Part shown: in pieces, positions 1-10,125 of the stretch
How the letters are laid out: each line of letters begins with the position of its first letter
Numbering within the stretch: the first letter of the stretch is position 1
Source: a virus
Taxonomy: Duplodnaviria; Heunggongvirae; Uroviricota; Caudoviricetes
Length of the DNA stretch: 10,125 nt
IMG/VR virus record: IMGVR_UViG_2585427783_000002
Reading direction: 5' to 3' (one strand)
The notes under the pieces: generated by a model
The model's input: the letters and a program-made list of their open reading frames with translations, nothing else
What the model was told of the DNA's origin: nothing
The model's database searches: none
Made by a program: the position numbers and the translations under genes

Positions 1-1293
<1,293 letters not shown>

Positions 1294-1313
1294 TACCCAA
1301 TTTTTCTGAATCT

Positions 1314-1335
1314 AAAAAGCGCCTGCGGGCGCTTT
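1314..1335 (+). terminator. Hairpin just downstream of serS; weak intrinsic terminator
   Basis: A-run, then stem GCGCC (1319-1323) pairing GGCGC (1328-1332) around a 4-nt loop, followed by only three T before the sequence turns AT-rich. Confidence 0.35.
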
Positions 1336-1409
1336 AAGTAGAGGTTTAATCATTTGAAAATAAATGGATTTTATTTTTAAGTGTCCATATAACGTCCATC
1401 TTTGAATGC

Positions 1410-1448
1410 AAAAAGCCCACAGCTTCTATGCTGTGGGCTTTGTTTTTT
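1410..1448. terminator. Bidirectional rho-independent terminator
   Basis: Perfect 9-bp stem GCCCACAGC (1415-1423) / GCTGTGGGC (1430-1438) with a 6-nt loop, flanked by an A-run upstream and TTTGTTTTTT downstream, so it reads as a terminator on either strand. Confidence 0.55.
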
Positions 1449-1472
1449 GGTGTCCTCATGAGTGAGGGAACC

Positions 1473-1504
1473 AAAAAGAAAACCCGCAGTTTTTACGCTG
1501 CGGG
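1473..1504 (-). terminator. Intrinsic terminator, probable 3' end of the hok-like mRNA
   Basis: 7-bp stem CCCGCAG (1483-1489) / CTGCGGG (1498-1504). On the minus strand it is followed by a U-tract (reverse complement of AAAAAGAAAA at 1473-1482). It lies about 95 nt downstream of the hok-like stop. Confidence 0.5.
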
Positions 1505-1598
1505 CTTGTTGTTCACGTCAACTGGAAATAGGGTGCCTTTTCGACCTTTACCCTGGCAACCGATTGACGGGGAAGTTGCCTTCCCCGTCGCGGTTTCC

Positions 1599-1739
1599 TT
1601 ACTGCTTACACTGTAAGAACGCCGCAAACTCCGCTCCCCAGAAGCTCATCCGTATTTCGCACAGTGAACCGTGCAGCATCCAGATGATGAGGATTGCCGT
1701 CACGCAGAACGTGATGGCCGTAAGCGATTTTTGCGACAT
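1599..1739 (-). CDS. Hok/Gef-family type I toxin (46 aa), not in the ORF track
   Basis: Minus-strand ATG at 1739 to TAA at 1599-1601, with an AAGGAG Shine-Dalgarno 8 nt upstream. Translation: MSQKSLTAITFCVTAILIIWMLHGSLCEIRMSFWGAEFAAFLQCKQ. It has an N-terminal hydrophobic helix, the SLCEIR motif of Hok, and an AAFL-C-K tail like HokA/HokB (family signatures recalled from memory). Confidence 0.8.
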   Translation of the reverse strand: MSQKSLTAITFCVTAILIIWMLHGSLCEIRMSFWGAEFAAFLQCKQ

Positions 1740-1869
1740 AGCACTTGCTCCTTTTCCGGAGAGGCGCTAACCTTTCACTTGTCAAGGTAATGCGGTTAGG
1801 GCCTCGGTTAAACAGAGATGTTTTCCGGGGCCTTTCCACATCTGGCCTTCGGGTATTCCCTCCGACCAT
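1606..1869 (-). CDS. mok-like overlapping frame; start codon uncertain
   Basis: An open frame in a different register covers almost the whole hok-like gene and stops 7 nt before its stop, which is the layout of mok relative to hok. There is no convincing Shine-Dalgarno at the 1869 ATG, so the true start may be an internal or non-ATG codon. Confidence 0.3.
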   Translation of the reverse strand: MVGGNTRRPDVERPRKTSLFNRGPNRITLTSERLAPLRKRSKCYVAKIAYGHHVLRDGNPHHLDAARFTVRNTDELLGSGVCGVLTV

Positions 1870-1891
1870 CAGCCGAAAGGCACCCGCGCGT

Positions 1892-1920
1892 AATCTATCG
1901 CTTTTTTGTTAATCCGGCAA
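1892..1920 (-). promoter_or_regulatory. Candidate sigma-70 promoter for the hok-like mRNA
   Basis: On the minus strand: -35 TTGCCG (plus 1915-1920), 17-bp spacer, -10 TAGATT (plus 1892-1897). A start near 1885 and the terminator near 1475 would give a transcript of about 400 nt, the size class of hok mRNAs. Prediction by motif only. Confidence 0.3.
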
Positions 1921-1929
1921 TTCTGCCTG

Positions 1930-2190
1930 TTAGTTCTGAGGTAAAGGCAAACTCATCTGATTGTTTCCCCTGTGTGAAGCTGGCAGCTCATGCCACGGGA
2001 TACCTTCTGAAGAGTGAACGGCGGAGGCGTGTTTTGATGTGAATTTATGGAAAGCTTCCAGTGTTGAGAAGCATACGCCGCATTCCAGGTTGTTACACTG
2101 GTAATACTTTTGCCGCACGGTGTTTGAATCATTTTCCGGACGACTGGTGCGGATACGGGCAGATGCGCCACAAAGCGGACAACGGAACAT
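1930..2190 (-). CDS. ogr: Ogr/Delta-family zinc-finger late transcription activator
   Basis: 86-aa ORF beginning MFRCPLCGASARIRTSR and containing YYQCNNLECG, giving the Cys-X2-Cys ... Cys-X4-Cys arrangement of P2 Ogr. AAGGGAGG Shine-Dalgarno upstream of the ATG at 2190. Confidence 0.9.
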   Translation of the reverse strand: MFRCPLCGASARIRTSRPENDSNTVRQKYYQCNNLECGVCFSTLEAFHKFTSKHASAVHSSEGIPWHELPASHRGNNQMSLPLPQN

Positions 2191-2232
2191 AGCGACCTCC
2201 CTTAACGTGGTGCTGCCGCTATTCTAAGTTGC

Positions 2233-3342
2233 TCACTCTGTTTCCGCTATCCATTCCGGGATTTTTGCCTCAAGCTCAAGCTGCGTGGTAAAGCCGCTGT
2301 TATCAATAGTGTGCTCGGCTTTTGCAATGATCCAGTCCTGATTATCAATCTCGCTTTTAAATCCTGTTACCGTACCATGCATTTCGGGGTAGAGTTCTGC
2401 ACGTCCACGCGCCAGCGTGATGGAGAATGATGCGGCTCCGCGTTGTAGCTGCTGCCACTTTGCCGCCGCTGCGCGTCTTGCTGCCTGTTCGTTCTGATAG
2501 GTCTTGCGTAACACAAACACATTGCCTTCCGCGCCTTCCATATAATCACCTTCACGGCTGCTGCTTTTCTCCTTTTTGGGTTTTGGCGGTTTGCGGCGTT
2601 TCACGCTGACTTTTTTCTTTTTCCCGTAATTAAGATCAAGCCAGTAAGCGCGTACCCCCGTATACGCTTCGCGGTCAGCAATGCGGAACTGATGGCGATC
2701 GCCACTGCTGCGCGTGATGGCGAACGAGGGCAACGGCTGGCCCTGTGCGTTCACGCCACCGCCTGGCATGATGAATAACAGATTACCGCTTTTTACCGTA
2801 GTGATTGCGCCCAGCATTTCCGCCATGCGCGTAAGGAAGGACATGTCGCTTTCTTCGGTCTGGTCGGCGTGGTCGATTTCGATATCCATCAGCATTTCGC
2901 TGATTTGTGGTTTCAGACCGTACCGATGAGCGATGGCGGATACCACGCGCTCAACGGTCACATCATGCCAGGACACCTCACGTTTAACGTTAAATTCATC
3001 CCGAAAATCTGCGCTTCTGGCTGAAACAGTCAGCCTGTCCGGCGGTCCTTCGTGAGCGATTTCATCAACAATGTAAGTGCCTTTTTCTGTCAGCGGTTCT
3101 CCTTTCCAGCCAATGAGAACCGTCAGGCGCGCGCCCCGTGGCGGTAGCAGCAACTGACCATCCGCATCATCCAGCGTGATGGTGAGCTGGTCCGCCTCAA
3201 ATCCCCGGTTGTCGGTCAGTGACAGGCTCATCAGGCACTCTGCCACGCCTGACAGCGTTTTACCCTCCGCGAGAATATCAAAATCCGGCATTTTCACGGG
3301 GTCTGTGCCCTGACTGAGCAATTGCATGGTGGTGTCGGTCAT
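2233..3342 (-). CDS. D: P2 gpD-like tail protein (late control gene D)
   Basis: Long minus-strand ORF with the gpD-type layout, including a lysine-rich internal segment. I place the start at the ATG at 3342 because GGAGGGAG sits directly upstream; the track ORF extends to 3474 but that extension has no ribosome-binding site. Confidence 0.88.
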   Translation of the reverse strand: MTDTTMQLLSQGTDPVKMPDFDILAEGKTLSGVAECLMSLSLTDNRGFEADQLTITLDDADGQLLLPPRGARLTVLIGWKGEPLTEKGTYIVDEIAHEGPPDRLTVSARSADFRDEFNVKREVSWHDVTVERVVSAIAHRYGLKPQISEMLMDIEIDHADQTEESDMSFLTRMAEMLGAITTVKSGNLLFIMPGGGVNAQGQPLPSFAITRSSGDRHQFRIADREAYTGVRAYWLDLNYGKKKKVSVKRRKPPKPKKEKSSSREGDYMEGAEGNVFVLRKTYQNEQAARRAAAAKWQQLQRGAASFSITLARGRAELYPEMHGTVTGFKSEIDNQDWIIAKAEHTIDNSGFTTQLELEAKIPEWIAETE

Positions 3343-3499
3343 CTGCTCCCTCCCTGTGCGGCATGGTCGCATGTGCGTGCGGAGGGGGTTACTGCTTTTT
3401 GTTGTCGCCGTGGCGGGAGAACGGCGCAGGGGTGAGATTACGCGCGTGGTGGGTGATGATTGTTGCCGAATCATTTAACGGATACAAGGGGCTGAAGCT

Positions 3500-4684
3500 A
3501 TGAGTGAAACTCGTTTTCATGGTGCCCGTGTTACGGAAAGTACCGACCTGGTAACAGCGATTAATGATGTTGATTCCAGCGTTATCGGTATCGTGGCAAC
3601 GGCGGATGATGCGGACGCGAAGCTGTTCCCGCTGAACAAGCCCACACTGCTGACCCGCGTCAATGACGTGCTGGGAAAATGCGGGACAACGGGGACGCTT
3701 TATCGTGCGCTTAAGGCCATCGCAGACCAGGTGAGCACAAAGGTGATCGTCGTTCGCGTGGCTGAACACAAAGAAGAAAACGGAAAGACGCAGGATCAAC
3801 TGGTTATCGGTGGTTCTGAATCTGACGGCAGCTATACGGGGATGTATGCGCTGCTTGTTGCAGAGCAGGATGAAAGCATCGGATACCGTCCGCGTATTCT
3901 GGCCGCGCCGGAGCTGGACACGGAGGCGGTGACAAAATCCCTGTGCGTGATTGCGGGTAAACTGCGCGCGTTTGTGTATGCCGCATGTCATGGTTGTAAC
4001 ACGATGGCTGAGGCGATTACCTACCGCCAGAAATTCAACGAACGTGAGGTGATGCTCTTATGGCCTGACTTCATCGCCTACAACCCGAAAAGTGGCAAAA
4101 ACGAAACGTTCCCCGCGCCTGCTTATGCGTGCGGCCTTCGTGCGTACATTGACCATGAGCAGGGTTGGCACAAATCGCTGTCCAACGTTCCGGTTAAAAA
4201 TGTGCTGGGGATGTCGAGGCATGTGTTCTGGTCGTTACAGGCCGAAGACAGTGATGCCAACAGCCTCAACAACAAAGAAATCACGACCATTATTCGTCGT
4301 AACGGGTTCCGCTTCTGGGGCAACCGCACACCGGAAACGAACGCCTACATCTTTGAGGTGTATACCCGAACCGCACAGGTGCTGGCTGATTCAATTGCGG
4401 AAGCGCAGTTTGAAACCATCGACAGTCCACTGACGCCTGCGAACGTGAAGGATGTTATCAGTGCCATCAGGGCAAAACTGGATTCACTGGTTACTGCCGG
4501 GAAACTGATTGGGGCGTCGTGCTGGTATGACGTGGTGGATAACAGCACCACGAATTTACGTCAGGGGCGTGTGCGTATTCGCTACAAATATACGCCCGTT
4601 CCGCCGCTGGAAGACATGGAGCTTTACCAGTCGTTTACTGATGAATTCTTTGGTCCCGCATTTGCGGTGCTGGGAGGTGCCTGA
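3500..4684 (+). CDS. FI: Contractile tail sheath protein (P2 FI-like)
   Basis: 394-aa ORF that aligns by eye along its length with P2 FI as I recall it, with shared motifs DQEQGWHK/DHEQGWHK, RRDGFRFWGNRT/RRNGFRFWGNRT and YTPVPPLE. Confidence 0.95.
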   Translation: MSETRFHGARVTESTDLVTAINDVDSSVIGIVATADDADAKLFPLNKPTLLTRVNDVLGKCGTTGTLYRALKAIADQVSTKVIVVRVAEHKEENGKTQDQLVIGGSESDGSYTGMYALLVAEQDESIGYRPRILAAPELDTEAVTKSLCVIAGKLRAFVYAACHGCNTMAEAITYRQKFNEREVMLLWPDFIAYNPKSGKNETFPAPAYACGLRAYIDHEQGWHKSLSNVPVKNVLGMSRHVFWSLQAEDSDANSLNNKEITTIIRRNGFRFWGNRTPETNAYIFEVYTRTAQVLADSIAEAQFETIDSPLTPANVKDVISAIRAKLDSLVTAGKLIGASCWYDVVDNSTTNLRQGRVRIRYKYTPVPPLEDMELYQSFTDEFFGPAFAVLGGA

Positions 4685-5196
4685 TGGCTGTACCAAAACA
4701 TCTTCGCTTTTTTACGCTGTTTGTGGATGGTGAAAACGAAGTGGGTAAGGTGACGTCCGTCACGCCGCCCAAACTGACGCGCAAAACCGACAGCTATCGG
4801 GGTGGTGGCATGATGGGGGCGGTAAGTATTGATCTCGGTCTGGACGACTCCGCGCTTGATGCGAGTTTTGTTATGGGGGGAGCTGTTCGTGCGCTGTTCC
4901 TTAAATATGGCGGCACGATTGACGGCACGCTGCTGCGTTTTGCGGGTGAATACTACACCGATGCAGAAAGCGATCTGTATGAAATCGAGATGCGCGGGCG
5001 TGTGACGGAAATTGATATGGGGGAGGCCAAACAGGGCGAAGCCACATCACACACTTACGCTGTCAAAAACACCTACTACAAGCTGAGCGTTAACGATCGC
5101 CCGCTGTGGGAAATCGACCTGCTGAACCACATCTACCGGAAGGACGGCAAGGACATTGTGCCCGATCGCATCCGTTCCGCGCTTGGGCTTGGCTGA
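4684..5196 (+). CDS. FII: Tail tube protein (P2 FII-like)
   Basis: 170-aa ORF whose ATG overlaps the FI stop (TGATG coupling). It contains PPKLTRK, YRGGGM and VMRGR..EIDMGE..QGE, which match the FII pattern. Confidence 0.93.
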   Translation: MAVPKHLRFFTLFVDGENEVGKVTSVTPPKLTRKTDSYRGGGMMGAVSIDLGLDDSALDASFVMGGAVRALFLKYGGTIDGTLLRFAGEYYTDAESDLYEIEMRGRVTEIDMGEAKQGEATSHTYAVKNTYYKLSVNDRPLWEIDLLNHIYRKDGKDIVPDRIRSALGLG

Positions 5197-5208
5197 TAAG
5201 TAATATGC

Positions 5209-5229
5209 AGGCGGCGCAGTGCGTCGCCT
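5209..5229 (+). other. Intercistronic stem-loop between FII and E
   Basis: Near-perfect inverted repeat AGGCGGCGCA / TGCGTCGCCT with one G-U pair and no U-tract after it, lying between the FII stop (5196) and the AAGGAG Shine-Dalgarno of E. Confidence 0.3.
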
Positions 5230-5250
5230 CTGACTGAAAGGAGACAACTG

Positions 5251-5624
5251 ATGAAAGATATCGATACTGAAACCCGGAATAACACCGTAGCGGATGATGT
5301 GACGGCAGGGGAGGATATGGCTGTCGAACGTGGTGTAAAACTTTCCCGGCCAATTGAGCGTGGTGGCGAAAAAATCACATATGTGGAGATCACCGGGGCT
5401 ATTGAGCAGGCGGGATCCCTGCGTGGTCTGTCGCTGTCTGATGTGCTGAATCTGAAAGCGGATCCATGTTCACGCTGCTGCCTCGCGTGACCTCGCCACG
5501 ACTGGATGAAGTGATGATTAAAAAAATGGCATCACGCGACTTTATTCAGTTGTGCGCTGTGGCTGTAAATTTTATGAGCGAGCCAGACTCTGGCGCGAAG
5601 AGCGTGCAGGAGACGGCAGCCTAA
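5251..5624 (+). pseudogene. E: Tail assembly chaperone E (gpE-like) with an internal frame break
   Basis: Frame 1 (5251 onward) encodes the conserved N-terminal part, including GSLRGLSLSDVLNLKAD, but stops at 5488-5490 after a non-homologous tail. The conserved continuation MFTLLPRVTSPRLDEV...AVAVNF is in the -1 frame from 5466 to 5624. This is consistent with a 1-bp deletion near 5461-5466, or a sequencing error. Confidence 0.6.
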
Positions 5625-5788
5625 TCACCCTGGTGTGCTTTGAGCACATCGAAGATCTGGTGGCGGATATTGCCGCCATTTTTAACTGGTCGCCCGCCGA
5701 AATCTTCATGATGACGCCCGGCGAAGTGGTTAGCTGGCGCGAGCGGGCGGCACTTCGCAGCGGGAATGCAGACAATGAAGACTCTTGA
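5522..5788 (+). CDS. E-prime extension frame, expected to be expressed only as an E+E-prime fusion
   Basis: Frame -1 relative to the distal E frame, open from 5522 to TGA at 5786-5788. It encodes ...IEDLVADIAAIFNWSPAEIFMMTPGEVVSWRERAALR, which resembles the gpE-prime C-terminal domain, and its end overlaps the T start. Confidence 0.5.
   Translation, partial: KNGITRLYSVVRCGCKFYERARLWREERAGDGSLITLVCFEHIEDLVADIAAIFNWSPAEIFMMTPGEVVSWRERAALRSGNADNEDS
5567..5573 (+). promoter_or_regulatory. Candidate -1 programmed frameshift heptamer A AAT TTT for E to E-prime
   Basis: It is the only X-XXY-YYZ heptamer in register with the E frame inside the window where E-prime is open (5522-5621). It sits at the ...VNF position, analogous to where I recall the P2 slippery run lying. 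Confidence 0.4.
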
Positions 5789-8582
5789 TATCCGGGTCGC
5801 TTTCAGCGCCGTTGACAGGCTGACCCGGCCTGCCGAAAACGCCCGCCGCCTGATGGGGCAGTTTGGTGACTCCATCCAGCGAACGCAGGGGGCGATCAAA
5901 AATCTCGAGCGTCAGGCGCGTTCATTTGAGCGCGCCCGTGACGCTGTCAGTAAAGCGGATGCGGGCATCGTGAAAGCACGACGCCAGCTTAACGCCCTTA
6001 ATCAGTTACAACGCACGGGTACAGTGCTCAGCGAAAAACAACAAAAGCTGATGCAGCAGTTAAGCACCCGGCTTGAACGCCTGAATGAATCGCGCACACG
6101 GGAAATTCAGAAAATGCGGGAACTTGGCGGAGAGCTGAAACGCCACGGCATTTCCCTGACAGGCAGCGATAACACCATCCAGCAGGCCATCAGACGCACC
6201 GAACAGTACAACAATCAGCTTGAACGCGAACGGCAGGCGCTTGCGCGTGTAACGCGGGCGCGTGAGCGGTATTCGCGCGCGCAGGAAACCGCGGGAAAAC
6301 TGAAAACAGGTGGTGCGCTGACAATTGGTGCGGCAGCGGCTGGCGGCTATGCTGCCGGGCGTTTTTTGCAGCCTGCGATCGGGTTCGGGAAAGAGATGTC
6401 CCGCGTTCAGGCACTGACGCGAATCGACAAGAACAGCCCGCAGTTTAAGGCGCTGCGTGAGCAGGCGTTAAAACTTGGCTCTGAAACGCAGTTCACCGCA
6501 GGCGATGCCGCCAGTGGGCAGGCATTTCTGGCAATGGCTGGCTTCACACCGCAGGCCATTCAGGCTGCGCTTCCCGGCGTGCTGAGCATGGCAACGGCTG
6601 GCGGTATGGACCTTGGCGAGACGGCAGATATTGGCTCAAATATCCTGACGCAGTTCGGCCTCTCCGCTGACCAGATGGACCGGGTCGGTGACACGCTTAC
6701 AGCAGTGTTTACCCGTACTAACACTGACCTTCGCGCACTGGGCGAAACCATGAAATATGCAGGTCCGGTGGCGGGTAAGCTGGGAATATCGCTGGAGCAG
6801 GCCGCAGCGATGGCGGGCGTGCTGGCGAATATGGGTATCAGAGGGAGTGATGCCGGGACGGCAATGCGTGCCAGCCTGGCTCGTCTGGCATCACCGCCAA
6901 AGGCGGCAGCAGAAGCGCTGAAAGAGCTGGGTGTGTCCGCCTCTGATGCGAACGGCAAAATGCGCCCGATGGAAGATGTGCTGGCCGACCTTTATAAAGC
7001 CACCCGTAAATACGGGGAAGTTGACCGGGTATCGTTCTTTAAGGACATTGCCGGGGAAGAGGCTTTCACGTCGTTTATGGCTCTCGTTGATGCGGCGGGT
7101 GACGGCTCCCTGCCCAAACTGAGAAAAGAACTTGAGGGCGCACGCGGTGAGGCTGAACGCACGGCAAAGGTTATGGCCAATAACCTTGATGGCGACCTGA
7201 AATCACTCGGCAGTGCATGGGAAGGGCTGCGTATCCGCATTGCAGATCTGATTGATGGTCCGCTGCGTTCTGTCACGCAGTGGCTCACGCGGGTGGTCTC
7301 AAAGGTGACGGCGCTGGCACAGGCCCATCCGGTACTGACGCGCCAGTTACTGATAGCAGGCGGTGCGCTGCTGGCAATGACTGCAACGGTTGGCTCGTTG
7401 TCGCTGGTTATTGGAGTGCTTCACGGGAAGCTGGCCACGTTGCGTCTTGGTTTTTCTCTCCTGACCGGATCAATGAATGCTGTCAGGCTCCTGCCAGCAC
7501 TATGGGGAATGGTGACGGGTTCCGTTTCGTTACTGGGGGGCGCTATCGGGGCGCTGTTCAGCCCGGTCGGATTGATTGCTGCTGCGTTTGTGGCTGCGGC
7601 GGTTCTCATCTGGAAATACTGGGAACCCATCAAGGCGTTTTATGCCGGGGTGTTCAGCGGGATTATGGAGCGGCTGGCCCCGTTACGCGAAACCTTTGAA
7701 CGGTTTGGTCCTGTTTTTGACGCAATCGGAAGCGGGATAAGTCAGGTGTTTAACTGGTTTAAATCGTTGCTGTCACCGATGGAGTCCAGCAAGGAAACGC
7801 TGGATAAATGTACCAGTGCTGGCGAGATATTCGGTAACGTTCTTGGCGGTGCGTTACAGCTTGTTCTGACGCCCGCAAAAATGTTGCTGGATACGCTGGC
7901 GTGGATACTTGAAAAACTCGGTGTGCTTCCGGATGAAGCGGAAAGGGCGAGAAAGAAAATCGAAGACGCACAGCGTGCGGCCATTCTTCAGGACAAGGTT
8001 GCTCTGTTTCAGGGAGACATTGCGAAAATCAATCCGCCGAAGTCTGCGGAAAATGGCAATGGCACCGGAGGTGATAAACCCAAAGACAATAAACCGCTCA
8101 CAGACAGCAATACCGGTACGCTACGCAGACTCAGCAAAATTGCTGATAACACAGGTAAGCTGGTTGATGAGACGAAAAAACGTATTGGCCCCGGCGATAT
8201 TGTCTTTAAGAACCTGCCCCGCGCACTTGCCGTTCGTGGGGAGTGGCAGGAGCGGAAGATTGTGCAGGTCAGTAAGCCTGCCCCCGCAATTAATATCACA
8301 CCCGTGGTCCCGGCTCCGCTGCCTCCGGCGCTGGTCCCTGTTGTTGCGGCCAGCTCCCGCCCGGTGGCGGAGGCCATACGATCTCCAGTGGCATCAGTTC
8401 CTGTAACTTCCCGTAACCGGGAGCCTGTTGCCTCCGGATTTGGTGGTGAAATTCATGTTCATCTGCATAACGTTGTTACGCAGAATCCCCGCGAACTGGC
8501 GAAACTGGTCGGTGAAATGGTCAGGGCAGAAATGGAACGGCGCGCCCGTGCCGGGCGTGGCAGTTTTTACGATAAAGATTGA
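5766..8582 (+). CDS. T: Tail tape measure protein (P2 gpT-like)
   Basis: 938-aa ORF with a coiled-coil-rich N-terminal region, a glycine/alanine-rich hydrophobic central segment and a proline-rich C-terminus, sitting between E/E-prime and U. The start could instead be the ATG at 5775. Confidence 0.9.
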   Translation: MQTMKTLDIRVAFSAVDRLTRPAENARRLMGQFGDSIQRTQGAIKNLERQARSFERARDAVSKADAGIVKARRQLNALNQLQRTGTVLSEKQQKLMQQLSTRLERLNESRTREIQKMRELGGELKRHGISLTGSDNTIQQAIRRTEQYNNQLERERQALARVTRARERYSRAQETAGKLKTGGALTIGAAAAGGYAAGRFLQPAIGFGKEMSRVQALTRIDKNSPQFKALREQALKLGSETQFTAGDAASGQAFLAMAGFTPQAIQAALPGVLSMATAGGMDLGETADIGSNILTQFGLSADQMDRVGDTLTAVFTRTNTDLRALGETMKYAGPVAGKLGISLEQAAAMAGVLANMGIRGSDAGTAMRASLARLASPPKAAAEALKELGVSASDANGKMRPMEDVLADLYKATRKYGEVDRVSFFKDIAGEEAFTSFMALVDAAGDGSLPKLRKELEGARGEAERTAKVMANNLDGDLKSLGSAWEGLRIRIADLIDGPLRSVTQWLTRVVSKVTALAQAHPVLTRQLLIAGGALLAMTATVGSLSLVIGVLHGKLATLRLGFSLLTGSMNAVRLLPALWGMVTGSVSLLGGAIGALFSPVGLIAAAFVAAAVLIWKYWEPIKAFYAGVFSGIMERLAPLRETFERFGPVFDAIGSGISQVFNWFKSLLSPMESSKETLDKCTSAGEIFGNVLGGALQLVLTPAKMLLDTLAWILEKLGVLPDEAERARKKIEDAQRAAILQDKVALFQGDIAKINPPKSAENGNGTGGDKPKDNKPLTDSNTGTLRRLSKIADNTGKLVDETKKRIGPGDIVFKNLPRALAVRGEWQERKIVQVSKPAPAINITPVVPAPLPPALVPVVAASSRPVAEAIRSPVASVPVTSRNREPVASGFGGEIHVHLHNVVTQNPRELAKLVGEMVRAEMERRARAGRGSFYDKD

Positions 8583-8594
8583 GGAGTCATGGCC

Positions 8595-9083
8595 ATGATG
8601 ATGATCTACGGCATGTTTGTTTTTGAGCTGCGCACGCTGCCGCATCAGCAGTTACAGCAAAACAAAAGCTGGCGGCATGTGAAAAATGAACGCGTTAACC
8701 GTTCAGCAAGCTGGCAGTATATCGGTGCAGGTGATGATCGCATCGTTCTTTCTGGTGTGCTTTATCCTGAAATTACAGGTGGCGAAGTGTCGCTGTCGCT
8801 GCTGACCACGCAGGCGTATACAGGACGACCCTGGCCTTTGATTGATGGCGTCGGGCAGATTTACGGCATGTATGTCCTGACCGGAACGAACACGACCCGT
8901 TCCGAGTTTGATCGCTACGGTAAGGCGAAAAAGATAGAATTTTCACTGACCCTTGAACGCTGTGATGAGGATTTGCGGGAGCGCCTGCAATCCTCATCGT
9001 TCAGCGATATGCTGTCCGGCTTCAAAGATAAAGTGACATCATCCCTTAACAGCGCGGCCAGTTCAGTTAAAGGGCTGTTCTGA
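8595..9083 (+). CDS. U: Tail protein U (P2 gpU-like)
   Basis: Translation from 8595 begins MMMIYGMFVFELRTLPHQ, matching the gpU N-terminus as I recall it. AGGAG at 8582-8586 is spaced 8 nt from this ATG; the 8589 ATG in the track is only 2 nt from it. Confidence 0.88.
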   Translation: MMMIYGMFVFELRTLPHQQLQQNKSWRHVKNERVNRSASWQYIGAGDDRIVLSGVLYPEITGGEVSLSLLTTQAYTGRPWPLIDGVGQIYGMYVLTGTNTTRSEFDRYGKAKKIEFSLTLERCDEDLRERLQSSSFSDMLSGFKDKVTSSLNSAASSVKGLF

Positions 9084-9090
9084 TTTAATG

Positions 9091-9122
9091 CTGGCCACTC
9101 ATACCTGGTAATAAGTGGCCAG
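9091..9122 (+). terminator. Stem-loop downstream of U; possible operon terminator
   Basis: 9-bp stem CTGGCCACT (9091-9099) / AGTGGCCAG (9114-9122) around a 14-nt loop. The following T-tract is weak (TCTTAAC). Confidence 0.3.
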
Positions 9123-9245
9123 TCTTAACACTCACCATTTGATTGCACCCGCGTTAACGATTTGTTACTGGGTATCAGACATGCTGGATAGCCAGTAGAA
9201 ACATACCATTAAAATTATTACAATAATTGGTCACATGATTATCTT

Positions 9246-9470
9246 ATGCTGAATAATAGAGATATGAATATTAATGAACTTAAAGACTGTATTCACTATG
9301 AAGTAATCGGTAGCGAGCGTCCTTTCTCCTGGCGAAAGGCAATTGTTCGCGCAATAAAACATAGAAGACTTCGTTATTTATTTTGGTGGCGCATAGCCAA
9401 ATACCTTTTTGATAAAGGCGGATACTGCCGGAAGATTGCGGGGAAAATAGAACGTTTCATTCTTGGGTAG
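9246..9470 (+). pseudogene. 5' fragment of a cargo gene cut by IS1; possibly a hexapeptide-repeat acetyltransferase
   Basis: ORF in an AT-rich segment whose stop codon TAG (9468-9470) is supplied by the IS1 terminal repeat. The segment RLRYLFWWRIAKYLFDKGG..KIAGKIERFI resembles the N-terminal region that precedes the hexapeptide repeats in CysE/WcaB-type acetyltransferases. That assignment is tentative and from memory. Confidence 0.45.
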
Positions 9471-9488
9471 TGACTCCAACTTACTGAT
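9466..9488. repeat. IS1 terminal inverted repeat (IRR-type end)
   Basis: Matches the recalled IS1 IRR GGTAATGACTCCAACTTATTGAT with two substitutions. Confidence 0.85.
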
Positions 9489-9985
9489 AGTGTTTTATGT
9501 TCAGATAATGCCCGATGACCTTGTCATGCAGCTCCACCGATTTTGAGAACGACAGTGACTTCCGTCCCAGCCTTGCCAGATGTTGTCTCAGATTCAGATT
9601 ATGTCGCTCAATGCGCTGAGTGTAACACTTGCTGATAACGTGCAGCTTTCCCTTCAGGCGTGATTCATACAGCGGCCAGCCATCCGTCATCCATACCACG
9701 ACCTCAAAGGCCGACAGCAGGCTCAGAAGACGCGCCAGTGTGGCCAGAGTGCGTTCACCGAAAAACGTGGGCCACGACAGTCCTGCGTACCCTGTCATAC
9801 GCGTAAAACAGCCAGCGCTGGCGTGATTTAGCCCCGACGTAGCTCCACTGTTCGTCCATTTCCGCGCAGACGATGACGTCCCTGCCCGGCTGTATGCGCG
9901 AGGTTACCGACTGCGGCCTGAGTTTTTTAAATGGCGGAAAATCGTGTTGAGGCCAACGCCAATAATGCGGGCAGTTGCCCGGCAT
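9481..9985 (-). pseudogene. insB: IS1 insB, frameshifted
   Basis: InsB homology is split between two overlapping frames (track ORFs 9755..9985 and 9481..9798). The break is at the A-run 9761-9765, where this copy has one extra base relative to the canonical ...VVAHVFGERT... coding sequence. Confidence 0.7.
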
Positions 9986-10125
9986 CCAACGCCATTCATG
10001 GCCATATCAATGATTTTCTGGTGCGTACCGGGTTGAGAAGCGGTGTAAGTGAACTGCAGTTGCCATGTTTTACGGCAATGAGAGCAGAGATAGCGCTGAT
10101 GTCCGGCAGTGCTTTTGCCGTTACG
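9904..10125 (-). CDS. insA: IS1 insA, 3' part (5' end beyond the window)
   Basis: The minus-strand translation from the window edge reads [25 protein letters not shown]...LKNSGRSR and stops at 9904-9906, matching InsA. Confidence 0.85.
9922..9928 (-). promoter_or_regulatory. IS1 AAAAAAC programmed -1 frameshift motif (insA to insAB)
   Basis: Plus-strand GTTTTTT at 9922-9928 is the reverse complement of the IS1 slippery heptamer, located at the 3' end of insA. Confidence 0.7.

What the first reader, a model, noticed from the sequence alone, without database searches (positions are those of the whole stretch)
1473..1930. Hidden Hok/Gef-family toxin locus between ogr and the host junction
A 46-aa minus-strand ORF (1599..1739), too short for the supplied ORF track, encodes a single-helix membrane peptide with the SLCEIR core and an AAFL-C-K tail typical of Hok family toxins. 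Around it are the expected parts of a hok-type locus: an overlapping mok-like frame ending 7 nt before the toxin stop, a strong Shine-Dalgarno, a candidate promoter giving a transcript of about 400 nt, and a downstream terminator. Its position directly downstream of ogr at the prophage edge suggests phage cargo rather than a host gene. Plasmid R1 hok/sok is known to exclude phage T4, so this could act as a prophage-borne addiction or abortive-infection module.
Basis: partly seen in the sequence, partly recalled or inferred. Interest (0 to 1): 0.8.

Follow-up and report, generated by a model that had tools for sequence, protein, structure and literature searches.

The report
Known Hok toxin locus in prophage
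The small gene is real and is a Hok-type membrane toxin with its antisense-RNA control region, carried at the end of a P2-like prophage, but public databases already annotate it and a recent preprint has already tested this exact peptide for toxicity, so it is ordinary.

Summary

**What it is**
- The 46-aa ORF at 1599..1739(-) passes the Pfam Hok/Gef threshold.
- It sits in a roughly 411-nt hok-type mRNA (1885 to about 1475). That mRNA has a conserved -10 box, a 5'/3' fold-back helix, a Shine-Dalgarno (SD) sequence locked in a hairpin, and a terminator.
- A predicted Sok-like antisense RNA of about 58 nt lies opposite the leader.
- The RNA structure holds across 36 distinct loci from Escherichia, Citrobacter, Klebsiella and Salmonella, with compensatory base changes.

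**Where it sits**
- It lies inside a 36-kb P2-like prophage whose att core is the serS terminator (1316-1335).
- The same ogr-hok-junction order occurs in P88-like phages and in a Salmonella prophage.

**One part fails**
- The mok-like frame exists in the window but is not conserved.
- 18 of 37 relatives have no leader ORF reaching the hok SD. R1-type hok and hokW both have one.

**Prior knowledge**
- RefSeq names this exact protein "Hok/Gef family protein".
- About 28% of complete E. coli genomes carry the locus.
- The identical peptide is entry 72_1621 in a 2025-26 preprint's toxicity assays, where only three other entries were reported non-toxic.

Its biological role in P2-like prophages (retention, phage exclusion or lysis help) is untested.

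The parts
1599..1739 (-). hok-type toxin gene, 46 aa. One N-terminal hydrophobic helix, an SLCE core and an AAFLQCK tail.
   Evidence: ORF. Pfam HOK_GEF 29.9 bits, above the cut-off of 22. PHROG 251, E 1e-22. RefSeq WP_000078916.1. Identical to preprint entry 72_1621.
1475..1885 (-). Predicted full-length hok mRNA, about 411 nt.
   Evidence: The 5' end is set by the Rfam RF01794 match starting at 1885 and by the conserved GGGTGCC 6-7 nt after the -10 box. The 3' end is set by the terminator. MFE -181 kcal/mol, z -8.0.
1892..1920 (-). Candidate hok promoter: -35 TTGCCG (1915-1920), 17-nt spacer, -10 TAGATT (1892-1897).
   Evidence: Read from the sequence. The -10 box (TAGATT, TAGAAT or TAAATT) sits at a fixed distance in 22 of 23 upstream variants. 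The strict consensus scan does not call it.
1872..1885 (-). 5' end element, equivalent to tac. It pairs with the 3' fbi-like element in the full-length mRNA and with mRNA 47-59 in the shortened form.
   Evidence: The closing helix appears in the MFE and in the consensus of 36 loci. The same 5' bases covary with both partners.
1531..1544 (-). fbi-like 3' element (TCGAAAAGGCACCC), complementary to the mRNA 5' end.
   Evidence: Helices 1-2 of the consensus structure are 99-100% paired, with 4 pairs changed on both sides.
1738..1769 (-). Hairpin that locks the hok SD (AAGGAG, 1748-1753) against CUCUCC, closed right next to the AUG.
   Evidence: Consensus helices 8-9 are 96-99% paired in 36 loci.
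1780..1837 (+). Predicted Sok-like antisense RNA, about 58 nt. It has a single-stranded 5' tail of at least 10 nt and a long hairpin (1800-1832).
   Evidence: Fold -26.4 kcal/mol, z -4.05. It is complementary to mRNA 49-106. The 5'-tail target (about 1788-1796) is the most variable part of the leader. The ends are inferred, with no transcript data.
1745..1773 (+). Predicted Sok promoter: -35 TTGCTC (1745-1750), 17-nt spacer, -10 TAACCT (1768-1773). It overlaps the hok SD region.
   Evidence: Both hexamers are conserved in all 25 variants. The sequence diverges just downstream of the predicted start. The strict scan does not call it.
1475..1507 (-). Intrinsic terminator of the hok mRNA.
   Evidence: Terminator scan: 10-pair stem plus a T run.
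1606..1869 (-). mok-like open frame of 87 codons. It is present here but is doubtful as a functional part.
   Evidence: Listed. It is not conserved: stops at -43, -16 or +80 in relatives, and no canonical start in 18 of 37 loci.
1316..1335 (.). attR core, AAAGCGCCTGCGGGCGCTTT, which is the serS terminator. The prophage begins at 1336.
   Evidence: The same 20 bp are repeated beside the integrase gene and dmsA in the same chromosome. Identity to K-12 ends at 1335.
1930..2190 (-). Ogr/Delta-like late-gene activator, the upstream neighbour (context).
   Evidence: Pfam Ogr_Delta 52.5 bits. Annotated in RefSeq.

Best explanation
This is an intact hok/sok-type type I toxin-antitoxin module carried as accessory cargo at the att-proximal end of a P2-like prophage.

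**How it most likely works**
- A weak promoter makes a stable mRNA of about 411 nt.
- In the full-length form the 5' end pairs with a 3' element. The hok SD and start codon are locked in hairpins, so the RNA is inert.
- Inferred: slow 3' trimming removes the 3' partner. The 5' end then switches to an internal partner (mRNA 47-59). This opens the antisense target hairpin and allows the SD to be freed.
- A short, unstable Sok-like antisense RNA of about 58 nt is made from a promoter inside the hok leader. It pairs with mRNA 49-106 and keeps the activated mRNA silent or destroys it.
- If Sok supply stops, the 46-aa Hok peptide is made. It inserts into the inner membrane and collapses it.

**Difference from plasmid R1**
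A mok leader frame is not conserved here, so control is probably by RNA refolding rather than by translational coupling. This is inferred.

**Biological role**
The most likely role is selfish retention of the prophage by killing cells that lose it. This is inferred from plasmid hok/sok and is not shown here.
For: **Toxin identity**
- Pfam score is above its cut-off.
- PHROG 251 matches.
- The residues that the preprint reports as conserved in Hok correspond, by my reading at an offset of 4, to C12, T14, L26, C27, E28 and E37 here.
- The identical peptide was in a screen of 45 homologues in which only three other entries were non-toxic.

**RNA anatomy**
- Rfam sok/hok-leader match, E 1.4e-8.
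- The MFE contains the 5'/3' closure, z -8.
- The consensus of 36 loci is 98.2% paired, with 20 compensatory pairs against 9.2 in shuffles.
- The 5' bases covary with both alternative partners.
- Both promoters' -10 boxes are conserved.
- The Sok hairpin folds with z -4.
- The most variable leader stretch is the predicted Sok-tail target.

**Cargo status**
- The locus lies inside the att repeats.
- It holds the same position in P88-like phages and in a Salmonella P2-like prophage.

**mok**
The leader frame is absent in 18 of 37 loci, while the controls (R1-type hok and hokW) both show ATG at -57 with an SD.
Against: - There is no transcript, processing or toxicity data for this locus in its native context.
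- Both promoters fall below a strict sigma-70 consensus scan.
- The Rfam score (48.4) is under the family's gathering score (59).
- The helix proposed to free the SD after trimming is conserved but shows no compensatory change.
- In the window's own clade, a GUG at mRNA 47-49 with an upstream GAAGG could still start a mok-like frame.
- Many chromosomal hok loci in K-12 are inactive, according to the preprint's discussion.
- The retention role is by analogy only. The one prophage hok/sok studied had a different effect.
Confidence: 0.8

Rival explanations
1. The same type I module acts mainly as abortive infection or superinfection exclusion. An incoming lytic phage shuts off host transcription, Sok decays, Hok kills the cell early and the phage burst is lost.
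For: R1 hok/sok on a high-copy plasmid lowered T4 plating by 42% and plaque size by about 85%, as cited. Prophages often carry defence cargo, and hok is enriched four-fold in prophages.
Against: PADLOC has no matching model. The preprint found no enrichment of hok near defence systems (the heading of its section 8, and its discussion). The R1 effect was modest and came from a multicopy plasmid. Nothing has been tested for this locus.
Confidence: 0.2
2. The module helps the prophage's own lytic cycle. On induction Sok falls, Hok damages the inner membrane and progeny are released earlier or in greater number, as shown for hokW-sokW of Stx2 prophage Sp5.
For: In Sp5, mitomycin C removed sokW RNA, HokW appeared in the inner membrane, and deleting the locus halved phage release. 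Sp5 also carries a member of the present 46-aa subfamily next to lom.
Against: HokW belongs to a different Hok cluster, the HokD type (entry 35_712). From my own knowledge, P2-like prophages are generally not SOS-inducible, so the trigger seen in Sp5 may not apply. The prophage has its own holin, endolysin and spanin genes.
Confidence: 0.15
3. The locus is a silent passenger. It is transcribed poorly or never activated, like several chromosomal hok copies of E. coli K-12, and is kept only by hitch-hiking with the prophage.
For: Both promoters are weak by consensus. Some relatives are clearly decayed, for example Salmonella L091, which lacks the promoter and the 5' element. Truncated "partial" Hok calls are common.
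Against: The ORF is intact. RNA pairings are kept by compensatory changes across four genera. The Hok peptide and both -10 boxes are conserved. The peptide was among those reported toxic.
Confidence: 0.1

Closest known systems
hok/mok/sok of plasmid R1 (the IncFII hok/sok type)
   Same: - Small membrane toxin with the SLCEIR core, in the same Pfam family.
- mRNA of about 400 nt with 5'/3' fold-back pairing.
- SD hidden in a hairpin.
- Antisense RNA promoter inside the leader, overlapping the hok SD region, with the same 17-nt spacing. In the R1 type it reads TTGCGC and TATCCT (L098).
- Terminator just after the 3' pairing element.
   Different: - The toxin is 46 aa rather than 52 and is only distantly related. 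The NCBIfam Hok subfamily model scores 21.6 against a cut-off of 73.
- No conserved mok. The R1-type control has ATG at -57 behind GAGG reading through hok. Here frame 0 is closed by TAG at -30, and 18 of 37 loci have no such leader ORF.
- It is carried on a prophage, not a plasmid.
Hok cluster 72 of Escalera-Maurer et al. (bioRxiv 10.1101/2025.08.07.668861), entries 72_1621 and 72_1589
   Same: 72_1621 is identical in sequence to the window's peptide. It is listed as a high-abundance cluster and was cloned (LRP137) for arabinose-induced toxicity assays. Only three other entries were non-toxic.
   Different: The preprint analysed coding sequences only. It states that mok, Sok and mRNA elements were not analysed. 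It does not mention P2-like phages.
hokW-sokW of Stx2 prophage Sp5 (Takada et al. 2021, PMC8621323)
   Same: It is a prophage-borne hok/sok type I module. Toxin, antisense antitoxin and inner-membrane location were shown experimentally.
   Different: - HokW is 51 aa and belongs to the HokD-type cluster (35_712).
- It has an upstream in-frame ATG at -57 with an SD.
- It lies elsewhere in Sp5 (57.5-57.8 kb), while the window's Sp5 relative lies next to lom (44.5-44.9 kb).
- Its host is a lambdoid, SOS-inducible phage.
HokA of E. coli K-12
   Same: It is the best NCBIfam match, E 2e-8. It shares the WM..SLCE..AAFL.CK pattern.
   Different: The score of 34 is far below the equivalog cut-off of 89, so this is not a HokA orthologue. 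HokA is 50 aa and chromosomal, and its locus is disrupted by IS150.

Membership tests
Hok/Gef toxin family (Pfam PF01848) | The protein matches the family HMM above the curated gathering score. | tested here: met
   29.9 bits against 22, E 4.1e-7, residues 7-44 on profile positions 5-42 of 42.
Hok/Gef toxin family (Pfam PF01848) | Conserved residues of the Hok logo (C16, T18, L30, C31, E32, E41) and a second Cys or Tyr near the C-terminus. | tested here: met
   At an offset of 4 these are C12, T14, L26, C27, E28, E37 and C44 in the window peptide. C27, E37 and C44 are invariant, and L26 and E28 nearly so, in 31 subfamily members. The offset is my own reading.
Hok/Gef toxin family (Pfam PF01848) | Toxic to E. 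coli when expressed. | not testable with these tools
   Literature only. The identical peptide is 72_1621 (LRP137) in Table S2. The text names only 19_179, 60_1482 and 69_1540 as non-toxic among 45 tested.
HokA orthologue group (NCBIfam NF007290) | Score at or above the equivalog cut-off. | tested here: not met
   34 bits against 89. It is a separate cluster (cluster 72).
[quoted passage not shown] | The leader RNA is homologous to the known hok/sok leader (Rfam RF01794). | tested here: inconclusive
   Full-length match 1885..1726(-), E 1.4e-8, but 48.4 bits is below the gathering score of 59.
[quoted passage not shown] | 5' (tac) and 3' (fbi) fold-back pairing that closes the full-length mRNA. 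| tested here: met
   Present in the MFE and in the consensus of 36 loci. It is 99-100% paired, with 4 pairs changed on both sides.
[quoted passage not shown] | An alternative pairing of the 5' end, allowing a conformational switch after 3' processing. | tested here: met
   The 5' end pairs with columns 47-59 in the shortened RNA. That helix is 98.1% paired, with 3 pairs changed on both sides, and involves the same 5' bases that covary with fbi. The 3' processing itself is not testable here.
[quoted passage not shown] | A cis-encoded antisense RNA (Sok) with its own promoter in the hok leader. | tested here: inconclusive
   The -35 and -10 boxes with a 17-nt spacer and a stable hairpin are conserved. 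The promoter is below the strict scan threshold and there are no expression data.
[quoted passage not shown] | A mok leader reading frame with its own SD inside the Sok target, reading through the hok start. | tested here: not met
   The frame is open in the window. However, 18 of 37 relatives have no canonical-start leader ORF reaching the hok SD, and frame 0 is closed by TAG at -30 in 32 of 37. The R1-type hok and hokW controls both show ATG at -57 with an SD.

The most novel reading that the evidence does not exclude
This Hok subfamily (cluster 72) may work without any mok leader frame. After 3' trimming, the freed 3' arm of the Sok-target hairpin (GAGGCCCUAACC) would capture the anti-SD strand (GGUUAGCGCCUC) and expose the hok SD directly. 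Sok would then block hok by occupying that arm rather than by blocking mok translation. The module would also be a conserved att-proximal cargo of P2-like prophages with a role of its own, either retention or exclusion.
Probability: 0.3. Interest if true: 0.4.

Novelty: already known. Interest (0 to 1): 0.15.

Why it matters
As a gene discovery it does not matter much.
- The protein is already named in RefSeq.
- The locus is present in roughly a quarter of complete E. coli genomes.
- It is catalogued in a recent survey of Hok toxins, and the exact peptide has been put through a toxicity assay.

Two smaller points could be of use to specialists.
- This common prophage-borne Hok subfamily seems to lack the mok leader frame that the textbook R1 model requires. 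If so, it would be a natural test case for mok-independent control.
- Nobody appears to have asked what a hok/sok module does for a P2-like prophage, which is not SOS-inducible.

Tried and rejected
- **Strict promoter scan of 1300-2000:** it found no promoter. I kept both promoters only because their -10 boxes hold position across variants.
- **HokA orthology:** rejected, because the score is far below the cut-off.
- **hokW as the direct homologue:** rejected. The roughly 80% identical Stx-phage locus lies next to lom and encodes a 46-aa peptide. The real hokW lies 13 kb away and belongs to the HokD cluster.
- **PADLOC defence models:** no match.
- **Genome-collection DNA pattern scan:** only 4 loci. 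The 80 IMG/VR loci kept all encode the identical peptide. Diversity came instead from exact-protein look-ups.
- **First mok control:** I looked only at frames +1 and +2 and found nothing even in R1-type hok and hokW. Including frame 0 showed their ATG at -57, which validated the test.
- **SD-freeing helix (mRNA 81-92 with 114-125):** it is conserved but has no compensatory changes, so it stays a hypothesis.
- **Region 1336-1470:** it matches neither K-12 nor P88. It was resolved as this prophage's own att arm by finding the 20-bp repeat at the integrase end.

Full report
**1. Observation**

The window starts with serS (1..1293, +). On the minus strand it then holds a 46-aa ORF at 1599..1739, an Ogr/Delta-like gene at 1930..2190, gpD, and tail genes.

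- The peptide is MSQKSLTAITFCVTAILIIWMLHGSLCEIRMSFWGAEFAAFLQCKQ.
- It scores 29.9 bits on Pfam HOK_GEF against a gathering score of 22, E 4e-7.
- It matches PHROG 251 at E 1e-22.
- NCBIfam's best model is HokA, at 34 bits against a cut-off of 89. It is therefore a Hok-family member but not a HokA orthologue.

- The SD is AAGGAG, 8 nt before the ATG.
- The promoter is TTGCCG, 17 nt, TAGATT at 1920-1892.
- The terminator is at 1507-1480 with a T run.
- An 87-codon frame at 1606..1869 ends 7 nt before the hok stop.

**2. RNA anatomy**

*Leader and fold*
- Rfam's sok family (RF01794) matches 1885..1726 on the hok strand over its full length, E 1.4e-8. The score of 48.4 bits is below the gathering score of 59.
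- The match starts at G1885, 6-7 nt after the -10 box.
- The predicted 411-nt mRNA folds to -181 kcal/mol (z -8.0). A helix joins its first 15 nt to a 3' element at 1531-1544.

*Comparison across loci*

I collected 36 distinct loci of this 46-aa subfamily.
- They include E. coli P2-like prophages and phages, the Stx phage Sp5, and Citrobacter.
- They also include Klebsiella oxytoca and several Salmonella.

The RNAalifold consensus keeps three features.
- The 5'/3' closing helix.
- A hairpin that pairs the SD with CUCUCC right beside the AUG.
- A long pairing of codons 2-6 with the strongly conserved C-terminal coding region.

On this structure 98.2% of cells are paired. Twenty pairs show changes on both sides, against 9.2 in shuffles and 1-7 in slid controls.

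*Conformational switch*
- When the 3' 40 nt are removed, the 5' end pairs instead with mRNA 47-59.
- This alternative helix is 98.1% paired.
- Its compensatory changes involve the same 5' bases that covary with the 3' partner.
- That pattern is what a conformational switch of the R1 hok type would leave.

*Antisense RNA*
- On the plus strand, TTGCTC (1745-1750), 17 nt, TAACCT (1768-1773) is conserved in all 25 variants.
- The sequence diverges immediately downstream of the predicted start.
- The predicted RNA of about 58 nt (about 1780-1837) has a free 5' tail and a -26 kcal/mol hairpin, z -4.
- The most variable stretch of the leader (about 1788-1796) is the target of that tail. This fits a specificity determinant.
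- Neither promoter reaches the strict consensus scan, and there are no transcript data. Both RNAs are predictions.

**3. mok**

The mok-like frame is the one part that does not hold up.
- Among 37 unique loci, many encoding the identical toxin, the frame is cut by stops at -43, -16 or -13, or by a TGA at +80. That TGA is created by a synonymous TGC-to-TGT change in hok.
- Eighteen loci have no ATG, GTG or TTG leader ORF in any frame that reaches the hok SD.
- Frame 0 is closed by TAG at -30 in 32 of 37 loci.
- The same test on an R1-type IncFII hok and on hokW finds ATG at -57 behind a GAGG SD, reading through hok.
- In the window's own clade, a GUG at mRNA 47-49 after GAAGG could still start such a frame. 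mok-type coupling is therefore not excluded for this particular copy.

**4. Context**

- Identity to K-12 ends at 1335.
- The 20 bp AAAGCGCCTGCGGGCGCTTT (1316-1335, the serS terminator) recur beside the integrase gene and dmsA in the same chromosome.
- The prophage therefore runs from 1336 for 36.3 kb, and the hok locus lies wholly inside it.
- The same locus follows gpD and ogr in phages P88, P884B11, 500465-2, Chuche, PhiR44_2 and Shae_phiSM, at 91-96% identity.
- The order U-D-ogr-hok-host also occurs in a Salmonella P2-like prophage next to ihfA/pheT.
- Other members sit at the edges of other elements, sometimes in tandem.

**5. Prior knowledge**

- RefSeq annotates the exact protein as WP_000078916.1, "Hok/Gef family protein".
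- 1548 of 5426 complete E. coli genomes match the locus, 1278 of them over at least 80% of it. Every sampled match carries that name.
- The protein search returns only "Hok/Gef family protein" names.
- A 2025-26 preprint catalogues 32,532 Hok loci and finds hok enriched four-fold in prophages, with 6290 copies in IMG/VR.
- Its Table S2 lists the identical peptide as 72_1621, cloned as LRP137. The text says that only three other entries of the 45 tested were non-toxic.
- The preprint states that it did not analyse mok, Sok or mRNA elements.

**6. Mechanism and role**

The best-supported reading is an intact hok/sok-type type I module.
- The full-length mRNA is inert.
- It is activated by 3' trimming and a 5'-end switch.
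- It is held in check by a short antisense RNA.
- The membrane toxin is released when antisense supply fails.

The steps shown here are the sequence and structure features and their conservation. The steps inferred are processing, Sok action and killing in the native context.

The biological role cannot be decided by computation.
- I rank prophage retention first, by analogy with plasmid hok/sok.
- Phage exclusion comes second, based on the R1 effect on T4 cited.
- Help with lysis comes third, as for hokW-sokW.
- A silent passenger comes last.

**7. Verdict**

The finding is real and correctly interpreted, but it is already known. The only mildly new points are the apparent lack of a conserved mok and the unstudied role in P2-like prophages.

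Noticed in passing
window 1316-1335, and L099 13100-13119: The prophage att core is a 20-bp direct repeat that coincides with the serS transcription terminator hairpin. Integration regenerates the terminator at both ends.
   Followed up: yes
window 3500-9083 versus 1599-3342; L101: The tail block FI-FII-E-T-U is on the plus strand, inverted relative to D-ogr-hok and the other late genes. A recombinase-family (invertase-like) gene and an inverted tail-fibre segment lie just beyond U. From memory, the P2 order is FI FII E T U D ogr on one strand.
   Followed up: partly
L099 2371-3122 (same prophage, outside the window): The prophage also carries a Phd/YefM-Doc type II toxin-antitoxin pair near the portal gene. 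It therefore holds two addiction-type modules.
   Followed up: no
L003 1566-1706 and L100 772-927 (phage VT2-Sakai/Sp5): Stx2 phage Sp5 carries two different hok loci. One is the studied hokW, near 57.5-57.8 kb. The other is a 46-aa cluster-72 copy next to lom, near 44.5-44.9 kb. The second is unannotated in the original record.
   Followed up: partly
L095 3001-3631; L096 3001-3635: Two Salmonella contigs carry tandem pairs of complete cluster-72 hok loci about 490 bp apart. The predicted Sok-tail targets of the two copies differ.
   Followed up: no
L091 2801-3141: A Salmonella copy keeps the hok ORF and SD hairpin but has lost the promoter and the 5' GGGTGCC pairing element. It is probably a decaying locus.
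   Followed up: no
window 1412-1450: A second strong hairpin, flanked by runs of A (upstream) and T (downstream), lies in the phage att arm between the hok terminator and serS. It looks like a bidirectional terminator that insulates the prophage end.
   Followed up: no
window 1930-2190: The Ogr-like protein is 86 aa. It scores 44.8 bits against the NCBIfam equivalog cut-off of 116, so it is a divergent Ogr/Delta relative rather than P2 Ogr itself.
   Followed up: no
L098 344-559 (IncFII plasmid hok/sok): In this R1-type plasmid copy, and in hokW, the upstream ATG at -57 is in the same frame as hok. The 'mok' product would therefore be an N-terminally extended Hok rather than a product of a different frame.
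   Followed up: partly

Follow-up and report, generated by a model that had tools for sequence, protein, structure and literature searches.

A divergent Sok-type antisense antitoxin RNA gene is predicted within the hok leader of an Escherichia coli prophage

Sequence comparison and RNA folding indicate that positions 1745-1838, on the plus strand of the 10,125-nt stretch of DNA analysed here (the window), very probably hold a Sok-type cis-antisense antitoxin RNA gene for a prophage hok toxin, divergent from known examples and unannotated. This assignment is directly supported by base-resolution homology to annotated Sok genes, a conserved promoter and start, strand-specific hairpin stability and predicted folds. 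For the transcription of the RNA, its exact 3' end, its instability, its cleavage by RNase III and its biological role, we infer behaviour similar to that of the R1 and sokW paradigms. An earlier sequence-only reading had expected a cis-antisense Sok RNA on the plus strand over the hok leader, and the RNA that we predict at 1781-1838 lies there, in the same position as SokB, SokC and SokW. The title of that reading, which called the antisense RNA not identifiable, no longer holds, as a Sok homologue can be identified through its promoter, start and hairpin and through covariance-model (CM) evidence.

Results

Genomic setting of the hok locus

The window is part of an E. coli chromosome, with a 100% identical stretch in strain 300444 (NZ_CM128586.1). 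From the record of that strain, positions 1-1293 are the end of serS and the remainder is the end of a P2/P88-like prophage; the features of the locus are collected in Table 1. Assignment of a 938-aa ORF as ileS and of its neighbour as lspA proved wrong, the identical record giving these as the P2-like tape measure and gpU. The toxin itself appears intact: Hok matches the Pfam family HOK_GEF (PF01848) with 29.9 bits against a cut-off of 22, and it keeps the conserved C-x-T, LCE and E residues.

Free phages of the P88 group (Xuanwuvirus) carry the same hok locus in their genomes, with 92-96% identity, and relatives with ~80% identity are found in Stx phages. In one of these, 933W, an unannotated second locus near lom (45491-45865) is the orthologue of the window locus, with 80.5% identity. 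Copies in P88-like prophages adjoin ogr, and those in Stx phages adjoin lom. Of 5,426 complete E. coli genomes, 1,750 carry homologues of the locus, a single genome having as many as 9 copies, and a search for distant relatives in 185,579 species genomes found six loci, three of which are probable contaminants. We found no antisense RNA annotation in the identical E. coli record or in the phage and relative records examined. A search of IMG/VR returned 80 loci; the Hok protein is identical in all of them, so they offer little diversity for covariation. The comparative set used throughout comprised 93 loci, among which there are 37 different leaders and 29 different Sok regions, the latter being the 29 variants referred to below.

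Table 1. Features of the hok locus and its surroundings in the window
Feature	Position	Strand	Remarks
Predicted Sok-like antisense RNA	1781-1838	plus	~57 nt (about 54-61); 3' end about 1834-1841
Putative antisense -35 hexamer, TTGCTC	1745-1750	plus	17 nt before TAACCT; TTG invariant in family
Putative antisense -10 hexamer, TAACCT	1768-1773	plus	Invariant in 29/29 variants
Single-stranded 5' tail, putative target-recognition region	1781-1797	plus	17 nt; unpaired in MFE fold
Stem-loop, putative terminator hairpin	1798-1834	plus	15-bp, GC-based; UUU 1833-1835, then CCACAUC
hok toxin gene	1599-1739	minus	46 aa; "Hok/Gef family protein" in the identical E. coli record
hok SD, AAGGAG	1753-1748	minus	Predicted to pair with CUCC 1761-1758 in a short local hairpin
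hok mRNA (predicted)	1472-1885	minus	+1 about G1885 (= RF01794 position 1)
hok promoter	1892-1920	minus	-35 TTGCCG 1920-1915, 17 nt, -10 TAGATT 1897-1892; read from sequence
hok terminator hairpin and T-run	1507-1480	minus	Terminator scan; past fbi
tac-like 5' element, GGGUGCCUUUCGGCU	1871-1885	minus	Matches RF01794 consensus start
fbi-like 3' element, GGUCGAAAAGGCACCC	1531-1546	minus	Complementary to mRNA 5' end; GGCACCC in relatives
Predicted Sok target hairpin in processed hok mRNA	1763-1805	minus	GAGGC-CCUAACC...GGUUAG-CGCCUC, loop CUUGACAA; truncated-mRNA MFE
87-codon ORF overlapping hok in another frame	1606-1869	minus	Internal TTG 1785-1783, inside Sok target loop
ogr/Delta zinc-finger gene	1930-2190	minus	Prophage end
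gpD, then sheath, tube, tape measure and gpU	Past ogr/Delta gene	plus for sheath through gpU	

A Sok-type promoter inside the leader

The sequence-only reading had named three plus-strand landmarks, TTGCTC (1745-1750), TTGTCA (1779-1784) and a run of six T (1902-1907). All three are present, although only TTGCTC survives as a part of the antisense gene, in which it takes the place of the -35 hexamer. TTGTCA was rejected as a -35 element, as the sequence found 16-18 nt downstream of it is CCTCGG, which does not resemble a -10 box; the hexamer spans the predicted transcription start. The T-run is not a Sok terminator but falls between the -35 and -10 hexamers of the hok promoter, which is on the opposite strand. 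The same reading had found no -10 box or terminator hairpin that it would call with confidence; TAACCT, at a distance of 17 nt from TTGCTC, and the hairpin ending in UUU now provide candidates for both. We also rejected a -35 element at the position used in R1 (TTTTCC after CTCC), for which the spacer would be 10 nt, and a 55-aa plus-strand ORF at 1745-1912, which has no Pfam match and is broken by 1-2-nt indels in close relatives.

Both hexamers lie in conserved sequence. The CTTG of the -35 region is invariant in 29/29 variants, as is CTAACCT, with a mean column identity of 1.0 for the -10. We searched the window with the pattern TTGC-N19-TAWCCT, which was drawn not from the window but from known Sok promoters (TTGCGC-17-TATCCT in R1 and TTGCCT-17-TAACCT in sokW). 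A single match was found in the 10 kb window, both strands counted, at 1745-1773 (+), with 0.03 expected by chance; the pattern was matched in 5 of 200 shuffles. The alignment to RF01794 places AGGUUA (TAACCT) and GCAAG (CTTGC) of the window on the columns of the -10 and -35 of sokW and sokB.

The putative antisense promoter agrees with the sigma-70 consensus at 6 of 12 positions, and a generic sigma-70 and terminator scan of 1400-2250 gave no promoter call, nor did it call any terminator between 1740 and 1930. Since such a scan misses both the antisense promoter and the hairpin, a consensus-based reading was bound to fail. Known Sok promoters are also poor by consensus, and thus the scan is uninformative rather than negative. 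Some caution is needed in the other direction as well. The complement of TAACCT, AGGUUA, is one arm of the predicted target hairpin in the hok mRNA, and TTGCTC overlaps the hok ribosome-binding region. Because TAACCT and the stem also correspond to structural parts of the hok mRNA, namely the arm of the target hairpin and the sokT hairpin, their conservation alone proves neither promoter nor terminator function. Taken as a whole, the sequence evidence identifies a predicted promoter inside the leader that is homologous to those of Sok genes, and from this homology we infer its activity.

Experimental work on a related promoter is available for the Stx phage Sp5, for which Northern blots revealed sokW RNA (Takada et al. 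2021, PMC8621323). With sokW expressed from its own promoter the hokW-sokW locus is not toxic, substitutions in the sokW -10 (Sp5; primers YO-421/422/597) abolish antitoxin activity and render the locus toxic, and sokW supplied in trans gives a partial rescue (PMC8621323). Comparing the oligonucleotides of that study with the 933W sequence, we find that the wild-type sokW -10 region reads GGC-TAACCT-ACATGT-G(+1). We considered whether the window locus might be the Sp5 hokW-sokW locus itself and rejected this identification, as the primers of that paper and the 933W annotation, which has hokW/mokW/sokW at 58460-58734 (AF125520), put hokW (MKQQKAM...) elsewhere. Given that hokW is not the orthologue of the window's hok, the Sp5 experiment supports the type of promoter and not the window locus directly.

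Structure and conservation of the predicted RNA

The predicted start, G1781, lies 7 nt past the -10 and is invariant across the 29 variants. An RNA spanning 1781-1838 would sit 42-99 nt upstream of the hok AUG (1739, minus), in the position that annotated SokB, SokC and SokW occupy relative to their hok AUG. Its predicted fold has a free energy of -24.1 kcal/mol (z = -3.9, with no shuffle as good), compared with -15.3 for the reverse complement. The plus strand is the stabler of the two in 29/29 variants (mean -23.9 vs -15.0 kcal/mol) because its hairpin contains G-U pairs, which become C-A mismatches on the hok strand. The MFE shape, a 5' tail followed by one long hairpin, is that of SokB, SokC, SokW and R1 Sok, and this architecture is kept in 29/29 variants.

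Conservation is distributed unevenly along the RNA. Within the family, no segment varies more than the tail (1782-1797), which contains indels and has a mean column identity of 0.77, compared with 0.98 for the stem. Among the 29 variants, the stem base and GGGGCCTTT are invariant or nearly so and GGGGCCTTTCC is invariant, and the upper stem occurs in at least three alternative sequences, all of which are able to pair. In the stem alignment 96.6% of cells are paired, with most pairs invariant and a two-sided change in just one, which amounts to weak covariation. The U-tract past the hairpin is UUU, shorter than in SokC or SokW, and a simple terminator scan makes no call. A U-tract of this length may make termination leaky, and it leaves the position of the 3' end uncertain.

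Covariance-model evidence in both directions

At the gathering threshold, Rfam gave no match anywhere in the window. In E-value mode, RF01794 ("sok") aligns to 1726-1885 of the minus strand along the full 157 positions of the model, with 48.4 bits and E=1e-9. This full-length match falls short of the gathering score (59), which is a cut-off curated for annotation and not a biological feature. The window's subfamily as a whole scores about 35-51 bits (35.6-50.7 for the relatives), all below that value, which explains the missing annotation. These scores bear out one of the two alternatives that had been offered earlier, namely that the antitoxin RNA is divergent from known examples.

The strand of the RF01794 match is informative in its own right. 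In the K-12 loci hokC/sokC and hokB/sokB and in 933W hokW/sokW, the strand that the model matches, with 110-118 bits, is the one that does not carry the annotated sok. It therefore models the hok mRNA leader, and the central part of this leader, when reverse-complemented, gives Sok. For SokC, SokB and SokW, the annotated 5' ends (L005:453, L006:520 and L008:438 in our numbering of the loci) all map to RF01794 position 106, which corresponds to window position 1781. The 3' ends of the same three RNAs map to RF01794 positions 44-54, corresponding to window 1834-1841. We relied on the CM alignment here because a MAFFT alignment of the leaders from the window, K-12 and R1 shifted the -10 a few bases from its place.

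For the reciprocal comparison, a MAFFT alignment of the four known Soks was structurally too poor to yield a model, and we therefore built one from the window's family alone, using 16 predicted RNAs. This family-only CM matches the window at 1781-1837 (+). Applied to the K-12 and 933W loci, it matches SokB at 520-570 (annotated 520-576; 26 bits, E=4e-5), SokC at 453-506 (annotated 453-511; 23 bits, E=2e-4) and SokW at 438-510 (annotated 438-508; 16 bits, E=0.01). In each case the match is on the annotated strand and begins at the exact annotated first base, with nothing comparable on the other strand of these loci. The R1-type Sok was not detected by the family-only CM.

The hok mRNA and its predicted Sok target

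The hok -10 reads TAGATT, TAAATT, TACATT, TACAGT or TAGAAT in the relatives and always has the form TAnnnT. The full-length hok mRNA is predicted to fold with -181 kcal/mol (z = -7.7), with its first 15 nt, GGGUGCCUUUCGGCU, paired to GGUCGAAAAGGCACCC at 1546-1531. When the 3' end is truncated, the tac-like element instead re-pairs with GGAAAGGCCCC. The target hairpin of the truncated mRNA corresponds to the consensus stem of RF01794 (model positions 85-123). The first bases of the predicted Sok complement the loop of this hairpin, CUUGACAA, and the tail is complementary to the loop CUUGAC(AA). Loop nucleotides 1783-1779 have unpaired probabilities of 0.86-0.99 in the truncated mRNA vs 0.14-0.99 in the full-length mRNA, and are mostly more exposed in the former. 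In these in silico folds, tac/fbi closure and the refolded target hairpin are predicted to reproduce the logic of R1 (PMC9841398, PMC4147584).

The mok frame is not conserved

The region had earlier been described as a mok leader. This description needs amending: the window does contain an 87-codon ORF that overlaps hok, but the family as a whole does not preserve a mok frame. The ORF has possible starts at a TTG at -46 and an ATG at -130, and it has no Pfam match. Whereas R1, hokB, hokC and hokW have an AUG 7-8 nt past GAGG, none of the 37 leader variants has an ATG, GTG or TTG 3-14 nt past it. An ORF with a canonical start that crosses the hok SD in either alternative frame is absent in 17 of the 37 variants (28 of the 93 loci, including the P88 copy and that of 933W), and 1-nt indels shift the mok-like frames among relatives. 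We therefore regard the 87-codon ORF of the window as lineage-specific. Given the missing canonical mok start, we treat the locus as a hok/sok homologue and do not file it as a canonical mok-coupled module.

Discussion

Our results support a model in which the prophage hok gene is controlled in the manner of the classical hok/sok loci. In this model, a constitutive sigma-70 promoter, TTGCTC-17 nt-TAACCT, would start transcription at about G1781, giving an RNA of ~57 nt with an unstructured 5' tail of 17 nt and a GC-rich stem-loop with a probable dual role in ending transcription and in stabilising the RNA. The hok mRNA, running from 1885 to about 1472 on the minus strand, would be made in a closed form in which its 5' end is paired with the 3' element (tac/fbi). 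Trimming at the 3' end would allow the mRNA to refold and show the hairpin loop CUUGAC, with which the Sok tail would pair, and pairing would then extend to a duplex of about 55 bp. This duplex would block Hok expression and presumably be cut by RNase III. If the short-lived Sok were no longer made, the stable hok mRNA could be translated and Hok would damage the inner membrane.

The main competing view is that there is no functional antitoxin RNA at all, and that the plus-strand elements simply mirror the folding elements of the hok mRNA (the target hairpin, the sokT hairpin and the hok SD), the toxin being kept off by mRNA structure alone or being inactive. It overlaps with the second alternative of the sequence-only reading, in which the antitoxin was absent and the toxin silenced otherwise or inactive. 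Several of our observations would fit such a view: the promoter matches the consensus at 6 of 12 positions and is not called by a scan, the U-tract is just 3 nt long, TAACCT has its complement in an arm of the target hairpin, and the stem has almost no two-sided covariation. However, mirroring would not account for a hairpin that is much stabler on the plus strand in 29/29 variants owing to G-U pairs for which the hok strand has C-A mismatches, nor for a start G and a -10-to-start spacing that coincide with those of three annotated Sok RNAs. Furthermore, a hypervariable segment lies between an invariant promoter and an invariant stem, as expected of the specificity region of an antisense RNA. 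Promoter, start, tail and hairpin occupy positions homologous to those in SokB, SokC and SokW and are conserved in the 29 variants, which speaks against absence of the antitoxin; an inactive toxin is difficult to reconcile with a Hok protein that has kept all of its conserved residues and with a locus that about 1,750 genomes, as well as viable phages, carry in intact form. It would be hard for an active toxin to persist unguarded in 1,750 of 5,426 E. coli genomes and in P88-like and Stx phages. We thus consider it improbable that the locus lacks a functional antitoxin RNA.

We assign an even smaller probability to a variant in which antisense transcription does begin at about 1781 but mostly reads through the UUU and ends far downstream, for example at the T-run at 1902-1907, to give an RNA of ~125 nt that is antisense to the entire hok 5' leader and promoter. 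The three U past the hairpin and the silence of the terminator scan are compatible with such read-through, and the T-run is the first strong one downstream on the plus strand. On the other hand, the 3' end annotated for SokB is likewise poor in U (CCUUCGUCUUU), the GC-based hairpin is a strong one (-24 kcal/mol), the family shows no variation in GGGGCCTTTCC, and no convincing hairpin immediately precedes 1902-1907.

A separate question concerns how Sok would silence hok in this subfamily. In R1, hok is expressed only if mok is translated as far as the hok SD (PMC9841398, PMC4147584). In the phage-borne subfamily, silencing could involve occlusion of a non-canonical leader start (in some variants), RNase III cleavage or a structural effect. 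It is conceivable, although we would not bet on it, that the subfamily works without mok, with Hok being translated directly once the mRNA has been processed. Sok would then repress not through a blocked leader ORF but solely via duplex formation and RNase III cleavage, or by keeping the hok SD hairpin closed. Our literature search for a described mok-less hok family found nothing, and a 2026 survey of Hok proteins explicitly places Mok and Sok outside its analysis. If the mok-less mode were true, the subfamily would be a natural exception to the strict dependence of hok expression on mok translation. In any case, a subfamily without a canonical mok start raises the small question of how Sok represses without a leader ORF.

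The significance of these findings is mainly that of a correction, in that the locus would be a complete type I toxin-antitoxin pair and not an orphan toxin. Neither the roughly 1,750 complete E. coli genomes that carry the locus nor the P88-like and Stx phages have its predicted antitoxin annotated. RF01794, the only curated model, falls under its threshold here and is built on the strand opposite its namesake RNA; lowering the threshold, or adding subfamily sequences to the seed, would fix many annotations.

Comparison with known systems places the window locus among the hok/sok loci at varying distances. As is predicted for the window, hok/mok/sok of plasmid R1, the paradigm type I toxin-antitoxin system, has a stable, highly folded hok mRNA with tac/fbi pairing and a terminator past fbi, a target hairpin whose loop meets the 5' end of Sok, and an antisense promoter inside the leader (TTGCGC-17-TATCCT). 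However, the R1 mok start lies 7 nt past GAGG and hok is strictly mok-dependent (PMC9841398, PMC4147584), whereas the window has no such start; the window leader is also ~25 nt shorter than that of R1, whose Sok escapes the window-family CM. The SokB (b4429) and SokC (b4413) RNAs of K-12 are closer in form, belonging to the 57-59 nt class, sharing the stem base GCCUCGG...CGGGGC including its U-G wobble, having 5' ends on the same CM column and being detected by the window-family CM. Their loci are chromosomal, unlike that of the window, with annotated mokB and mokC and RF01794 scores of 110-118 bits vs 48, and their -35 lies downstream of the complement of the hok SD, whereas the -35 of the window overlaps it. 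SokW of 933W and Sp5 is only distantly similar in sequence to the window RNA. HokW has 51 aa (MKQQKAM...) compared with 46 aa for the window Hok (MSQKSL...), and SokW has a longer hairpin with a UUUU tail in place of UUU. In mokW an AUG lies 8 nt past GAGG, where the window family has none. Nonetheless, SokW and the predicted RNA share their overall design: both are prophage-borne, with a TAACCT -10 at 17-nt spacing past a TTGC -35, a start G 6-7 nt downstream, and a 5' tail followed by a long hairpin ending in GGGGC(U)n, and the leader of each matches RF01794 over its full length.

The leader and the processed hok transcript

The whole subfamily of hok loci to which the window's locus belongs is without a mok start codon at the canonical position. 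None of the 37 distinct leader variants (window 1755-1805, minus strand; loci L003, L004 and L009-L098 of the collection) carries an ATG, GTG or TTG 3-14 nt after the GAGG. An upstream ORF able to cross the hok SD is absent in 17 of the 37, and the 87-codon "mok-like" ORF of the window is lineage-specific. At the other end of the gene, the strong hairpin that follows the hok stop codon (Table) shows compensatory changes across relatives (GGGGAAG..CUUCCCC, GGGGGAG..AUCCCCC and GGGGAC..GUCCCC), and it is probably the counterpart of the 3' stem-loop that protects the processed hok mRNA.

The Rfam model RF01794, although named "sok antitoxin", describes the strand of the hok mRNA: its 157 nt begin at the 5' end of that mRNA and extend to the hok AUG. 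Matches to the model fall on the strand opposite the real Sok, at about three times the length of that RNA.

Table. Positions of features in the window and in related loci
Feature	Location	Strand	Remark
Terminator hairpin	window 1412-1441	+	ends serS
Terminator hairpin	window 1480-1507	both	called on both strands
Strong hairpin CGACGGGGAAGGCAACUUCCCCGUCA	window 1565-1590	minus	shortly 3' of hok stop codon
RF01794 match	window 1726-1885	minus	
RF01794 match	L005 402-554	minus	K-12 hokC/sokC
RF01794 match	L006 467-618	minus	K-12 hokB/sokB
RF01794 match	L008 384-558	minus	933W hokW/sokW
Second hok/sok locus of phage 933W	L003 1501-1875 = AF125520.1 45491-45865		between L0129 and lom

Related loci and their records

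Stx phages contain an unannotated second hok/sok locus with 80.5% identity to that of the window; 933W has it alongside hokW/mokW/sokW, which is annotated at 58460-58734. Assemblies labelled as a Planococcaceae MAG, as Vagococcus sp. and as Xanthomonas pisi also contain Hok loci (L013, L014 and L017), with 72-98% identity to that of the window, and these probably represent enterobacterial or prophage contamination. Many IMG/VR prophage contigs stop exactly 3 nt past the hok match (for example, L023, L025 and L029; 741 nt). The predicted borders of those prophages were set at the end of the hok gene, and the hok 3' UTR, with fbi and the terminator, is thus absent from those records.

The prophage border and gene order

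Two back-to-back terminator hairpins are located between serS and hok, at window 1403-1510. Because matches to phage sequence end at window ~1473 or 1525, the junction between prophage and chromosome is placed in this region. The hok/sok cassette lies at the prophage end, after ogr, a position typical of cargo genes. In the window prophage (1930-5200), the minus-strand genes ogr and gpD and the plus-strand tail operon FI-FII-E-T-U point away from each other; in P2, the ogr, gpD and FI-FII-E-T-U genes are all on one strand.

Follow-up and report, generated by a model that had tools for sequence, protein, structure and literature searches.

Bacteriophage P2 carries its tail genes in a single late operon, FI-FII-E-E'-T-U-D, followed by the activator gene ogr, and in the P2 record all these genes lie on one strand. 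The window analysed here, a 10,125-nt stretch of a virus genome record (IMGVR_UViG_2585427783_000002), does not have this single one-strand operon. D and FI instead start on opposite sides of a 157-bp gap and diverge from it, exactly at the positions that a sequence-only reading of this DNA had given (Table 1). The locus raises the question of whether this divergent layout is an accident of one genome or the natural gene order of a phage group, and how D and ogr would be expressed once D no longer lies behind the FI promoter.

Gene identities were assigned from the list of open reading frames, Pfam matches, tblastn with P2 proteins, and close annotated relatives. The window has the gene content of a P2-like contractile tail, with Pfam matches above the curated cut-offs (sheath, tube, PhageMin_Tail, GpU, and GPD) and homologous genes that are 32–48% identical to those of the P2 F operon (tblastn), and the same tblastn alignments confirm that FI, FII, E, T, and U are opposite in strand to D and ogr. 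As in P2, ogr is adjacent to D, downstream on the same strand; its product is 38% identical to P2 Ogr (tblastn) and matches Pfam Ogr_Delta, so that the element encodes its own Ogr/Delta activator. D aligns with P2 gpD at 48% identity over residues 15–384 without a frameshift (tblastn), is 99% identical to the D of the Xuanwuvirus phage P884B11, and has its ATG at 3342, preceded by GGAGGG. Whereas P2 D overlaps the end of U, D in the window does not adjoin U. The Phage_P2_GpE match was obtained on the homologue of the E' ORF in L004, a 49-kb locus with a fully mapped prophage, and not on the window ORF. On the left, the prophage is bordered by the host gene serS, and the hok/gef-family gene is situated between ogr and the attachment end on the side of serS, as it is in P88. 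Its counterparts are annotated as Hok/Gef in L004 and in E. coli R8 (L005) and as MokW-like ("MokW-like host killing") in P88. An Rfam scan of the whole window found no RNA family, and no Sok-type antisense model scored above threshold near hok.

Table 1. Features of the 10,125-nt window, in window coordinates, with the evidence for each.
Feature	Coordinates	Strand	Evidence and remarks
serS (seryl-tRNA synthetase)	1–1293	+	Pfam tRNA-synt_2b, Seryl_tRNA_N; same place in relatives (RefSeq)
hok/gef-family toxin gene, prophage left end	1599–1739	-	Pfam HOK_GEF, 29.9 bits
ogr, zinc-finger late-transcription activator	1930–2190	-	Pfam Ogr_Delta (PF04606), 52.5 bits (cut-off 26.3)
D, tail/baseplate hub protein	2233–3342	-	Intact 369-aa ORF; Pfam Phage_GPD
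Divergent D/FI control region, 157 bp	3343–3499		Sequence; architecture conserved across relatives with 61–100% D identity
Predicted pD extended -10, TGcGACCAT	3363–3371	-	Hexamer GACCAT at 3368–3363; predicted D transcript start near 3356
Central dyad GTTGT-N12-AGAAC, Ogr/Delta-box type (TGT-N12-ACA class)	3401–3422		Centre between 3411 and 3412
Predicted pF -10 hexamer, GATGAT	3455–3460	+	Predicted FI transcript start near 3467
FI, tail sheath	3500–4684	+	Pfam Phage_sheath_1, Phage_sheath_1C, Gp18_domIII_N; 45% identity to P2 FI
FII, tail tube	4684–5196	+	Pfam Phage_tube; 42% identity to P2 FII
E/E' tail assembly chaperone region	5251–5788	+	ORFs of relatives: Phage_TAC_7 (weak), Phage_P2_GpE
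T, tape measure protein	5766–8582	+	Pfam PhageMin_Tail; 32% identity to P2 T
U, tail protein, last gene of the inverted block	8589–9083	+	Pfam Phage_P2_GpU; 46% identity to P2 U
Stem-loop just after the U stop	9085–9128		Inverted repeat I6; 18-nt arms, 83% complementary, 8-nt loop; no T-run
AT-rich cargo gene, 5' fragment (hexapeptide "serine acetyltransferase")	9246–9466	+	Full-length homologue matches Pfam Hexapep
IS1, partial, runs past the window end	9467–10125	-	Pfam DDE_Tnp_IS1; 92–97% identity to IS1 copies in many records

Megablast against phage genomes returned 13 records representing eight named phages of the genus Xuanwuvirus (family Peduoviridae), namely P88, P884B11, Citrobacter phage Shae_phiSM (phiSM), PhiR44_2, Chuche, 520873, 500465-2, and 503458. 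They match the window from about 1466/1528 to 9088 at 93–97% identity in one to three colinear pieces (a single piece for P88, P884B11, phiSM, PhiR44_2, and Chuche), and this identity and colinearity over the tail region place the window in Xuanwuvirus. P88 and its relatives, including phiSM and P884B11, have the same order of hok, ogr, and D with FI to U on the opposite strand, the same 157-bp gap, and the same dyad within it. In the annotations of P88 and phiSM, the plus strand carries the genes for sheath, tube, tape measure, and U, and D lies on the minus strand, diverging from them. After U comes an invertase gene, and the genes for tail fibres and baseplate then occupy the minus strand again. 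P88 can be induced and is lytic, forming plaques, and phiSM is spontaneously active (PMC6456863; PMC5285337). The window differs from P88 in carrying an acetyltransferase cargo gene after U instead of the invertase, in the IS1 that cuts this cargo, and in a frameshift in E.

The same DNA is common in E. coli chromosomes: at least 80% of the window is found in one place beside serS in 305 complete genomes, including those of UTI89 and NU14. In L004, the left part of the prophage reads serS, hok, ogr and D (minus), FI to U (plus), and the acetyltransferase gene, and the right part continues with G H I J W V S R, the lysis genes, and X L M N O (minus), P Q (plus), and the replication genes; S and V are only 11 bp apart in this locus (region 34817–36030). 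In E. coli R8, the right end of the prophage consists of cox, C, and int, followed by dmsA. The window is thus the left arm of a P88-like (Xuanwuvirus, Peduoviridae) prophage integrated between serS and dmsA, and the rest of this prophage is colinear with P2 (Q P / O N M L X ... R S V W J I H G). In the E. coli matches H36–H39 and H52, the span covered by the window beside serS also contains a TIR-domain gene, likely a defence cargo insertion, and the match there is in two pieces.

Some public annotations of this region deviate from our gene assignments. In the phiSM record (L002, OR565851.1; 2294–4745), product names are shifted: D is called "ogr/Delta-like zinc finger family protein", and the name "late control gene D protein" is given to the sheath gene. 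The RefSeq D call in L004 (22233–23086) and L005 (12232–13085) covers only 801 nt ("VgrG/Pvc8 family") and is accompanied by a small pseudogene. The D start in L004 looks as if it was annotated too far downstream, because P2 gpD aligns continuously over about 1050 nt without a frameshift (tblastn).

The divergent order is also found in more distant relatives, which we surveyed by scans with alignment of D proteins, the intermediate phage relatives being retrieved by tblastn with D. In SEN5 (Senquatrovirus, D 63% identical), D shares its strand with V W J I H G, and U T E FII FI lie between G and D on the opposite strand; Kp4871-3 (Reginaelenavirus) and Kp4847-1 (Reipivirus), with D about 70% identical, have the divergent order too (tblastn). 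Like the window, these three genera of Salmonella and Klebsiella phages (Senquatrovirus being represented by SEN4 and SEN5) combine the inverted FI-U block with a central dyad and mirrored -10 elements, but their D proteins are only 61–80% identical to that of the window, their dyads are mostly the canonical TGT-N12-ACA, and other cargo or none lies between U and G. The layout is divergent in all of the best 80 IMG/VR viral contigs (D 61–100% identical). It is likewise divergent on bacterial contigs, for which one genome per species was used, wherever D reaches 61% identity or more (61/61 loci). Bacterial loci with D at most 54% identical instead have U and D adjacent on the same strand (22/22), and Kapieceevirus, Felsduovirus (SopEPhi), and Firavirus (D 50–53%) are colinear as well, as is P2. 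Hosts of the divergent clade span at least 25 genera of Enterobacterales, among them Escherichia, Salmonella, Citrobacter, Klebsiella, Enterobacter, Serratia, Erwinia, Pantoea, Pectobacterium, Brenneria, Edwardsiella, Yersinia, Hafnia, Morganella, Providencia, Xenorhabdus, and Photorhabdus. The divergent layout, with D about 95–98% identical, is also present on a 226-kb contig assigned to a Firmicute (L094, NZ_JBQPOM010000071.1, "Vagococcus sp. WN89Y"), which looks like contamination or a mislabelled assembly.

The window copy itself is damaged. Alignment with P88, phiSM, and an E. coli prophage reveals a 1-bp deletion near 5464 (GCGGAT-CCATG) that breaks the E frame, and the E ORF stops at 5490 after 79 codons, compared with about 120–124 in relatives; E is probably a pseudogene in this copy, or possibly the result of a sequencing error. 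The frames of D, FI, FII, T, and U remain full-length. GC content is 0.39–0.40 across 9001–9600, i.e. after U, and the sequence-only reading had described this part as unrelated AT-rich DNA in place of D. AT-rich DNA is indeed present there and is not D, but it comprises the first 221 bp (74 codons) of a known acetyltransferase cargo gene at its usual slot, and then IS1. The cargo gene has promoter-like sites at 9196–9257 (sigma-70 scan) and is cut at 9466/9467 by the end of IS1, with the terminal repeat GGTAGTGACTCCAACTTACTGAT at 9467, which we take to be an IS1 end. The region 8993–9465 is 97.5% identical to phage vB_EcoM-613R2, and 1–9465 is matched by 11 complete E. coli genomes among the matches listed.

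Among relatives, the slot between U and the tail-fibre-assembly gene holds an invertase (P88, phiSM, and E. coli R8) or an acetyltransferase (L004 and vB_EcoM-613R2) or is empty (SEN5), and the corresponding slot of P2, between G and FI, holds fun(Z). Because this slot holds different cargo among relatives and has a counterpart in P2, we read the AT-rich DNA as ordinary cargo and not as a breakpoint scar, and the only junction peculiar to the genome of the window is that with IS1 at 9466/9467. The stem-loop just after U could mark the end of F-operon transcripts or a site of processing where this operon converges with the tail-fibre operon. Beyond the truncated cargo gene, the window contains no phage genes (tail-fibre, baseplate, and head genes are absent), and with phage homology ending after U, the cargo gene cut, and the deletion in E, it does not represent a complete functional phage genome. 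The frameshift, the IS1 truncation, and the absence of further phage genes in the window identify this copy as a decaying prophage remnant, in which the sequence beyond the cargo gene was removed or displaced by IS1. An independent IS1 deletion lies nearby in E. coli R8, after the invertase gene, where the tail module is joined to cox-C-int-dmsA; this remnant keeps only the genes from hok to the invertase gene and cox-C-int.

IS1 at the end of the window, the degraded state of the prophage, and the colinear order of P2 itself could suggest that the divergent layout is a recent rearrangement or an assembly artefact in this genome alone, possibly linked to IS1, and the sequence-only reading had entertained such a peculiarity. 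We give this explanation next to no chance, as the D/FI junction is present in the eight named phages (13 records) and the 305 complete E. coli genomes, all of 141 further relatives have the same layout, the junction of U with the AT-rich DNA is contiguous in 11 E. coli genomes among the matches listed and in vB_EcoM-613R2, and neither IS1 nor an inverted repeat is found at the D/FI junction. A systematic assembly error common to public genomes is implausible across so many platforms and species. Intact relatives had been named beforehand as the place where a peculiarity of this genome could be disproved, and P88, phiSM, and the rest of Xuanwuvirus do have D and FI diverging; across the E. coli genomes, the three additional genera, and the further loci, the layout is fixed in the clade. 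Divergent D/FI is therefore almost certainly the natural, inherited gene order of the P88-like clade and neither a local event nor an assembly error. What holds from the earlier reading is the inversion itself: compared with P2, pF and FI to U are flipped as a block, one breakpoint lying upstream of the FI promoter and the other between U and D, which leaves D split off at a distance of 157 bp from FI, separated from the FI promoter, and in need of a promoter of its own. It was also right in not blaming IS1, since no IS1 lies at the D/FI junction and no inverted repeat links 3343–3499 with 9084–9245.

The simplest reading of these data is one old in-place inversion of FI-FII-E-T-U together with its promoter, which would then have become fixed in the clade. 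We infer a single event because the loci split cleanly by D identity, with divergent order at 61% and above and colinear order at 54% and below, and the colinear order of P2 is taken as ancestral because P2, the relatives with 50–54% identity, and Burkholderia phage KS5 (gene table in PMC3091744) all have it. Phage genomes are mosaic, and the slot beside U is a hot spot for cargo and exchange (invertase, acetyltransferase, or nothing), which would also suit a foreign tail module that came from another contractile-tail phage and was inserted in reverse. This origin of FI-U appears very improbable to us: amino-acid identity to P2 is alike inside the block (FI 45%, FII 42%, U 46%) and outside it (D 48%, V 47%, W 44%, N 41%, P 44%; all tblastn), the divergence of FI, FII, and U follows that of D within the clade (identity to the window proteins at 109 loci, r = 0.80–0.91; D vs. 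FI, r = 0.91), and the FI promoter keeps the geometry of P2 pF, with 82–88 nt from the dyad centre to the FI ATG vs. 82.5 in P2. A repeat search found no inverted repeats joining the two breakpoints, and an origin through IS elements or homologous recombination is thus unsupported; likewise, with no IS1 at the D/FI junction and no such repeats, the breakpoints lack the marks expected of a recent IS- or invertase-mediated inversion. An aberrant event of a Gin/Cin-type invertase was considered and rejected on the position of its gene, which the inverted segment does not include: its place and orientation relative to H and G in P88 are the same as those of the invertase fragment in the colinear SopEPhi.

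The 157-bp gap contains a single central dyad, GTTGT-CGCCGTGGCGGG-AGAAC, preceded by TTTTT, which is the only exact match to GTTGT-N12-A[CG]AAC in the window. An exact search of the window for TGT-N12-ACA found no site in the gap, the right half being AGA; the dyad was detected with one mismatch allowed and then confirmed from relatives. Across the 49 kb of L004, GTTGT-N12-A[CG]AAC occurs only in the D/FI and O/P gaps (0.20 expected by chance), the O/P gap having TTTTGTTGT-N12-AGAAC. Exactly one TGT-N12-A[CG]A is present in 136 of 145 D/FI regions and two are present in 4/145. The five regions without a match include L078 and L079, with a fully palindromic GGTTCT-N12-AGAACC (GGTTCTCATGTGCCTATGAGAACC) in which both halves are of the AGAAC type, and L010 (D 100% identical to that of the window), with GAAAAC instead of GAGAAC as the right half-site. 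Among 49 non-redundant sequences, 33 have the exact canonical TGT-N12-ACA and 16 have the AGA right half, like the window. The half-sites are conserved (invariant in most), and the spacer varies freely between lineages.

To either side of the dyad, -10-like positions are conserved at mirror distances. When these 49 sequences, each <90% identical to the others, were stacked gap-free on the dyad centre, with no start calls used, A, A, and T at +45, +48, and +49 on the FI side were kept in 94–96%, and their mirror images on the D side in 92% (-45, the second base of the hexamer), 80% (-48), and 84% (-49), with mostly degenerate columns between the elements. The complement of G at -42 is kept in 84%, which fits an extended -10 on the D side, and TG is present at the extended -10 position of this side in 27/49. 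Hexamers of the form nAnnAT thus lie 44–49 nt from the dyad centre on both sides, matching the P2 late -10 distance within 1 nt, and the partial dyad is about 55 nt upstream of the predicted starts (TGT-N12-AGA in the window, with ACA in 33/49 relatives). A simple scan of the gap for sigma-70 consensus promoters and terminators found nothing, which is expected for activator-dependent promoters but is not evidence in their favour. Additional conserved elements are a GAACTCA motif downstream of the pF -10 and a GC-rich block (consensus CGCGCGCG; TGCGTGCGG in the window at ~3371–3379) just upstream of the proposed pD -10. In the O/P gap of L004, a block resembling it immediately precedes the proposed pP -10, and none is found on the pF or pO sides.

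In late promoters of the P2/P4/186 type, transcription requires Ogr bound at a dyad of this kind and the alpha subunit of RNA polymerase. The architecture of the gap has a mapped counterpart in the divergent promoters pP and pO of P2. The P2 record gives the pair a single activator site (3057–3087) and places their transcript starts at 3016 and 3127; for both, the distance to the centre of the dyad GTTGT-N12-CCATC is 55.5 nt. Both are short divergent gaps (157 bp in the window, 154 bp for O/P in the same prophage family, and 173 bp in P2) with one partial dyad midway and symmetrically spaced -10 elements, about 55 nt from the dyad to starts that are predicted in the window and mapped in P2. 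They differ in the genes served, which are D-ogr and FI-U in the window and packaging and head genes in P2, and in the right half-site, which is AGAAC in the window. Judged from this architecture, the 157-bp gap is likely a second bidirectional Ogr-dependent late promoter region, pD/pF, with one shared box. We infer that Ogr binds the box and that two transcripts start there: bound at about -55, it would activate transcription rightward into FI-U from pF and leftward into D-ogr from pD. In this scenario, pF would have been carried along by the inversion and pD recruited afterwards on the other face of the shared site. The pD leader would be short, about 13 nt, and carry the GGAGGG ribosome-binding site, and because ogr follows D, late pD transcripts would read into ogr, as P2 F-operon transcripts do (terminator note in the P2 record).

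The layout could also be natural and the dyad serve pF alone, or D could have an independent promoter that is constitutive or uses its own activator site. The proposed pD -10 of the window (GACCAT) is indeed weak by itself, the leader of only about 13 nt is short, and the conserved GC-rich block between the pD -10 and the dyad could be a separate element. We nevertheless consider either version unlikely. On the D side, the -10-like positions lie at the exact mirror distance (44–49 nt) and are conserved unlike the neighbouring columns, the dyad centre is held at 67–71 nt from the D ATG at most loci, the gap contains no second TGT-N12-ACA, and in P2 a single site serves both pP and pO, whose starts are mapped. 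The shared box accordingly remains our preferred reading of the gap, and the explanation as a whole, i.e. a P88-like prophage with an old, fixed inversion and a late promoter region built on a shared site, is likely correct; its gene order, phylogenetic distribution, and sequence architecture are directly visible in the data.

If the box is shared, its symmetry may be what made the inversion viable. We lean slightly towards the view that one symmetric Ogr box sufficed and that only a -10 had to evolve for D, because the inversion put D in reach of an inherently two-sided activator site, and that the clade may lack pV. A loss of the separate pV of P2 is suggested by the absence of a box upstream of V: in L004, no site with one mismatch or fewer was found in the 137 bp upstream of V. 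The late genes of the clade may thus run from two bidirectional control regions, P/O and D/FI, and O through G may be transcribed as one unit.

The gene order can already be read from public annotated genomes and, as a rearrangement, is ordinary; the searched literature, including the papers on P88, SEN4/SEN5, and phiSM, mentions neither the inversion nor the D promoter. Mildly new are the clade-wide picture and the proposed shared-site promoter, which would explain the late control of D-ogr, and the finding is a variation on the well-understood late regulation of P2 and not a new principle. For annotation, it means that divergent D/FI should not be flagged as a rearrangement, misassembly, or sign of prophage decay, as it reliably marks a large P88/SEN5-like clade of P2 relatives. 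For the biology of these phages, the clade offers a natural experiment in promoter evolution, in which the stranded D-ogr pair appears to have been rescued via the other face of a symmetric activator site. If true, this would be an example of how the symmetry of an activator site can allow an operon to be split and flipped while its regulation is kept.

Follow-up and report, generated by a model that had tools for sequence, protein, structure and literature searches.

The P2 chaperone pair E and E+E′ is the counterpart of the lambda pair G and GT. Both lambda products are required for tail assembly, and the same is reportedly true of both products in P2. Here, we examine a homologue of this gene in a 10,125-nucleotide stretch of DNA (virus record IMGVR_UViG_2585427783_000002, Caudoviricetes; hereafter, the window, to which all coordinates refer unless stated otherwise). 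The reading frame of the gene changes near position 5463, upstream of the place where a programmed -1 frameshift would be expected from the alignment with P2. This raises the question of whether the change is a decoding signal, a mutation in the phage genome or an error in the assembly from which the record derives. A preliminary description of the locus, made from the sequence alone, had proposed a 1-bp deletion.

Source and genomic setting

The window matches positions 118,831-128,955 of contig JOQM01000008.1 (GCA_000714095.1) without a difference, and the contig ends 1 nt beyond it. This contig belongs to the draft assembly of E. coli 5_366_08_S4_C2, made from Illumina reads with MaSuRCA. 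The isolate, 5-366-08_S4_C2, comes from a study of Tanzanian children, where it was sequenced on an Illumina HiSeq 2000 with 100-bp reads, assembled with MaSuRCA into 225 contigs and typed as ST5348, phylogroup A (Richter et al. 2018). The WGS accession is JOQM00000000, and Table S1 gives the sample as SRSS568238, presumably SRS568238. ST5348 is listed once for the subject. Among sister colonies obtained from the stool sample, a type was retrieved for S4_C1 only (ST5793), and no clone-mate was found among these typed colonies.

The window opens with serS (1-1293), which is adjoined by a P88-like prophage of the genus Xuanwuvirus (Peduoviridae, the P2 family). Directly 3′ of serS, on the strand opposite to genes FI to U, are a hok/gef-like toxin ORF (1599-1739), ogr (1930-2190) and gene D (2233-3342 or 2233-3474), all on the minus strand. 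The tail genes follow on the plus strand, beginning with the sheath gene FI (3500-4684) and the tail tube gene, the homologue of P2 FII (4684-5196). The latter is a 170-aa ORF with a PF04985 (Phage_tube) domain, and its counterparts in relatives are annotated as major tail tube protein. The E region (5251-5788) lies between FII and the tape measure gene, the homologue of P2 T (5775-8582; PF10145), and the gene for gpU ends at 9083. The preliminary description had regarded the neighbouring tail genes as intact, and FII and T are both indeed intact.

On the 3′ side of gpU, an acetyltransferase-like cargo ORF (9246-9470) retains its first ~210 nt and is cut by IS1 at ~9465. Its counterpart in E. 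coli RIVM_C037166 is a 546-nt ORF annotated as 'serine acetyltransferase'. The IS1 copy occupies 9466-10125 on the minus strand and reaches the contig end. Its insB is divided into two overlapping ORFs by one additional A in the run at 9761-9765, where the coding strand reads T5 rather than T4, and five substitutions are clustered beside this run at 9770-9790. IS1 matched more than 74,000 places in complete E. coli genomes, where the best identity was 97.9% among the matches listed. The copy is either a degenerate or rare variant, or the consensus of a collapsed repeat at the contig end.

E. coli RIVM_C037166 shares this left end, which there runs on into a complete prophage, whereas in strain R8 an IS1 links the tail block straight to cox/C/int, which makes that prophage a true remnant. 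As the contig studied here simply ends in IS1, the label 'remnant' that was initially given to its prophage is unproven. The window is a natural mosaic. It is almost identical to the RIVM_C037166 type at 1-2800 and 6400-9465, with two substitutions over 6600-8400, and at about 3600-6400 it is closest to E. coli 4/0 (hereafter, the 4/0-type block). Among the relatives, there are two unrelated versions of the N-terminal ~25 codons of E, which we refer to as the 124-aa and 121-aa types.

A single base is missing from the E homologue

Translation of both frames confirmed that the gpE sequence switches from frame 1 to the -1 frame near 5463/5466. Frame 1, starting at the ATG at 5251, contains 71 homologous codons (ending in LSDVLNLKAD), followed by eight out-of-frame codons (PCSRCCLA) and a TGA stop at 5488-5490, so the stop after a non-homologous tail is also as initially described. 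The -1 frame is open from 5442, has its first ATG at 5466, where it reads MFTLLPRVTSPRLDEV, and ends in a TAA at 5622-5624. Its 52 codons from 5466 to 5624 encode the peptide MFTLLPRVTSPRLDEVMIKKMASRDFIQLCAVAVNFMSEPDSGAKSVQETAA. These plus-strand fragments, 5251-5490 and 5466-5624, are present in GenBank as KEL34742.1 (79 aa) and KEL34743.1 (52 aa), both named 'putative phage tail protein E'.

We aligned the region with four phages and three E. coli chromosomes and found exactly one base missing at the break, an A between 5463 and 5464 on the plus strand, at about contig positions 124,293-124,294. The junction reads GCGGATACCATG in relatives of the 124-codon type and GCGGAATCCATG in those of the P88 type, compared with GCGGATCCATG in the window, i.e., GGAT|CC instead of GGATACC or GGAATCC. 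Expressed in codons, the 124-codon-type relatives have GCG GAT ACC ATG TTC (A D T M F) and the P88-type relatives have GCG GAA TCC ATG TTT (A E S M F), while the window, one A short, has GCGGATCCATGTTC. In the Xuanwuvirus phages and the matching E. coli prophages, E is an unbroken ORF of 375 or 366 nt, whereas the window has 374 nt divided over two frames.

Profile searches gave the same picture. The 5′ fragment matched phrog_103 at profile positions 4-66 (E-value of 1.6e-15) and the 3′ fragment matched it at 68-118 (E-value of 2.4e-14). When one A was restored, these two partial matches were replaced by a single match over positions 4-118 (E-value of 2.3e-36). The alignments, the two profile halves and the lack of a slippery motif at the break (see below) support the proposal that the frame change reflects a 1-bp deletion rather than a programmed event. 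Likewise, the alignments and profile matches bear out that the chaperone, as written, is truncated and cut off from its E′ extension.

Between the sheath gene and gpU, the missing A and an A4/A3 difference in the 5′UTR of E are the only indels relative to Citrobacter phage Shae_phiSM. The A3 run (5237-5239, plus strand) precedes the AGGAG ribosome-binding site. The 124-codon-type relatives have one A more and the P88 type has the same number, and the run shows no gap against a homologue with a P88-type leader (L005). This variant is a harmless polymorphism. The deletion also makes a second GGATCC (BamHI) palindrome at 5460-5465, 46 nt after an existing one at 5414-5419. Since the source is a natural isolate, we set aside a cloning scar and treat the new palindrome as a coincidence.

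Is the frame change programmed?

We next considered whether the switch at 5463-5466 could be a recoding event that is translated through by design. All that speaks for this is that homology extends into the -1 frame, and that -1 frameshifting is expected elsewhere in this gene. However, a scripted search of the upstream frame identified no in-frame X_XXY_YYZ heptamer, and the interval 5440-5490 contains no such heptamer in any frame and no homopolymer of four or more bases, in agreement with the preliminary description. Homologues that share the frame switch would have argued for translation through the break, yet every homologue that we examined is single-frame here, and all aligned phages and chromosomes agree. 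Neither a slippery sequence nor a switch conserved in homologues was thus found at 5463-5466.

The deletion allele was also sought in larger sequence collections. Megablast searches of 5,426 complete E. coli genomes with queries of 601 nt and 71 nt showed that it was absent from the 1,334 genomes with a homologue, all of which have the base that the window lacks. The best match of the 71-nt query in these complete genomes was 97.2% over 72 subject bases. Exact-pattern scans of species-representative genome, metagenome and viral contig collections did not detect the deleted junction, while 105 viral contigs contained the junction without the deletion. Most complete E ORFs in the viral contigs (93/102) are 124 aa long. 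Eight of the other nine are single-frame at the break and have different N-termini or starts.

Considering that the break has no slip motif, that the allele is unseen elsewhere and that 105 viral contigs carry the undeleted junction, the sequence evidence indicates that the break is a private, unprogrammed lesion. Programmed recoding at 5463-5466 is effectively refuted by this comparison at the sequence level, and we assign it a negligible probability.

The candidate downstream slippery site and the E′ extension

The region 5251-5788 makes use of three reading frames. Its first change of frame is the lesion, and only the second, at 5567-5573, is predicted to be biological, so a pipeline that scans this gene would meet two -1 frame changes of which one is a putative decoding signal. 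The candidate -1 slippery heptamer at 5567-5573 (plus strand), A_AAT_TTT, is intact, lies 100 nt downstream of the lesion and aligns with T_TTT_TTG of P2. No other in-frame X_XXY_YYZ heptamer exists in the zone where E and E′ overlap. In all scorable related viral contigs (104/104), the sequence at this site is AAATTTTAT, and the window and these close relatives read A_AAT_TTT_ATG. In this lineage, A_AAT_TTT_ATG replaces the classical T_TTT_TTG of P2, whereas P88 has A_AAT_TTT_TTG, in which both motifs overlap.

The E′ extension occupies 5574-5788 on the plus strand in a second -1 frame, which is open from 5522 to 5788 and overlaps the start of T at 5775. It contains the Phage_P2_GpE domain (PF06528, 45 bits with a cut-off of 23) and matches phrog_1756 (E-value of 1.7e-38). 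The region 3′ of the slip site showed no stimulatory RNA structure beyond that of shuffled controls (z = -0.84); the lack of an outstanding structure at this position has likewise been reported for P2.

An A7 run at 5520-5526 was considered as an alternative slip site and rejected. In P88, a stop codon in the -1 frame separates this run from E′, and the P2 alignment places the junction at the TTT codon at 5571-5573 instead. Annotation pipelines (PGAP and others) treat E′ as an independent ORF of 51 aa with a GTG start at 5633, named 'GpE family phage tail protein', and not as part of the -1 product E+E′. This miscall is systematic and affects more than 1,000 E. coli genomes.

Mutation or assembly error

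A private lesion may be present in the strain or only in its draft genome. We consider a real mutation the probable explanation and an artefact a possible but less likely one, leaving a small remainder for exotic readings. Several observations argue for a real deletion. The data are 100-bp Illumina HiSeq reads and the break does not fall in a homopolymer. Elsewhere, the prophage has no unpaired indels relative to Shae_phiSM, and there are almost no differences from RIVM_C037166 over 6600-8400. Moreover, such lesions do occur in E, as illustrated by viral contig L092 (IMGVR_UViG_2548876948_000007, minus strand). This contig has an independent 1-bp insertion of a C (TTGCCTCG to TTGCCCTCG), located ~30 nt downstream of the equivalent of window position 5463, which truncates E to 86 aa. 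Conversely, the allele is a singleton. Look-ups of exact matches in a collection of 15 billion proteins recorded each fragment once, and found both truncated proteins and the tape measure protein on the source contig only. A search for a sister genome via the exact tape measure protein yielded none, and hence no independent assembly with the allele. A second frame-breaking 1-bp indel, that in IS1, is located 4.3 kb away on the same contig, and could point to consensus errors in repeated DNA.

If the draft is in error, E would be intact in the strain and the A would be missing from the assembly only. Such an error could have occurred if reads from a second P2-like prophage copy of the GGAATCC type were merged with those of the GGATACC type, and in a collapsed or chimeric consensus GGATCC may represent a hybrid between GGAT(A)CC and GGA(A)TCC. 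Some E. coli genomes do contain two to three copies of the E region. This explanation is also in line with a singleton allele in a draft MaSuRCA assembly of 225 contigs, and with the IS1 on the same contig, whose extra A breaks insB and whose identity is at most 97.9% among the matches listed for the complete E. coli genomes searched. Furthermore, the window differs from the 4/0-type allele by six substitutions between 5463 and 5622, each of which is a P88-type state and lies within 160 nt downstream of the break. The 4/0-type allele is very common, being found on at least 1,000 contigs, whereas the repaired protein and DNA haplotype of the window were found nowhere else. Still, Illumina consensus indels outside homopolymers are rare, and 7.5 kb of prophage contain no further unpaired indel. 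P88-type and 4/0-type states are as little as 3 nt apart, a pattern too fine for a k-mer path switch, and natural mosaics on such a fine scale do occur. When counted in 200-nt bins, differences are not denser around E than in other parts of the 4/0-type block. Weighing these observations, we infer that the deletion is present in the strain's own DNA, and regard an assembly or consensus error as the less likely, though by no means negligible, alternative.

Predicted consequences for tail assembly

The explanation that we favour is that the P2 gene E homologue of a P88-like prophage beside serS lost one A between 5463 and 5464. In the intact gene, a fraction of the ribosomes would shift by -1 at A_AAT_TTT and produce the E+E′ fusion. 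In the window, ribosomes starting at the ATG at 5251 would add 71 native and eight junk residues before terminating at 5488-5490, and would never reach the slippery site at 5567-5573. Because of this stop, neither full-length gpE nor gpE+E′ is expected to be made. The RefSeq record of P2 lists both E and E+E′ as 'essential tail protein', with the -1 site as a misc_feature, and on this basis the prophage would be defective in tail assembly despite its intact neighbouring tail genes. The preliminary statement that it would be unable to assemble tails similarly derives from P2, and we retain the loss of function as a prediction by analogy with P2. Taken together, a genuine, unprogrammed single-base deletion in the E homologue that leaves the prophage tail-defective is the reading that we find reasonably likely.

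The split gene might retain part of its function if translation restarted at the ATG at 5466, or if a low level of spontaneous -1 shifting occurred within 5442-5487. A restart product would be a C-terminal piece that still includes the slip site and E′, resulting in a two-piece chaperone. In favour of this, the ATG at 5466 precedes the frame-1 stop at 5488-5490 by 22 nt, the open stretch of the -1 frame begins at 5442, and the downstream slip site and E′ are intact. However, the Shine-Dalgarno-like bases preceding the ATG at 5466 consist of GGA only, at a distance of 3 nt, and the interval 5442-5487 contains no slippery motif. The break also falls between the two most conserved motifs, AGSLRG.SL and LLPR.T.P, and the arrangement is found in no other genome, indicating that it is not under selection. 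We therefore consider residual function of the split gene very unlikely. The stricter version, in which the deletion is real and tails are supported by the C-terminal half together with the 79-residue N-terminal fragment, is slightly more improbable again; if true, it would mean that a gpE-type chaperone can work in two pieces.

Returning to the deletion as a loss of function, the lesion is a case of ordinary prophage decay or a rare assembly error, and not a new decoding signal. If it is real, the serS-linked P88-like prophage would be tail-defective and constitute another instance of prophage decay. In the event of an artefact, a single-base draft error gave rise to two spurious 'phage tail protein E' fragments in GenBank, KEL34742.1 and KEL34743.1. 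The gene and the phage family are well known and both fragments were already in GenBank, so the finding carries little weight beyond annotation and opens no biological question either way.

Comparison with P2 and related phages

The E homologue (5251-5624) has the location typical of P2, between FII (4684-5196) and T (5775-8582). In addition to the phrog_103 match of the repaired protein (E-value of 2.3e-36), a tblastn search against P2 E showed 34.8% identity (E-value of 4e-7). The repaired E+E′ product aligned end-to-end with P2 gpE+E′ (BLASTP, 33% identity, E-value of 2e-28) with the slip junction in register, VNF|YER being opposite VGFL|VAE of P2. PF10109 (Phage_TAC_7) scored 20.7 bits on the repaired protein, under its 25-bit cut-off, so Pfam alone would not place the gene. 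The -1 extension with its Phage_P2_GpE domain ends over the start of T, and an in-frame heptamer, a candidate slippery site by its sequence, is present at the position of the P2 site. What the window lacks is an unbroken frame that connects the start codon with the slippery site. As judged from these sequence features, E as written is a pseudogene of the P2 gpE / gpE+E′ family. A sequence search of the PDB for a solved relative gave no meaningful match.

The closest relatives of the region are prophages and phages of the same group. Over 5200-5800, the window shares 98.7% nucleotide identity with E. coli prophages and 85-97% with Escherichia phages P88, P88_4B11 and 503458 and Citrobacter phage Shae_phiSM. 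The gene order ogr and D (on the opposite strand), FI, FII, E, E′, T, U is common to the Xuanwuvirus relatives, and integration next to serS is common to the window and the matching E. coli prophages. In P2, the order is FI, FII, E, T, U, D, ogr; the D-ogr block is thus inverted in the genus to which the window belongs.

The broken gene resembles the frameshift pseudogenes of decaying prophages, being a structural gene that is conserved apart from a one-base indel. It is unlike them in one respect only, namely that an assembly error could also account for this case.

In P2, a -1 shift at TTTTTTG (T_TTT_TTG) adds an extension to the 91-aa E protein, resulting in an E+E′ product of 142 aa (PMC3091744; RefSeq). 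The protein type found in the window is longer than P2 E (124 aa versus 91 aa), the extra length consisting of an N-terminal stretch of ~25 residues and a longer C-terminus. The 1-bp deletion, 100 nt before the slip site, is peculiar to the window copy.

Follow-up and report, generated by a model that had tools for sequence, protein, structure and literature searches.

Organisation of the locus

The window, as the whole analysed stretch of 10,125 nucleotides is called here, corresponds with 100% identity to positions 756-10880 of locus L013, which was taken from the draft contig JOQM01000008.1 (GCA_000714095.1). It represents the final 10 kb of this contig, which ends inside an IS1 element, 1 nt past the end of the window. 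A P2-like prophage is integrated beside serS, the gene at the start of the window (Table 1). The prophage part comprises the minus-strand genes hok/gef, ogr and D, a divergent gap (3343-3499), and the plus-strand genes FI, FII, E/E', T and U. The U gene, annotated as a phage tail protein (Phage_P2_GpU), is the final member of the plus-strand block and adjoins an AT-rich segment carrying a cargo gene that is interrupted by IS1. At least 80% of the window is covered in at least 305 complete E. coli genomes; the layout of the block itself was seen in all six related loci that were inspected.

In phage P2, G is followed by fun(Z), which lies on the complementary strand, and then by pF, FI, FII, E, T, U, D and ogr; apart from fun(Z), all are read rightward. 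With P2 as the reference, the block from pF-FI to U is inverted with respect both to D and ogr at one end and to V-W-J-I-H-G at the other. The inversion leaves D and ogr on the opposite strand, and D is left without its upstream operon. The first-pass annotation of the window had proposed that, if the FI-to-U block was inverted, the segment after U corresponds to the region that originally lay upstream of FI; the P2 map and the intact relatives agree with both points. Long inverted repeats that would flank or explain the inversion of the FI-U block were sought, and nothing convincing was found.

Table 1. Genes and sequence features of the window
Feature	Position	Strand	Remarks
serS	1-1293		window start; P2-like prophage follows
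hok/gef, ogr, D	D, 2233-3342	-	after serS; D as called in L013
FI, FII, E/E', T, U	3500-9083	+
Tail gene U	8589-9083	+	phage tail protein, Phage_P2_GpU
AT-rich accessory segment	9084-9465		between the U stop codon and IS1
Stem-loop	9085-9128	+	inverted repeat directly after the U stop codon; 10-bp GC-rich stem, CTGGCCACT.../...AGTGGCCAG
Sigma-70 promoter-like site	9196-9224	+	TAGAAA, 17 nt, TACAAT; consensus scan
Truncated 5' part of LbetaH acyltransferase gene	9264-9465	+	67 codons plus 1 nt; mechanical ORF 9246-9470
Left copy of 9-bp IS1 target-site duplication	9457-9465		TCATTCTTG
IS1 element	9466-10125	- (transposase)	660 of 768 bp; reaches the end of the window and of the contig

The accessory segment and its position in the prophage

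The segment between U and IS1 has a GC content of 0.385, as opposed to 0.551 for the genes from D to U (2233-9083) and 0.535 for the IS1 part, so that its earlier description as compositionally distinct and AT-rich is borne out. Homology with the UTI89-type prophages ends at position 9088, 5 nt past the U stop codon; these relatives are collinear with the window up to this point, beyond which their slot is filled by a Cin-like invertase and an invertible fibre segment. In intact relatives (L005, L002 and L001) the U gene is followed by the acyltransferase gene on the plus strand and then by the tail-fibre assembly gene G on the minus strand, and in the intact P2-like relatives the two convergent genes overlap by 37 nt at the 3' end of G. 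Convergence with G, low GC content (0.37-0.39 vs 0.55) and variable content among collinear relatives identify this place as the P2 Z/fun slot, the FI side of which is replaced here by U owing to the block inversion. The segment had been assigned at first pass to the variable P2 accessory locus upstream of FI, known as Z/fun in P2, and this assignment holds for both slot and orientation, an invertase cassette occupying the slot in the UTI89-type relatives.

The fun(Z) gene of P2 likewise follows G directly, is encoded on the other strand and precedes the pF operon; it represents a non-essential lysogenic-conversion cargo in a slot whose content varies among relatives. The two genes are likened by slot and orientation. 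However, the fun(Z) product of about 528 aa is much larger than the 181-aa acyltransferase, the fun(Z) slot adjoins pF whereas the acyltransferase cargo adjoins U after the inversion, and the fun(Z) product blocks T5 while the acyltransferase gene has a candidate role only.

DNA invertases were also seen near this cargo. In UTI89 (L006, 18112-20745), as in the serS prophages of its type, a Cin/Hin-like recombinase and an invertible tail-fibre/assembly segment replace the acetyltransferase, and in a lambdoid copy (L021, 4892-4984) remnants of a DNA invertase adjoin it.

The inverted repeat directly after the U stop codon folds into a hairpin of -20 kcal/mol (z = -1.9, a weak value) without a T-run. 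It is common only to the P2-like and the 47-kb phage-plasmid copies and is absent from the other backbones; it may serve as a terminator. An Rfam scan of positions 8900-9600 returned only a chance miRNA match (E = 0.37), and no known RNA element was found in the 162-nt leader.

The truncated gene and its promoter

The mechanical ORF at 9246-9470 on the plus strand encodes a 74-aa product, MLNNRDMNINELKDC...ERFILG*, the TAG stop codon of which (9468-9470) lies within the IS1 terminal repeat. The ATG at 9246 is not conserved, being destroyed in the alleles of the lambdoid prophage and of another myovirus prophage, while the ATG at 9264 is invariant across the aligned alleles and is the codon at which the RefSeq protein and the distant homologues begin. 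Since the conserved start is at 9264, 67 codons of the gene survive rather than 73: the first-pass annotation was right about the reading frame and about its exact cut at IS1, but its count of 73 codons has to be revised.

The fragment in the window is identical to the 5' part of the intact alleles WP_001418511.1 and WP_244443963.1. It comprises only the N-terminal helical region of the protein, with zero hexapeptide repeats, and searches of the 74-aa window product against the Pfam and NCBIfam profiles gave no match. The acetyltransferase identity of the gene therefore rests on the intact alleles and on the gene rebuilt across the IS1. The first-pass comparison with CysE/WcaB-type enzymes is supported on the rebuilt protein, which matches such profiles; the fragment alone cannot be classified.

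Both hexamers of the sigma-70 promoter-like site upstream of the gene are kept in all six aligned copies, which come from five backbones, and in three of them the -10 element reads TATAAT. Homology across the backbones starts at about 9176-9195, just 5' of the site, which probably acts as the promoter of the cargo gene. Low GC content, a predicted promoter of its own and an antisense orientation relative to the late operon make up the classic anatomy of a 'moron' (phage accessory gene).

IS1 insertion and its junction in other genomes

The IS1 element starts at position 9466 with its terminal repeat GGTAGTGACTCCAACTTACTGATAG (GGTAGTGACTCC...), immediately after the target-site duplication at 9457-9465, confirming the earlier observation that the gene is cut exactly at the IS1 terminal repeat. 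DDE_Tnp_IS1 and InsA gene calls were made at the matching place in L010 and L013, and the element aligns with the 768-bp IS1 of L001. In the last of these, a complete genome with the same junction, the 768-bp IS1 has TCATTCTTG on either side and the gene resumes afterwards, while the uninterrupted sequence, ...GTTTCATTCTTGATAAA... / ...GTTTCATTCTTGATAAATAT..., is seen in L005. The 3' remainder and the target-site duplication that the first-pass annotation had proposed to look for beyond IS1 are thus both present in L001, and comparison with uninterrupted alleles, also proposed there, showed that the gene rebuilt from the two parts is, from its second ATG, identical to the intact WP_001418511.1.

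L001 displays all the marks of a simple IS1 insertion, and the window itself shows the left terminal repeat and the left copy of the duplication. A simple insertion here would read ...GGCAGCATCACC-TCATTCTTG-ATAAATATAATG..., followed by the assembly gene. The 3' remainder was also sought in the genome to which the window belongs: the contig stops in IS1, and the remainder is not among the partial homologues P0004-P0021. Ordinary IS1 insertion pseudogenes share the same 768-bp element, its terminal inverted repeats, the 9-bp duplication and an AT-rich target; compared with them nothing is unusual here, the window showing the left end only.

A 100-nt junction probe found the identical gene-IS1 junction in eight of 5426 complete E. 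coli genomes, each of them from an ETEC isolate in which the interrupted copy resides in a sister prophage at the pgsA-tRNA-Leu site; L001 is the one that was read in detail. Five other NCBI draft assemblies and three metagenome contigs have this junction as well. Its distribution bears on the possibility that it was produced by misassembly at a draft contig end and that the gene is really intact. The window does end 1 nt before the contig end, inside IS1, and a cluster of 19 mismatches between its IS1 and that of L001 would fit a collapsed repeat. However, the junction recurs unchanged in eight complete genomes, one of which (L001) also has the duplication and the gene remainder, and it is present in the further drafts and metagenome contigs, which leaves an artefact with next to no probability.

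Several irregularities were noted in the IS1 copies at this junction. The 19 mismatches relative to the L001 copy are clustered at window positions 9750-10000, inside IS1, and the transposase frame in the window is split (105 + 76 aa); the mismatch cluster may have come from several IS1 variants collapsed into one consensus, or from gene conversion among copies. In the draft locus L010 (10236-15051) an IS1 with the same left junction is followed by the type I restriction gene hsdR, in the draft locus L011 (6854-8762) by an integrase gene, while in L012 (1047-1100) only 52 nt of the IS1 end are left, joined to a part of the gene further downstream. These three structures indicate deletions or rearrangements mediated by IS1, or else misassemblies. 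In strain E1433 (NZ_CM180511.1) the two halves of the gene are found on opposite strands about 1.4 kb apart (2065520-2065872 and 2067232-2067618), which suggests an IS1-associated inversion in a complete genome.

Family and active site of the reconstructed protein

Joining window positions 9246-9465 to the remainder of the gene from L001 produced an ORF of 187 aa, which from the second ATG corresponds to the 181 aa of WP_001418511.1. The Pfam Hexapep profile (PF00132) matches the rebuilt and the intact protein with 47.5 bits against a cut-off of 27, which places it in the LbetaH superfamily. Among the NCBIfam families the best-scoring is EpsC (NF041874; 81 bits vs 150, E = 7.6e-23, residues 30-173), ahead of cysE (TIGR01172; 70.6 bits vs 210.65, E = 1.5e-19; PRK11132, 44.4 vs 397) and WcaB (TIGR04016 and PRK10191; 59.8 vs 194.65 and 61.9 vs 196, E = 4.7e-17), all of them remaining below their cut-offs. 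The profile searches with the reconstructed protein that were proposed at first pass thus return Hexapep, EpsC, cysE and WcaB, with the equivalog cut-offs missed. The best matches in a sequence search of the PDB are serine acetyltransferases (down to E = 6e-12), and the rebuilt protein belongs to PHROG 2154 (E = 7e-79), a family to which no function is assigned. A Pfam search of the rebuilt protein detected no SATase_N domain.

Judging from these matches, the protein is a hexapeptide-repeat acyltransferase of a small CysE/EpsC/WcaB-like branch that falls into none of the curated families. The name 'wcaB domain protein', which RefSeq gives to the fragment, is a domain-level one only. EpsC, WcaB and CysE are built alike, with hexapeptide coils after a short N-terminal helical region, and the aligned part of the protein spans residues 30-173. 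However, EpsC and WcaB are encoded in polysaccharide gene clusters, unlike the phage-encoded enzyme described here, which differs further from EpsC, WcaB and CysE in scoring below the curated cut-offs, in having tyrosine in place of histidine and in the absence of the serine-binding residues.

The AlphaFold model of the protein (pLDDT 76, a moderate value) contains four N-terminal helices followed by beta coils. Fold searches with this model retrieved LbetaH proteins only, with high rmsd and Foldseek E-values above 0.1. The model is consistent with a 181-aa intact protein in which a four-helix N-terminal region precedes a left-handed beta-helix.

In E. coli CysE we take His158 to be the general base, Asp143 its partner, and Asp157, Arg192 and His193 the residues that bind serine. 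The roles of these residues are known from the structures of the E. coli and H. influenzae enzymes, and His158 in particular is said to be the general base. In the rebuilt protein the position of this histidine is occupied by Tyr93, the codon of which lies outside the window, and the CysE residues Asp143, Asp157, His158, Arg192 and His193 are replaced by Thr, Ser, Tyr, Met and Asp, respectively. These positions agree in two independent alignments, a phmmer alignment to 6wye and the MAFFT alignment A1. All close relatives have tyrosine at the histidine position, in the motifs DISYL, DIAYL and NIAYL. In contrast to this fibre-linked clade, a sister clade with about 50% identity and all distant homologues keep the catalytic histidine; in the one sister-clade context that was read, the gene (ESSI2_ev015) sits after int. 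Because tyrosine replaces the histidine and the other CysE equivalents are absent, canonical O-acetyl transfer is not assured, and the chemistry may differ from that implied by the database name.

These data make it highly improbable that the protein is a true serine O-acetyltransferase, that is, a CysE paralogue that alters the cysteine and O-acetylserine metabolism of the host. The RefSeq name and the best PDB and NCBIfam matches, which are to serine acetyltransferases, are in favour of such an activity, as is a Citrobacter prophage paper that lists a homologue as a fitness gene (PMC6456863). However, the scores are far below the thresholds of both cysE profiles (70.6 vs 210.65 bits, and 44 vs 397 for PRK11132), SATase_N is missing, and T, S, Y, M and D stand where CysE has D, D, H, R and H.

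Another candidate is an N-acyltransferase whose acceptor is an amino sugar nucleotide. Such an enzyme would need no general-base histidine and would still modify a surface-glycan precursor; we regard this reading as improbable, though less so than serine acetylation.

Distribution, selection and linkage to tail-fibre genes

The gene is present in 184 of the 5426 complete E. coli genomes (~3%), with 158 locations on chromosomes and 58 on plasmids; among the matches listed, the majority of copies are intact. The dN/dS values among alleles from five phage backbones range from 0.04 to 0.155 (Nei-Gojobori), which shows that the gene is real and under purifying selection. The tyrosine at the histidine position is kept under this selection, which argues that the protein is functional.

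Outside the P2-like prophages, the same convergent arrangement of the gene with one for tail-fibre assembly occurs in 47-kb phage-plasmids and phage vB_EcoM-613R2, in a 97-kb phage-like plasmid, in a lambdoid stfR prophage, in another myovirus prophage and, with 53% identity, in Hafnia phage yong2, making six backbones in all. The block shared across the backbones extends from the promoter through the acyltransferase gene and the assembly gene to about 650 nt of the fibre 3' end, so that the gene is inherited together with the receptor-binding tip. It is linked more tightly to the module of fibre tip and assembly gene than to the P2 backbone slot. The linkage is not universal, since more distant homologues occupy other accessory-gene sites (e.g. 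after int, as in ESSI2_ev015).

The last 91 nt of a P2-type U gene, corresponding to window positions 8993-9083, were found upstream of the cassette at L003 30-120 and L008 6910-7000, the carriers being the 47-kb phage-plasmids and vB_EcoM-613R2. The presence of this fragment in phage-plasmids implies that the cassette was captured from a P2-like prophage which already had the inverted layout.

A broader generalisation is that the fibre-linked clade (PHROG 2154) represents a mobile cassette, composed of a fibre tip, its chaperone and a receptor-masking acyltransferase, which recombines as one block among P2-like, P1-like, lambdoid, phage-plasmid and other myovirus genomes, and that the His-to-Tyr change implies a different acceptor or mechanism. 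Taken as a whole, this proposal is possible but on balance doubtful. The family is of note for its dN/dS of ~0.1, its occurrence in ~3% of complete E. coli genomes and its exchange with fibre tips among unrelated temperate phages and phage-plasmids. If the enzyme does modify the receptor of the fibre, receptor-binding and receptor-masking functions would travel as one unit, with consequences for host-range prediction in phages and for serotype conversion in ETEC and other pathotypes.

Possible function of the intact enzyme

The first-pass annotation had put forward surface-polysaccharide modification or defence as possible roles. Joint transfer of the gene with fibre tip and assembly gene across six backbones indirectly supports a function connected with the receptor. 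The intact enzyme would be made in lysogens from its own sigma-70 promoter and would acetylate a cytoplasmic precursor of a surface glycan, such as O-antigen, capsule or core. The modified glycan would be the receptor of the co-inherited tail fibre, and its acetylation would mask the receptor, leading to lysogenic conversion or superinfection exclusion. This assignment, reached by analogy, is a tentative one for which the chances are close to balanced but fall slightly short of even. Literature searches for an experimental paper on the acyltransferase family or its substrate found none, returning annotation-level mentions only.

Analogues of receptor masking are provided by conversion of the Oac/OafA type and by Llp of T5, which is encoded beside the receptor-binding gene of that phage. 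Oac of Sf6 and OafA are lysogenic-conversion enzymes that acetylate the receptor glycan and exclude related phages. The O-antigen acetylases of Sf6 and of Salmonella phages are presumably membrane AT3 enzymes and not LbetaH proteins; as integral-membrane acyltransferase-3 proteins that act after export, Oac and OafA are not homologous to the soluble LbetaH protein discussed here. NeuO, the polysialic-acid O-acetyltransferase of prophage CUS-3 in E. coli K1, is likewise invoked as an analogue of receptor-glycan acetylation. However, it belongs to another LbetaH subfamily (maltose/galactoside acetyltransferase-like), has a catalytic histidine and is phase-variable through heptanucleotide repeats, whereas the acyltransferase gene has no tandem repeats: Tandem Repeats Finder reported nothing in positions 9000-9520, and a phase-variation tract of the NeuO type is absent there. 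Similarity to the related polysialic O-acetyltransferase 2wlc is marginal (E = 0.002) and concerns the last coils only.

The receptor-related role was weighed against that of an anti-phage defence gene acting inside the cell, for instance through acetylation of a component of the phage or the host that aborts infection, as cargo of a P2 hotspot might be expected to do. The gene occupies the slot of P2 fun(Z), whose product blocks T5, it is AT-rich, has its own putative promoter and is swapped between elements, and accessory and defence hotspots within the P2 tail genes have been described (PMC13586616; PMC9122126). However, acetyltransferases are not mentioned in these hotspot papers, and the 5027 models of PADLOC-DB 2.0 gave zero matches (0 families at E <= 0.1). 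In addition, a single small enzyme of biosynthetic type without a sensor or effector partner is not what defence would lead one to expect, and the close co-inheritance with the fibre tip argues for a receptor-related role more than for immunity inside the cell. Defence is thus rather unlikely, about as much so as N-acylation of an amino sugar nucleotide, and masking of the receptor of the co-inherited fibre remains the preferred role.

Fate of the gene and state of the prophage

In the strain from which the window comes, IS1 sits after codon 67 and, as mapped on the intact alleles, removes every predicted beta-helix coil along with the acyl-CoA and acceptor sites. With all of the beta-helix coils lost, the gene is null in this strain. 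Very probably, the feature as a whole is best explained as the IS1-broken, promoter-proximal stump of an autonomous accessory acyltransferase gene of the P2-like prophage. It is an ordinary feature, namely an insertion-inactivated accessory gene in a decaying prophage, and public records of complete genomes already annotate the pseudogene. The modest novelty is limited to the co-transfer with fibre tips across unrelated phages and to the His-to-Tyr change at the expected catalytic position.

The gene sequence flanking IS1 has zero differences from the intact alleles and the 9-bp duplication is perfect; the insertion is therefore recent. The window is almost identical to the L001 sister prophage at the pgsA-tRNA-Leu site over ~6750-9750 and differs from it by 2-3% over 1461-6750, with a mosaic peak at 4750-5750. 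Because near-identity is confined to the former interval while the rest of the tail region is 2-3% off, the interrupted allele seems to have been passed from one resident P2-like prophage to another by recent recombination and not to have arisen twice.

The loss of the acyltransferase gene probably reflects neutral prophage decay rather than selected loss, with which a deletion in the E-like gene fits. At about position 5464 (ORFs 5251-5490 and 5466-5624), this tail chaperone gene has a 1-nt deletion, reading GCGGAT-CCATG where strain R8 has GCGGATACCATG, which splits the gene for a 124-aa tail protein into ORFs of 79 and 52 aa. Unless it is a draft-assembly error, this deletion is a second inactivating lesion of the prophage.
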